Assembly (NCBI GenBank): GCA_030867685.1
Contig: JAQOWU010000008.1
Coordinates: 2,852,001-2,916,000 of the forward strand
Source of the DNA: Wickerhamiella versatilis
Taxonomy: Eukaryota
Direction: 5' to 3'
Length of the DNA stretch: 64,000 nt
The notes beneath the pieces were generated by a model. That model was not told the origin of the DNA. It saw nothing but the letters and a program-made list of their open reading frames with translations, and made no database searches. A program made the translations under genes and the position numbers. The number at the start of each line of letters is the position of its first letter. The first letter of the stretch is position 1. Below, one piece after another: positions 1 to 64,000 of this stretch.

Positions 1-82
1 CGCGGCGGGTGCCCCTTTGTTACTGGGCTGAGATTACACCGTTTGCACTCGATCAAGTTCGTACTTGCGAGAGGATTGTGGC
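1..82 (+). promoter_or_regulatory. TPP riboswitch aptamer, copy 1 (5' arm of P1 clipped by window start)
   Basis: GGGTGCCC..GGGCTGAGA..ACCG..CACTCGATCAAGTTCGTACTTGCGAGAGGA. Contains P3 GCCC/GGGC, the UGAGA motif, P2 GCGG/CCGT, P4 CTC/GAG, P5 CAAGT/ACTTG followed by CG, and P1 CGCGG/TTGTG. Confidence 0.9.
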
Positions 83-103
83 ACTATAGATCTTGTTTAA
101 GAA

Positions 104-182
104 GTCGCGACGGGTGCCTTTTTAAAGGCTGAGATCAAACCGTTAACACTCGATCAAGTTCGTACTTGCGTGAGAATGTGAC
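104..182 (+). promoter_or_regulatory. TPP riboswitch aptamer, copy 2
   Basis: P1 GTCGCG/TGTGAC, P2 ACGG/CCGT, P3 GCCTTT/AAAGGC, TGAGA. The 24-nt P4/P5 core at 147-170 is identical to 46-69. Confidence 0.92.
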
Positions 183-272
183 TCTATAAATCTTTTTTAT
201 CAAATATGGCTCTTTTAGGAAATTTAGCCAGTCATTTGGAGCTTAAATTAGTCTATGTAGATGCTCCAGATG

Positions 273-2234
273 CTACTGCTGCCTTTCTCTAAATTTATAG
301 GAGTCTCCGGTTATGTCCCAATAAATACATCTGCAGACATGGGCAATGGCAGCTCTCCCTTGCCAGACTGGAACAACGCCTACGAGAAATAGAGCACACC
401 ATATCCATAAAATCTGAATGACAACCCACCCTGTGAAGAATGGCCGACTAAACACATAGCCACTGCCATACAATGGCATGGGGAATATGATGAGTAGCGA
501 AAGAACCAGAATGGCACATATAACACGTGCAGCTACCACATATACATTTAAACGAGTCTTTTTATCAGCCCATTTATAGGATATTGATGAAGTGTTCTCT
601 GTGATAACCTTTTCGTTATCCTTTTCAGGCGCTGTGCTGCTCGAAATTTCAGATATGTCAGAACTTTCAGCAATATGAAATTCTCGTAGTTGATCGAAGT
701 TGTAATGAGCATGTCCAGTAAATACTTGGATTATGGGGATCCAAACTAATGGACTAAAGGTGCTAATGAGCATAGAGCCTAGACCAGCGTAGCTGGATCC
801 CGTGGTAGCAACGGTAACAGCACCGTGTAAGCCATAAGCTATAGTAACCAGTGCAACGACGCCTGAAATACTACCCAGTATTGCAGAGATAATTGCAGAC
901 CACTTTGTGAGACCACTCCAGAATAAGGTCAAAACTGCAGGAACAAATGCTCCGCCTGCAACTACTGCAATCAAATCGAAGAGCCAGCTTAAATTGACTC
1001 CAGCATAGTAAAGGCCAAGAGCAAATCCAACCATGGTAGACACAAATACGACAACACCTGCATGTGTCATGAAAATGAGCTGCTTTCCACTCGCGCGAGG
1101 GTTAATGTAAGGTTTGTACACATCATATACAAATACTGTACTCGCTGCTACCATCTCTGCAGAAGCAGCACTTGTAACTGACATCAGTACTAAAAGTAAG
1201 GCACAAGCTGCACCCCTTTCACCCATTAAAAGGGTTGCGGCTTTTGGAAGTACCAGGCCTGCGCTTACTTCTTCAGCGGACATTGGCTCGGATTCGAGAA
1301 CTCTAGCACTGAGACCCAGCACAGTTGCAAGTCCAAATGGACAACCGTACCATGCAATTCCACCCATTATATATCCTGGTATAACTGAAGAGGGAGCCGA
1401 AGCTAAGGATTTTTGCCAATAGCCCTGATCAAGACATATTGGTGTGATCGCACTCGACAATGCAAGAGCGAGAAACAATCCTCCTCCATGTGAGCTGATT
1501 GTCAGATAGGAGCCATTCTTGTTACCTTCAATGGGCTTAGTCTTCGCCAGTTCGACGAGAAGATCATACATACGACCAGGCGACCCGATTTGCGAATTCG
1601 TCGTATATGCATTGAATAAAAACACCAGAGCAATAGTCAAAATAACTATTGTATGGAGATAGTCTGTCAAAAAAGTCGATTTGAGTCCCCCGAAAAGAGT
1701 GTAGCAGGTAACGGGCAATATTATGAGGAAAGTAGCTGCAACAATATGCATACCAGTAAGATAATTTACGACAACTGATGCACCATTTAGTAGCTCTACA
1801 GTGACAAGCATATTTACAGCGATGGCAAAAAAAAGGAAAACTAGATGAGCAGACTTTCCAAATCTCACACGTATTAATTCCAGATAGGTGTGACACCCCG
1901 GTGCTTTTCGCTTTACCTCCATAGCCAGAACAGCAAATATGAAACATACCACGCCACATCCGCTGGCATAATACAGACCACCCGCAACTCCATAATTATA
2001 AGCTTGGACTGAGCTTATCAGGAGTGTCGTGGTCCAGGTCCACGAGGAAATAACAGCAGAAGCGATGAGGCCGCTCCTAACACTTCTTCCTGCGGTTGCA
2101 AATTCTTCCGAAGTCATCATTTGCTTTTCGTAGCGGCCAAGGAAGAAAGTCACCAGTACCATTCCAATAGCGAAGGCAAATCCCACGCCCAATATGACAC
2201 CATATCCAACACCTTGTGATAAAGGGGCTTCCAT
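273..2234 (-). CDS. DUR3: Dur3-like urea/polyamine transporter (sodium:solute symporter family)
   Basis: N-terminus PLSQGVGYGVILGVG..EEFATAGRSVRSGLIASAVISSWTW matches Dur3; many TM helices. Confidence 0.88.
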   Translation of the reverse strand: MEAPLSQGVGYGVILGVGFAFAIGMVLVTFFLGRYEKQMMTSEEFATAGRSVRSGLIASAVISSWTWTTTLLISSVQAYNYGVAGGLYYASGCGVVCFIFAVLAMEVKRKAPGCHTYLELIRVRFGKSAHLVFLFFAIAVNMLVTVELLNGASVVVNYLTGMHIVAATFLIILPVTCYTLFGGLKSTFLTDYLHTIVILTIALVFLFNAYTTNSQIGSPGRMYDLLVELAKTKPIEGNKNGSYLTISSHGGGLFLALALSSAITPICLDQGYWQKSLASAPSSVIPGYIMGGIAWYGCPFGLATVLGLSARVLESEPMSAEEVSAGLVLPKAATLLMGERGAACALLLVLMSVTSAASAEMVAASTVFVYDVYKPYINPRASGKQLIFMTHAGVVVFVSTMVGFALGLYYAGVNLSWLFDLIAVVAGGAFVPAVLTLFWSGLTKWSAIISAILGSISGVVALVTIAYGLHGAVTVATTGSSYAGLGSMLISTFSPLVWIPIIQVFTGHAHYNFDQLREFHIAESSDISEISSSTAPEKDNEKVITENTSSISYKWADKKTRLNVYVVAARVICAILVLSLLIIFPMPLYGSGYVFSRPFFTGWVVIQILWIWCALFLVGVVPVWQGRAAIAHVCRCIYWDITGDSYKFRERQQ

Positions 2235-2596
2235 TTCTGCGAATAATCAAACTGTTAGGTCGATATATAATTTTCAACTATTCTCAATGATAATCCATGA
2301 TATGCGATAGTGGCCTAGGGTTATGCAATAAGAAGTGCCCGAACCGACCCTTTGATATGGAGTAGTCAAGACCGTTGGCTACAACGAGCTAGGTAAACTA
2401 ATGGAAGAAAATGATATTCACATATCCACGGATGGGATAGATTTTTTGTGATCTACATTTATTGACTACGTGTGTTTTACCTTCGTGGGAAAGCCTGTCA
2501 TATCAGGTGATATTGTGTTCACTCACGTGTGATTATAAATAATGCCGTTGGCCTTGGTTATATAGATAGAACCTTGTAAATACCTTTGACTGTGAA

Positions 2597-3868
2597 ATGG
2601 TTGCTTCATCAAAAATAAATTCCGATCCAGCATCAGGCGCTGCATCTGTAACTTCGAGTCCGCATCTGGATGAGAAATATAACTTGAAGCCATTTATACC
2701 GGTGGCTGAGCCGAAGGAGAATATAAAATATGTTAACCTCGAAGCAATTGACCTTGGCAAATACAAGGAAGGATCTGATCCTGAAGCAGTCGAATCTAGG
2801 CGAATCTTGGCAAGACAGCTTGACAAGAGCTTACGCACTTATGGCTTTTTTTTCATTACGAACCACGGGATAGAACCTGAAACCTTCCAGCGGATTGATT
2901 CTATCAATCAGGCCTTGCACTCAATCGACGAGACAGACAAACTGGTCCATAGGTCAGGCGGATTGACATCAGATGAGGACGTGAACAGCGTTGGAGCTGA
3001 ACGTGGGCCAGGTTTCAAACCACGCAAGTATTGGGGGATGGCCAATGGTGTGAGGGATAATATCGAATTTTTCAATTTTGTGAACATTGTGCAAGATTCG
3101 GAGTTGATTAACGAGACTCGGCCTGAATTGGCACGTGTTTACACGAATGAGATAGCCAATTACTTCAGATATATACATCACAATGTTTTGAGAAGGCTCA
3201 CAATTTTGTGCGATAATATCCTGGAGCTACCAGAGGGGACAATATATAACCGGTACTTTAAGGTAGTACAGGGTGATCTCAACAATTCGGGTGGTGGATT
3301 TGGCCGCCTCATGGTTTATTATGGTCAAGATGAGGAGGCAAACAGGCTAACTGAAGATACCTGGCTGAGGGGCCATAGTGATAGCGATGGTTTTACATTT
3401 ATTGCTAGTCAACCCATGGTTTCTCTTCAGATCAGAGACTACGACACCGGGGAATGGCGATATGTCAAGCATGTTCCCAATGCTCTTGTAGTAAATATCG
3501 GTGACGCTCTCGAGTTCATTACTGGTGGGTATTTCCGAAGCACAATTCATCGCGTGGTCAATCCGCCAAAAAGTCAACAAAACCATACACGTCAAGCCAC
3601 TATCTACTTTTGCAAGCCATCCTGGAATTCCTATATCGATCCTGAGGATTTAAAGAGTCCAAGACTTGAGCGCCTTGGTATTAACAGTCCACCTGATTGG
3701 GAAAGAATCACCTACGGTCAATGGGATCTCGAAAAAGGTAGACTGTTTGGCAAGTCTAAGATCAACAATAAGCCAGGAGAAGAGCCTGAACCAGTCCTTA
3801 TACACGGTCGCCTAGCTGAGCGCTGGATTCCCACAGTCGATTTGGATAAGTTGGGTATTGCCGTTTAA
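2597..3868 (+). CDS. 2-oxoglutarate/Fe(II)-dependent dioxygenase (IPNS-like), substrate unknown
   Basis: YGFFFITNHGI, GHSD (HxD), NIGDALEFITGGYFRSTIHRVV. Confidence 0.85.
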   Translation: MVASSKINSDPASGAASVTSSPHLDEKYNLKPFIPVAEPKENIKYVNLEAIDLGKYKEGSDPEAVESRRILARQLDKSLRTYGFFFITNHGIEPETFQRIDSINQALHSIDETDKLVHRSGGLTSDEDVNSVGAERGPGFKPRKYWGMANGVRDNIEFFNFVNIVQDSELINETRPELARVYTNEIANYFRYIHHNVLRRLTILCDNILELPEGTIYNRYFKVVQGDLNNSGGGFGRLMVYYGQDEEANRLTEDTWLRGHSDSDGFTFIASQPMVSLQIRDYDTGEWRYVKHVPNALVVNIGDALEFITGGYFRSTIHRVVNPPKSQQNHTRQATIYFCKPSWNSYIDPEDLKSPRLERLGINSPPDWERITYGQWDLEKGRLFGKSKINNKPGEEPEPVLIHGRLAERWIPTVDLDKLGIAV

Positions 3869-3995
3869 AAGTTAAATCATGAAGTATGAAATAGCAAAAT
3901 AGTGACTTAAGAAAAAGATTTATTTGACCCTCAGCGACTACAAATTAGAAAAACAAAATCACAGCAAGAGGTAGAATTTCTCGAATTCGCAAAAA

Positions 3996-4067
3996 TGAAC
4001 TGTCGGAGAATCGAACCCCGGTCCCTGGCTTGGAAGGCCAGGATGATAACCACTACACTAACAGTCC
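3996..4067 (-). tRNA. tRNA-Gly(TCC), intronless
   Basis: Reverse complement GGACTGTTAGTGTAGTGGTTATCATCCTGGCCTTCCAAGCCAGGGACCGGGGTTCGATTCTCCGACAGTTCA folds as a cloverleaf with TCC anticodon; T5 terminator follows immediately. Confidence 0.97.
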
Positions 4068-4185
4068 TTAGCTGTTGGATATGATGCATAACAAAAATAT
4101 ATATAGGTACAACTGGACTCTACTTTGAGCGGAATCTTATTCGTCTACGTTCGCAATATTGAAAATCTTCCAAAAAAGATAGGCG

Positions 4186-4530
4186 ATGACACATTTGTAT
4201 CGTCCTCGGAGAAGATATCTTGGTCACCTAACCCACGTCCAACGTTGTCAGTGGCAAGTAATGCCACCAATTCGCAGTAAAAAGCGGGAGGGGGCTTTGG
4301 TGAATCGAAAAAAACAACATGTATCTGCTGAGAAACGCCGTCGCGAGGCGATTAGACGTGGGTTTGACCAGTTAACAGCAATCGTCCCCAATCTGATAAG
4401 TTCCCAAAGTCGGTCCGAGGCTATTGTCCTGGATGAGGCACTAAAGCTACTACATTCTCTTAAACATGAAAATATGCAGCTGCGATCACTCGCAGATCAT
4501 GCACAGTTGAAGCTACCTGATACTTTGTAA
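4186..4530 (+). CDS. INO4: small bHLH transcription factor, Ino4-like (start may be the ATG at 4261)
   Basis: QHVSAEKRRREAIRRGFDQLTAIVPNL..SRSEAIVL matches the Ino4-type bHLH. Confidence 0.7.
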   Translation: MTHLYRPRRRYLGHLTHVQRCQWQVMPPIRSKKREGALVNRKKQHVSAEKRRREAIRRGFDQLTAIVPNLISSQSRSEAIVLDEALKLLHSLKHENMQLRSLADHAQLKLPDTL

Positions 4531-4617
4531 ATGTCTTACTAGGCCTCTCTACTACATATCTACCATAAGAATCTCTCCCATTATTAATACTGATTCTTTA
4601 CCCACCTCCGCGGAGAT

Positions 4618-7600
4618 ATGGAAGTATCGAATCGCTTGGAGTTTTGGCTGAACGGGAAACACCGTGTGGTGGTCAATCCAGATCCATCTCAAAACATTAT
4701 TGAATATGTGAGGGATGAAGGTTTGACTGGTACAAAGCTTGGATGTTCAGAGGGCGGATGTGGTGCCTGCACCGTAACTGTTAGTGAATGGGATGCTGAG
4801 AAACAGAAGCCCAAATTTTACGCGGTGAATGGATGCATTGCTCCTGTAATTTTCTTAGAAGGTAAGCATCTTGAGACAATCGAGGGCATTGGGAACAGTA
4901 GCTTGCCTCATGCCGCTCAGGAACGCATTGCGAAGTACCACGGCTCACAATGCGGTTTTTGTACTCCAGGAATTGTAATGAGTCTCTACGCAACACTTAG
5001 GGAAACAGAGGGACAACCAACTCGAGAGCAGATCTCAACTGCGTTTGATGGTAACTTATGCCGTTGCACTGGGTATAAGCCGATTATAGATGCGGCAGAT
5101 ACATTCACAGTCGATGGCGATACTTCAAATGGATTTAATGGGGCACCCTGCTCCGGGGATAAGTCGGAATTAGCGAACGGCTGCTCAGCAAATGTTAAGC
5201 AAAATGGTTGTAGTAAAGGACAGGGATGCTGTCAGGTTAAATCAGATTCCAAAAATGGATCCAATGGCTGCTGTGGTGGCTTAAAAACTCCAAATGGTTT
5301 TTCTCTGCGACAGTACCCGCATTCAGAGCGGATTTTTCCACCTGCCCTGAAGAAATACTCTTCAAAGTTTGTACGCCTTGAATCTCCTAGTGGCAGTATT
5401 TGGTATCGTCCAAGAACATTAGAAGATTTGAAAGCTATAGTGCAAAAACATGAAAATGTCCATTACGTTGCCGGTGCCTCTGAATTCCAAATTGAAGCCA
5501 AGATCAAGGGTGATGAACACCCAGTATGTGTTTTTCTACACGATATCAAGGAACTGCAAAAGTTCGTGGAATACTCAGACAAATATGAAATTGGAGGAAA
5601 TATTCGTCTTTCAGAGTTGGAGGAACATTTAGCCGGGTCGAAAGACCAAGTCGCTCAGGCTATAAACGAACAATTGAGGTACTTCGCGGGCCGTCAAATT
5701 CGTAATGTGGCAACGCCAGCGGGTAATATTGCCACAGCTTCTCCAATTGCCGACTTGAACCCAGTATTAACTGCTGTAAATGCGTTGCTATCAGTTATTT
5801 TACCTGATGGTAGTACGAAGGAAATTCAAATGGGCGATTTCAACCATCCTTTTTGGACTGGTTATCGTAAAACTTTGCTACCAAAAGATGCGGTTATAAC
5901 CAAAATCGCCATACCCAAGGCAAAACAAGGTGAAACCGTACGATCATTTAAGCAAGCAAAGCGTAAGGATGACGATATTTCTATTGTGACAGCGTGCATG
6001 AGATGTGCAGTATCTGCTGATGGAGTGGTAGAAGCGTGTGCATTAGCTTATGGTGGTGTCGCACCATTTACTGTATTGACTGGAAACGAGCTTGTAGGCT
6101 CTAAAGTGTCCGATTTACAGGGTGCTGGCTTGAAGTTACTCGAATCTCGTTTCCAACTCCCTTACAATGTTCCTGGGGGTATGGCGAAATTCCGTAGATC
6201 TTTGATCCTTTCGTTTTTTTACAAGTTTGTCCAGGCTCTTCTACCTTCTTCAGAAGCTGATAAGGATGCCTTGGCAGAAGTTACACGCAAACACCCGGTT
6301 GGCGTGCGTGATCTTCGCAATCGCTATGAACAGGAGATTTTGGGCAAAAGCACTATGCACGTTAATGCTATGAAACAAGTTACAGGAGAAGCACTTTACG
6401 TCGATGATATCCCAGCATTCCGCAATGAATTGCACGCAGTTCAAATCCTTTCCACTCGGGCTTCAGCTAGAATTACGAAGATTGACTATTCTGGTCTACT
6501 TGATATGCCTGGTGTGGAGGGTATAGTCGACTATCGTGATGTACCTGGATCCAACAGGTGGGGTGCGTTTGTAAAACTTGGACCCGATACGTTGTTCGTC
6601 GAAGATGGAATATGTAAATACGTTGGCGATTGTATTGGCTTGGTTGTGGCAACGACTCGAGATATAGCAGTGAAAGCTTCCCGCAAAGTTCATGTCGAGT
6701 ACGAGAGTCTTGGTGATCCTATTTTCACCATTGAACAAGCTATAGAGAAACAGTCCTTTTTTGACTTGCGTCCTCTAATAGAGAAAAACGACCCAAAGCT
6801 TGCACTCACGCAAGCCAAATATGTTTTCGAAGGCAGCTCAAGAACAGGCTCTCAGGAACACTTTTATTTTGAACCCCAGGGAGCGCTAGTTGTTCCTGAG
6901 GATAACGATGAGTACAAAATCTATGCTAGCACCCAGAATCCTAATGAGACACAACTCGTTGCCGCATCGGCTCTTGGACTCCCAGCGAACCGTGTAGTGG
7001 CACGTGTGAAGCGGCTGGGTGGTGGTTTCGGAGGAAAGGAGACACGTTCCGTGCATTATTCTGCGATAGCTACTATAGCAGCACACAAGTTTCGCCGTCC
7101 AGTTCGTATAATTCTATCGCGGCAAGAGGATATGCTTCAAGCTGGCCAGCGACATCCAATGCTTGCAAAGTGGAAAGTTGGTCTAGATGAAAACTTGAAG
7201 TTCACAGCCCTTGATGTTGATTTGTATTTTAACGCTGGCTATTCGCTGGACCTCTCGAAAGGTGTGATGGATCGAGGTGTGCTTCACGTCGACAATTGCT
7301 ACGACTTTGGTGCAGTTAGGGCTTGTGCATATCCCTGTCGTACTAACATTGCGAGTAATACTGCTTTCAGAGGCTTTGGTGGACCTCAGGGTATGTTCGT
7401 TGCAGAGACCATTATATATGAAGTATCCAACGCTCTGGGAGTCACGCCCGAAGAACTTCGAGCTCGCAATTTCTACCCATTGAAGGGTGGCGAGACTCCT
7501 TATAAACAGAAGCTAGGGGATGATTTCACTGTACCAATCATGGCTGAAAAGCTCCTTTCGGAAGTCGACTATCCGAAGCTTCGTCAGGAAGTAGACAGGT

Positions 7601-8637
7601 TCAATTCTACTTCCAAGTGGATAAAAAGAGGCTTGGCATCTGTACCAACAAAATTTGGTGTTTCTTTCGGTGTTAAATTCCTCAATCAAGCAGGAGCTTT
7701 GGTTCACATTTACGAGGATGGCTCAGTTTTACTTGCACATGGTGGTACGGAGATGGGACAAGGACTGCATACTAAAATGACTATGGTTGCTGCCCATGAG
7801 CTTGGTGTCCCAGTGGATAATGTCTACATAAGTGAAACGTCAACACAAACCGTAGCAAACGCGTCTCCAACGGCTGCCTCAGCTTCTAGTGATCTCAACG
7901 GAGGCGCTGTGAAGAACGCATGCGATCAGCTGAACGCAAGATTAGAACCTTATCGGGAAAAATTGGGTCCAAATGCAACGATGAAAGAATTAGCACATGC
8001 ATGCTATTTTGACCGTGTGAACCTTAGTGCGAATGGCTTCTATAAGACACCAGATATCGACTTTACATTCGGGGACCCTAATCCGGGACCCGCTTTCTCC
8101 TACTACACTCAAGGAGTGGCGGTTGTAATGGTGGAAGCTAACTTACTCACTGGTGACTGGGCCAACCTGCAAACTGATATCCTAATGGACATTGGTCGGC
8201 CAATCAATCAAGCAATTGACTATGGACAGATTGAAGGCGCATTTGTACAAGGACAGGGGCTCTTTACAATAGAAGAAAGTTTGTGGAATGCTAACGGTTC
8301 CCTGCTCACTCGGGGACCTGGTGCGTATAAGATACCCGGATTCCGGGACATTCCTCAACATTTTAACGTCTCTCATCTTCAGGATAGATCTTTTGACCAT
8401 CTCAAAACAATTCACCAATCTAAGGGTATTGGGGAACCACCACTATTCCTTGGATCTACTGTTCTTTTCGCCTTGCTTGATGCGCTAAAATCGGCACGTG
8501 TACCTCGAGGTTTAGGAATAGTAAAGGGCATTAGTGCACCATTGACTACAGAAAGTATCCGCAATGCAGCTGGAGATGATATATCTCAGTTGGCTGAAGT
8601 CGAGCAAGTTGGTGTGCCATTTTCAATGAGAGCCTAG
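4618..8637 (+). CDS. XDH: xanthine dehydrogenase (molybdo-flavoenzyme)
   Basis: 2Fe-2S motifs GCSEGGCGAC and QCGFCTPG; Moco-domain motifs GGGFGGKETR, AFRGFGGPQG, GIGEPPL; 1339 aa. Confidence 0.96.
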   Translation: MEVSNRLEFWLNGKHRVVVNPDPSQNIIEYVRDEGLTGTKLGCSEGGCGACTVTVSEWDAEKQKPKFYAVNGCIAPVIFLEGKHLETIEGIGNSSLPHAAQERIAKYHGSQCGFCTPGIVMSLYATLRETEGQPTREQISTAFDGNLCRCTGYKPIIDAADTFTVDGDTSNGFNGAPCSGDKSELANGCSANVKQNGCSKGQGCCQVKSDSKNGSNGCCGGLKTPNGFSLRQYPHSERIFPPALKKYSSKFVRLESPSGSIWYRPRTLEDLKAIVQKHENVHYVAGASEFQIEAKIKGDEHPVCVFLHDIKELQKFVEYSDKYEIGGNIRLSELEEHLAGSKDQVAQAINEQLRYFAGRQIRNVATPAGNIATASPIADLNPVLTAVNALLSVILPDGSTKEIQMGDFNHPFWTGYRKTLLPKDAVITKIAIPKAKQGETVRSFKQAKRKDDDISIVTACMRCAVSADGVVEACALAYGGVAPFTVLTGNELVGSKVSDLQGAGLKLLESRFQLPYNVPGGMAKFRRSLILSFFYKFVQALLPSSEADKDALAEVTRKHPVGVRDLRNRYEQEILGKSTMHVNAMKQVTGEALYVDDIPAFRNELHAVQILSTRASARITKIDYSGLLDMPGVEGIVDYRDVPGSNRWGAFVKLGPDTLFVEDGICKYVGDCIGLVVATTRDIAVKASRKVHVEYESLGDPIFTIEQAIEKQSFFDLRPLIEKNDPKLALTQAKYVFEGSSRTGSQEHFYFEPQGALVVPEDNDEYKIYASTQNPNETQLVAASALGLPANRVVARVKRLGGGFGGKETRSVHYSAIATIAAHKFRRPVRIILSRQEDMLQAGQRHPMLAKWKVGLDENLKFTALDVDLYFNAGYSLDLSKGVMDRGVLHVDNCYDFGAVRACAYPCRTNIASNTAFRGFGGPQGMFVAETIIYEVSNALGVTPEELRARNFYPLKGGETPYKQKLGDDFTVPIMAEKLLSEVDYPKLRQEVDRFNSTSKWIKRGLASVPTKFGVSFGVKFLNQAGALVHIYEDGSVLLAHGGTEMGQGLHTKMTMVAAHELGVPVDNVYISETSTQTVANASPTAASASSDLNGGAVKNACDQLNARLEPYREKLGPNATMKELAHACYFDRVNLSANGFYKTPDIDFTFGDPNPGPAFSYYTQGVAVVMVEANLLTGDWANLQTDILMDIGRPINQAIDYGQIEGAFVQGQGLFTIEESLWNANGSLLTRGPGAYKIPGFRDIPQHFNVSHLQDRSFDHLKTIHQSKGIGEPPLFLGSTVLFALLDALKSARVPRGLGIVKGISAPLTTESIRNAAGDDISQLAEVEQVGVPFSMRA

Positions 8638-8830
8638 AGGACCATGATGCATATTTCACTAGCCAGATAGACCGTTTTATAGAGTCTTCTGATCTAATAA
8701 ATAGTTAAGCAGATATTTTTGGCATTGTCACTACTACAAGTTGAAAAAAATTGAATCATTCTATAATTAGGATGATAACTAGGCTGAGGTGCATCTTAGT
8801 CATACTGGCGTTCCAGATTTACTTGTCGAT

Positions 8831-11002
8831 ATGCGGCCCAGAAAAATCTGGGCAATCTGGCTAGGATTGTTTCCTATGGTGGCTGCTAAAGTCATACAGA
8901 CTTCCGCGTTACTTACGTGTATGTCGAACTCTCAGTTCAGTGCAAAGCAATTCAACGCGAAGTTTGACCCAGATTCAAAAAAGATTAGTCTTGATGCCAG
9001 TTTGATATCTGGCATAAATGGCAACTTCTCTGTAACTGCAGAAGTCATTATCTATGGTATCAAGATATTAGAGAAGAATATCAGTGGTTGTGACCTGAGT
9101 GAGACGGTGTGTCCAATAAGTGCGGGCAGGTTCGAATTCAATACTAGTCTTGATGCATCCGAGGCTAAGGAGTACATCGATAAAATCCCAGGGATAGCTT
9201 ACACCTTTCCTGACATTGATGCCGTGGTTCGGGCACATATATACTACAGTGACTCGTCCTCGAAACAGCCTAGCGGAGACCCTATCGCCTGTGTTGAGGC
9301 TCAGTTATCAAACATGCATTCAGTACAAAGTAAATACGTTTCATGGGGGTTGTTTGGAGTTATTCTTTTAGGAGTGGTGGTTGCGGGGATAGCTACTTTA
9401 CTGGGGCATGTGGCCACGGCAGGCCACATTGTAGCTAACACTGTCAGCCTCTTTTCCTATTTCCAGAATACAGCTATCATCGCGATGATGGCGGTGGCTA
9501 AATTACCGCCTATAGCTGCTAGCTGGGCCGAAAATTTTGTATGGACCCTGGGAATCATTCAGGTTGGCTTTATGCAGGACGTAATGACCTGGTACGTAAG
9601 ATCAACGGGGGGAACACCAACAAATATTCTTCCTAACAAAAACATTATCTCCATTGCTGCATATAAACGGTCACTTGATGAAAATTTTGATGCTATTGTT
9701 CCAACACTGCAAAAACGTGTGGACTTGAACAATAACTATACAACCACAAATGAACGCGACTCGGGCCTTGTAGGAAAGACACTCGTTGTTCAGGGTGTGG
9801 AAAGGGCTGCATACCTTGCAGATATAGAATTGTCAAACTTTTTTGTCACTGGTGCTACTTTCTTTCTATTTATAGGCCTTTGTTTGGCTGTGCTTCTAGC
9901 GGGGTCAAAAGGAATCCTTGAGTTATTGATCCGGACGGGGGCCGTAAGAAGCGACCGTTTCGAAGCATATCGTATACAGTGGCGAGCTTATACTAAAGGA
10001 ATGCTTTTCCGCTACTTTTTGATTGGGTTTACACAATTGTCGTTTTTGTCATTATGGGAATTCACCTCGCGAGAATCTGTGGCAACAACCATAGACGCTG
10101 TGGTTATGTATGCGGTTCTACTAGTTACCTTGTGCTATGCTACTGTTGCAGTGATCATTTTAGCGCGTAATTCAACGAAGCTATTCAAAAACCCTGCATA
10201 TATATTGTACGGAAATCCCGAGGTTCTAGACAGGTGGGGATTCCTGTATGTACAGTTCCGGGCAACTGCATATTGGTTCCTAGTTCCTATATTGATCTAT
10301 TCATTTGTCAAGAGTGCAGTGATCGCACTTGGTCAGTCCAATGGTAAAGTTCAGGCAGTATTTGTATTTGTTGTAGAGATTCTATATCTCATCTTGATAT
10401 GCTGGATTCGTCCATATATGGACAAGAGTATGAATATTTTCAATATTTCCATCGTGTCAATATCATTTGTGAATTCAATATGCTTCCTCTTTTTCAGTCA
10501 GCTCTTTGGAAAAAAGGCTGATGTGGCTTCAGCGATTGTAGGAGTCGTCTTCTTCATAATCAATGCAGTGTTTTCCTTTGTGCTGCTAGTATGTATCATT
10601 GTTGCTTGCGTATGGGCCTTGCTACATCGCAATCCTGATGCTCGTTATGAGCCTGTGAAAGATGATCGAGATGTATTCATGCCAGATATACCAGGCGGTG
10701 AGAAGGCAGCTACCGAGCTTGACGACTTAGGAATGACAGCACGTGATGGCTTCCGTGAGAGTTTTCTTCATTATAAACAGGATGAAAACGAGTACGAGCG
10801 AGCAGGAAGTGGGGCTCCCCAGACAGCAGCCCACCGGTTGTCTGGGTATGAAGATGGCACACATGATCCATTCGAGGATTCTTATCCCAGCTACCGAGAG
10901 TATCAGTCGACAGGGATATTAGGAAGTTCAAACGAGTACGATGAGGGCAATCACAGCCTCCTAGAGCATCCCAATAAAAAAGAGCATTCACACTTTTTAT
11001 AG
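8831..11002 (+). CDS. Flc-family TRP-like ER membrane protein (flavin carrier/Ca2+ channel)
   Basis: Signal peptide, ML-like domain (CPISAG..IPGIAYTFPDIDA), multi-TM region with WGFLYVQFRA. First ATG is at 8831. Confidence 0.88.
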   Translation: MRPRKIWAIWLGLFPMVAAKVIQTSALLTCMSNSQFSAKQFNAKFDPDSKKISLDASLISGINGNFSVTAEVIIYGIKILEKNISGCDLSETVCPISAGRFEFNTSLDASEAKEYIDKIPGIAYTFPDIDAVVRAHIYYSDSSSKQPSGDPIACVEAQLSNMHSVQSKYVSWGLFGVILLGVVVAGIATLLGHVATAGHIVANTVSLFSYFQNTAIIAMMAVAKLPPIAASWAENFVWTLGIIQVGFMQDVMTWYVRSTGGTPTNILPNKNIISIAAYKRSLDENFDAIVPTLQKRVDLNNNYTTTNERDSGLVGKTLVVQGVERAAYLADIELSNFFVTGATFFLFIGLCLAVLLAGSKGILELLIRTGAVRSDRFEAYRIQWRAYTKGMLFRYFLIGFTQLSFLSLWEFTSRESVATTIDAVVMYAVLLVTLCYATVAVIILARNSTKLFKNPAYILYGNPEVLDRWGFLYVQFRATAYWFLVPILIYSFVKSAVIALGQSNGKVQAVFVFVVEILYLILICWIRPYMDKSMNIFNISIVSISFVNSICFLFFSQLFGKKADVASAIVGVVFFIINAVFSFVLLVCIIVACVWALLHRNPDARYEPVKDDRDVFMPDIPGGEKAATELDDLGMTARDGFRESFLHYKQDENEYERAGSGAPQTAAHRLSGYEDGTHDPFEDSYPSYREYQSTGILGSSNEYDEGNHSLLEHPNKKEHSHFL

Positions 11003-11377
11003 TCATGCCATATTTTAGTGCACTTTTTTATAACAGTATATTTTTAGCGTAAGTTTATTTGGGGTTATTTTGGAAGCCACTAAAGAAAGCTCTAAATTTT
11101 TTTTTGCTCATGTAGGGCAATAGAGCTATTGGAAGACTAGCCTTAGGGTAATAGTAAGCTTTTTCACAAAAGCGCAAAGCAAATAATCCAAGTTGCATCA
11201 TAAGCTAGAGTTGCCTCGTACGTGCAGTTTCCTCTATCGGCATGCATGTGCATTTGGTGATTATATTAGTACATGCAAGACGTTCGGCATAAGCAGTTGC
11301 AGTGGTAATCAGTTTATTGACAGAAAAAGTCGTATCGGTATATTTTTTTTACTGTTTCCCACGGCATTTTCTGACGG

Positions 11378-12235
11378 ATGCGGAAACAGACACCACCACC
11401 ATTACCTCCTGGATTGCACAAGCGCACCTCGAGCCTGCCCATGCTTCCCGTTGAGCCGCTTAAAATCCATAAACAGCAGAACAGCTCTGGGTCCGTCACG
11501 GAGCCAGTGACACCAGTGAGCTTAGTTAGTTGGCCTGAGAGTCCCGCCTCAAGTGTACTAACTAGCAAGCCTCCTCGAGAATGGCAGCGCATAAAGCTGC
11601 GCCATAATTGCATTCGTGAGCTTTACGAAACAGAAAAGCAATTTGGACAAGATATGTCTATTGTAGTAAAAATGTACATGTGTTCCGGGGCAGATGTGGC
11701 GCTGGCGCCAGACGTTGTGGATACCCTATTCAGCAACATTACAGAAGTTCTCGATGTCTCGTTATCATTGGCTGCTATGCTCGAAAAGGAAGTAGGTTTC
11801 CAAATCTTGCACGGCCCTAATGACCTATTAAGTGATATCATTGCTGATGCGGACGTACACATAGGCCGAGCCATGTCCAACTTTTTTACTTCAGCTCTAT
11901 ACGAAGTTTATGAACGATATATGCACAGAAATCCACTGCAGATGGATACCTGCTTCAGGCTAAGCGGAACGAAGACACATGTCCCACCACCTGAGGAAGC
12001 CAAATGGTTAGCCCAATGTACACAGAGAGCATCAAAATTCACAACAGCATGGAGTCTTGATGCATTGCTCATTAAACCTGTACAACGCCTGGCTAAATAC
12101 CCCCTATTTTTGCAAACTTTATTTAATGCCACCGACCCTGAACATTCAGACTTTCCCGATATTGAAACAGCGTTACGGCGCTCCAAGCTGTATATCGAAT
12201 GCATCAACGCGCGTTTTGGATGTAACTCTCCTTAA
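11378..12235 (+). CDS. short RhoGEF (DH-domain) protein
   Basis: IRELYETEKQF..LFSNI..WSLDALLIKPVQRLAKYPLFL; Pro-rich N-terminus. Confidence 0.82.
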   Translation: MRKQTPPPLPPGLHKRTSSLPMLPVEPLKIHKQQNSSGSVTEPVTPVSLVSWPESPASSVLTSKPPREWQRIKLRHNCIRELYETEKQFGQDMSIVVKMYMCSGADVALAPDVVDTLFSNITEVLDVSLSLAAMLEKEVGFQILHGPNDLLSDIIADADVHIGRAMSNFFTSALYEVYERYMHRNPLQMDTCFRLSGTKTHVPPPEEAKWLAQCTQRASKFTTAWSLDALLIKPVQRLAKYPLFLQTLFNATDPEHSDFPDIETALRRSKLYIECINARFGCNSP

Positions 12236-12387
12236 TATCAGGCACGTATATACAATCCCTAATGAGACCTAAACTGCCTACAAAAAAATAAAAAGCCATA
12301 TCCCCGTTGTATCCTAATTGTCTGCCTACATTCGCTAATAGCGATGAGCGCAGTTACATAAATTAAAGGAAAGTTGCATGACACGTC

Positions 12388-12990
12388 TTATAGAATAAGG
12401 CATTTTTTCGACTTCTTGGATCCACCTTGTTTCGGCGGATGCAATGCCGCCAAAATTGCCTCATCAAATACATTCTTTAGCCCCTTTTGGGTTAATGCAG
12501 AGCATTCCAAATACTTTACTACGCCAGGGTCAGACTTTGCCAGCCTTTCACCCTGCTCAGCAGTGACAGGTCGAAGCTTTGACTTAGCCAGGCGTGAAAG
12601 TGTTACTGGATCAGACCGTAAATCAATCTGAGTACCAACTACGATTGAAGGTACACCTGGACAATAGTGTCGTACTTCTGGTAACCACTTTTCTCGGACG
12701 TTTTCGAAGCTCGCCGGAGTCACAACCGAAAAGCAAACCAGGAAGATATCAGTTTGAGGATAGCTCAGAGGCCTTAGCCGATCATAATCTTCCTGACCTG
12801 CAGTATCAAAGAGCAACAGCATATGTTGCTCATCTCCAACCATGACTGTCACCGCATAGTTATCAAACACTGTCGGCACGTAGTCGCTCGGGAACTTATT
12901 GGTGGAATATGACATCAACAAGCATGTCTTTCCCACTGCACCATCGCCTACGACGACGCACTTCATCGACGGAGGCGCTGATGTTGCCAT
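12388..12990 (-). CDS. CDC42: Cdc42-like Rho GTPase
   Basis: [48 protein letters not shown]-terminal [13 protein letters not shown]. First ATG is at 12990. Confidence 0.88.
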
Positions 12991-13303
12991 ATTTCGAGAC
13001 AAGAGAGTTGAGGGACAGGTAAAACGGGGTGGGAAGACTGTGGCCTTACGATGACAAACACAGGGGACATCTTCCCAGCTAGGAATCGCTGACTGTACAG
13101 ATAGAGTATCGTGGCGAGGGAAAGCGTGGCCGAATTCGCCTTATGTGCGACCCACTAGCTATAAATTATGGTACAGTTAGTTCGACTGCAAGATATTTAG
13201 ATTTACAATATTCGAGGTTCATGATTATCACGCCAGCACCTCACCCTTATCCTACCCTAGCTGTACGTTTAGTCTTAACTATGTTTTTGGGCGATTGCTA
13301 AAG

Positions 13304-15169
13304 TTAATCGGACTCTTCCTCAGCGGTCTGTAGCCATTCTATCCATTGCTTTATTACCCTGCGTTCGGCAGCTGCAATGGGTGGCTGTGCCCACCACTTG
13401 TAGATAGCTTCCTCTGATAATACATCGGTATCATAGATAGTAGACACAGCAAAAAAAAGCAAGGCCTCACCGAGTCGACGACCAGCGCATTCTTTCTCGA
13501 TGTAACCTGCCAACGCCACTTGTCCTGCAAAATCAAAAGTGATCCGTTGCAAGACTGGAGACCACTCACTGAAGACCGCTTCAGTAATTTTCTTGCCTGA
13601 AGCTACGTCAACGGCCAGGTGGGATATGTGTTCCAGGAGGGCATGAACAACGGCCTGCTGAACCCATTCATGTTGAGCATTCATGGTCATACGCAAAGTA
13701 TTTAATTCAAGTGCTGCAACATCCTGGGTATGCTTGTCAACAATGGAGCGATTAATTGAAGCAACTGCCTCTTTGAAAAAGTCCTCGTCATTGTCACTGT
13801 TAGCACTCGCCATACTTGTTGTCGAGAGCGATCTACGTTTATGCTGCTTTGCGGGCTTTTCGCCGTCTTCAATAGAGGAATCGGACATATCAAGATGTTC
13901 AAGAAGATCTGGTAACGAATCTTCTGACTCTTCTGAAGAATTGTGAGGTAAAGTGGCCACTTCATGGGGTCCGATCTCGGAATGGAAAGGTACCACTGTC
14001 TTACAAACACTTGCTCCAGATCCAATAACCACGCCATTAGCAACTATTGAATCGATGACTTCAGTGTTTTCTCCCACACTACAACCTTCCCAAATGTAAG
14101 AATTCTTAATTGTAGCGCCCTTACCGATATTGGTACCTCGGCCTATAATAGAATTCGTTATGTCGGCCTCAGGACCCACAAAAGAGCCACCGCCGATCAC
14201 TGTCCCACGCCCTATAATGCACGAATGCGACAATATAACATCTTTCTCCATGTATATGTGGCCCATTCTATGACTATAGGTTTGTCCCGACAATTCATTC
14301 AAGTCCACCACTAAGGGATAGCTGTACCTCGACACAATATCCTCAGTAACAGCACGATATGTCTTAAACGACTCCACTCGAGCTGCGTAGCCCTCCTCAA
14401 GTATATGGCAATAGATAGTCTTTCCTAGTAGATCCGATGTCAGTATTCCACTGACAAAATCGTCGCGTAGGGACTCATAATCGAAGTTCTCTGTAAATAA
14501 AGCAGGGACATCGACAGTACATATATCAATACGACAATCAATCAAGTCATTGCGGAACTCGACAGCAGGAAGCTTCAGCAATTCTCCTGCATCTACCTCA
14601 ATGTCCTTAGAGTGGAGGCTTTTTCCGTACGACACCATGCGTCCAGTTGTGGCATCAAGTACGAATAAGCCCGTGTGCGCAGATCTTGTTCGGTGCGTGG
14701 CGGATGCCTGACGAAGAACTATAGACATGATGCAGTTACGATCTTCCTTCTTACGCTGCACATGTGCATCCCATATCTTTTCGAAATCTACGCTGCATAC
14801 CACATCACCACTTATCAGCAAAAAGTCGGACTTTATGACGCCACGGGCATCAAGATCCCGCATGGCATCACCAACACTTAGAGAGTTGGGAAGTTCGATG
14901 ATGTGAACTATGAACGGTGAATACGTAGAAGCCCACTTCGACTGCCTTATATATTCAGCCACTTGTCCTGCATGGCTACGAGCAATGAGGTATACCTCAG
15001 AGACTTGAGCACTTACAAGAAATTCAAGTGTATACTCCAGTAGTGGAGTATTTGCTAGAGGAAGCAAGCATCTAGGGCAATCTTGTGTGAGTGGCCAAAA
15101 CCTTGTTTGGTAAGTATCACACAGTACCACTGCCTGAAGCTGTCGTGGCTCTGGCTTTTTATGCGGCAT
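13304..15169 (-). CDS. GCD6: eIF2B epsilon subunit
   Basis: LQAVVLCD..PRCLLPLAN, FTENFDY, hexapeptide repeats, W2 domain ending WIEWLQTAEEESD. Confidence 0.93.
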   Translation of the reverse strand: MPHKKPEPRQLQAVVLCDTYQTRFWPLTQDCPRCLLPLANTPLLEYTLEFLVSAQVSEVYLIARSHAGQVAEYIRQSKWASTYSPFIVHIIELPNSLSVGDAMRDLDARGVIKSDFLLISGDVVCSVDFEKIWDAHVQRKKEDRNCIMSIVLRQASATHRTRSAHTGLFVLDATTGRMVSYGKSLHSKDIEVDAGELLKLPAVEFRNDLIDCRIDICTVDVPALFTENFDYESLRDDFVSGILTSDLLGKTIYCHILEEGYAARVESFKTYRAVTEDIVSRYSYPLVVDLNELSGQTYSHRMGHIYMEKDVILSHSCIIGRGTVIGGGSFVGPEADITNSIIGRGTNIGKGATIKNSYIWEGCSVGENTEVIDSIVANGVVIGSGASVCKTVVPFHSEIGPHEVATLPHNSSEESEDSLPDLLEHLDMSDSSIEDGEKPAKQHKRRSLSTTSMASANSDNDEDFFKEAVASINRSIVDKHTQDVAALELNTLRMTMNAQHEWVQQAVVHALLEHISHLAVDVASGKKITEAVFSEWSPVLQRITFDFAGQVALAGYIEKECAGRRLGEALLFFAVSTIYDTDVLSEEAIYKWWAQPPIAAAERRVIKQWIEWLQTAEEESD

Positions 15170-15393
15170 GACACACTGTGACTCAGCGGGGCACGAAATT
15201 TCCAGTGAGCCAACCTATAGCCTATGCCTTACTCTTTCAAATTGCAATTTTATTTTTTCTAAAATTTAGATCTCACGATTGAAATAATTAGCGGTTTTTT
15301 TGATATGTTACAAGTTTCAGGAGGTCGTCGGTATGAAGTAAGTCGCGTCGTTGGCGTTGCTTACTTTCCAGCCAATATCGCTTGGAAACAAGG

Positions 15394-15972
15394 ATGGACC
15401 CAGAGCTTGGGAGTCTAGAGAAGCGGATTAAAAGGCCGCGCCAGCCGAGACTGCTTGCTTTATTCTTTACATTCATACAAGGCTTTCTTTCTCTCATCAT
15501 CCTAAACTATTATGGCGGGCTCTATCGGCGATCCGCGGCAGGGACAGCGGGTCTTGTAGGAGCATTGCTGTGTGGTCTCAGCCAAAGTTTATTGCAAGTT
15601 CTCTTGAATAAATATTATTTTCCGACAATATTAAGGTTTCAGGTATGGGGACTTCTTAATGGAGTTTGGACACATTTCTGGGCAGGTCAGTTAATTGAAC
15701 GCTTTCAGTACAAGCCTCTGAGAGTTCTCTGGGATCAAATATTCGGAAACCCCTTTGGAGTTTTGGGCTTCACGTCTTTTACCGCTTTCTGGGAGGGGTT
15801 TGATGTTGACCTATATTTACAAAAGCACTACTTCGCCACTTTGAAACTTTCTTGGTTTGTTTGGCCACTTGCATCCGTCGTGCAATTCTATGTAATACCA
15901 CAAAAGTATGTGACGTTGTTTAACACCACAATGAATTTTGGATGGACCGTGGCTCTTGGACTTATTATGTAG
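15394..15972 (+). CDS. Mpv17/PMP22-family membrane protein
   Basis: DQIFGNP and SWFVWPLASVVQFYVIP..LFNTTMNFGW motifs. Confidence 0.8.
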   Translation: MDPELGSLEKRIKRPRQPRLLALFFTFIQGFLSLIILNYYGGLYRRSAAGTAGLVGALLCGLSQSLLQVLLNKYYFPTILRFQVWGLLNGVWTHFWAGQLIERFQYKPLRVLWDQIFGNPFGVLGFTSFTAFWEGFDVDLYLQKHYFATLKLSWFVWPLASVVQFYVIPQKYVTLFNTTMNFGWTVALGLIM

Positions 15973-16137
15973 TAAATTAGTATCAAGAGCCGAGCATCTT
16001 ACCCTTAGCTAGCAAAATACATTACGAGCAACCAATTTTTATTTAACCAGTCTCTGTCCATAGAAGTATGGAATTGCACACATAAATTAACCACTTGGTA
16101 CCTGGGGTATGTTGATTTTTGTCGTAGGTAAGCGTGT

Positions 16138-16287
16138 ATGCTTCCCAATCTCCGTCGGTTGTTTGCATCCTTTCGGACAGAGGAGGAAGAACGTGAATAT
16201 TCAAGGACAGCATTCTTCAACTTTATAAGTTTTTTGGCGGCTGCCGCGGGATTCAGTCTCATAGCCCAAAAGGCCAGTGTCAAGTAG
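16138..16287 (+). CDS. MCO6: 49-aa Emr1/Mco6-family mitochondrial microprotein (below ORF-track cutoff)
   Basis: Hand translation MLPNLRRLFASFRTEEEEREYSRTAFFNFISFLAAAAGFSLIAQKASVK* closely resembles S. pombe Emr1 as recalled; one TM segment. Confidence 0.8.
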   Translation: MLPNLRRLFASFRTEEEEREYSRTAFFNFISFLAAAAGFSLIAQKASVK

Positions 16288-16584
16288 CTCGTTCACAATT
16301 CATTCATTGTAAGGAAAGGCCTCTCTTCACCCAAGATAGCATTGTATACGGAAACTCTTTTCCTATGCGTTAGTTCGTTGCATAATGGTGAGGCTCTTAC
16401 AGTGCCCTTTGTCCCTTTTGTTGTGGTGGCTCAGCAGTGTAGAGTGTGATGCCGAGGAAAGACTTCAAATTGTTTCAAACAGCTGTAGCCTCGTATTTTC
16501 AGAGTAATTGTTGGCTGCCCTTAATCCATAAAGCTATCTTTACTTGATGGAATTATATCTATCAATCATTAATCGTTAACCTGT

Positions 16585-17553
16585 CTAACAAAGTTCTCCA
16601 CGAGAAATAGTATGCTTTGCAAACTCATATACTGTCCAACTAATGGCGGTCGATGGTATATTGGCCACCATTCGTGGCTTTATACCTAAGAGAAAGCCAC
16701 GCAGTCCTGCTCGTCGATATATATATACACTGGCGTCACGAATGCCTCTGAGCTTTCGCGCCTCTGGAACTTCTGAACAGCCCCGAGTCTGTAACAATGT
16801 TTTAACCACATCAAATGGTGTTGAAACTGCAGCTGCTGTTGCACCTGCGAGTCCTCCAGCAACACAATGCGTGAGTGGGTCGTATTTCCGTTGCCTGTTA
16901 AAGAGATGTGTTAATTGATCATAGCAAGTAAAATTGGCTGCTGCAAATGGTACACTCATTATTAAAGTCGTAGGATAAGAAACATAAAATGCTCTGAAAT
17001 TCTCAGTTTTATATATTTGCCGTGCAGTTGAGAATACACCTCTAGATGTTCCTGAATTCTTTGCCTGCAGCTGCATTCGTTGCTTCACGACATCAAATGG
17101 ATTCATTAGGGCTTCGCTCGAGACTGAAGCGCAAAATCCTGCGGCAGCACTTGCGACGGGATTTCCAGGTGATCCTAGAGAGCTAACAGTCTCATATACT
17201 GCATAATGCACTGCATGAGCAGGGCCAGCCCCAAGTGCCATAGAGGTAATACCTCGCCAAAGAGCAAGCCCGCCTTCGGACGAGGATATGCGGCTCAAAC
17301 TTGTCAACAATCCGCGATAGATATTACCTGCACTTGACGCTACCTGCATTCTCGTCTTTATTGCATCCACTGGGTACATTACCGTGTGTTCCATGATCCC
17401 AGCGAGGGCACCGGCGGCCATGCTGATTGCCATAGGTGTGTTCTCGGGTAAAGCCTCATAGTCAAACTCCACAGGGTTTATATCATTCATTTGGCCACCA
17501 TGAGAAACGGATCGACCTTGATCCTTATTTAAAGTCATATAGTCGACCTGCAT
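16585..17553 (-). CDS. MRS3: mitochondrial iron carrier (mitoferrin, Mrs3/Mrs4)
   Basis: DYEALP, EHTVMYPVDAIKTRMQ, GAGPAHAVHYAVYE; three carrier repeats. Confidence 0.92.
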   Translation of the reverse strand: MQVDYMTLNKDQGRSVSHGGQMNDINPVEFDYEALPENTPMAISMAAGALAGIMEHTVMYPVDAIKTRMQVASSAGNIYRGLLTSLSRISSSEGGLALWRGITSMALGAGPAHAVHYAVYETVSSLGSPGNPVASAAAGFCASVSSEALMNPFDVVKQRMQLQAKNSGTSRGVFSTARQIYKTENFRAFYVSYPTTLIMSVPFAAANFTCYDQLTHLFNRQRKYDPLTHCVAGGLAGATAAAVSTPFDVVKTLLQTRGCSEVPEARKLRGIRDASVYIYRRAGLRGFLLGIKPRMVANIPSTAISWTVYEFAKHTISRGELC

Positions 17554-17652
17554 CCAACAATCTGCGTATGACTTTTCCTACTCAGAGAGTGAGCACAAGT
17601 TGTTCAGGAACTGTTCAAAATTAATAATCAAGGGTCTAGATCGTTCATGTCA

Positions 17653-18189
17653 TCAATCAGGGCTACCGGTTCCCTCAGGTGTATCCGACATCATGTTTCT
17701 ACGATCAACAATAGATGTAGTGCTATAAGGAATTTCATCCAAACTTGGACGCCATAAAGCATGGAGGACGCGCTGCATTCTCTCCATTGCCTGTTGTTCC
17801 CTTAGGTGGCCGCTTCCCGTAGACGAGTACCGTGGCCCCCTCGGCATGCTTTCTTCTCTATTATTTGACAGGTTTTGCCCCACGTTGTGAGGATGCATGT
17901 TTTCGAGGTTCAATTCTCCAGCATCATTGGGTTCAGCTTCTGATCTACCCACCAGTTGCGACGCCTGCGTTGCTCCCCGCATATAATGCCTTAGACGACG
18001 TTCTCTCCGAATTGCAGCTGAGATTTCTGGTCTCCCCGACTGGAGTCGAAATGCGTTCTGGCGACGAAGTAATGTCCTCCTCCTCTGTGCGAATCTGCCA
18101 CTAGGTTCTTCTCGATGCCACGGGGTATCAAATGCTACTGTACGATACCTACGATCTTTGCTACCATGGTGCCACAATGGAATACCCAT
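17653..18189 (-). CDS. hypothetical Arg-rich protein
   Basis: 178-aa ATG ORF filling a gap between genes; no recognised domain. Confidence 0.5.
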   Translation of the reverse strand: MGIPLWHHGSKDRRYRTVAFDTPWHREEPSGRFAQRRRTLLRRQNAFRLQSGRPEISAAIRRERRLRHYMRGATQASQLVGRSEAEPNDAGELNLENMHPHNVGQNLSNNREESMPRGPRYSSTGSGHLREQQAMERMQRVLHALWRPSLDEIPYSTTSIVDRRNMMSDTPEGTGSPD

Positions 18190-18276
18190 GGCCTCTAAAC
18201 GAGGTAGCGTTGTGAGGTTGATCGTGTTCTAATAAGTATTTGTAATCAAAGTCGCGACAAAAAGCGAGAAATGGGT

Positions 18277-18553
18277 ATCCTTCAACACCCGTAATCGGTA
18301 TCGAGTTCCGACAATATTGCCGGGCCACGCATTGCACTTAAGACCTACCTAGTCCATTCCATATAGGGTGGACCAAGCGATCAATCCCCTACCACGCCTT
18401 TCCCAAGGCCCGTAGGCCGATATTTCTGATGACGCGGCCTGCAGTTCCCCACAGCCCTCTCTCGAGGATATAATCGGGGAGGTTTCACCGAATTTACCCA
18501 CTCTCATTCTAATTTCGTTTGTGGAGAGTCAGCGTGGCCGAGTGCAGAAGGAC
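18277..18553 (-). ncRNA. RPR1: nuclear RNase P RNA
   Basis: Conserved regions in order on the minus strand: CR-I GGGTAAATTCGGTG (18499-18486), CR-II TCAGAAA, CR-III TGGGAA, CR-IV AAGTGCAAT, CR-V GAACTCGATACCGATTAC (18308-18291). P1 GTCCTTC-TGCACTCG/CGGGTGT-TGAAGGAT; P2 GGCCACGC/GCGTGGCC; T5 terminator at 18263-18259. Confidence 0.93.
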
Positions 18554-19103
18554 TTGAGTCACGCGAGACGACTAGGCCACGCATGCATCTTTGATTATCT
18601 GGGTTTTTCACTTGATAGCCTAAATGCACCCTTGCCCATTATCATTTAGTTGCCATGTTCTTAGCCGTAGCAGTAACAGCAACTAGGCTATGGTGACCTA
18701 GATAATTATTTATTATTATATTTATATTTTTATGCATACATTCCTGTAAGGCTGAAATGCTTGCCAGATAAATTACAATTTGACCGCGTATTTTCTGGAA
18801 AGAGAATAATGATCTAATTTTAGTCCCTCACTCGCAGGTAACCTGTTACAATGTTCTAGGGCCGACATGAAGACCCTATGCTTTGTTATTTGCAGCCATT
18901 ATACTAACTAGCTTCAGGAAACTCATGCTTATCTCTGCCCAAGCATCTCTCGAAACACCTAACGCTACAACCTGTTTTATTGGTGAATCATAGCCTGATA
19001 ATATAGATAATTCAGTTCACTGGCTGAGATTAATTGGAGACTCCAAATAACTGAGCAGCAATTTTTTCCGGTCTGTCAGTGCGCCCTAACCTCGTATCTC
19101 CCT

Positions 19104-20405
19104 ATGTCCGCTGCAAGTATCGTGGTGGTTCTTTTGGTGCCGTTATGCATTGTGCTAGCGATTATGGACAGGAATATGGGCCGGGTACGTGTCGATACGG
19201 GACCTGTAGTTCAGCGGGTAGCTAAGGACCTTCACTCAACTCGTGAAGGATATAATAAAGTCGAGCGAATATACGTTATTGCGGGAGGTAGCGGTTTCAT
19301 AGGTGCTTGGCTGGTAAGATACTTGTTATTGCGTGAAGAAAAGTCTATCTATATCTTAGATCGAATTCGCCCTCCCAGTGATATTTTGCGTCATGGTGCT
19401 ACGTTCATAGACGTTGAACTTACAAACGGTCCTGCAGTTGAAAGCAACCTGGCAAAGATTGCATTAAAATGCGACGAAGCAACCCGCGTAATTGTCTACA
19501 ACTGCTCAGTTTCTCGGTCTTATTGGTCTGTGGGACCTCTGAAAAATCTCCAAGCTGCTGAGACTTTGTGTGTGAACTTAGGAAACCTTATGCCACCACG
19601 TCGTGTGGTTCTGATTCATATTGGTGATGCTATGGCATACAGAAAGCCAGTGCAGTGGTATAAATGGTGGAAGAGACAGGGATGGTTTCAACAAACTCCT
19701 GACGATACACTTCCGATACTGCCCTTTTCCCTAGGTGATAGACTGCAAGCGTTTAGCTCGTACGCATGGAGCCAAGGAGCGGTAGAGACACTTACCCGCT
19801 CGCTACCCGACATATATGCAGCCACACTCCGTGTGGATGGGTTCGTGAGTGGCCATGCTGATGATAACTGGCTGGGCCCAGCCCTGGAGCATGGCGGAGG
19901 TATACTACACTCCTGGGGAGCTCCAATATCTCTTGTACACGTTGAAGACGTTGTAAGGGCAGCTCTTGCCCTTGAGTTTTCATTGCTTGATCCTGAAACT
20001 AGGGACGATCGACGGGGAACCGTCTTCACAATTGGAAGTAACGAGGTCACCAGTTTAGACCGCATTTATGAATATGTGAGAGAGAAGCAACCCTATTTTC
20101 ATATCATCTCTGTGTCCCCTATTATTGCATATCTCATTGGTTATCTTGTCAGCTTTGTGTCTGTAATTTCAAGATGGAACCCACCACCACAGAAGGAAAA
20201 AGGACAGAGCATATTAAGGGGCTCACCTTACACTCTCACATTAGCACGATTTTCTACATTACAGATAGGCCAGCTCCCGAATCATATCAACACACAACGC
20301 CTCATGGAAGAACTCAATTTTCAGCCGAACTTCACGCTCTCGCAAACCTTAGATGGTGTGATCTATGAAACGGTTAAGAAATTAGAACAAATCAGCGTGC
20401 ACTAG
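19104..20405 (+). CDS. membrane-anchored extended SDR / 3-beta-hydroxysteroid-dehydrogenase-like protein
   Basis: N-terminal TM helix, IAGGSGFIG Rossmann motif, VHVEDV. Confidence 0.7.
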   Translation: MSAASIVVVLLVPLCIVLAIMDRNMGRVRVDTGPVVQRVAKDLHSTREGYNKVERIYVIAGGSGFIGAWLVRYLLLREEKSIYILDRIRPPSDILRHGATFIDVELTNGPAVESNLAKIALKCDEATRVIVYNCSVSRSYWSVGPLKNLQAAETLCVNLGNLMPPRRVVLIHIGDAMAYRKPVQWYKWWKRQGWFQQTPDDTLPILPFSLGDRLQAFSSYAWSQGAVETLTRSLPDIYAATLRVDGFVSGHADDNWLGPALEHGGGILHSWGAPISLVHVEDVVRAALALEFSLLDPETRDDRRGTVFTIGSNEVTSLDRIYEYVREKQPYFHIISVSPIIAYLIGYLVSFVSVISRWNPPPQKEKGQSILRGSPYTLTLARFSTLQIGQLPNHINTQRLMEELNFQPNFTLSQTLDGVIYETVKKLEQISVH

Positions 20406-20548
20406 CATTATTCGAGAGGAATAAGAACTTGATTCCCCGAAATTGTAATTATATAGACTTACCTTGATACATGCTTAGTGGCCCCTGTCCACTATTTAAT
20501 TTGTAGGAGGGTTTTATATGGTATTTAATCTAATTAAAGGCTTCATCC

Positions 20549-21184
20549 TCATTTCCCTGATCTACCGGCAATATCTTGCCAATATGGGGCCATCCATCGA
20601 AGCGTATCCGGAGGGCCCAGTATATCATCAAGCTCGTCCATTAGCAATTTCAGGTATACAGCATAGCCCTCGCGGGAAAAGTGTAACCCGTCTTGTAGCA
20701 GCTCACTGCGGCCACCGAATGCAGTGCGTAAATTAATGAACCGAGCATTGAGGTCTTTTGAAACCTCAAAAGCTGCAGCGACGTAAGATTCAAGATCCGA
20801 ATCTTTCCTTAACTTTTCCCTGTCATCAAAAAAAGCGGGGCTCACAACGATCACTGGACCACGTGTTGCTGCTCGAGACACCAACCAATGGAGATTGTCG
20901 CGATAAGATGACAATGGAACGTGTTGAGCTTTTGCAGGCATTGGAGCATCTGATGGTACTGCATCATTAGCCCCAAAGAATATGACAGTGGCAGCAGTAT
21001 CGGTGAATGTGGTTAGTCCTTGACTCTCTAGATCTCGTGCCCAAGAAGTGTTGTATCCTGAAAACCCACGTACAACCACATCAATGCGCCCTACGTATCT
21101 CTTGATAAGTTGATGTACACCTTCAGGTACCTCAGTCGAGTATTGAGTGATAGAGTCACCGAAAACGACTATTGCTGGTACCAT
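20549..21184 (-). CDS. IAH1: SGNH/GDSL esterase, Iah1-like
   Basis: FGDSITQ, RGFSGYNT, FFGANDA, DGLHFS. Confidence 0.88.
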   Translation of the reverse strand: MVPAIVVFGDSITQYSTEVPEGVHQLIKRYVGRIDVVVRGFSGYNTSWARDLESQGLTTFTDTAATVIFFGANDAVPSDAPMPAKAQHVPLSSYRDNLHWLVSRAATRGPVIVVSPAFFDDREKLRKDSDLESYVAAAFEVSKDLNARFINLRTAFGGRSELLQDGLHFSREGYAVYLKLLMDELDDILGPPDTLRWMAPYWQDIAGRSGK

Positions 21185-21525
21185 TGTCAACAAGTGCCTT
21201 CTGATGCTGTGCTTAGTATTAGTGAACTAAGGCGATAGACCTGAATGGCAGCTGCCCCAAATCTTTCTTTCACATAACATGACGTTGGACTATTTATTTA
21301 TTTTTATTTTTTTGGATTTAGTGACTATTGGAGTTTTACACATCAACTAAAAAGTGGTCTCCTAGTACTCCCAGAGTTTCTCTATAGGCTAACCAAAATA
21401 ATGTGGTTCTATAAAATGTTCCAAAAATACTAATATACAATGGAAAGGACCCATACAAATTTTAACTGCACATTTGATATTTGAAGTTAACGAGGGCAAG
21501 GGTTTTAACTTTTCCAAAATCAAAA

Positions 21526-23088
21526 ATGTCGCACTTGGGGCCTAAGCCAGGCACCCAGAAGCGTAAAAACAGGTTAAATAAAAGTGGTCTTGGACGATCA
21601 CTTGTAAATCAAAAGTCTCAAGGTAAACAGAACTTGCCTACGAGCAATTTGTTCACCACGGATGTGTCGTCGGATAAGCTTCGCAGTGTAACACAGGAGA
21701 GACCACTTGATGAGTTCCTTTCTACCGCAGAACTAGCAGATAGAGACTTTACAGCGGAAAAGGCCTCTAACGTAAAAATTGTACAAGCGGGAGGAAAACA
21801 TCTCTCCAACGCCACAGTCGATCGGAACGCATTGGCACAGAAGCATTATGAGAACGCTGGAAAGCTTACAGTGCCAAGAAGACCGCATTGGAGTCGTGAC
21901 ATGACACCGGAGGAACTCGATAGGCTTGAAAGAGAGTCATTCCTGAACTGGCGACGATCTCTCGCTCAGTTGCAGGATAATGAAGATCTTCTTTTAACCC
22001 CATTTGAGAGGAACATTGAGGTATGGAGGCAGCTTTGGCGTGTGATAGAGCGTGCGGATCTTGTTATACAGATAGTTGATGCTCGTAATCCGTTGCTTTA
22101 TCGGTCAGTTGATCTCGATGCCTACGTCCGTGAAGTTGACCCTAATAAAACCACGTTGCTCCTGATAAACAAAGCTGACATGCTTTCTCCAAAACAGCGC
22201 CTTGAGTGGCAGCATTATTTTGAGTCCAATCATATTGATTTTGCATTTTTCTCTGCGAAGACATCTCTTGCTGGAGAAAGTTTGAATGACGTCCTAAGCG
22301 TTGACCAACTAGAATCTTTATTCTTGAGCAACAGTCATAAGAAATCTGGTAAGCTTCAGGTTGGGCTTGTTGGATACCCCAATGTTGGTAAGTCCAGCAC
22401 GATTAATGCGCTTATCGGTGCGAAAAAGGTGAGTGTCTCCTCAACACCAGGAAAAACCAAGCATTTTCAGACCATTGAACTTACACCTGATGTTACTCTA
22501 TGTGACTGCCCAGGTCTTGTATTCCCAAACTTTGCGCAAACCAAAGCGGATCTGGTCTGTAACGGTGTTCTCCCAATTGACCAACTACGAGAGCATTTTG
22601 AGCCAGTATCCGTGGTATGCGAGCACATTCCTTCCTACTTTATTGAAGCCCTTTATGGCATCAAGCTTGCGAATTCATCTCCAGAAAATTTGCTGAGCCA
22701 GTATGCTCGTCAACGGAACTTCATGACGTCAGGAGGGGGCGGTACGCCAGATACATCAAGGGCAGCACGTGCTATTTTGAAAGACTATGTCGATGGAAAA
22801 CTATTGTATTGCGAACCACCACCTGGACATAACGGGGCTGACTTTAACAAAGACAAGTATGGTTTGGACGCTCTTCCCGAATCTAGAAGGGAGAAGTATG
22901 CTGGGCATCAGAACTTGCCCGATGCAGTTTCGAAATTGAAGGTATCAGAACGGGTGAAAGAAGATGACATCGATGCCGACTTTTTTGGAGATGGTAATTC
23001 TCTTGGTCATGCTTCAAAACCATTCCATCAACGGAATATTGCCCAGAATGGAAAAAAGCATTTCAAGGGACGAAAGACGCGACGCTAA
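21526..23088 (+). CDS. LSG1: 60S export GTPase Lsg1
   Basis: TPFERNIEVWRQLWRVIER, VGYPNVGKSS, DCPGLVFP. First ATG is at 21526. Confidence 0.95.
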   Translation: MSHLGPKPGTQKRKNRLNKSGLGRSLVNQKSQGKQNLPTSNLFTTDVSSDKLRSVTQERPLDEFLSTAELADRDFTAEKASNVKIVQAGGKHLSNATVDRNALAQKHYENAGKLTVPRRPHWSRDMTPEELDRLERESFLNWRRSLAQLQDNEDLLLTPFERNIEVWRQLWRVIERADLVIQIVDARNPLLYRSVDLDAYVREVDPNKTTLLLINKADMLSPKQRLEWQHYFESNHIDFAFFSAKTSLAGESLNDVLSVDQLESLFLSNSHKKSGKLQVGLVGYPNVGKSSTINALIGAKKVSVSSTPGKTKHFQTIELTPDVTLCDCPGLVFPNFAQTKADLVCNGVLPIDQLREHFEPVSVVCEHIPSYFIEALYGIKLANSSPENLLSQYARQRNFMTSGGGGTPDTSRAARAILKDYVDGKLLYCEPPPGHNGADFNKDKYGLDALPESRREKYAGHQNLPDAVSKLKVSERVKEDDIDADFFGDGNSLGHASKPFHQRNIAQNGKKHFKGRKTRR

Positions 23089-23122
23089 ATCAGTCCACTA
23101 AACAGAAATAACACTATTCAGC

Positions 23123-23623
23123 TTAATTTTTTATTGGCATTTGGCATGCTGTTTCTTTTCTAAAAGAAGTCACGAGAGGAATTGCTGCAATTGTCAAATA
23201 TAGAATCAGTTTTGGTGAAGCAAATACGAATGCAGAGTTAGTGATTTTGCGAAGATTATCTGCGGAACTTTGAAGAGATGACTGCGCTGAGCTCAATGCT
23301 GAGCGTTCACTGCTGACCGCCATAGACAATGATTTTCTTAGAGATGTGGCATTAGATGCAGCTTGCGATTGCAGACTTGAGTTAGCAGTGGCGGCAACTG
23401 AGACCAAACTCTGAAAAATGGGACTAGCTACTGAGTAGTCCGAGGATAAAACCGAATTAAACGAAGATAAGTAACTATGATCCCCCTCTTCAGTAGTTTT
23501 AGGAACAGACCCAAAAATGGTTTGAGCTGTCATGTCGCCATATACTCCTGGAGTAGGAGTGGCAGTAGTAAGTGTACTTGTAGCTCCAATGTCTCCCTGT
23601 GTCCCTACTACCTGAAAATTCAT
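23123..23623 (-). CDS. Ser/Thr/Ala-rich putative cell-surface protein (5' end uncertain)
   Basis: Low-complexity S/T/A composition with a hydrophobic C-terminal segment; no clear signal peptide. Confidence 0.5.
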   Translation of the reverse strand: MNFQVVGTQGDIGATSTLTTATPTPGVYGDMTAQTIFGSVPKTTEEGDHSYLSSFNSVLSSDYSVASPIFQSLVSVAATANSSLQSQAASNATSLRKSLSMAVSSERSALSSAQSSLQSSADNLRKITNSAFVFASPKLILYLTIAAIPLVTSFRKETACQMPIKN

Positions 23624-24165
23624 TTTATGGTGTCAATAGTGAATGTTCTTCGACCAAACTTTATTGAGTATGTCCAACCCTTGCTTAAGGCGGCTTTAAA
23701 TTTTGTTCAAATAACCTAATAAGTTTCAATTCCCAACCCAACGGTACACCTCTTATAGCGTATGAAAAGAATTACATATTTATGCTTTCTCTTGTATTTA
23801 GCTGGAACTGAAGTCTAGTAGTACTTTATTTTTGGTTATATATGAGTGGTGGGGAAATGAAATGCTGCACGCGATTATAACATCAAAGTGGAAATATAAT
23901 TAATTTCAGCTCATTTGAGGCTATCATATTTGGACATAAATTGTGGCAAGGTCTAGTTAAAGTAAACGAACCTTAGTTAAGAAACCTATATGACTTTTTC
24001 CATGCGACAGGAATTTTAGGACTTAATAACTTAGCGAGATTAAATGATTTATCGTAGATACCGAGTTTCATTTGGTTGTGTCTTATTGATTCGAATTAGA
24101 ATTAACTTTTTGCAAAGATCAGGTTCGCGAACTATTGCTGACTTAGGCTCTCCCAGAGTGATCGC

Positions 24166-24768
24166 ATGGGCTACCCTGCTCTTGAGGCCCAAGCTCAGGC
24201 GATTTTTCATGACTGCAGGCTCCTACCCCAGTCAGTAATTGAATTAAGGCTCCAGAAGGTGCGGCAAAATGTCAATAATCTCATTAGCGGGTTAACAAGT
24301 GAAGAACGTCTTCGTATAGAAGATTGTCTGCTTTCTGCAGAATTTCATACGTGGAAGGCTCACAGAAAGCCACAATCTCCAGTGATCGAGTTACCACAAG
24401 ATGACTTGGTCAAGGAGCTTAATATGCTACCCTCGTCATTAAATGCACAAGAGCCACAGGCAACCAGACTTGAAGTTCACGAGTTACAGCAACAGGAACT
24501 AAGTAGGGATGTTTTGGAAATGGTAGAAGCTATCAAGAAAAATGCTGAGCAGTTCTCTGCCAAGTTAGAATCTGATAATGATGTTTTAACAGCTGCCACC
24601 GAGGCAATCACGCGGACAGCAGGTTCAATGACAGGTGTAGGCACAAGGTTGCAAAAGTACCGTAAAACGAATGCTATTGGATGGTGGTTTTACATATGGA
24701 GTGTTCTATTTATGGTCCTCGCTCTAGTGGGAGGCATGCTAGTTACACAGATTTTCCCCAAGTGGTAG
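24166..24768 (+). CDS. USE1: Use1-like ER SNARE
   Basis: QQQELSRDVLEMVEAIKKNAEQFSAKLESD coiled coil, then a C-terminal TM ending IFPKW. Confidence 0.7.
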   Translation: MGYPALEAQAQAIFHDCRLLPQSVIELRLQKVRQNVNNLISGLTSEERLRIEDCLLSAEFHTWKAHRKPQSPVIELPQDDLVKELNMLPSSLNAQEPQATRLEVHELQQQELSRDVLEMVEAIKKNAEQFSAKLESDNDVLTAATEAITRTAGSMTGVGTRLQKYRKTNAIGWWFYIWSVLFMVLALVGGMLVTQIFPKW

Positions 24769-25016
24769 CCAACTTGGTATTGTGATTTCCAAGATTATAT
24801 ATATCCCTTAAAGAATACGCACATTTGCCTTAGTCCTAGTTTTGCATTATCAAAAACTAATAACTTTTGTTTTCCAAAAGTAACAATTTTATATGTTTTA
24901 TCGATTTAGCTACATATCTAGATACTGACTTTGCTATTGATTTATCTAGAAAATTAATTTGCATCCAAATTCCGATCCACAGAGGTCATACATATCATAA
25001 TTTAGAAACCTCTGCA

Positions 25017-26717
25017 TTAACCACTCTCATGCGCATTTTCATGTTCATCTTGCAATGGACTCGACTCGTCGTCATCAAACCCTTTTTCGGTTGAATCATG
25101 CTCAGACTTTATATCTTCTTCATTTGGGACATGAGTTTCATCTGAATCAGTCTCATTTTCTGAAGACTCATCCTGCTCCTCCTCCTCTCTTTTCTGTAGC
25201 GCAAGTTGACAAAGAGCTCGCGACTCGGTGAGTCGAGCATTGCAACTCTGAACAAGGAATACGGCAACTTGTTGTGATTCTCGAAGTGCAACGTTTGCTA
25301 TTTCCATATTGATATCATAGTATTGCGCCTCCTCACGAACTTTGCTAACCTTCTTTTTCAGTCCATGGTAATTGCGCCATCGGTCCCATTCATTGTCCGT
25401 CGCGGACGCTGCCTCACGACCCGCTTCCGAAAGAATGATATCAAAATAGTCATCTAATGCCTCCAGAGTTACCTCTCGCAAAGATTGGACGGCTGCTATA
25501 GCGGCATCAGCGAGGCTCTGTGCTAGTTGACGCACCACAAGTGCATGCTCAGCCAAGTCGTTACTCCACTCCAAGAATTGGGGGTAAACAACATCAGGCG
25601 AAATATCTGCGCCATTCTCTAATTCTTTAGCTAAATCCGCACTCAGAATGATATATTCATCACCAAGCTGCGTGATCTCGCGCAACGCCTGCTGTATCTC
25701 AGGCCTTGCATCAGTAATTAGCTCCTGCAGAGTTGAATTCACATCGACCTCTAGATTTTGAATTGCCCCAGCAACTGTACGATTTATGCGTCGCATCCAC
25801 TTTTCTTCATCTTTCAAGACCTGAGGGCTTGCACTTTGGGTTGAAGATTCCGACTGGGTGCGGGTCAGTGTTAAGGTGGGCAGTTCTTCAGGATCATCAT
25901 ATTCTGTCGTTTGGGATTCAACCGAACTCACCAGCCCCCCACTACTGAATGATTCAGTTTCAATGGCCGACGTACTTTCTTGCATTACAGTAGCAGTATC
26001 TTCGGCAGTCGTATCTGCCAGATCGCCATTTGTGGTTTCTGCTGCTGTTTCGACTGGCTGCTCCACAACCTCAGATGCTATCGACGTATCGGTATTCTCC
26101 GTATCAAATTTCGAGGGCTGCAACGCGTCGGTGATGTTTGAACCAAGCAAGGACTCTACGTTTTCTATGATAGCTTGTTTCCAGGCTGGCCAGTTCTCCC
26201 TTATTTGGCGTATGATATCTTCACTTTTGATCCAAATAAAATGACCCAGATCTAAACTTTTTTGATGACCATATATCCAAGTCTTTCTGGCATATTCACG
26301 CACTCTGGGCGATTCTCTTTTGATATGCTCAGATAAGATATGTGAAGCTTTTATCGCACTGATTTTGGCTTGTTTAGCTTGCTTTTCTACAACGGGACTC
26401 AGCTTTTCATAAGTTGAAGTCGCGTAGAAGCTCGCCCGATCGACGTGAGGTCCTGCCCATTCGACGAACGGATCCCAATACGGACTCGCTTTCTCATGTA
26501 CTTCGGCGCGAAGTGTCTCCACCTGTGGACTATTCATCGCTTTCTCAAAGAGTTGCGATGATTGTGACGTCAAATAGTTGACTGTGTTACAGGCCGCAGT
26601 ATCATTTGTCGCACACCATCTAGTACCACCGAATGCAGCAATAAAAATGAGGAAAATTACAAGAAGAAAAGATTTCTTCGTCCTACGTTGAGGGCGTTCT
26701 CGCCATGGTGGGGCCAT
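25017..26717 (-). CDS. She10/Osw7-like protein (N-terminal anchor, acidic helical body)
   Basis: N-terminal TM helix, acidic S/T linker, WDRWRNYHGLKK motif reminiscent of the She10 family. Confidence 0.5.
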   Translation of the reverse strand: MAPPWRERPQRRTKKSFLLVIFLIFIAAFGGTRWCATNDTAACNTVNYLTSQSSQLFEKAMNSPQVETLRAEVHEKASPYWDPFVEWAGPHVDRASFYATSTYEKLSPVVEKQAKQAKISAIKASHILSEHIKRESPRVREYARKTWIYGHQKSLDLGHFIWIKSEDIIRQIRENWPAWKQAIIENVESLLGSNITDALQPSKFDTENTDTSIASEVVEQPVETAAETTNGDLADTTAEDTATVMQESTSAIETESFSSGGLVSSVESQTTEYDDPEELPTLTLTRTQSESSTQSASPQVLKDEEKWMRRINRTVAGAIQNLEVDVNSTLQELITDARPEIQQALREITQLGDEYIILSADLAKELENGADISPDVVYPQFLEWSNDLAEHALVVRQLAQSLADAAIAAVQSLREVTLEALDDYFDIILSEAGREAASATDNEWDRWRNYHGLKKKVSKVREEAQYYDINMEIANVALRESQQVAVFLVQSCNARLTESRALCQLALQKREEEEQDESSENETDSDETHVPNEEDIKSEHDSTEKGFDDDESSPLQDEHENAHESG

Positions 26718-26794
26718 CGCTGTGTTTCTCTACCGACGGAATCTATATGATGTAACTGCTTATATAAAATTTTTTAACAACACGTATTGAAAGA

Positions 26795-28144
26795 ATGTCT
26801 GCCCCGGCCCATAACTACAAAGTTGCCGATATTTCTCTTGCGGCTTTCGGCCGTAAGGAAATTGAACTTTCAGAGAATGAGATGCCTGGTCTCATGCAGA
26901 CTCGTAAGAAGTATGCTGCTGTCCAGCCTTTGAAGGGCGCCCGGATCGCTGGTTGTCTTCATATGACTATTCAGACCGCTGTACTCATTGAGACGCTCGT
27001 AGCTCTGGGTGCTGAGGTCACATGGTCATCGTGCAACATTTTTTCAACCCAGGACCATGCCGCTGCCGCGATTGCAGCAGCGGGTGTTCCCGTCTTCGCC
27101 TGGAAGGGTGAGACTGATGAAGAGTACATTTGGTGCATCGAGCAGCAGCTAAAGTCATTCAAGGACGGTAAGAACTTGAATCTGATTCTTGATGATGGTG
27201 GAGACTTGACCTCCATCGTCCACGAGAAATTCCCTGAACTCCTCAAGGACTGCTACGGTCTAAGTGAAGAGACAACGACTGGTGTCCACCATCTCTACAA
27301 GATGATGAACGATGGTTCATTGAAGGTTCCTGCTATCAATGTTAATGACAGTGTAACCAAGTCGAAGTTCGACAATCTTTACGGTTGCCGTGAGTCTTTG
27401 GTCGACGGTATCAAACGAGCTACTGATGTCATGATTGCCGGAAAAACTGCCGTTGTTGCTGGATACGGTGATGTTGGCAAGGGCTGTGCCATGGCCCTAC
27501 ACAGTATGGGGGCTCGCGTCCTAGTTACCGAGGTTGACCCTATCAACGCTCTGCAGGCAGCTGTTTCTGGGTTCCAGGTAGTCACCATGGAGGAAGCAGC
27601 TCCTGTTGGTCAGATTTTCGTTACCACTACTGGCTGCCGTGATATTATCACGCCAAAGCATTTTGAACAGATGCCAAACGATGCAATTGTTTGCAACATT
27701 GGCCACTTCGACATTGAGATTGACGTGGCTGGTCTCAAGAAGATTGCGACTTCTCATGATGAAATTAAGCCTCAAGTCGACCGCTACTTGCTCCCAAGTG
27801 GCCGTCATGTCATACTTCTTGCTGCTGGCCGTCTGGTTAACCTGGGCTGCGCAACTGGACACCCATCTTTCGTGATGTCATGCTCTTTCACTAACCAAGT
27901 ACTTGCCCAGATTGCATTGTTCAATGCTAACAACAAGGAATTCCGGGACAGGTTTGTTGAATTCGAGCACTCCGGTCCATTCAACGTCGGTGTCCACACT
28001 CTACCAAAGATTTTGGACGAGGAGGTCGCTCGTCTCCATCTTGACCACGTAGGGGTACACCTTTCGAAGCTCACAAGTGTCCAGGCTGACTATCTATCCA
28101 TTAATCCTAACGGGCCTTACAAGTCTGACCTCTACCGTTATTAG
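26795..28144 (+). CDS. SAH1: S-adenosylhomocysteine hydrolase
   Basis: [49 protein letters not shown]. Confidence 0.98.
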
Positions 28145-28345
28145 GTCTGATTATCAGCTGCAATCAATACAGAATGCATTCAACACTAAAAAAGACCCTC
28201 AACTGGTCATATTAAATTAGTATACTTATATGCCCTATGGTAGCAAAATAATTAATGATAAAAACATCTTTCCCAATATATTAATACTCGGAGGACAATT
28301 TTGAACGCTTTCAGATTCTGGTTGTGGCTTACCTACGCAGAGTTG

Positions 28346-29803
28346 ATGGGCGTCATGGCCATACCTGACTATCTCAAGGGCACCGCCTTTGGGGAATTCT
28401 GGGCTGCAGAACCCGTACATTGTGAAGATATCGATGAATTGGATTGTTTGGACTCTCCCACTGACTTTAGCAATGGTAGTGACGATGAGGAATCGAGCGA
28501 TTCCGAGACACCCCATTCGAAACGTCGATTGATGTCCAGACCTCAGAGAAGATTGCTACAGTCACTTCCTGAGGGCTATAGTCCAGCACCCTCAGCGGAT
28601 CTTCCACGAATGCTTGATGCACCCGGACGAATTCGAGTAACGGATAGGACTGCTTCTACAATAGAGCGGAGTGATTTGGCGATGGACCTCAGCGCAGATG
28701 AGGCGCTTGTTCAGTCAAGACAGCCTATTCCGCACTCCTGTGGCGTTTACTACTTCGAAGTAGCCATTAAAAAACTATCACGAGAGAGCGCTCTCAGTAT
28801 TGGGTTATTTGATGGTACTGTGGCTGGCCAGTGGTCCTATAGCAGCGATGATGGGACTGTAGTACCAAGAAGTGGTGCTCCACGATCATATTCATCGCCA
28901 TATGGTCCAGACGATGTGGTAGGATGTGGTATCTCCTTCAGAACATCCACTATTTTCTTTACAAAAAATGGAATCTCTCTCGGTGATGGGCTCTGCGATG
29001 TTCCAACTGATTGGAAGCTTTATCCAGGTGCTGTAATTGTTGGTCTGGGATCAATTGAATTCAACTTCGGAGAGACGCCTTTTCTCTTTGACATTGAAAA
29101 TTTTCTAGCCGCAGAGAAAACATCAGTCCTTACTGCAGCAGCTCGTAACTCTTCTGGTATTCAACCCTCTTTCAACTCCAAATCTGATGAGCTGGTAGCA
29201 TCTTATTTGGCGCATATGGGATACAGAAATACGGCTAGTGTTTTTCGCGATAAATGTGATGTACATGTGCCTGACATTGGGGCCGGCGAAGACTTCGAAC
29301 AGCAAGCAGCAATTGGTCGTCTGATCTTATCTGGAGAAATCAGCGAAGCTATTAATACCCTTAAACAGCTTTTTCCTGCGGCAATTACACCAGTGCTAGA
29401 CTTCAACCTTCGGCTTCATAAATATATGCAATTGGCTCGCCGCCCAGAAAATCTTGAGAAGGCTATACTTCTTGCACAACAGCTATGTGACGAACAGCCC
29501 ACGAATCCAAAGCTCTATGATGCGCTAGCCCTTCTTGGAACTCGAAATCCGGATGACGATCCAAGATTGCAAAAGTTGTATTCTGTTCAACAGCTGCAAC
29601 GTCTATGTGATGAGGTGAATAGTGCAATCCGAATTTCAAAAGGTCTCCCAGCAGCATCCTCTCTTGAACGTCTAGTTCAATTCGCCCTCGATGCAGTACG
29701 AACGCAGGCCCCTACTAGGGGCGAGGCAGCAATATTTAACATTCGCTCTGACTTTCTTAGGCCATGGGAAGAATCCAAACTTGATACTTTGAATTTGGAC
29801 TAG
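28346..29803 (+). CDS. RanBP9/Gid1-like SPRY-LisH-CTLH-CRA protein (GID/CTLH E3 ligase)
   Basis: GVYYFEV..DDVVGCGI..FFTKNG (SPRY), LVASYLAHMGYRNTASVF (LisH), CTLH/CRA helices. Confidence 0.8.
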   Translation: MGVMAIPDYLKGTAFGEFWAAEPVHCEDIDELDCLDSPTDFSNGSDDEESSDSETPHSKRRLMSRPQRRLLQSLPEGYSPAPSADLPRMLDAPGRIRVTDRTASTIERSDLAMDLSADEALVQSRQPIPHSCGVYYFEVAIKKLSRESALSIGLFDGTVAGQWSYSSDDGTVVPRSGAPRSYSSPYGPDDVVGCGISFRTSTIFFTKNGISLGDGLCDVPTDWKLYPGAVIVGLGSIEFNFGETPFLFDIENFLAAEKTSVLTAAARNSSGIQPSFNSKSDELVASYLAHMGYRNTASVFRDKCDVHVPDIGAGEDFEQQAAIGRLILSGEISEAINTLKQLFPAAITPVLDFNLRLHKYMQLARRPENLEKAILLAQQLCDEQPTNPKLYDALALLGTRNPDDDPRLQKLYSVQQLQRLCDEVNSAIRISKGLPAASSLERLVQFALDAVRTQAPTRGEAAIFNIRSDFLRPWEESKLDTLNLD

Positions 29804-29895
29804 CCTGTAAGCAAGCTTCGCTATCAAACGACTCTTGCACGAAGTCAACGCATATGTATCTTTGTTTATTTAACAGTAGTTCTACGCTATTTAAG

Positions 29896-30447
29896 CTATG
29901 TAGCAACAGATTCAACTGCCTTGGAAATTTTACTGGTCATTTCCGGTGACACTACCATAGCACCCATGCGAGTTACCGGTCTGTACATACTGTTACTCTC
30001 AAATGTCCCGGGCAGGATTCCCTTGCCGTATTCAATTTGAACAGTCCCTAGTATATCTTCAACTTCAGGAATACGTCCCGCAGGTGGAGGGGCGCGAAGA
30101 TCGTATATGTGGAAAAATTGAGTTCGATTCTCGACAGCCGCCATAGAGTTAAATATTGGGCACTCATGAATATGACGTGCCAGAGCCTGCGACGCTACAG
30201 GCCAAAAACGTCGATTTTCAACGAATTTCGAAGGATTGCGTAGAACCTCGCGCACCTCGAAAGTATCGGGCGCTGTGGTGAAGCCAGGCTCCATCTCAGC
30301 CTTGTCTGACTTGAGGAACTTGCCCATATCGACAGCCTGAAGTAGTGGAGAAAAGGACACTCTTACAAAGTCCCCAGAATCATGGAAATACAGCGGGCAG
30401 CCTCCCCTCGCAGCCGTGGTAAATGCTCGTCTTACTAGCTGAATCAT
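29896..30447 (-). CDS. uncharacterised fungal protein, probably mitochondrial
   Basis: Presequence-like N-terminus MIQLVRRAFTT; motif HIYDLRAPPPAGRIPEVEDILG. Confidence 0.65.
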   Translation of the reverse strand: MIQLVRRAFTTAARGGCPLYFHDSGDFVRVSFSPLLQAVDMGKFLKSDKAEMEPGFTTAPDTFEVREVLRNPSKFVENRRFWPVASQALARHIHECPIFNSMAAVENRTQFFHIYDLRAPPPAGRIPEVEDILGTVQIEYGKGILPGTFESNSMYRPVTRMGAMVVSPEMTSKISKAVESVAT

Positions 30448-30468
30448 CGAAGTTACTGCGTTCTGGCG

Positions 30469-30757
30469 CTAACCAGTGTAGACATGTACGAAATTTATTA
30501 AAAATACAGCGCCAAAAGCATAACCCCCTGATGCGAGCACAGCAAAAGAAAGGGGTGCAATAATTGATCCTTTAGTAGTCGAGGCGAATGCACACGTAGC
30601 AATAAACGCAAAGAGAAGACTCAGCAGTGCAAGGGGGCCCTGCGAGGCAAGCGATATGACACCCTCTGTTGGTGTTCCCTTAGCCCAAACAGCCTATGGT
30701 TAGCATTTGTTGTTTCCTTTAAGCGGCTCTGCAACTTACCTTCACGATATCCGACAT
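30469..30757 (-). CDS. OST5: oligosaccharyltransferase subunit Ost5 (spliced; exons 30757-30740 and 30693-30469; 80 aa)
   Basis: 46-nt intron GTAAGT..GCTAAC-CATAG (30739-30694). Spliced protein MSDIVKAVWAKGTP..LASQGPLALLSLLFAF..GAVFLINFVHVYTG has two TM helices and an Ost5-like C-terminus. Confidence 0.82.
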
Positions 30758-30810
30758 GTGAATGACGTAATCTTCCTTTATTCTTCAGAAAGGCTTAAGT
30801 GGAGTGAAAA

Positions 30811-31551
30811 ATGAAATTGAAAAGAGCAAAGGCGTATAAAAAGCAGATGAATTATTTGCATCTGAACTTTGGATTCAGGGAACCTTATCAAATTTTAGTC
30901 GATGAGGAAATGATTCTGGAGGCGGTAAGAACAAATTTTGACCTAAAAGCAGGGTTTGAACGTACGCTTCAAGGAGCAGTAAAGCCTATGGTCACGCAGT
31001 GTGCTATTGAGCATCTCTACAAGGCTAAAGATCCGCAAGCGATCTCTCTGGCGAAGACTTTTGAACGAAGAAGATGTGGTCACCGTCCTGGGGAATCGAC
31101 GCTCAGCGTATTTGAATGTATAAAAGATGTGGTGGATGCCAAAGGAGAGAATAAACACCGCTATGCAGTGGCCACGCAAAAGCCCAAGCTACGAGCATTT
31201 TTTCGTGGTATCCCTGCTGTGCCCTTAATACACATTAAACGTAGTGTGATGGTTCTTGAACCAATGGGAGAAGTTACCCAGGAAGCAAGAAGGTCTATCG
31301 AAAGTAAAAAGCTTGAAACAGGGCTAAATGAGCAACCGCAAAGAGCAGATGATGGCCAAAAGGTATCTCGGACTAAAGGACCAAAAGCACCAAATCCGCT
31401 CAGCGTGAAGAAACGACAACGACCTCTTGAGTCCGATGAAACAAACACAGCGAAAAAGAGGCGAAAGAGAGGGAAAAAGAAGGGCTCTTCTCTTGATGAT
31501 AGCACAACGAAGAATGGACAGGTTGCACCAATGCAACAGGCCGAAAACTAA
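30811..31551 (+). CDS. UTP23: SSU processome PIN-domain protein Utp23
   Basis: FGFREPYQILVD, TQCAIEHLY, ERRRCGH, KGPKAPNPLSVKK. Confidence 0.94.
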   Translation: MKLKRAKAYKKQMNYLHLNFGFREPYQILVDEEMILEAVRTNFDLKAGFERTLQGAVKPMVTQCAIEHLYKAKDPQAISLAKTFERRRCGHRPGESTLSVFECIKDVVDAKGENKHRYAVATQKPKLRAFFRGIPAVPLIHIKRSVMVLEPMGEVTQEARRSIESKKLETGLNEQPQRADDGQKVSRTKGPKAPNPLSVKKRQRPLESDETNTAKKRRKRGKKKGSSLDDSTTKNGQVAPMQQAEN

Positions 31552-31683
31552 TGATTTAATGGAATTAGCCGTAGAAATTTTGCAAAATGAGGGGTTTTAT
31601 AGCTCCCTTTTAAATAAAAAATCCTTCTCTCATCAAATATTGCCAAGATCATGATATTATTATTATTATTACATACGCAACAG

Positions 31684-32124
31684 ATGTTGGCTCGAAATGC
31701 TGTAAGACGTGGAGCTGTCTTCGTGCGAGCGTTTTCGCAGCAAAAATCCAGTCCTCTGCAAACGGCATTCCAACGGGATGATGATGAAGAGGATGACAGC
31801 AAGCGCTATCGCCTACAGAAGAATCCCGTCATCCCTAATATTAAGAATCTGCCCCACAGATGGAACAAGATGGATGCTGGTTCACAAGATGATATTATAG
31901 CTTTTCTCGAGGACAAGATGAGGGGCGACTGGCATGAACTCACGGCCGATGAGAAGCGCGCTTTGCATTACGTTTATTACGGAAAATGGGGACCCCGAGG
32001 CCCTGAGTTCGTGGATCACGGGAGAATTTACGGCTATTTTGCATGGACTATAGGATTCTGCCTAGTCAGTGTCTCAGGCTATAAGGCGTGGCTTGAATCC
32101 ACAAAAGATCAATCAAATACCTAA
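31684..32124 (+). CDS. Cox5/COX-IV-family paralog (Mtc3/Gep7-like), mitochondrial
   Basis: Presequence, DWHELTADEKRALHYVYYGKWGPR, single TM; shorter than Cox5. Confidence 0.7.
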   Translation: MLARNAVRRGAVFVRAFSQQKSSPLQTAFQRDDDEEDDSKRYRLQKNPVIPNIKNLPHRWNKMDAGSQDDIIAFLEDKMRGDWHELTADEKRALHYVYYGKWGPRGPEFVDHGRIYGYFAWTIGFCLVSVSGYKAWLESTKDQSNT

Positions 32125-32181
32125 TTTGAATTATAACAAATAAAAGCACTTATTACTTAAAAATAAATAAGTTCTATCACG

Positions 32182-32946
32182 CTAGCGCGTTACTGACGAC
32201 TGGGTCTCCTTTTCATTACCTCCTTCTCCACCCAGTAACTTTACGCGCATGTCCTCCAATGCGCTCAGATTTCGGGCTTCACTGCGTTCACCTACCAAGG
32301 TCTTGAGCCACTTGTTCTCCAATTCGAGCTGTTTCAACCTGGTTTCGAGTTCGTTCATTCTTTGCTGCATCATACGGCTGCTGCGCTCCATCTCCTGTTC
32401 CCTCAATTTCTTCTTGATCCTGAACCGTGCTGATGCTGCAGTATTACGCTTTCTTTTGTCGTCTTCGGCTACCTGACGAACCAATGACTCTGGATTTTGA
32501 CTTACTGTCTCCGTCACTGGCTCAGGCTTGGACTCAAGCTCAGACTTGGTCTCGGAGGGTTGAGAACCCACCCACGAATATGCTTCCTTTCCACCCTTAG
32601 GAAATTCGCCGAGATCTCCAAGGTATAGATCACTTGTATTCATAGCAGGAAGCTCACCTGCCAGGGAGAATTCCTGCAATGTTGATAAATCAAAGGGGAA
32701 TGGTGTCGAGTTCTGTTCGGCACTTTTAGATGGACCCGGACCATTCTGTTTCGAAGGATATTGAATCTGCTTTTCCTGTTGCATTAATAGTTCATCAACA
32801 GTGGTACCAATATCAGTGGACCGACCAATGTCAAAATCATAGAACGTGGTGTTCCGAAACACCTGCAATTCATCCTCTTGCTGTCCGCGAGGTCTTTCTT
32901 GCGGTATTCGATCTAGATTCGCGAGATACTGCAAATCACGAGACAT
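32182..32946 (-). CDS. bZIP sulfur regulator (MetR/Cys-3/Met4-Met28 type)
   Basis: DKRKRNTAASARFRIKKK basic region, leucine zipper, LENKWLK. Confidence 0.82.
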   Translation of the reverse strand: MSRDLQYLANLDRIPQERPRGQQEDELQVFRNTTFYDFDIGRSTDIGTTVDELLMQQEKQIQYPSKQNGPGPSKSAEQNSTPFPFDLSTLQEFSLAGELPAMNTSDLYLGDLGEFPKGGKEAYSWVGSQPSETKSELESKPEPVTETVSQNPESLVRQVAEDDKRKRNTAASARFRIKKKLREQEMERSSRMMQQRMNELETRLKQLELENKWLKTLVGERSEARNLSALEDMRVKLLGGEGGNEKETQSSVTR

Positions 32947-33180
32947 CTTTTTCCTCGTAATGGCACAGCAACAGGAAAGAAAATTGTAAGATGGAAAGTA
33001 GGTGGGGCTTTGTAATCATCAATTAATGTTTACTCAAGAGACAACTCAATGGCCCATAACGTCGGATTCCGAAGTTTAAATTCGATTTAACTCAGTTCCT
33101 ATTATCATTTTGTGCATATTCGGCGAGCGTATATCATCGGATTCACCAAATATTATGGGGTTAGGGTGTATGAGCACATT

Positions 33181-33217
33181 TCACGTGACATTACGGCAAG
33201 TATCTGTTGTCACGTGA
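33181..33217. promoter_or_regulatory. two TCACGTGA (Cbf1-type) sites upstream of the bZIP sulfur regulator
   Basis: TCACGTGA at 33181-33188 and 33210-33217. Confidence 0.65.
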
Positions 33218-33544
33218 ATGAACCTGTCAGTATGGTGTATCATTTGGACATATACTGCGGATAACAAGGGGAGCCAAAATATGGATGCTATTTAGATGAT
33301 GATTAAATCTCTATATGCTACATCAGAACAGGCTAACCCGCATGATTTTCCTTAAGAGAATTACTCAATAGTGAATGTGGCGCGATGTCGGTGATAACCT
33401 TAATCCGGTGAATTTCAATTCTTCAATCAAGGTAGGGCGTCAGAGTCACAATAAAATGGTTCTATTGACGTTAACTTTGATATCTCAACTTTTAATCCTT
33501 GTTCTGTTTCAACCACCGTCTTTCTAATTACATCACCTTACTAT

Positions 33545-34897
33545 ATGCCGACCGTTTTATCGAAGATTGTCGGGCGCGGCGGTCTAGTAAGCCACAGATG
33601 CTTGCATACGTCTAAGAGCATCCGCAAAGCTCCTCAGTTGTATGTAAGGGAGAGTCCAGTTGTACACAAGAAGACGTGGCTTGAGGCTCTTCATCAACGT
33701 GAGAAAATGCTCGCGGAGCATCCAGAGCTTGCGAGGAAAGATGGAGGAGTGGTTCTTGCTCATAACGATGTGAAATCACGCGAGGTTTCTAGCCGTTCGG
33801 CTCGTGACTCGTTTGTGAGTGTTGTCCTGCCATTCAAGGATGATAAATGGTTTCTAGATGGCTACATTAATGCGTTTGGAAGACTAAGGATGGGACAGCT
33901 CTTTCAGGACCTGGATCGTCTTTCAGGAATGATAGCCAATAAACACTGTTTACCGGCTGAGCCTGTAATAGTAACTGCATCCGTCGATAGAATTCTACTG
34001 CTGAAGCGACTTGAGGATTTAAGTTCGCGAAATGTCGGTCTTTGGGGACATGTCACCTGGACTGGTCGCAGCTCTATGGAAATTACCATCCATGCCTGTA
34101 CCACGAACGAGTCTGACCTCAATTTTGATCAGGCACATGAAGAGACATCGTTCATGGTGGCTAACTTCACTTTTGTTGCAAGGGATCCAGACACTCAGCG
34201 GGCGTTTACGGTGAATCATTTGCAGCCGGAAACAAAAACTGAGCTCCTAGAATACCTGTTGGGTGAGAAATATAATCAGAGAAAGAAGGCTGAGGTCGGT
34301 AAACACGCATTGACAAACACCCTTCCTACTCCAGAGGAGACAAAAATTGTTCATGACCTGTGGCTTGACTCGCGAAATGACTCTCAATCTGATAGCGTTT
34401 CAATGGATGAAACAGGTGTGCAAACCACGCGAATTATGCAACCACAGTACAGAAATCGTCATTCATATATGATCTTCGGAGGATATGAGATGCGCGAGGC
34501 CTTTGAGACAGCATACGCATGTGCGGGAGCATTCAGCCATAAACCGCCTCGTTTCGTATCCTTGGATACGGTTGCCTTCTCGACGCCCGTCCCAGTAGGT
34601 AGCGTGCTCACATTGCGAGCCTTCGTGACATATACTGAAAAGCATACGTTTTCGCTCACCGAAAATGGTGAATCGCACGAGGGAACCCTTGTACAGGTCC
34701 GTGTCCAGTCAGTAGTACGTGGACTAAGAGACGACTATCGTAAGGACGCTGGAACATTCGTGTTCTCGTTCTTCGTAGAGGGCGAACCTGGTCTAAAGCT
34801 AATGCCACGGTCTTACGACGAAATGATGATGTACATCGAAGGTAGAAGGCGTGCCAAAGAAAGTGCTTCCTATTTGAAGGAGATCATCAGTCACTAA
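33545..34897 (+). CDS. mitochondrial double-hotdog acyl-CoA thioesterase (ACOT9-like)
   Basis: IVTASVDRI, VTWTGRSSMEI, MIFGGYEMREAFE, PVPVGSVL. Confidence 0.88.
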   Translation: MPTVLSKIVGRGGLVSHRCLHTSKSIRKAPQLYVRESPVVHKKTWLEALHQREKMLAEHPELARKDGGVVLAHNDVKSREVSSRSARDSFVSVVLPFKDDKWFLDGYINAFGRLRMGQLFQDLDRLSGMIANKHCLPAEPVIVTASVDRILLLKRLEDLSSRNVGLWGHVTWTGRSSMEITIHACTTNESDLNFDQAHEETSFMVANFTFVARDPDTQRAFTVNHLQPETKTELLEYLLGEKYNQRKKAEVGKHALTNTLPTPEETKIVHDLWLDSRNDSQSDSVSMDETGVQTTRIMQPQYRNRHSYMIFGGYEMREAFETAYACAGAFSHKPPRFVSLDTVAFSTPVPVGSVLTLRAFVTYTEKHTFSLTENGESHEGTLVQVRVQSVVRGLRDDYRKDAGTFVFSFFVEGEPGLKLMPRSYDEMMMYIEGRRRAKESASYLKEIISH

Positions 34898-34965
34898 TTT
34901 ACATAACTATCGTGCAGTTTCTGCTTTTAATGCGCGGATAATCTGTCATGCTATACTCTGTCATT

Positions 34966-36564
34966 TCAGTTTTCCTCATCCTCCTCCTCTATAATTACTT
35001 CAGGTCGTCTTAAATCCGATAGACGAACATAGCGATTAGAAGTGAATTTGGGTCGTTTGAGACTGCTGTGCATGAATCCGCGGGCCATTGCTAACAAACT
35101 AAATCCGTTGGATGAGCGCCAACATGCTACAAATATAACAATTGCAACTATTCCCACCACAATAAGAGCCAGTAAACTGGCTCGTCGATAGGCACGGCGT
35201 ACTGCAGCTGCTACCTCTTCAGTATTTCCTGAAGGATCTTTAATGGGCAAAATCTCTTCTTTATCTAAGGCTTTTTGCACAAAATATTCTGCGACTAACC
35301 GCATCTCAGTCGGTAGGCCTATTGGTAGCATATGCGTACCATTGGCGACATTTAGAAATGACAGCCCACGTGCCTGCTTCAAGACACCGATAGTTCTCCC
35401 TTCCAAGCTTAATATCTCTGGTTGTTCGTCATCATGGAAGCCGAAAGTTGTGCTATTGCCCCATTTAAGGTTATCCAGGGCCAACTCCACCCCATCATAG
35501 TTACAGATGTAATCTTTTTCGCCTGTTGCCAGCAGTACTGGTGTCTCCTCAAGCATTTCAGGTAACAACTTAATGCCAGTCTCATCATTATTTGCCTTCA
35601 TGGCTCTATGTACAGACCCTTTACACTCCTCCCATGTCTCTGAGGACACAGGTACATGTAACGCTTTTCGTACCTCAGGGCGACTAAGATACTTTTTCAT
35701 TAGAGGTAAAGTTTCTGGCCATTCCATACCACATAAATCATAGGGTGAAATCTTATCATAGTCATATACGTTGAAACATTGCTTTGACCCCCCATACATC
35801 CGTAAGGCAAAACTGGAGATATCCTCACAGGCAGACACAACCAATTCTTTTGTTTCCTGAAGAGCATCAATGCAGGCTTTTTGCAATTCATCAAGTTTTG
35901 GCCAGTTCTCTTTTGCTACTAAGTTTTTCTGTTTTAAGAAATTCGCATAACTCAAGTACTGGTGAGGAGGATCGATCCATGGTCCACCAATAAAAACCCC
36001 CTTAACCTGCATAATGTTTCGAACTACCTTCCATACATGTGGAAGGTACTGCCCTGCAAAGGACTCCCCTGCAAGATACCAGTGATCTCTTTGTTGCTCA
36101 GGAAAAACTTTGAAATATTCCTCAAAGAATTCTGCGACCTTCTCAGCAGCAATTTCTAACGATCCATCTAGAGCACCATCTGAAACAGAGTATCCCGTAC
36201 CTAGTGGTTGATCGAGAAACAAAAGGTCTATGTTTTCTGTCCATGATCCCTCGTTTTCCACAAGGCCACCTTCAGCATTGAATCCGAAAGGTCCAAGTTC
36301 AAGCAATGCACCATCCATGGAAGAACACCCTGGTCCGCCATTAAGCCATAACATTCTTTTTCTAGAGTCTGTACGTTGATAGTTTGCGCTAACATGCCAA
36401 AAAAATAATTTACCACCTGTTACGTTCAATAAGCCAGCATGCATTGTTGGAAATCGCGATCCAGGCGTTAGATCTGGGAGCTCATCAACATAAAAATCTG
36501 CAGCAGCCGGGACGGCATGGGCGACACCCAACCAGGCTATCGCTATGACCAGAAGCCGTAGCAT
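34966..36564 (-). CDS. KEX1: Kex1 serine carboxypeptidase
   Basis: Signal peptide, WLNGGPGCSSMDG, GESFAG, HM catalytic His, TM plus acidic tail. First ATG is at 36564. Confidence 0.88.
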   Translation of the reverse strand: MLRLLVIAIAWLGVAHAVPAAADFYVDELPDLTPGSRFPTMHAGLLNVTGGKLFFWHVSANYQRTDSRKRMLWLNGGPGCSSMDGALLELGPFGFNAEGGLVENEGSWTENIDLLFLDQPLGTGYSVSDGALDGSLEIAAEKVAEFFEEYFKVFPEQQRDHWYLAGESFAGQYLPHVWKVVRNIMQVKGVFIGGPWIDPPHQYLSYANFLKQKNLVAKENWPKLDELQKACIDALQETKELVVSACEDISSFALRMYGGSKQCFNVYDYDKISPYDLCGMEWPETLPLMKKYLSRPEVRKALHVPVSSETWEECKGSVHRAMKANNDETGIKLLPEMLEETPVLLATGEKDYICNYDGVELALDNLKWGNSTTFGFHDDEQPEILSLEGRTIGVLKQARGLSFLNVANGTHMLPIGLPTEMRLVAEYFVQKALDKEEILPIKDPSGNTEEVAAAVRRAYRRASLLALIVVGIVAIVIFVACWRSSNGFSLLAMARGFMHSSLKRPKFTSNRYVRLSDLRRPEVIIEEEDEEN

Positions 36565-36932
36565 GTCAGCAGCACTGGTCTGGGTGGGTGCCAGCACCAA
36601 AGCATGAGGCTGCAATTGTAGGTTTGTAGTATAGTGGTGTGGCAATACGGTATTGCTGCATTGGTTTAAAACTAATATTACCTTTATGAATATGCTGATC
36701 AGCTATGCCAGATGTATAACTATAGTAGGCGGGCCGGACATAATTTTTTTCTTGTTTTGCTCCCCAAGAGAGCTATTTGGTGAAAACAATTTCTTCAATT
36801 TCTTTTGTTATGTTATCTTTCTTTCTGAATATATAGTGGGGAACTTAACGGTCGGTCTAGACCCTATTAAGCGCAAACACGTTGGATATCACGTAACATT
36901 CCACAACTGTTGCAGTATAACTATCTCTGCCA

Positions 36933-37658
36933 ATGGCGTCGAACCCACCTGGAAAATGTTGCACTGAAGGAGTTAAGCACTCAGGCACCGCCCTAGGCGA
37001 GTTTATAAAGATTGAGGATTTTGGTACTTATATTACTGGTGACAAGTCTGCCACTAAGGTCATTATCATCTATCCCGATGTGTTCGGCCCTCAGTATCTG
37101 AACGTGCAGTTGGTTGCGGACTCCTTTGCTGCCAGTGGATATTTCGTTGTCGTTCCTGATTTGTTTAAAGGTGACCCCCTTGTTCCAGGAGGCGCTCCCC
37201 TCACCCCCGAATGGATTGGACGACACAGTATTGCGAGTGCTGTGCCAATTGCCGACGCAGCGTACAAATGGGTCACAAGTACTAAACGTGAGTTCATCGG
37301 TGCTATTGGATATTGCTATGGTGCGCCATTTGTGATCAAGCAGCTGGCAAAGGGCTCTCTAGGAGCAGGTGCAATTGCCCATCCCTCCTTTGTGGAAATA
37401 GATGACGTGAAAAAATTGACGTCTGAGCATGGTCCTTTGCTTATCAGTGCGGCGGAAACGGATCCTATTTTCACACCAGAACTGCGATCTAAAACTGAGG
37501 AAGTTCTGCGTGAAAATGGTGCTGCCTACCATTCTACTTTAGCCAGTGGAGTTAAACATGGATTCGCGGTTCGTGGTGATCCAGAGCAGCGTGCAGACCG
37601 CATTGCCAAGGAAAAGGCATTTGCGGATCAGTTGTGGTGGTTTAAGATCAACCAGTAG
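36933..37658 (+). CDS. AIM2: dienelactone hydrolase family, Aim2-like
   Basis: MASNPPGKCC, GYCYGA, HGFAVRGD. Confidence 0.85.
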   Translation: MASNPPGKCCTEGVKHSGTALGEFIKIEDFGTYITGDKSATKVIIIYPDVFGPQYLNVQLVADSFAASGYFVVVPDLFKGDPLVPGGAPLTPEWIGRHSIASAVPIADAAYKWVTSTKREFIGAIGYCYGAPFVIKQLAKGSLGAGAIAHPSFVEIDDVKKLTSEHGPLLISAAETDPIFTPELRSKTEEVLRENGAAYHSTLASGVKHGFAVRGDPEQRADRIAKEKAFADQLWWFKINQ

Positions 37659-37709
37659 TAGCTAGCTAGGTTATCAAATGTCATTAAACTACAAAGCGAC
37701 AAAATACAA

Positions 37710-40202
37710 TTAAATGAATGCGAGCTCTCCTTTATGGCCAGAAGGTGGCCGATGGCCAACTTGGCTTGGTTTACGGGTCACGTCTTGTTGATTTACTGAG
37801 CTTCCTGCCCATCGAACACCACCCTGTTCGTCTCTATAAGGTCTTAGGTCAACGTCATCACTCAGGCTACTCGACTCTTCTTCTCCCGAAGACGCTGTAC
37901 GATAAACATGATCAGATGCTTGGCTTCGTCGTCGGAATTGAGTAAAGCTTGCATCTCGAGCCACCTGGGATCCATATGCCGACGAGGAATGAGATCCCAT
38001 ACGATGCAAGATTCCAGAACTTGCATCGCGTTGCATATTAGCATTAGATCCCTCGGGGAATTCTTGAGATGTGGGTTGTACTGTTGGCTGCTCGGTTGGA
38101 GCTATTGACGCTAGACTGGAATAAGACATTCTTTGGTCCTGCCACCTTCTGTCACCCACATTGCTATGTTGCCAGCTCTCTCGTGGAATATCGCCAAGAG
38201 CATCATCTGCCTCTCCTGGGGGCAGTAAGTTTGTATCACTGCGATTGTTGACTGGCATTATATCTGTTAGTGTCCTCTCGTCCATGTCGCCATGGGATTG
38301 GGGTGATGAAGATCTAAAAGCGCCGGAGCTATTATCATCCATTTGACGGAAATTCAATGTAGACTGCCTTTGAGGACTACTCGCAGTATCAAGCTTAGGT
38401 TCATCTTCCTTTGCATCACCAAACACAGTTTCATCACTTGAGGTGTCATCTGTATGATTATCCGATCCAGTTCGGAAGACAGGAGTCACAAACACACCCT
38501 TAGAAGTTGGGCGAGGTGCACTCACGGCTTTATCGCTTGCCGTACCTGATCCTCCTCCAGGACTCTTTCCACCGGCTGCGGCTGCGGCCCTTTCCTCTTG
38601 AATACGCCGCCGACGAGACCACCAGAAGAATAATAGCAAAAGTGCAAGAGCGATAAGTCCTAGAGGGATTCCAACACCACATCCAATTGCAATAGATTTA
38701 CCTGATGATTTGCTCTTCGATCCTGCTGCAGACACCGCGCCGGTGGACGAGGAGGTTGCAGCGGAGGATGAGCGCGAGCCTGAACCTGTTGCAGAAGAGG
38801 AGGACGTTCTTGTGGCAGAAACGGACCCAGACGAGGTCGAGCGGGCTGATGAGGAGGAGGTTACTGAGCTCGAATGACCCGACGTAGTCCTACTCGACGT
38901 GGCACTGGTAGAGCTACTACTATGCACCTTGTTTCGGGCATATATAGAAATAGTTGCGACATTGTTATCATTCTCTTCCTCGTCATCGGCTCGCTTTTTC
39001 TTCTGGGAATTCGAATCAGTATTAGCGATCAGCTTGACAACGGTAGACTCAAAGTCATCCGGTACCTCGCCCAACACCGTCTTGTTGTCAGAATCATACT
39101 TCAACCAGTCCACACCCTTGATAGAAATATCTGCATCTTTCATTAGATACTGCCCCAGGTCGTAAGTCAAAAAGCTTCCGCGAGTTGCGTTGATAGAAGG
39201 AAGACTTGATGTAGAGAAAAAAGAGTCGTTTTTCGATTTAACTTCAAATATAGCCTGGAAAGAGACTGTATCTTCATAATTATCGGTGAGCGTGATATTA
39301 ACTACTGTTTCACCCTCATCCGATGGGATTCCAGTCAAAGTATAGTTTGACTTGTGAAAAGTCAACCAATCATTACCCTGAGGTATCGTTGCCTCAGCAT
39401 TTGATAGATTACCTGGTTCAAGAGGCTTGGTATTGAATGTCACATTATGAAGAGGAATGTCATATTCCAACCACTCGCCAGTAGTGGCATTAACATAGTC
39501 TGTTGAAAAGTCCATAGATAAAGTGTTGGCCCCGAGAACGAAGCTGAACTGGACCTCCGACGTGGCATACCCTGCATAAGTTGACTGTATATATAGCATG
39601 TCAAAAGACTGCGCTTTAGCAATCTGCGAATTGACGCTCGGCGCAGTACCACTGAAAGTACCCGTTTCTCCATCAAAGTTAAGCCAAATCGGAAGCGGCG
39701 AATGATTCGCAGTGACGGCATAATGACCAACCACAGTGCGACCATCGTTATTAAAGAAGTTGTTGGGGAATTTCAATTCAAATGGTTGACTCGGTTCAAG
39801 TACAAAACTATCAGGAGAGGATATTTCACCCGATGCTGATAGAACCTGCTGCAAGGACTTCGATGTTCCAGCATCTTTAGTGGAAGTTAACTGCAACGTG
39901 CAGTCATCGCTTGCCTGGCCTTGCGAATCAGAAGCCTTGATGGTAAATTTTACGGTAGTGTCTTCGCCCTGGCTGGACGGCGTACCCGTCAGTGTTCTTC
40001 CGTTCAAAGACAACCAGTCAGGTAGTCCATCAGCGGAGTAACTGAGGTCTTCCCCGGAATCAGCTTTGAAGGTATCACCGGATATTGTATAGGTGTATTG
40101 TTCACCGTAACGAGCGACAGGTGGTAGTTGGTTGTTAAAAGGGAATGATACCTGTGGTGCAGACCATGCACAAGTCAACAGTGCAAGCCATGCGCCTCGC
40201 AT
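37710..40202 (-). CDS. AXL2: axial budding protein Axl2 (cadherin-like repeats, TM)
   Basis: PFNNQLPPVARYG, LPDWLS, PLPIWLNFD, S/T stalk, IAIGCGVGIPLG TM. Confidence 0.88.
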   Translation of the reverse strand: MRGAWLALLTCAWSAPQVSFPFNNQLPPVARYGEQYTYTISGDTFKADSGEDLSYSADGLPDWLSLNGRTLTGTPSSQGEDTTVKFTIKASDSQGQASDDCTLQLTSTKDAGTSKSLQQVLSASGEISSPDSFVLEPSQPFELKFPNNFFNNDGRTVVGHYAVTANHSPLPIWLNFDGETGTFSGTAPSVNSQIAKAQSFDMLYIQSTYAGYATSEVQFSFVLGANTLSMDFSTDYVNATTGEWLEYDIPLHNVTFNTKPLEPGNLSNAEATIPQGNDWLTFHKSNYTLTGIPSDEGETVVNITLTDNYEDTVSFQAIFEVKSKNDSFFSTSSLPSINATRGSFLTYDLGQYLMKDADISIKGVDWLKYDSDNKTVLGEVPDDFESTVVKLIANTDSNSQKKKRADDEEENDNNVATISIYARNKVHSSSSTSATSSRTTSGHSSSVTSSSSARSTSSGSVSATRTSSSSATGSGSRSSSAATSSSTGAVSAAGSKSKSSGKSIAIGCGVGIPLGLIALALLLLFFWWSRRRRIQEERAAAAAGGKSPGGGSGTASDKAVSAPRPTSKGVFVTPVFRTGSDNHTDDTSSDETVFGDAKEDEPKLDTASSPQRQSTLNFRQMDDNSSGAFRSSSPQSHGDMDERTLTDIMPVNNRSDTNLLPPGEADDALGDIPRESWQHSNVGDRRWQDQRMSYSSLASIAPTEQPTVQPTSQEFPEGSNANMQRDASSGILHRMGSHSSSAYGSQVARDASFTQFRRRSQASDHVYRTASSGEEESSSLSDDVDLRPYRDEQGGVRWAGSSVNQQDVTRKPSQVGHRPPSGHKGELAFI

Positions 40203-40396
40203 GCGGTGTTAATTTCCAGTGTTCACAATAAAGTGTTAAGTCAGTAGGAGAGAACATAAATTTGGGAAAGGGGGGTGTATTTGGGTTTTCGATGTTAGGT
40301 TAATGCATGGCCCTTGCGCGTATGAAGTCTCACGACCAGACCGAATTCCACTTATTTGGATTCTATTACGCATTCAATTAATATAAAAACACGTAA

Positions 40397-40587
40397 ACGC
40401 GTCTGGAATCAACCAAAACGGACCATCATCCGGTCCAAGGATTCTTCTTAACCCCTGTATCAGGTTAGGGTATGACGCGTCTCCCAATTTTAATTAGAAG
40501 CGAAAAAGATTATACTAGGCCGTTGCGCTGAAGTGTTGACGTAATATAACCCCTAGTTACGCGTCATTAGCAATTTACTTTACGCGT
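40397..40587. promoter_or_regulatory. cluster of four MCB (ACGCGT) elements in the AXL2 promoter
   Basis: ACGCGT at 40397, 40475, 40559 and 40582. Confidence 0.75.
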
Positions 40588-40635
40588 TCACAGTGTCGGA
40601 GGTTTGCTAACATTGGATAGATAGATAGCTAGATA

Positions 40636-41712
40636 CTAACTTAAGAGAAGTGTTTTCGCCAGGGACTTTTCCTGATAAGTCCTTGATTCTTCAGCACTTG
40701 AAGGTGATGATGGCTCACCAAAAGAGGAGTTCTCACCAATTGAGCTACCTGAGCTAATGGGGTCCACAGTGGTACCCACGAGGCCGAGGTTTTTCTTATA
40801 CGAGAAAACCTGAGACCATATGTAGCCAACAGGTAGTAGCACAGCAGTCACTAGAACCGCGGAGCTACGAACCACGTCTGGTATACGCTTGCTACTCGCA
40901 CCCACAATCATGATCACGGATGGAATGACTGAATTCTGTAGGCTCATAAGTAGAATAATCTTGAATGGATTGATTGACTCGATGCCAAGCTGAGCGCGTT
41001 TGCGACATGCTAATACAAGTTTTACACATAATATTGCTGAGCAGACGGAGGTAGTTGCTGCAAAGCTTGGTGCGGTTCCATTGTATATCCCACGGAAGCT
41101 TTTGATATCTCCATACTCATTATATTGGGCCTTTTCTGGATGAAACATGTAGAGACTTGAGATAATAAGTTTGAAAAGCCAGATAAAACAACAAGGGAAA
41201 CAGCCGAGCGCCACTAAAGCATTCAGGGCAATGCGTTTTCTATACTGGATATCGGAGAAAGCCACCCAAATTTGGAAATTGAGTGTGGCTAGTAAGCTGA
41301 AAATCACCAGTGTGTTAAGGACAGAATCCGCAACATCAAGGCGCTTATTAGCATTGAGTGGTATAGCAGGTAGCACGAATGCCGTCACCGAATTAGCAAA
41401 ACTCTCCAAAAATGCCATGTATAGGCAGCTGCCTAGGAAGAGGAGAAGAAAGTTAATCTGGTACATTATGAAGAGAGCACTGCGATAAGAACGACCGATG
41501 AAAAAAAGCATCATACTCATTATTATGCAAATACCTAATCGAATGCCCATGAATATAGCAGTTCCTGTTATCTCTTTCTGATGAGTGTCCAGTAACGACA
41601 GCTTCATGCCCCATTCATTTCCTTGAAAGGCCACAACTAGTGTGGTGTTTTTGAGCTCTTGTGGTGGAACGTTTAAAAAATCCATTGCGATATGCATCTT
41701 CATTGGGCCCAT
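40636..41712 (-). CDS. STE2: alpha-factor pheromone receptor (7-TM GPCR)
   Basis: AIFMGIRLG, KLVLACRKRAQLG..NPFKIILLMSLQNSVIPS, LPVGYIWS. Confidence 0.88.
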   Translation of the reverse strand: MGPMKMHIAMDFLNVPPQELKNTTLVVAFQGNEWGMKLSLLDTHQKEITGTAIFMGIRLGICIIMSMMLFFIGRSYRSALFIMYQINFLLLFLGSCLYMAFLESFANSVTAFVLPAIPLNANKRLDVADSVLNTLVIFSLLATLNFQIWVAFSDIQYRKRIALNALVALGCFPCCFIWLFKLIISSLYMFHPEKAQYNEYGDIKSFRGIYNGTAPSFAATTSVCSAILCVKLVLACRKRAQLGIESINPFKIILLMSLQNSVIPSVIMIVGASSKRIPDVVRSSAVLVTAVLLPVGYIWSQVFSYKKNLGLVGTTVDPISSGSSIGENSSFGEPSSPSSAEESRTYQEKSLAKTLLLS

Positions 41713-43104
41713 TTAAATGTAAGTCATGAAATTGTGGGTCGCATGAACCCTAAGCCGCCTGAGGGCTTCCTTTCTGCTATTCACTGCAGGGTAAGAATTG
41801 GTATTTCTTTAGTAAATTGCTAAGATTATTTACTCTATTACCTATAAGCTACACCTTTTTTGTTCGCCATTTCCCTGCCTGTAGCCGTCTGAATCTCCTG
41901 CCAACTTCACACACTGAAGCTCGTGCTGCCACTCTAAGGTCCCTAAAGCGTTATTGCTGACTACTGTACAATGTTGGCCCTAACCCTCTGATGTCATTTC
42001 TCCATCCCTTATATTGAACAAAACTTGGTCAGTGAGCACAGAAAAATTGCACAGAAACATTTCTGAATTAATAGATAATACATAGTACAATTTAAGATGC
42101 TGTTGGCTGTCTGAAAATTCGCTAATATCTCATACACAGATCTTGTATTACTGATCGATATGTAGTCTGCTGTACCGAATGCGGATGAACCTATCGGCTT
42201 CTCTTCATAGCTGTCATAACATTAAAATAAGGGTGTAGGAACTAAGAGACTTTTTTGGAATATAGTGAGAGCTAGTCAAATTTATTGTTTATTACACTAT
42301 GAATTTTGCTACCAAAAATCTTGAGTTGTTGCATACGAGGACCTCAAAATTACCTTAGATGGAGTTGTTTTTTAGTATGATGGCCTTTTAGATATTAAGA
42401 GAAAAATAAAAGAGAAATCTTGATTATTTGCTTTCCGAGTCAGACTATTATTTGGTGGTAATATTTATTGTAGGTTTTTTCCCCTTGCATTGTTCACCTA
42501 GTCTCCTTTGACAACCCTTGCTCTAATTGAGTCCCTACTATCTTCATCGAATATATGAATTCCGGCTTAACGTATCATCATATAGCATCCAGGAGCATGC
42601 AGACGTTCGATCGGATATGACTGTTCTAGCATTTATCGTTATGTAAGTGAAGTAGTACAAGCGTAGCTCTGAATTGTTGAGATTGATTTTTTTTGGTTCA
42701 TAACAAATAAAAACTGAAGCATAATAATTCCAGCAAATATCTTATGGAGTTTCCTCAACGAGGCCGGCGCTAGGTGGCCGCGGCAGCGGCAGTGGCAGCG
42801 GTGTCAATGACAATGGCAATGATACCATAATCTAACAACTTAAACGATAATACCTAATATTCTGTATCCACAACATATTATTTAATGAAATACAAATGCT
42901 AGTGGCTCTCAGTATTGTCCACTTCCTATTGCACGTTAAAGCTTTTCCGTACCTCAATATGAGCGAGTCTAAACTCTTAATTTCTAACAGATATTTGACA
43001 CGCAGCTTAGTTTTCTCTACATCGTTTTCCGCCTCAGCATTTGCCATACTGGTATTGTTCTTAACGGTGCCATATACCAGAGTGCTTAGCTTAGCTTAGG
43101 TATC

Positions 43105-43749
43105 ATGTCTGAGCGGACACCTACGCCCCGGCGTAGCGTGTCGAATCTCAGCGTCCAGACGGCATCAACAACTCCACAAGGTTCTGCAACCGCGAAAAGA
43201 ACAGCCTCTATTTATGATCGAAGCCTTCACCGAGCTCGTAGCGACGTAAGCCTCTCTGCTTTTTCCTTTCTCTTCAGCGAGTCTGTGCAATATCTCCACC
43301 GGCAGTCTAAAGATATCAGCGAATTAGAACGACGCCTCAGTTTGTTGGGACAGCGCATTGGAATTCGCGCGCTTGAATACGTCACTTTACGTGAGGGCAA
43401 AGCTGCCAGACGAGAAACCCGTGTTCTCGGTATTTTGCAGTTCATCCATACTCAAGTTTGGCGCGTGTTGTTTGGCCGGCCAGCAGATGCTATACAAGTC
43501 TCTCCTGATGATTCCTCGAAGTATATGATCGTTGATAACGCACCTATTGTAACTGAATTCGTGAGTGTTCCTCGTGACATGAGCCAGCTGAGCTGTGCCG
43601 CTTTCGTTGCAGGTATCATAGAAAGCATCTTAACCTCATCGGATTTTCCCGCCGAGGTCTCAGCGTATTCCATGTCAACCCAAGAAGCCCCTGACCGAAC
43701 AGTCTACCTTATCAAATTTGAACCACATGTTATTGCAGAACGAGTATGA
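43105..43749 (+). CDS. TRS31: TRAPP subunit Trs31
   Basis: SIYDRSL..VSLSAFSFLFSE, RRETRVLGILQFIH, LSCAAFVAGIIE. Confidence 0.93.
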   Translation: MSERTPTPRRSVSNLSVQTASTTPQGSATAKRTASIYDRSLHRARSDVSLSAFSFLFSESVQYLHRQSKDISELERRLSLLGQRIGIRALEYVTLREGKAARRETRVLGILQFIHTQVWRVLFGRPADAIQVSPDDSSKYMIVDNAPIVTEFVSVPRDMSQLSCAAFVAGIIESILTSSDFPAEVSAYSMSTQEAPDRTVYLIKFEPHVIAERV

Positions 43750-43794
43750 CTAGAAAATAATCAACAGGGATTTCATGTATTTACACTAACTACG

Positions 43795-44361
43795 TTACAA
43801 GCTTTTTATCTCATTTGACAATAGTTCTGCCATAAAGTCTGTATCATCTGGGATACTATCAATTAAGGTGTCGTCAAGAACCTTACGCATCGAATATGCA
43901 TCTTCGCCGTCAGCGTAGTATCCCGATGCAACCTCAAGCACCTCAAACTGAAGAGAATCACGGTAAAGATGTAATGCAGCCTGGTTGCTCTTGCGGACGT
44001 GCAGTGAAACTGATTCTGCCCGATAGCTCTCTCGCATGCTTCGCAGACATTGCCGCAGAAGCTTTGCTGCAAGGCCGAGTCTGCGATAAGACCGCATTAC
44101 ACTGATGCTTGTTATATGGGCTGCTGGAGGTGCGTCTGCTGGACGCTCTGGATTATCATCCTCCATTTTGGCAAGAACATAGCCTACAATTTTTTCTTTG
44201 CCCGCTACCGGGTCAACAACCGTGGCCACGTATGAACCATGTGGCCAGGAGATCCCATGGTATAGTATATATTTGAATGTATAGTTTTCAGGAAGATTCG
44301 CAAGGTTTGCTTGCTGTATTGCCTGCAAATCTGAGACGCTCGCAGGACGGATATCCAGCAT
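43795..44361 (-). CDS. ARD1: NatA catalytic subunit Ard1/Naa10
   Basis: NLPENY, HITSISVMRSYRRLG, SLHVRKSN, YYADGEDAY. Confidence 0.95.
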   Translation of the reverse strand: MLDIRPASVSDLQAIQQANLANLPENYTFKYILYHGISWPHGSYVATVVDPVAGKEKIVGYVLAKMEDDNPERPADAPPAAHITSISVMRSYRRLGLAAKLLRQCLRSMRESYRAESVSLHVRKSNQAALHLYRDSLQFEVLEVASGYYADGEDAYSMRKVLDDTLIDSIPDDTDFMAELLSNEIKSL

Positions 44362-44630
44362 TAGTCACGCAAATGGCGAATTCAGAATTAGACTAGCTGT
44401 CGTGAGCTGCTTTAAAGATACAATTATTTTAGCAATAATTTTTTCCTTTTTTTCTACAAGTGATAATGCTTATTTGTGGGCTCTCCCTCAAAGTTTGCGC
44501 TAGTGTCTTAAGATTAAAGTTTTCCTCTCAGGCTCACCGAGTTTGCAGTGTGCAGCAGATATGCACTGACTAGTATAAAGAAGACGAATTATTCAGTAAC
44601 TTGAAAAAAAAATAACAATCTAAGCTTCAA

Positions 44631-45221
44631 ATGCTCTTTCGCTATTTCTCACTTTTGTCCCTTTCTCTTGCAGCCGACAATAGCGGAGTGCCTGATGGAT
44701 TTAGGGGTGCCATCACAAATGCTAGACAGACCGTCGATACTCTAAATGGAGAGATGAAACGTTCAGATGGTCATCCAACAGAAGACCTTGTCGATGCTGT
44801 TATCACCGGTCTAGATAGTCAAATTGACAACGTCGCCGGTACCCTGTCAACTGGCCTCAATGGGGTTACTCTAGGAGTATCTGGCGATATCGGTGACTTT
44901 CTACTTGGTCCTTTCTTCCAAAGTGTCACTAATGGCGTTGAGGTCCTTATCTCTAATGCCGTAGGAGGAGGAGTGGACCTTGTGACTCAACCGGGCATCC
45001 GTGCTCTGTCGAACTCAATCGACAGCTTGTCCCATGCGTCTCAGAAATATATAAACACCTCAAAATTCGATTCAGAAAACAGTAAGTTGAAGTCTTTGAT
45101 TGCTAACCCTCAGCAGGCATCGTCCAGCATCAAACAGTCAATGGCTGGCGCAACTGCGACGATGGCTCAAGTGACATCTTCTGGTCCTGCAAGAGCAGTT
45201 TCTACTTCAAAATCAAATTAA
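44631..45221 (+). CDS. secreted/cell-wall protein of unknown function
   Basis: Signal peptide MLFRYFSLLSLSLA; TATAAA at ~44574; helical G/S/T-rich body. Confidence 0.65.
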   Translation: MLFRYFSLLSLSLAADNSGVPDGFRGAITNARQTVDTLNGEMKRSDGHPTEDLVDAVITGLDSQIDNVAGTLSTGLNGVTLGVSGDIGDFLLGPFFQSVTNGVEVLISNAVGGGVDLVTQPGIRALSNSIDSLSHASQKYINTSKFDSENSKLKSLIANPQQASSSIKQSMAGATATMAQVTSSGPARAVSTSKSN

Positions 45222-45277
45222 CATCCTATATCATAATCATAAATAGATTAGAGCAGACATAGCGACCTGCAGGTCGC

Positions 45278-46159
45278 ATGACTACCACCGGTATCAATGA
45301 ATTAATGTGCAAATTTAGCGGCATCGCTGCAGTTGCTGCAGTCACGCTATGGCTTTTCAACATCCAGCCAGTAACGCGCGTAGTTCACCCTGGGAAGCTA
45401 CGACGGGCAATAAGATGGTATGCTGCATCAGCACTCCAAAAGGCTCTGGTTCTAAAATACGATCATTCTTTCTCTTTAAACTTCGAGGGCGATAAAATCG
45501 ATCCAAGGGAAAGTGCGATCATTATTGCAAATCACCAAAGCGTGGTCGACTATTGGGTATGTGCTGCAATAGCTGAGAAGTTGGGCGTTGGCGCTGACGT
45601 CTATTTCTACATAAACAAGAAATGTGTTCATTTTCCAACTCTTCACACAGCTTTGTATAGCTTAAGAGGAAGAGCTAACTGGACTACACCCAATTCCTTA
45701 TTGGACAAGGTATTTGAAGACCCACTTCATACACCAAAAAGTCGATCGAAATGGATAGTGGTTTTTCCAGAAGTAGCCTCATGGTCCCCTGAGGAAATGA
45801 GGCAGCACCAGTTGCTCTGTGCCGCAAATGGTGCTCCACTACTTAAACATTTATTATACCCGAGATTTTCAGGATTTGTTCAAGCCGTCGATTTTTTCAG
45901 AGACCTCGACATAAATGCGATATACGATTTAACAATATGCTATTCTCATGAATCACAGCCAGGCATTCCGGTCAAGCCTGGTATTACTGCATCCCTCGTG
46001 AGCCAGCACGAGTGGTGTATCGATGTCGTCACGAAACGTTACAAGATGTCAGGATTACCAACAAAACAGAAGAGGTTGATCAAATGGCTCGAAAAGCTCT
46101 GGTATCGTAAAGATCAAAAGTTTGAGAAAATATTTCGCGCTAAATCACGTAGGGCGTGA
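45278..46159 (+). CDS. PlsC-family acyltransferase (Mum3/Cst26-like)
   Basis: NHQSVVD (HX4D), VFPE, LLYPRFSG, IYDLTICY, WLEKLWYRKD. Confidence 0.8.
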   Translation: MTTTGINELMCKFSGIAAVAAVTLWLFNIQPVTRVVHPGKLRRAIRWYAASALQKALVLKYDHSFSLNFEGDKIDPRESAIIIANHQSVVDYWVCAAIAEKLGVGADVYFYINKKCVHFPTLHTALYSLRGRANWTTPNSLLDKVFEDPLHTPKSRSKWIVVFPEVASWSPEEMRQHQLLCAANGAPLLKHLLYPRFSGFVQAVDFFRDLDINAIYDLTICYSHESQPGIPVKPGITASLVSQHEWCIDVVTKRYKMSGLPTKQKRLIKWLEKLWYRKDQKFEKIFRAKSRRA

Positions 46160-46802
46160 AAACGTTTGGACCGCCATCTTCTGTATGCCTAACAACGCCA
46201 GCGGCCCACGCCATGGGAAGTTGCGGTGGTGCAGAGCTATTCATAAGTTTCTGTCGCTCTCTCCAGTCTTTGTGAACTTGGCATTCATCGATAGTATTAG
46301 TGCAACCTAAACAGTTGCAGAGCCCATTGTCAGTATCACCATTGTGCAATTTGGGTGTATTGTCGGACGTTTCCTTCTCAGTTTCACCCGCTTCCTCCGC
46401 CTTCTCTGCTGCTGGTTCAAGTTCCCTGAATGCTTGAGCATCTTTCGCAGAATCAAAAAGTGTGGACAGATCCTGAGGGTCGACAGCCTCCGCCCGCTCA
46501 ATTGCCAAACGAAAAAATGCAATACCGTGGTCATCACAGCAATATTTAGAGCGCTCAGAAACACGCGCTGGTTGCCAGCAATCCGGTAGTCGGCATTTTC
46601 TTTTCCAAACTGGCGTGAGGGCGAATTTGCGACAACACTCTCCGCAATACCAGTACAGAGCAAGTCCCTCAGCTTCTTCAGCAATTCCCATACACCTGCC
46701 ATGGAAATGCTTATCACAGCGGTCGCACTGTATCATGTAGCGGCCATCTGATGATACGCGGCACAGGTTACAGACCAGATCGTCAGTTGATTTCGGTGCC
46801 AT
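46140..46802 (-). CDS. SPP1: COMPASS PHD-finger subunit Spp1
   Basis: PHD finger (MIQCDRCDKHFHGRC), WKRKCRL..SKYCCDDHG, C..HKDW. Confidence 0.85.
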   Translation of the reverse strand: MAPKSTDDLVCNLCRVSSDGRYMIQCDRCDKHFHGRCMGIAEEAEGLALYWYCGECCRKFALTPVWKRKCRLPDCWQPARVSERSKYCCDDHGIAFFRLAIERAEAVDPQDLSTLFDSAKDAQAFRELEPAAEKAEEAGETEKETSDNTPKLHNGDTDNGLCNCLGCTNTIDECQVHKDWRERQKLMNSSAPPQLPMAWAAGVVRHTEDGGPNVFTPYVI

Positions 46803-46828
46803 GTAAGGGCTAGGGGAAATACATACGC

Positions 46829-49255
46829 TTAAGTTCTGTTAAATTGACGCATATCATTTAGGGCTTGAAGTTTGGTCAATGCCAAAGATAGCAATTCCTG
46901 ACGACGCTGCAGGTCGATATGACTTTTTACACGAGGGTTTTGGGCCGCTAGTACCTCGACCTCATCCTCGGATAATGCTTGAAACTGGGCATCCAATGTT
47001 CGGGGAAACGAGTAGTAGAAGTCACTCAACAATTCAAAATTGAGAAATAGTACTGCAGTAGCCGTCAACTTACTTGCAACGCCATCAAGGAAAATCTCAG
47101 GGCACAGAGCCTTATTACCAGGTGTTTTGCATTTGGAACTTCGTAGAAAAGAGATGCGCATTCGCAGCAAGTCTGCCCGCTCATTCAAAAATTGCGCAGT
47201 ATATCCCTTTTCAATCATTGCATCGCTAAATCCACCTGCATGATCTGGTAAGGCACGAACAAGTCGATTTAGTGTGCTAGATCCGACATTCTGTTTCAAG
47301 GTATTGATCGCAGCTTCACATTGCCTTAGTTCTTCTTTCATTAAGTTGTAAGTATACTCTTGGGATTTACTCCATTCACGTGCATCGATTTCAACCTCAT
47401 ATTTATATGGTTTTACGGCACTTTCGATCTGATCAGCAGTAACAAAAAATTTAGACTGTAGCAATTCATCCGTAGAGTCCCTGATAATTTTCTTCGCCAA
47501 CGGATGATTGGCAAACGGCGTCTCGTTCACTATTTCATTCATTCGATCATGCACAGCTTGCGAAAGTAAGCTGGTAGATAACCGGCCAATTCCCAATTTC
47601 GTCAAAGAAGAAGCCACAGCATCAAGTCGTATTTGCCATAGATAAACATCAGGTTTTGACGCACCTAAATCACTCAGTCTTACGTTGTTTGGATCAGCAC
47701 CGCGTGGCGCATTCCAATAGTTCTCAGCAAGCAGATTAAGAACTCTCTGGTCGAGGTCACGCTTAACGAGCTCTTTCACCTCATCACGGCCGAAATCCTT
47801 CGCCATCTGTTGGAAACGAATCTTAAGGGAGTCTGTGGCTTGCGCCAAGTAAGTCTTTGGAGTTAGGAAACGGTCATTATATTCAACTTTGAACTCATAG
47901 GCGGTTTCTTCCAGCTCACGCCGAATGGCCAAGCTAGCAGGTATGAGACTTGCTGCCATACTTTTTTCGAGTACATGCATGAGCTTAGAGCGTAATGTTA
48001 GCACTCCCACACTTAGACCTTGGTAGTCCGGTCCAAAAAAACCTTTCTCGACCTTAGCAACCTGCTGTGTCAAATTCGATGACTGCCCTGTTCCACGAGT
48101 TATCACACCAACATATCCCATTCTCAGAGGATATTCACGATTCGTCAAAATTTCCGCCCCCCGTTCTTGGTCCACCAAGTCCATCTTGGTTATGACGCCA
48201 ATCGTTCGTTCGCCCTTTGGGTCAACTCTACGACTAGCTCGAAGCGCTGCGGAGTTGGCCAGGTCTACATCAGCTGCAGAGACAGCCAATATTATATTCG
48301 GATGTTGAATGTATTTCTCGCATAGCTGCGAGATCCGCGCCTTGAGCTCAAGCGGCTGACCCGATGCCACGACCTGGATGTATCCCGGCAGGTCAATCAT
48401 TGTCAAATCTGGAACATTGGGAGAATATATCCGAAGTTGTATAGGATCATCGCTCACCACCTGATCGTCCCTGACGGAAAGATTAAGATTTGTGAGTGTA
48501 CGCTGGACCATACTAAAGTCTGTGAGATGGTTGAGTTTAAGCGCAGGAAACTCACAGAACTCAGCTGCACTACCCGGGGTATGCACAAGAGTCAACTCAA
48601 TAGGCCGTCGAGTCACCATATTATTACCCTTGGGTAGGAACTCGTGTCCGACAAGCGCCTCGAGGACAGAGCTCTTACCGCCAGATTGCGAGCCTATCAC
48701 TACTATAGATGGCAATTGGACATTGTCAACGCTGTCCAACTGCGATAATATATTTCGAATTTCAATCATCTGCTTCGTCAAGTTGATCATGCTATTATCC
48801 CCCTCAATTTCAAGCCCATTATCACTCTCATCCTTCTCTTCTTCATCACTTATGGCCAATGTTATTGCTGGTGTTGGGTCCTCATTGTTTTTCGGCGGCT
48901 GTGGGGAGCTGTCGCCACGTGAGCCGCTAGAACCTTCATTGGTGGTATCACCAGGACCTCCTGGACCACTGGCATCCGAATTATTCAAATTTTCCTGCCA
49001 TCGATCCCAAACACCTCCTAGCCACTCTTTTGCATCACCTATTGTGCCGGATGCGCCGCTTGTAGCCTCGTCCACCTTGTGATTCAGATATGCAGCACTG
49101 CCGGCAGCAGCACCCGCAGCAAGGGCAAATCCCGAGCGAGCAACTCGAAATAGGGGTCCCAAAAGATACCTACGCTGGATCACTAAACGGCGTTGTTGCA
49201 GTACTGGAAGCAAGGGTGGACGGCGTAATGCCAGCCCACGCCCAGCTCGAAGCAT
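46829..49255 (-). CDS. MGM1: mitochondrial dynamin-like GTPase Mgm1
   Basis: LPSIVVIGSQSGGKSSVLE, TRRPIELTL, DLPGYIQ, CPEIFL; presequence. Confidence 0.95.
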   Translation of the reverse strand: MLRAGRGLALRRPPLLPVLQQRRLVIQRRYLLGPLFRVARSGFALAAGAAAGSAAYLNHKVDEATSGASGTIGDAKEWLGGVWDRWQENLNNSDASGPGGPGDTTNEGSSGSRGDSSPQPPKNNEDPTPAITLAISDEEEKDESDNGLEIEGDNSMINLTKQMIEIRNILSQLDSVDNVQLPSIVVIGSQSGGKSSVLEALVGHEFLPKGNNMVTRRPIELTLVHTPGSAAEFCEFPALKLNHLTDFSMVQRTLTNLNLSVRDDQVVSDDPIQLRIYSPNVPDLTMIDLPGYIQVVASGQPLELKARISQLCEKYIQHPNIILAVSAADVDLANSAALRASRRVDPKGERTIGVITKMDLVDQERGAEILTNREYPLRMGYVGVITRGTGQSSNLTQQVAKVEKGFFGPDYQGLSVGVLTLRSKLMHVLEKSMAASLIPASLAIRRELEETAYEFKVEYNDRFLTPKTYLAQATDSLKIRFQQMAKDFGRDEVKELVKRDLDQRVLNLLAENYWNAPRGADPNNVRLSDLGASKPDVYLWQIRLDAVASSLTKLGIGRLSTSLLSQAVHDRMNEIVNETPFANHPLAKKIIRDSTDELLQSKFFVTADQIESAVKPYKYEVEIDAREWSKSQEYTYNLMKEELRQCEAAINTLKQNVGSSTLNRLVRALPDHAGGFSDAMIEKGYTAQFLNERADLLRMRISFLRSSKCKTPGNKALCPEIFLDGVASKLTATAVLFLNFELLSDFYYSFPRTLDAQFQALSEDEVEVLAAQNPRVKSHIDLQRRQELLSLALTKLQALNDMRQFNRT

Positions 49256-49601
49256 GACAGTCGCGTAAGCGACTATCCTTTCATATTAAAAACGACTACG
49301 GCGGGAAGGCCTATGCGTATAAGACCTTGCAACTGTTTTATTTTTATCAAAATGCTTTCTATATGATATTCCCTTTAGACCCTACAGCTTATGCCAGCAT
49401 TCATCGCATGAATGACTATTCGTCGATGATTCCATGCAGGGAGGTAACAAGCATAGCGTGGTGTGCTAGTTTATAGAAGCATCAGGGATGGAAATTGACT
49501 AACAAAAATAAAATACTTATAATTAATTTTAGTTCGACTATGATATTGTAATGATCAAAACCCATCCTGCTGTCGTCGATTGAATCCTGACTAATATTTA
49601 T

Positions 49602-49844
49602 ATGTTCGGGCTTGGTCGTCTCCTCTATGTTGCCATTCTGCTCCTAAACTCGGTGGCTATCCTGAGTGAGGAGCGCTTCATTGCTAGACTGATCGGGGAT
49701 GAAACACCAGCATTCGGTCAGTCATCTGAGGAGGGCTTTAAGACACGACTACTTAGCCTCATCCGAAGCATTCGAACAGTAACGCGGCCTGTCCTCATAG
49801 GGGCAAACATTTTGGTTGTCGCTTATGAACTAATTTTGGGATAA
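49602..49844 (+). CDS. YOS1: ER-Golgi transport protein Yos1
   Basis: LLLNSVAILSEERFIAR..YELILG. Confidence 0.92.
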   Translation: MFGLGRLLYVAILLLNSVAILSEERFIARLIGDETPAFGQSSEEGFKTRLLSLIRSIRTVTRPVLIGANILVVAYELILG

Positions 49845-50672
49845 ACGGCCCTTTTCTATGTGTGCTTGCCATTCCTGTAAGGACATGGATTGAGCCATTC
49901 GCTTCAAGAACAAAATAGCTAATGGTGCATATGACTGCCGTCGTAATGCGTTTTGACGCATATTCCGAGCTCTGGTCTCTTCCAGCTCAGATATTTTTAC
50001 GGGATCATCACTGTAGACTTGCCGCTGGTCGGCCTGACAACTTAAGACAGAGAATCGTAGTTCATTATCTCCAAACGATGCAAGACGAGCTTGTAGGACT
50101 TCACTGACACGTTGAGGAAAGTCTTCACAAGGCCCATGGTCAATAGGAAATTGTTGGAGACCATCTAGTTCATAGAGACGACCATATATTGGTACATAGG
50201 CAACATAATGGTAGGCCTCGTCAGAGACGCGCGCAGGCGCAATCTCATCACTCACGAACATAACGGGACTGCTCATAGAGTTATGCAGCTCCCTCAATGT
50301 CTCATCACCAGCTACAACCTGTCCTCTCATTGAGGGATCAAAATCAGCTGTGAATTCCCCAAGTCGATCGAGAATCTCTCCATGCGGAACGGAAATGTTC
50401 ATGACCATATGTAGCAGTGCCAGCGTAGCACAGGCATTGTTAACAACCTGATGTGCGAACCATACTGGTGCTTCAGGCTGTGGCATTCCTGCACGTTCCA
50501 CGGGTGCCGTGGCGTGATTAAAGAGAAGCAGGACCCCATATAGCCCATTTATCTGTGAAAGTTCTGTTGCGTCCACAGAGAGAACTTCATCAAATTCGAC
50601 ACCAACAACACCAATCCGCTCTACAAGCTCGGTAAAAAGACCGGGATCTGATTCAATAAGCTGCCAATCCAT
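49830..50672 (-). CDS. ubiquitin C-terminal hydrolase, UCH37/Uch2 type
   Basis: WQLIESDPGLFTEL, QVVNNACAT, YHYVAY..LYELDGL, C-terminal ENALRR-like helix. Confidence 0.88.
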   Translation of the reverse strand: MDWQLIESDPGLFTELVERIGVVGVEFDEVLSVDATELSQINGLYGVLLLFNHATAPVERAGMPQPEAPVWFAHQVVNNACATLALLHMVMNISVPHGEILDRLGEFTADFDPSMRGQVVAGDETLRELHNSMSSPVMFVSDEIAPARVSDEAYHYVAYVPIYGRLYELDGLQQFPIDHGPCEDFPQRVSEVLQARLASFGDNELRFSVLSCQADQRQVYSDDPVKISELEETRARNMRQNALRRQSYAPLAILFLKRMAQSMSLQEWQAHIEKGRLSQN

Positions 50673-50725
50673 ATCTTTAACTTAGTGAAAAGGCGGTTCG
50701 GACCACCTGTGTCGCTAAGTCAGCA

Positions 50726-51163
50726 ATGGCCAAACCGAAGAGCCTGAATCATTTTGTGAAGCTGATTGTTGGCGCTGGTCAGGCGTCACCACAGCCTCCA
50801 GTTGGCCCTGCTCTAGGATCTAAAGGTGTCAAGGCTATCGATTTTTGCAAGGACTTCAATGCACGCACGGCTCATTATATTCCAGGCACCCCTGTACCTG
50901 CACATGTTACTGTTCGGCCGGATAGATCTTTTTTGTACGAGCTGAAGTCCCCGCCAACAGTATGGCTGCTCAAGCAAGCAGCAGGTGTTGAAAAAGGAGC
51001 ACCAGATGGCAATACCACTGTTGGGCAGGTCAGCCTTAAACATGTTTATGAAATCGCTAAAATCAAAAAGACAGACGATCGTCACAAGCAGCGCCACCTT
51101 GAGGCAATCGTAAAATCTATCCTGGGTGTGGCAAAGTCTTGTGGGATCAAGGTTGTTGCATAG
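50726..51163 (+). CDS. MRPL19: mitochondrial ribosomal protein uL11m
   Basis: [32 protein letters not shown]. Confidence 0.94.
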
Positions 51164-51259
51164 AAACCATATGACCGCCGGTGCAAGTATGTCTACCCAA
51201 GCGACCACATAATAACTTAGACTTTCAGAATTTACCTAGTAGTTATATTGTACATAATG

Positions 51260-53059
51260 TTACCACATTTTCTCACCCTTCTTTGCCCTGCGATTCTTTT
51301 GTTCGAGCATCGCAATATGACCGTCCTCAAAGGCTACTGTTGTGTGTTCATGGTCTGGTACTAATATTGCTTCTCCCTTGTCATCTAGTGTACAGAAGTT
51401 GACTGAATTGATCCATTTGTCCTCCCAGCATTGCCAAATATCGAACCGATGTTCTGGGTTGAGTTCAAGCATGCCTTTAATTAATGGCGTGACCTCCCCT
51501 GGTAAATTGCCAAGGAGCTTGAGGAGTCCAAATCGTTCACCAGTAGGTTCCTCTTGAACAAACTGCCGGAAGGCTGCGTCACTCATACGTGGTGCCTTCC
51601 AGGGGAATTTGCGCATAAGCATACAGCACAGGATAATCGCTGCACCCCATATGTCAGTCATTGCAGGATCATATCTTCCTGGGGAGGCAGCTTCTGGTGC
51701 AAGATAGGGATCAGAGCCTACAACACCGTCGCAATCATATAACTTATCCGATTCGGGGTATCGAAATACAACGCTAGAACCAAAGTCAATAAGCTTCACG
51801 ATACCTTGTGAATTTACAACACAATTATCAAGCTTCATGTCGCGATGTGCGAGCCCCAATCCATGCAAATACCTGACACCATCCATTATCTGGAGAAAAT
51901 CGCAATATACTTCATTCTTAGACATACGACCTGTCATAACTATCGCGAAAAGGTCATATTCGCAGTACTCCATGATCTGATACACAGCATCCGGTTCATA
52001 AATAATGTCAATAGTGCGAACAATATTTGGGTGTTTCAATGTTAGCCCTAAGCAGTATTCCGCACCAACCTTCTTTTGGTATTCGCGCTGCGTTTCTGAG
52101 TGGTGTCGTGGACGAAACTCCTTAACTGCGTATATCTTGTTGTCCTTGGCAGACCGAACTATCTTAACATGCCCACCGGCACCTTCTCCGAGTGTCTTTC
52201 CCAGTTTGCCATAAGACTTTAGGGATGGCTTCCTACCAACTGAGATAGGCCTATCTTCTGTCAACGAAGCATTGCTATTACGCCTCGAGAAAGGATTATT
52301 GCCACCACTTCCCACACTGCTGCCGCCGGTAGGTGACCGAGGAGGGGAAGTGTTGCGCCATGGTTTCTCGAGGAATCTCCGCATAGTCGAGCCAGAATTG
52401 TGGGAGAGGGATGATGCTCGGCTGTTGGACCGTGATAAACTCATACGGCTGAATGAGCGGCCTAAAATCCTTGAAGAACTTGATCCTGTGGGCGTCGTTC
52501 CATCGCCGTTTTGCACTGAATTTGTTCGAGGGATGTTCACAACAAACCTTGCATCTACACTAGACGGCTTTACGGGCTGCTCGCGTGTACTGCAGACGGA
52601 ATAATGTCGGGGCGACGACACATTTCCAATTTCCCCCGCACCAAACAAGAATCCGTATCCAGGCTGCTGGGGTTCCGGGGTGCCCTGTAGGCTTGATGCT
52701 CGTGACCTTGTGGTATACTCCGATCGCGCTATTGATGCCGCGCTCTGTCGCGGAGCATGGATGGACCTCGGTTGCGCTGGACTCTGAATACTTGTCTTGG
52801 AGTAGCCCTGCGATGTAAATGGCGACGCCGGTTCACTATGCAGATTTTCAATTGCACTCGGAGTCTCCTGGGGTTGGCTATCCGCCTCCGGTGCTTTGGA
52901 GAGTAGAAGTGACAGGGTTGATTCACGTTGCTTAGACGGGGGTTCGACCTCCACTTTCTCGTATAGCGAGCCATTGCTAGGCTTGGTATTTGCATGCGAA
53001 GAGGCCTTGTTGAAGTTTAATTGCTTGCTGTCGGTATCTACAGCTGTATTTGATGCCAT
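51260..53059 (-). CDS. NPR1: Npr1/Hal5-family Ser/Thr kinase
   Basis: Ser-rich N-terminus, LGEGAGG, YAVKEFR, HRDMKLDN, GSDPYLAPE; adjacent to MRPL19 as in S. cerevisiae. Confidence 0.8.
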   Translation of the reverse strand: MASNTAVDTDSKQLNFNKASSHANTKPSNGSLYEKVEVEPPSKQRESTLSLLLSKAPEADSQPQETPSAIENLHSEPASPFTSQGYSKTSIQSPAQPRSIHAPRQSAASIARSEYTTRSRASSLQGTPEPQQPGYGFLFGAGEIGNVSSPRHYSVCSTREQPVKPSSVDARFVVNIPRTNSVQNGDGTTPTGSSSSRILGRSFSRMSLSRSNSRASSLSHNSGSTMRRFLEKPWRNTSPPRSPTGGSSVGSGGNNPFSRRNSNASLTEDRPISVGRKPSLKSYGKLGKTLGEGAGGHVKIVRSAKDNKIYAVKEFRPRHHSETQREYQKKVGAEYCLGLTLKHPNIVRTIDIIYEPDAVYQIMEYCEYDLFAIVMTGRMSKNEVYCDFLQIMDGVRYLHGLGLAHRDMKLDNCVVNSQGIVKLIDFGSSVVFRYPESDKLYDCDGVVGSDPYLAPEAASPGRYDPAMTDIWGAAIILCCMLMRKFPWKAPRMSDAAFRQFVQEEPTGERFGLLKLLGNLPGEVTPLIKGMLELNPEHRFDIWQCWEDKWINSVNFCTLDDKGEAILVPDHEHTTVAFEDGHIAMLEQKNRRAKKGEKMW

Positions 53060-53391
53060 TTTTGGTGCGCACCAATCGCACTGTCCGGGAACGAATCCGA
53101 TGACTAACGAGATAAGGATATATACCCACCTTGCCCACGTTTACGCCTCGGCCAAAGGTGTCAGAAGCTTTCCAAAGTTTGTATTTTCAGGAAATTGCTA
53201 AAAATGTTACGTCACCAAGATTTTCTTCAAAAGTTATATAAAATTTTTTAGTATTTGCCACCTTGGAAATTCCAGGACCCTCCTTTGGATCGTCAGAGCA
53301 GGCAGGTGCACTGATGTGTCATGCGCTTTATGATAAAGAAATAGGTGACTACTCCCAGATGAGACAAGTACTATCGCAACCAGAAAAAGGA

Positions 53392-53742
53392 TCAAGTTGA
53401 TAGTCCGGCAAGTAGTCCTTCTATGCTTGTTGGGTCATTTGGCAGAATTCCCTCGCGAATACAAAATGTACCCAAGCAAGGTAAGCCCTCTGTAGAATCT
53501 AACGGTAGCCATGTTACATTGGAGCCTTTACCCACTGTTTGCGGCAGTGTGCCAGCACATTCGCTACAAAAATTTGTGGCTAGACCCTGTGAAACCGGTC
53601 CTTTCCTAAGCCATTGAAGATTTGCTGTCTCAGTAAGTGCACCTGGTCGAGTTGACCGGCAGGTAAAACAACTACATCTATAAAATCCTTTGATTGGATA
53701 TCTTAGTCTCCATTGCGTGCTTCCGCAGATGCACTCGCCCAT
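53392..53742 (-). CDS. small GFA/CENP-V-like zinc-binding protein
   Basis: GECICG..CSCFTCR..FCSECAG cysteine pattern. Confidence 0.6.
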   Translation of the reverse strand: MGECICGSTQWRLRYPIKGFYRCSCFTCRSTRPGALTETANLQWLRKGPVSQGLATNFCSECAGTLPQTVGKGSNVTWLPLDSTEGLPCLGTFCIREGILPNDPTSIEGLLAGLST

Positions 53743-53877
53743 GATCTTTATGAAATCTCTGTTGCTTCAACCCAATTTTGCCCTAACCCGTGTACTAATT
53801 CGGCTATACGTAAACACGTCCTATAATAACATCAACCCGGGAATCGCCTAAGGTCCCATCACATCCATAGTGGGGGG

Positions 53878-54948
53878 ATGATAACGATCCATGTGACTAT
53901 ACCAGGGGTATCACTTGTTGCCTTTGCTGCAGCCCTTTTTGCGTGTGCGCCCTGTGTCCTGGCCATCGTTTTAGCATGCGGAACTTACAGTTCCATCCAC
54001 CATCTGCAGATTCCTGTGGCTATGTTAGGAGGACTGGAAGGTCTGAATGCTTTGTTTTTCCTTGTTCCAATATGCATCACAACCACATGGCTGTCCTGGG
54101 TACCCGTTAGTATGTTCACGGTTGCCTCTGGCGGCGTGGGTCTATGGTGGCTTGGTGAGCGGCTTCAGACAGTCTCCCTCGATCTTTATAGGCCCTTGGA
54201 GACGGCATTGTTGGTTATTTGGTTACTTTCCTTAGGCACTTCGCTGGCCGTTTGTGTCTATGCCCTTGACCGAGTAGCCTTGGTGTCGTACGACCTTCCA
54301 ACTTCTCCCAATCCCAGCACGAACTCGTGGCCCGAGACTCTGGTAACAGAGAAACCCTTTGAAACCAACTCGATGCACGCGCCTTATATGGCACGAAATA
54401 TAACCCCAGAGAGTCATGTGGCTCCTCTCCCGGAAGTATTGGAAACACCCCGAGTGCATCAACATCGACAATCACATACACACACCCCAGAGATGACACA
54501 GAGCCCAGTAAAGCGCTCTCCTGGGAAGACCAATGTACCTTTGCACACCAAAGGGTCGCAGGTATCACTTGGGTCTGTATTTAGTTTTAAGCGGTCCCCG
54601 TCGAAGCTTGTAAAGCCCATCCATGAACCTCCGATGCCGAGCTTGGCTGGCTTGGACGCACTGCCGGAGGGTTTCCATCCGCAGGACCCACCACAGCTCG
54701 GCCCATTTGCCGTGAGCGCAGCTGCTGCTGCTAGTGTGGATGATCCACATTGGGATGAGAGTCTTCATGTGCAGGACCGCATGAAGTGGATTATGATGAA
54801 TTCTTCTGATAATCAGTCGCGATCAGTCTCTGGTTCCACTAACTTGAGTGGTAGTCTTTTCGGTGCGGCTGAATATAACCGCCAGATAAATGACGCGGGG
54901 TTTGTGAAGGATGAACCGAGCCCATTCCCCAGAAGACCTAGAGCATGA
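53878..54948 (+). CDS. 4-TM protein with disordered tail, Irc8-like
   Basis: Four N-terminal hydrophobic segments and a S/P-rich tail; lies next to MTR4 as IRC8 does in S. cerevisiae. Confidence 0.5.
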   Translation: MITIHVTIPGVSLVAFAAALFACAPCVLAIVLACGTYSSIHHLQIPVAMLGGLEGLNALFFLVPICITTTWLSWVPVSMFTVASGGVGLWWLGERLQTVSLDLYRPLETALLVIWLLSLGTSLAVCVYALDRVALVSYDLPTSPNPSTNSWPETLVTEKPFETNSMHAPYMARNITPESHVAPLPEVLETPRVHQHRQSHTHTPEMTQSPVKRSPGKTNVPLHTKGSQVSLGSVFSFKRSPSKLVKPIHEPPMPSLAGLDALPEGFHPQDPPQLGPFAVSAAAAASVDDPHWDESLHVQDRMKWIMMNSSDNQSRSVSGSTNLSGSLFGAAEYNRQINDAGFVKDEPSPFPRRPRA

Positions 54949-55262
54949 GTTTACAGCTTTTTATTATGACAGTATACCTAATCTTGATTTATATTATGCC
55001 CTATCAAGTATGCTTAATGCATTTTAATATCATATCCAGATAATATTTATCAAATGCGGATGTCAATTAGCATCCACAAGACTAAGTAAACACATGTACA
55101 AATGACCCTACTCATACCGTACTCTGAGTAAAGAAACAAAAAAAATGCAACAAATTGAACTATCAAGCGAAGCTTATTTAGGGAATACGCCTGATCTCTC
55201 GAGGTTAGCTGCTCGAGCTTCAGTGTACCATATAACAGATTACTCATCAAAAAAATTACTAG

Positions 55263-58200
55263 ATGGATTTGTTCGGGGTGTTCGAGGAGACACCAAGCGC
55301 ACAAACGGGAAAGCGCACAAGTCCCAATGGTAAACAGGCAAAAGAACCTAATGAGTCGAAAAACCAACCAGCCAAGCGGGTGAAAAAAGAGGAGCCACAG
55401 GAATTGGCAGACGATAATGAGCCGCGAGAGCCCAAGGTAACCGACTCTGTAGAGGTGGAAAAGACAGAAGATTACAAGGATGAGCAGCAACATGATCTTC
55501 AAATCCGCCACCAGGTGCGCCACGAGGTGGCCTTGCCTCCAGACTACAATTACATTCCTATTTCGAAGCACAAGTCAACGAACCCAGCGCGAACATATCC
55601 CTTCAAGCTCGATCCATTTCAAGCAATGTCCATTTCCGCGATTGAGCGGGGTGAAAGTGTACTAGTGAGTGCACATACGTCTGCAGGAAAGACGGTAGTG
55701 GCGGAATATGCCATCGCACAGAGCCTCCGGAACAAGCAGAGAGTTATTTACACCTCACCCATTAAGGCACTATCAAACCAGAAATACCGAGAGCTCCTAG
55801 AGGATTTCAAGGATGTGGGCCTTATGACCGGAGATGTAACAATCAATCCAGATGCGAGTTGCCTTGTGATGACAACAGAGATTCTGCGTTCGATGTTATA
55901 CCGTGGGTCGGAAGTGATGCGTGAAGTATCATGGGTTGTGTTTGATGAAATTCACTACATGAGGGACAAAGAAAGAGGTGTGGTGTGGGAGGAAACTATT
56001 ATCTTGCTTCCAGATTCTGTTCGCTATGTCTTTTTAAGTGCCACAATCCCTAATGCTATGGAGTTTGCGGAATGGATATGCCAGATTCACCATCAACCTT
56101 GCCATGTAGTATATACAAACTACAGACCCACTCCACTGCAGCATTACTTGTTCCCTGTGGGCGACTCCGGTATTCACCTGGTATTGGACGAAAAAGGAAA
56201 TTTTCGGGAGGAGTCATTCATGAAGGCTATGTCGGTACTAAAGCAAGAAAAGCCGACGAAAAAAGACGCAAAGCCAACAAAGGATGTGCCAGATATCTAC
56301 AAAATCATCAAGATGATAATGATTCGCAACTACAACCCTGTAATAGTATTCTCATTCGCGAAACGACAGTGCGAGGACTATGCGCTCAAGATGGCGAAGC
56401 TAGATTTCAACGATAAGAGCGAACACGATATGGTAACAAAGGTTTTTCAAAATGCGATTAGCCAGCTTCCGCCAGCTGACCAAGAGCTACAGCAAATTCA
56501 AACGATCTTCCCGTTACTGAAGCGTGGCATTGGTGTGCACCACAGTGGCTTGCTTCCCATTTTGAAGGAGGTTATAGAGCTTCTTTTCCAAGAAGGACTA
56601 CTCAAGGTTCTATTTGCAACAGAGACATTTGCAATCGGACTTAACATGCCTGCGAAAACGGTAGTCTTCACGGACGTTCGGAAGTTCGACGGTAAAGAGA
56701 TGCGCTGGGTATCAGGTGGAGAGTATATCCAAATGAGCGGACGTGCTGGTCGACGTGGTCTTGATGACAGGGGAATCGTGATTATGATGATAAATGAACA
56801 GATGGAGCCGGCAATTGCGAAGTCTATGATAAAGGGTAGTGCGGATCGCCTGGATAGTGCATTCCACCTTGGCTATAACATGATTCTTAATTTACTGAGA
56901 GTAGAGGGAATATCTCCGGAATTTATGTTGAAGCAATGCTTTTTCCAATTTCAAAATGCTGCCAAAGTTCCCCAACTCGAGAACCGACAACGTGAACTCC
57001 AAAAGCAGATAGATGATACCCACATCGACAACGAGCCAGCAGTTTCCGAATATTATGGTCTTACCAAAAAGATAGAGGAGTATGGCAGGGACATGGCCTT
57101 AGTTGTATCTCATCCAGGAAACTGTCTTTCATTCATGCAATCTGGTCGCTTGGTGAAAGTCGACGTTCGACTGCCGGACCGCGAGCCACTAGATTTTGGA
57201 TGGTGCGTGGTAACGGCTATTAACAAACGCCATCAACCTCGTCATGGAAACCCAGAGTGGTCAGATCATGATAAATATATTGTCGAGGTCTTGGCTTTGT
57301 GTAGTCCGACGACACCTACTCATCTTATCAGGAAGGGTGACCCAAAGCTTGTGCCTGGTGTGCGCCCACCAAAACCAGATGAAGAACCAAAACCGGAAAT
57401 AATCCCAATAACACTAGGTTCAATCGTCCAGATTGCGAATCTACGCACCCGGTTACCACAGGAATTGGCCTCACGGAAACAGCGAGATGTGATCGCAAAA
57501 GCTGTTGAAAATATACAGGCAAGGTTTCCTGATGGGATACCTAGGCTTGACCCCGTGGAAAACATGCATATTAAAGACAAAACGTTCATGGAGCTAGTAC
57601 GCAAGACGGAAGTACTGGATGCAAAACGAATGGAGACAGATATAGCTACTGATCCTCGGCTACCTCAACTTTTCGAAGAGTATAATGCAAAGCAAGACCT
57701 AAAAGAAGAGCAAAGCGACTGTGCCAGGCAAATTGGAGATGCACAGGCTATTCTTCAGATGGACGAGCTGAAAAATCGTAAGCGAGTACTTCGAAAACTA
57801 GGGTTTACAACACAAGCAGATGTTGTAGAACTAAAGGGAAGAGTTGCGTGCGAGATCAGCAGCGGTGATGAACTTCTATTAACAGAGCTAGTGTTCGCAG
57901 GTGTTTTCTCAAAACTTACACCAGAACAGACAGCGTCGCTTCTCTCATGTTTTGTTTTTGATGAAAAAGTACCTGATGCGAAAGGTGTGCTCAATCCAGC
58001 TCTCAAAGATCCTTATCGGCAGCTGCAGCAAGCTGCTCGCCAAATTGCGAAGGTAAGCACTGATTGTAAGCTTCCACTTGTAGCCAATGAGTATGTTGAA
58101 AAGTTTCGGCCGGAGCTTATGGATGTTGTATATCAATGGACCAGAGGGTGCACTTTTGCGCAAATTTGCAAGATGACAGACGTGTTCGAGGGATCTTTAA

Positions 58201-58349
58201 TCCGGATGTTCCGGCGACTTGAAGAACTTTTACGACAAATGGCTGCCGCAGCCAATACTATAGGTAATGATGAGCTTGCTCAAAAGATGGACAAGGCGCT
58301 AGAGCTCATAAAGCGAGATATCGTCAGTGCCGCATCGTTATATCTATAA
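55263..58349 (+). CDS. MTR4: TRAMP/exosome RNA helicase Mtr4
   Basis: [23 protein letters not shown], arch domain, C-terminal [11 protein letters not shown]. Confidence 0.97.
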
Positions 58350-58392
58350 TCTAATGCTAGACATATTTTTTGCACATGAAGTAAGTAGGAAA

Positions 58393-59574
58393 CTAAGGTC
58401 TCCGTATTTTATTGCGAGGTTGATTTCCAGTTTTCTTTTTCTGTTGCGTACCCTCAGCACGGTTCTTTTCTATCGCCTCCTGCTTCTCCGCTGTTTCGAT
58501 AAGCTTGTCTGTGGCCTGCACTAGTTCTTCTTGAAATTTTGCGTCACCAAATTCAGAACGCAATGGTGCACTACGAATTCTGCATTCGGATATGTAAGAG
58601 ACTTCTGGTTTTTGGCCAGTCTCCGGGGCCATTAGCGCGTAGAATATGGACTGAGCGCCTTCTCTCGATGACTTCAAAAAAAGCCACCAGACAGGCCATA
58701 GGACCAAGTAAACGAACAAGCCCTTGAGGGTTCCAAATGAGATCCAACGCTTGAATGAAGGAGACCTCATCATTCCCGGATCAACAACGCACACATGCAC
58801 ATTGCAGGGAGCATGATCATTCCGCTCGTATGTGGCGCATTTTTCTTGCAGTTGATAAGCAAAAAGAGACAATGCAAGTTTGGCACCGCCAAGCAATTTG
58901 TGTGGGGACCACGTTGGATATGTCTGCAGCTCCCCAGACAAATCCTTAATATTAAGCGTGCCCATGACCGAAGCTACACATGTCGTTAGGACAATTCGCA
59001 CGTCTCTATCAGGCGGTTGCGAGCGGATGGAGGGTAGCAGCAAATTCAAAAGATGATAATGAGAAAGATAGCATACTTGGAACTGAGTTTCAATGCCGTT
59101 CACAGTATTGGTACGTGGGACGGAGGGTGGTTGGGCAACAGCTGCGCAGCAGACCACCATATCAAGTCTCCTTGGTGGGATGTTGTCTAACCAGCGGGTA
59201 GCAAACTTGCGAACACTTAACAAGTTTGAAAGGTCACATTCTTCTGCATATATCAATGGGTTGTCTGTCGAGTCACGTAAATCATCAATGTATTCTGCAA
59301 GCCAGCCATCATGAATGGTTCTAACGAGAAGTATAACTTGAGCACCTTTGCTGGCAAGTTCGCGAACTACAGACGCACCCAATCCTGATGTGCCTCCCGT
59401 GACCAGCGCTACTCGCCCATGCATATTCCGGTCCCAGGTATTGCGAGACCCAGAAAAAAAAGTCTTCACGAGTAGAACAGCAGCCACAATAGGCAACCAT
59501 ATCTTGAGAGTGTCATAATAGGGTATGGCCTTGGTACCTTCCACGGCAACTGTGGCCAGGAAATTCACCGGCAT
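58393..59574 (-). CDS. PBR1: ER short-chain oxidoreductase Pbr1 (YNL181W-like)
   Basis: MPVNFL start, TGGTSGLG, WLDNIPPRRLDMVVCCA, RSQPPDRDVRI. Confidence 0.85.
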   Translation of the reverse strand: MPVNFLATVAVEGTKAIPYYDTLKIWLPIVAAVLLVKTFFSGSRNTWDRNMHGRVALVTGGTSGLGASVVRELASKGAQVILLVRTIHDGWLAEYIDDLRDSTDNPLIYAEECDLSNLLSVRKFATRWLDNIPPRRLDMVVCCAAVAQPPSVPRTNTVNGIETQFQVCYLSHYHLLNLLLPSIRSQPPDRDVRIVLTTCVASVMGTLNIKDLSGELQTYPTWSPHKLLGGAKLALSLFAYQLQEKCATYERNDHAPCNVHVCVVDPGMMRSPSFKRWISFGTLKGLFVYLVLWPVWWLFLKSSREGAQSIFYALMAPETGQKPEVSYISECRIRSAPLRSEFGDAKFQEELVQATDKLIETAEKQEAIEKNRAEGTQQKKKTGNQPRNKIRRP

Positions 59575-59589
59575 TACGTAATTAAAATT

Positions 59590-60807
59590 ATGCTGCTTGC
59601 AGCATCTAACCAAAGCCTTAGCTTGGTAGATCCAGGAACCGCTGGAATAATCCGCAATTTTAAGCATTCATTGCCTAGTGGTGCTGCATGGCATAGGGCT
59701 TGGGGACTTCTGGTGGTGCAACAGGGTAAGCAACTGGTGCATCAATATGATCGACGGGAAGCACCTTGTAAAAAGCTAATAGCCCCAGAAAAGTTGTCAG
59801 GGAGTATCGCAATTTCTCCAAATGGGAATTACTTGGCTTTAGGTTCTATTTCAGGCCGAGTATTTTTATGGTACCTTCCTTCAGGTACGCTTGTTGGGGT
59901 GTCCGATGCACATTTTCAGTCCGTGAAGACCCTTTGTTTTAGTGCTGATTCAAGTATCCTTATAAGTGGTGCAGAAGATTCTCGGGTATGTATATTCCGT
60001 GTACTTGGATTGGAAGTCGTTCATGTTCTGACGACACATACACTGTCAATTACAGGTGTTGTTGTGGGAGCTGGGATATGGCGAGAAGCTCGACTATGGA
60101 CAGCATCAAGAGATGCGACGATTTGCTGTTTTGACATACATACTGCAACACTGCTTTATACTTTCGTTCTGCCAGAGCCAGTGTCATCATTAGCTGTCGA
60201 TCCTGCGGAGCGCATAATTTATGCTGGAACTGCTAGTGGTATAAGAAGAATTCCATTATACGAAGTGAACTCGCATAGTGGACGACTTGAGATAACTGGC
60301 GGTGGTTCGCAGCTGATAAATTGCGATAATGCCGTTCAATGGCGCACTCCGTCATGCTCTACAGTCCTGTGCCTGAGTGATGATGGTGTTAGGCTGTTTG
60401 CCGGATATGAGGATGGCTCCTCCAGTCTATGGGAGACAGGAACAGGCCAGGAAACAAAAAAATACCGCTCCTTGAAGGGACCCGTTCTGTCACTTTTACT
60501 CGTACCGGAAAATTTAGAGAGTGAGACTTTTGGCGAGGTCCCTGCCTTGCAACGAACGGTGGAGGCGATGGGTGATATTATTAGGCCATTGCATAGAACC
60601 GCTGTTTCTACTGGGGAAGCGAATGATAACAAAAAGGAAGTTTTATCTGTCTCTGATGAACAAGAACTTAATGATATTTTTTGCACAGAATCTACGGAGA
60701 GCACAGGTAACGTAACGCCGGCAAATGACGATTTACAAGAAAAATATGACCTACTAAAACGCATGTATGACGAATTATGGGGTCGATACGTAGCAATTCA
60801 AAAATAA
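59590..60807 (+). CDS. IPI3: Rix1-complex WD40 protein Ipi3
   Basis: PEKL..GRVFLWYLPSG..DAHFQSV, HTLSITG, C-terminal coiled coil. Confidence 0.85.
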   Translation: MLLAASNQSLSLVDPGTAGIIRNFKHSLPSGAAWHRAWGLLVVQQGKQLVHQYDRREAPCKKLIAPEKLSGSIAISPNGNYLALGSISGRVFLWYLPSGTLVGVSDAHFQSVKTLCFSADSSILISGAEDSRVCIFRVLGLEVVHVLTTHTLSITGVVVGAGIWREARLWTASRDATICCFDIHTATLLYTFVLPEPVSSLAVDPAERIIYAGTASGIRRIPLYEVNSHSGRLEITGGGSQLINCDNAVQWRTPSCSTVLCLSDDGVRLFAGYEDGSSSLWETGTGQETKKYRSLKGPVLSLLLVPENLESETFGEVPALQRTVEAMGDIIRPLHRTAVSTGEANDNKKEVLSVSDEQELNDIFCTESTESTGNVTPANDDLQEKYDLLKRMYDELWGRYVAIQK

Positions 60808-60859
60808 TATACATATAAACTGCGTTCTTGTAATTCTTTTCTTAGGTCCTTATGGTAAT

Positions 60860-60941
60860 TCACGTGATTAGCCCTATCCTCGACCGTTTTCATTTCTGCT
60901 CCTCGACTCGGGAATGGTGACTCGGGGATTGCTGACTCGGG
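60860..60941. promoter_or_regulatory. SHM1 promoter: TCACGTGA plus three GACTCGGG direct repeats
   Basis: TCACGTGA at 60860-60867; GACTCGGG at 60905, 60919 and 60934, the last two as TGACTC. Confidence 0.6.
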
Positions 60942-60962
60942 ACGTTTTTGTTGTATCATCGC

Positions 60963-62381
60963 ATGATGAAAAGGATTGCGCGTTTTTTGTCTACGAACTC
61001 GACAAAGCTGCATCTTAAAGATGCTGATCCTAAAATATGGGCCATACTCCAGCAAGAGCGTCAGCGTCAAAAGCAGAGCATAACGTTGATTCCGTCCGAA
61101 AATTTCACAAGTCAGGCTGTAATAGATGCTCTCGGTTCGGAGATGCAAAACAAATACTCTGAAGGATATCCTGGCGCACGTTACTACGGCGGAAATGAGT
61201 TCATCGATGAATCAGAGAGTTTATGCCAAAGGAGAGCTTTGGAGGCATTCAATCTCAACCCCGAGGAATGGGGTGTCAATGTACAGGCATTGAGTGGTGC
61301 GCCTGCGAATCTGTATACTTACAGTGCCCTTCTTGAGCCGGGTGAGAGGCTCATGGGGCTCGACCTGCCACATGGTGGCCATCTTAGCCACGGCTACCAA
61401 ACCCCCAGTAAGAAAATCAGCTTCATCTCGAAGTACTTCACAACAATGCCATACAGGCTAGACGAATCAACTGGTATCATCGACTATGATCAGCTTGCTA
61501 AGACCTCGATGCTTTTCAGGCCAAAGATCATCATAGCGGGTGCTTCAGCTTATTCGCACCTAATTGACTATGAAAGAATGAAGGAGATAGCCGACGCATG
61601 TGGAGCGTACCTTCTATCTGATATGGCTCACATTGCGGGCCTTGTTGCTGCCCGTGTGATTCCCAGCCCATTTGACTATTCAGACATCGTGACCACCACC
61701 TCTCACAAGAGTTTGCGAGGCCCCAGAGGAGCGATGATTTTTTTCAGGAAGGGTATCCGTAACTATGATAGGAAAGGAAATCCTGTGCCGTATGATCTCG
61801 AATCAAAGATAAACTTTTCTGTTTTCCCTGGCCATCAAGGAGGGCCACACAACCACACAATTACTGCCTTGGCAGTTGCATTGGGCCAAGCCGCAACGCC
61901 TGAGTTTGTCGAATACCAGCGTTCGGTTTTGGCAAATGCAAAGGCTTTTGGCTCGGCCTTGCAGGATCTTGGATACAAACTCGTTGGTGGGGGCACCGAG
62001 AACCATCTCCTCTTGATCGACCTCAAGCCACAACACATAGATGGTGCAAGGGTGGAATACGTTTTGGACCTGATAAACGTTGCTGCCAACAAGAACACAG
62101 TTCCTGGTGACCGTAGTGCTCTTGTGCCCGGTGGACTAAGGGTAGGCACACCAGCGATGACAACCAGACAGTTTACTGAAGAGGATTTCAGGCAAGTCGC
62201 TTCCATTATAGACACTGCAGTAAAAATTGCTGTGAGAATTAAGGCTGAAGTTGCGGCGAAGGTCGAAAAGCCGAAACTTGTAGACTTTAAGGCTCATGCC
62301 GTCAATGATGCTGAAATCAAAGATCTTCGTGAAAACATTGTATCTTGGGCCTCCAAGTTCCCAGTTCCTGGAACTTCATAG
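60963..62381 (+). CDS. SHM1: serine hydroxymethyltransferase, mitochondrial
   Basis: [35 protein letters not shown]; short presequence. Confidence 0.93.
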
Positions 62382-62475
62382 CTTAAAAAATAAGTTTTCT
62401 GCTCTGTTCTAATGTAAGTTACTTTACGGTTAAATAAATAAAAGCACTGGACAATCCACCTTGCTTACCAACCAA

Positions 62476-63552
62476 ATGTCAAGTCGTAAAGAATTCAAGC
62501 ACCCAGTGCTTGAACTTTTCGGCATCAAACGCTTGCGCGTGCCCCATCGTAACTGGCTAATATTTTGGGGAGTTGTAGGAGGACTTGTTGGTGCCTACCA
62601 GTATGATCAAAGCGAAAAACGGAGAGTGAAGGATTTTTGGAAAGAGCGGGTCTCGGCCCTAGCCGCCCAACCAATAAGTGGAGATGAACTGCCTCGAAAA
62701 GTGAAAGTGTATATAGCTCCACCTCCCCAGGACTTCCTTGATGTTTCTCAGAGACATTTCCGGAGCTATATCAAGCCAATTTTAACTGCGGCAGCAGTGG
62801 ACCATGAGATCATCGATGAAAAGCAACAGGGCCACATCCGCACAGTGGTTGCCCAAGAAATAAGAGAAAAGCGACGTGGAAAGCAGACAGAGATGGATGA
62901 TCTTGACGCCAGGATTATGCAAGGAATACACAGAGATAACCGTGGAGGAGCATTGATTGTTGGGAGAGGCGCATATAAAGAGTGGATGTCTGGACTCCAG
63001 GAAGGCTGGGAAGGTCCTTTGGAAGAACCGGAGTCTGTAAAAGAACTTAAGTCGAAAATTCAGAAGACGCGGGAGGAAAAGGTTGAGAAAGAAAAGACTG
63101 AAGCTGCGGAAAAAGGACGGGAATATGAACCAGATGATGATGATAAGTGGGAGGAAGAAAATCGTAAGAAGTATCCAGTCGAACCGGCATGGCTGAGAGC
63201 AGCTGATTATGAAGAATGTGTCGTACCAGAAAATATGTCTGCATCGCCTTTCGCGGTATTCCGAAATCCCCGCCTAATTGGAATCCATAATATCCCGTGG
63301 CGTATATATCGCTTTTTCAACCAGCGTTATCTGGCTGATGAAATGGCTCGTACCGCAGCTGCCGTAGTCTTGGATATGCGTCGTCCTTTCCGTCCTGAAG
63401 ATGTAAATCTAGCGCTTTCAGATGAAGATGACTGGCCTCATCGCTTCAAGCAGCAGGGCGCCGATAAGGATTCTGAGTGGATGCGGGATTTTGCCGTTGA
63501 TCCCCGTATTGGTGAAAAATTGGAAGTTTATGAGTACATAGAGAAGAAATAG
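62476..63552 (+). CDS. TIM54: TIM22 complex subunit Tim54
   Basis: PHRNWLIFW, YIAPPP, YIKPILTAAAVD, GRGAYKEWMSGLQEGW, PWRIYRFF. Confidence 0.9.
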   Translation: MSSRKEFKHPVLELFGIKRLRVPHRNWLIFWGVVGGLVGAYQYDQSEKRRVKDFWKERVSALAAQPISGDELPRKVKVYIAPPPQDFLDVSQRHFRSYIKPILTAAAVDHEIIDEKQQGHIRTVVAQEIREKRRGKQTEMDDLDARIMQGIHRDNRGGALIVGRGAYKEWMSGLQEGWEGPLEEPESVKELKSKIQKTREEKVEKEKTEAAEKGREYEPDDDDKWEEENRKKYPVEPAWLRAADYEECVVPENMSASPFAVFRNPRLIGIHNIPWRIYRFFNQRYLADEMARTAAAVVLDMRRPFRPEDVNLALSDEDDWPHRFKQQGADKDSEWMRDFAVDPRIGEKLEVYEYIEKK

Positions 63553-63726
63553 AATCTAGCAAATTGCGCTAATTAGAGAGATTGGATAGTTGTATAACCG
63601 CATAAAATTTCTCGTTATCCCCTCCAAAAAAACCATAATAGTATATAAAAAATTATCTGATGCCCTTCGTGTAACACGTGGCTTGTTTCTTCCACACACA
63701 GGACTACATTAACTACTCATTGGTAG

Positions 63727-64000
63727 CTATTCACGACGTTTTTTGTTTTTATTGAATATCTTATCGATGGCAAGGTCAAGATCCTCCGCAGTCCTCTTCC
63801 GTCGCGAACCGTGACTTGTCTGCGACGACCTGCGCCGATGCTTCCACCCTAAGTCACGTTTTGAAATCTTTGGGGTCTTTTCTACCCGCTCACCCTGCTC
63901 TTCCTTACCGTTATGCTCATTCTCAGGCTGCGGCGCTGACGACGTACGATTAGACGGCTTCTGCAAGAGCCTAGAATAAATGAGCATGTATGATGAGGGC
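63727..64000 (-). CDS. UBP10: 3' end of a ubiquitin-specific protease, probably Ubp10 (partial; continues beyond the window)
   Basis: Frame is open to the window edge; SSYMLIYSR matches the end of a USP domain, followed by a basic tail; UBP10 neighbours MRPL19/NPR1 in S. cerevisiae. Confidence 0.6.
   Translation of the reverse strand, partial: PSSYMLIYSRLLQKPSNRTSSAPQPENEHNGKEEQGERVEKTPKISKRDLGWKHRRRSSQTSHGSRRKRTAEDLDLAIDKIFNKNKKRRE

Follow-up and report, generated by a model that had tools for sequence, protein, structure and literature searches.

The 64-kb stretch of DNA analysed here (64,000 nt, below called the window) opens with two TPP aptamers, placed head to tail on the + strand, and a convergent transporter gene. 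Copy 2 (100–193, +) was detected by scanning the whole 64-kb window with the Rfam model RF00059, to which it aligns over the full model (1–105) with 65.6 bits and E 1.2e-10, above the gathering score of 54.3 bits. Copy 1 (1–93, +) was found in a permissive scan of positions 1–400 with 49.8 bits and E 6e-9 (model 7–105). Its score is below the gathering score, and the start of the window cuts its 5' end, with the first six model positions absent. The sequence-only reading of this DNA had proposed two TPP aptamers; RF00059 matches both, and the scan gave no further TPP aptamer in the 64 kb. A pattern of 21 specified bases taken from the common core likewise has exactly two matches in the window (28–69 and 129–170), and none of 100 shuffled sequences matched it.

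The aptamer proper of copy 1 extends to about position 84, with P2, P3, UGAGA, P4/P5 and, of P1, the 3' strand inside the window. Copy 2 is complete, with P1 formed by approximately 103–109 and 177–183. CUGAGAU, CGAUC and UGCG are present in both copies at aligned RF00059 model positions. UGAGA (J3/2) and the GAU...GCG around P5 are presumably the ligand-contacting junction nucleotides known from the thiM and THIC crystal structures, and both aptamers may be able to bind TPP. Copy 1 is followed on the + strand by the flank CTATAGATCTT (84–94), which together with the spacer to copy 2 occupies 84–105. The flank recurs after copy 2 with 10 of 11 bases, as CTATAAATCTT running into a T6 run (193–198), the two together covering 184–198 (+). 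These are the unit ends CTATA(G/A)ATCTT (84–94 and 184–194) and the T6 run that the sequence-only reading had already described correctly. If the flank serves as a termination or poly(A) element, the yeast motifs involved would presumably be the Nab3 site UCUUG and the A-rich positioning element. The counts of Nab3/Nrd1 and poly(A) motifs were too few for testing.

The next gene (273–2234, − strand) encodes a sodium:solute symporter of 653 aa (PF00474), with 80 nt between the stop codon and copy 2. Read on the minus strand, the T6 run is an A6 stretch about 75 nt past this stop codon. The product is 43% identical end to end to K. lactis Dur3p, while it shares 25% identity over a partial stretch only with a riboswitch-linked DUR31-type protein of Metschnikowia. 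By sequence comparison the gene is of the DUR3 urea/polyamine type and not of the thiamine-transporter type, in line with the earlier description of a convergent DUR3. Its closest named relative is a protein of Starmerella bombicola (53% identity) that bears the label 'Dur31.2'. The DUR3-type gene adjoins a xanthine-dehydrogenase-like gene, which suggests a role in nitrogen metabolism. A search with its protein gave no relative in metagenome contigs or in prokaryote genome contigs. We regard the gene as context of the aptamers, and its regulation by them as a candidate idea.

A Pfam scan of the 30 ORFs of at least 220 aa in the 64 kb gave no thiamine gene and no MFS or MCP transporter. The window also encodes the nuclear RNase P RNA, and its ORFs are compact and require no intron assumption. 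Among named proteins, the eIF2B-epsilon encoded in the window is closest to those of Starmerella bacillaris (55%) and Wickerhamiella sorbophila (54%), with the next yeasts at 45% or less, and on this comparison the host is a yeast of the Wickerhamiella/Starmerella clade. A sister species, represented by a contig of 74,256 nt, has proteins at 79% and 86% identity. The clade has lost de novo thiamine synthesis and gained bacterial thiamine operons, according to the available part of a review (PMC12461148). TPP sensing would therefore be relevant in such a host. In addition, the accessible text of another study reports the riboswitches of this clade beside MCP-family transporters instead of DUR31 (PMC5997356), and relocation of aptamers in the lineage therefore has a precedent.

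The two aptamers are copies of each other. A repeat finder gave a 51-nt block with 88% identity at a spacing of 101 and an 18-nt block with 83% identity at a spacing of 105, the difference in spacing arising because the P3 loop of copy 1 is 4 nt longer. The tandem repeat proposed in the sequence-only reading is therefore real, but its units do not have the fixed period of ∼105 bp that was given for them, since the period ranges from 100 to 105 nt. Tandem Repeats Finder gave no repeat here, as is expected when fewer than two full copies are present, with indels. The overall likeness of the copies is ∼83%, and the similarity between the repeat units ends after copy 2, at about 205.

The 24-nt P4/P5 core is identical in the two copies (46–69 and 147–170), as had been claimed. 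Gene conversion could also account for an identical core. For the stems, the claim that P1 and P3 differ in sequence while keeping their pairing was borne out for P3 (GCCC/GGGC vs GCCUU/AAGGC), but not for P1, where the visible CGCG/UGUG is identical. P1 thus has no covariation in its visible part, the outer P1 pairs of copy 1 falling outside the window. P3 contains one fully compensatory pair (C-G to U-A), and a difference in the P2 stem, G-U to A-U, retains pairing. Copy 1 has one mismatch in P3 and one in P4.

Differences between the copies, counted by hand from the alignments, hit 2 of 41 model positions that are highly conserved in the RF00059 consensus and 11 of 35 variable ones (Fisher p = 0.0044). 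As the differences largely spare the conserved positions and the stem changes in P2 and P3 keep pairing, both copies have evolved as aptamers, shaped by selection, after the duplication. This aptamer-type constraint applies to the past and says nothing on constraint in the present. The pattern between the copies could predate the loss of a following transporter gene.

The duplication was also checked against sequencing data. Among the listed sequencing runs, 18 carry 50% or more of the words sampled from 1–2600 and 10 carry all of them; no run with the locus is recorded as RNA. In the isolate run X9, a 125,834-nt contig covers 1–1200 unbroken, and a 97,889-nt contig of X4, a food-fermentation metagenome, covers the same region, both with 0 differences. 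Both extend far past position 1, that of X9 by about 48 kb, and the window start is therefore no contig end. In a fourth data set (X19), coverage of the stretch 1–1200 was limited to 1051–1200. Since the window DNA may itself come from X9 and X4, only a contig of 3,442 nt from a 99% identical strain (X18) counts as independent. This contig contains both aptamer copies and spans both convergent units. X18 and X19 may be RNA data, but neither bears on expression. The pair is present in all three contigs (X9, X4, and X18), which speaks for a real duplication and against an assembly artefact, with X18 as the independent case.

Within 1–272 the 99% identical strain has two differences, 109 G>T and 119 T>A. 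Both are in stems of copy 2, where each disrupts one pair, and copy 1 is unchanged. The intergenic rate of 2/272 does not differ significantly from the 6 differences at ∼309 third codon positions of the neighbor gene (P 0.10 to 0.29).

To place the aptamers among known types we used the core pattern derived from the two copies (UGAGA, 4 nt, ACC..UU, 4 nt, CUCGAUC, 12 nt, GCG). It occurs at eight loci in metagenome contigs, all of fungi other than the host species, in a single copy at each. All eight match RF00059 with 32–52 bits, and none reaches the Rfam gathering score; the P3 stems are long at these loci. As 0/8 genuine DUR31 aptamers pass this cut-off, compact variants alone would be visible to a standard scan. 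At all eight loci a DUR31-type coding region starts 75–300 nt downstream on the same strand, and one of the loci belongs to Metschnikowia pulcherrima (100% protein match). The downstream genes encode a 460–530-aa 'urea transport protein' family of Candida, Metschnikowia, Ogataea, and Brettanomyces. The accessible text of PMC5997356 describes the DUR31 thiamine transporter as a protein of 525 aa with a riboswitch intron after ∼58 codons. The family fits this description, although no match bears the name DUR31. Searches of prokaryote genomes (596 billion bases) and of viral contigs gave no match to the pattern. Since the core subtype is found in fungal DUR31 loci and is absent from the prokaryote genomes searched, it is, as far as these eight loci show, a fungal DUR31-linked type and not a recent bacterial import.

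The pair has no DUR31-type gene downstream. As the sequence-only reading had stated, no downstream gene can have the aptamers in its 5' leader or in a 5' intron, for within 2.4 kb the convergent DUR3-type gene stands alone. A tblastn search of the window with two DUR31-type proteins found only this minus-strand gene, at 24%. A profile of the family made from 120 sequences was also run against 1–420 in six frames with filters off, and gave negative scores only for a DUR31 remnant. The longest + strand ORFs in 1–700 are 28–43 aa. One of 28 aa at 206–292 resembles the start of DUR31 exon 2 by eye, but it gave no profile alignment and we attribute the likeness to chance.

Splice signals are likewise not seen. 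No GTA[AT]GT, GTGAGT or GTACGT donor and no TACTAAC-like branch point is present on the + strand in 1–700, where a donor serving copy 1 would sit outside the window. In the Metschnikowia locus (L003), which served as a control, the aptamer follows a GTATGT donor at ∼35 nt and precedes TACTAAC, shortly ahead of exon 2, by ∼280 nt. A second yeast locus (L008) has a GTACGT donor and a GCTAAC that the strict motif overlooked; a degenerate branch point near the pair is therefore possible. We also looked for a bacterial intrinsic terminator at the T6 run, and found no terminator-like hairpin on the + strand in 1–600.

Folding of copy 2 alone (100–185) gave the canonical aptamer as the minimum free energy (MFE) structure (−22.6 kcal/mol). 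When the spacer is included (84–185), the MFE structure becomes an alternative hairpin at 89–136 (−24.7 kcal/mol), formed between the spacer, conserved flank included, and the P2/P3/UGAGA half of copy 2. The region of this hairpin (84–140) has an MFE of −15.3 kcal/mol and a z-score of −2.37, with 3 of 200 shuffles as good. The hairpin is also found in the centroid fold of 1–300. The fold of the whole region 1–300 is not unusual (z −0.24). Two-state arrangements of mutually exclusive folds are of the kind used by riboswitches, and the spacer/copy 2 hairpin could possibly act as such a switch, with modest statistics. A second structure is a 10-bp hairpin at 234–275 (+) across the DUR3-type stop codon, predicted by folding and of uncertain membership of the element. 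For 228–280 the + strand folds with −17.6 kcal/mol (z −2.85, 3/200) and the minus strand with −13.4 kcal/mol (z −2.05, 7/200).

The explanation that we tentatively favor is a working element that responds to TPP and sits at the 3' end of a + strand transcript starting upstream, the element being part of a 3' UTR or of an orphan RNA. A local duplication of ∼101 bp would have created the pair from an aptamer of the fungal DUR31/NCU01977 lineage, and both copies would have been retained under aptamer-type constraint. The pair would form the 3'-terminal part of a transcribed + strand unit beginning upstream of the window, and would occupy the spacer shared by this unit and the convergent DUR3-type gene. 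The unit may be a gene with the pair in its 3' UTR, as the sequence-only reading had proposed, or else an orphan transcript of low coding potential like those of Brettanomyces. Both have some precedent, as orphan spliced riboswitch transcripts occur in Brettanomyces (PMC5997356, accessible text) and a 3'-UTR riboswitch is predicted in Postia placenta (PMC5882874, accessible text).

Since no exon is available for splicing, the element would likely act on how the 3' end of the transcript is formed, on termination or on stability. When TPP is absent, the P2/P3/UGAGA half of copy 2 may pair with the spacer behind copy 1 and its conserved CUAUAGAUCUUG; when TPP is present, copy 2 may fold and release the spacer. 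The data show what the aptamers are, their tandem order, their subtype and constraint pattern and the lack of a downstream gene, while transcription of the + strand, TPP binding and a mechanism at the 3' end are inferred. A more specific version, which we consider rather unlikely, is a splicing-free eukaryotic riboswitch in which each of the tandem 3'-end aptamers gates its own CUAUARAUCUU and so sets termination, polyadenylation or decay. Another effect of such a riboswitch could be to curb antisense transcription running on into the convergent transporter gene. Among fungi it would be the first tandem TPP riboswitch, and among eukaryotes a new type of expression platform.

The main rival, which is possible but doubtful and which the sequence-only reading had not raised, is that the aptamers are a relic and no longer regulate. 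They would be left from the 5' intron of a lost or displaced thiamine-transporter gene of the DUR31 or MCP type, and a rearrangement would have left the DUR3-type gene 80 nt away, with the duplication and the constraint predating the break. A DUR31-type gene 75–300 nt downstream at 8/8 reference loci and none in the window fits this view, and one deletion or rearrangement is the simplest path from the usual layout. However, loss of the gene has left no detected coding remnant, and the 11-nt flank is retained after both copies. The copies themselves also look intact, with 49.8 and 65.6 bits compared to 32–52 bits for working yeast DUR31 aptamers. The strain comparison speaks to both sides, since both differences of the 99% identical strain break pairs of copy 2 and the region is not significantly better conserved than synonymous-like sites, whereas copy 1 is unchanged.

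It is improbable that the aptamers instead lead a + strand non-coding RNA into the DUR3-type gene, with TPP deciding on early termination, although this would couple thiamine status to the expression of a DUR3-type transporter. The geometry is suitable, as the opposite-strand stop codon is 80 nt past copy 2 and the two transcripts must therefore overlap or terminate within ∼270 nt. The hairpin at 234–275 is more stable on the + strand, and the closest named relative of the neighbor carries the label 'Dur31.2'. Yet the neighbor is of the DUR3 type and not a thiamine transporter (43% vs 25%), and the adjoining xanthine-dehydrogenase-like gene points to nitrogen metabolism. We know of no link between TPP and urea uptake, which also counts against an antisense regulator, and the literature search gave no precedent for a fungal riboswitch acting in antisense. 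Quite improbable, too, is a longer array continuing upstream, or a stand-alone TPP-binding RNA that might, for instance, buffer or sense TPP. The window begins at the first visible P1 base of copy 1, the repeat unit (aptamer plus ∼20 nt) allows for upstream copies, and the contigs run on upstream of position 1. There is no sign of a third copy, however, and the array terminates after copy 2, as the similarity ends at ∼205. For stand-alone action, the literature search gave no natural TPP-binding RNA of this kind. Finally, we consider it very improbable, and largely refuted, that the pair is an assembly artefact or a bacterial-type tandem riboswitch imported with horizontally transferred thiamine genes. 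The accessible parts of the literature make bacterial origin conceivable, because tandem TPP riboswitches are common in bacteria, with 213 cases (PMC9481103), and because thiamine operons of bacterial origin entered the host clade (PMC12461148). But the core pattern had 0 matches in prokaryotes and 8/8 in fungal DUR31 introns, and neither a terminator hairpin nor a same-strand downstream gene was found. Against an artefact stands recovery of the same pair from long single contigs (two runs) and from the 99% identical strain (a third run), along with the 10 runs that carry all sampled words. Collapse or expansion during assembly is not expected since the copies differ at ∼17% of positions.

To our knowledge, nearly every riboswitch known from eukaryotes consists of one TPP aptamer and controls the splicing of a thiamine gene. 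A pair shaped by selection but without a splice target, as in the 3'-end element that we favor, might indicate a second eukaryotic mechanism in which 3' ends, termination or transcript stability are controlled, perhaps with the steeper dose response that bacteria gain from tandem switches. Alternatively, the pair might be a snapshot of how a riboswitch is lost or re-used once its gene moves. The host clade matters here, as it rebuilt thiamine salvage from bacterial genes and its riboswitches have already moved away from DUR31 to a different family of transporters. The literature search for tandem TPP aptamers in fungi and yeasts gave no fungal case, including in the accessible parts of two fungal surveys (PMC5882874, PMC11683625). 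A review of tandem riboswitches (PMC9481103) and a further survey (PMC12452182) concern bacteria, and fungi are unmentioned in the text available from them.

The closest known system is the intronic riboswitch of the DUR31/NCU01977 type, as in Candida parapsilosis DUR31 (PMC5997356, accessible text), which has the same aptamer subtype and the same ligand-contact motifs. The locus described here differs from it in having two aptamers instead of one and very short P3 stems, and in lacking a downstream DUR31-type exon, a remnant of it or a canonical branch point. The orphans of Brettanomyces bruxellensis and B. anomalus likewise have no obvious coding gene and only short ORFs (28 aa in our case), but they are single and lie in an RNA-seq-supported intron at most 1.5 kb from a thiamine biosynthesis gene, as described in the accessible text of the same article (PMC5997356). 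Here, two copies are present, splice signals are not visible, and the 30 ORFs of at least 220 aa in the 64 kb to the right include no thiamine gene.

Two TPP aptamers are also found in the NMT1 5'-UTR intron of the oomycete Saprolegnia, for which the authors invoke local duplication and leave the mechanism unknown in the part of the article available (PMC5882874). This is the only eukaryotic tandem TPP pair found in our literature search, as far as the accessible texts go. The Saprolegnia pair precedes its presumed target gene, whereas no gene follows the pair described here, which comes from an ascomycete yeast.

The bacterial tandems of the Bacillus anthracis tenA type similarly have serial aptamers for the same ligand, each with its own short conserved flank, but according to the available text each is also equipped with a platform of its own, either an intrinsic terminator or one that sequesters the SD, ahead of a single ORF (PMC9481103). 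Our pair has no terminator hairpin and no downstream ORF, and it combines a fungal core with a eukaryotic host. If both aptamers act, they might still give a steeper, pseudo-cooperative response as in the bacterial tandems. In plants, the THIC riboswitch is a single aptamer that works through a 3'-UTR intron, where TPP alters 3'-end processing and transcript stability. The donor and branch signals of such an intron are absent from 1–700 in our case, but the logic would be similar if the pair lies in a 3' UTR, which is its candidate position.

Both aptamer copies are present in a contig of a 99%-identical strain (sequencing run X18), where copy 1 is unchanged and copy 2 carries two changes, 109 G>T and 119 T>A, each of which disrupts one stem pair. 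The remaining nine listed differences between positions 1 and 1200 all lie within the DUR3-type transporter gene (273–2234, minus strand), six of them at third codon positions. The stop codon of this gene is overlapped by a 10-bp inverted repeat (234–275). One position of the resulting hairpin is a G-U pair in the plus-strand RNA and is mismatched (A-C) in the minus-strand RNA, which makes the plus-strand hairpin the stronger of the two (−17.6 vs −13.4 kcal/mol).

The transporter gene has as neighbors in the window a 2OG-Fe(II) oxygenase gene (2597–3868, plus strand) and the gene for a full-length molybdoenzyme of the xanthine dehydrogenase type (4618–8637, plus strand; 1339 aa, seven Pfam domains). 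Molybdoenzymes of this type are uncommon in budding yeasts. The three genes may form a small purine or nitrogen catabolism neighborhood. An INO4-like bHLH gene is found at 4186–4530, and a tRNA-Gly with anticodon UCC (3996–4067, minus strand) lies between it and the oxygenase gene. Further along, the nuclear RNase P RNA was identified at 18282–18557 on the minus strand (RF00009, 69.4 bits, E = 1e-17). Two long open reading frames, 25017–26717 (minus strand, 566 aa) and 53878–54948 (plus strand, 356 aa), gave no Pfam hit at E ≤ 1e-5.

The DUR3-type gene (P0002, 79% identity) and the eIF2B-epsilon gene (P0242, 86%) each have a counterpart in a sister species. As the longest contig on record in Logan is 74,256 nt for both proteins, the two genes may share one contig, and the gene order of the window may thus be conserved in this species.

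Single TPP aptamers with the same core precede DUR31-type thiamine transporter genes in eight fungal metagenome loci (L001–L008). At L001, a U6 snRNA-like match (5139–5242, minus strand) scoring 33.6 bits, below the gathering score of 44, was seen at a distance of approximately 1 kb from the DUR31-type gene that carries the riboswitch.

The eight DUR31-linked aptamers themselves score only 32–52 bits against the RF00059 gathering score of 54.3, because their P3 stems are long. None is detected at the gathering score and all eight are at E ≤ 0.016. Fungal TPP aptamers of this DUR31-linked class are thus under-detected by standard annotation with RF00059.
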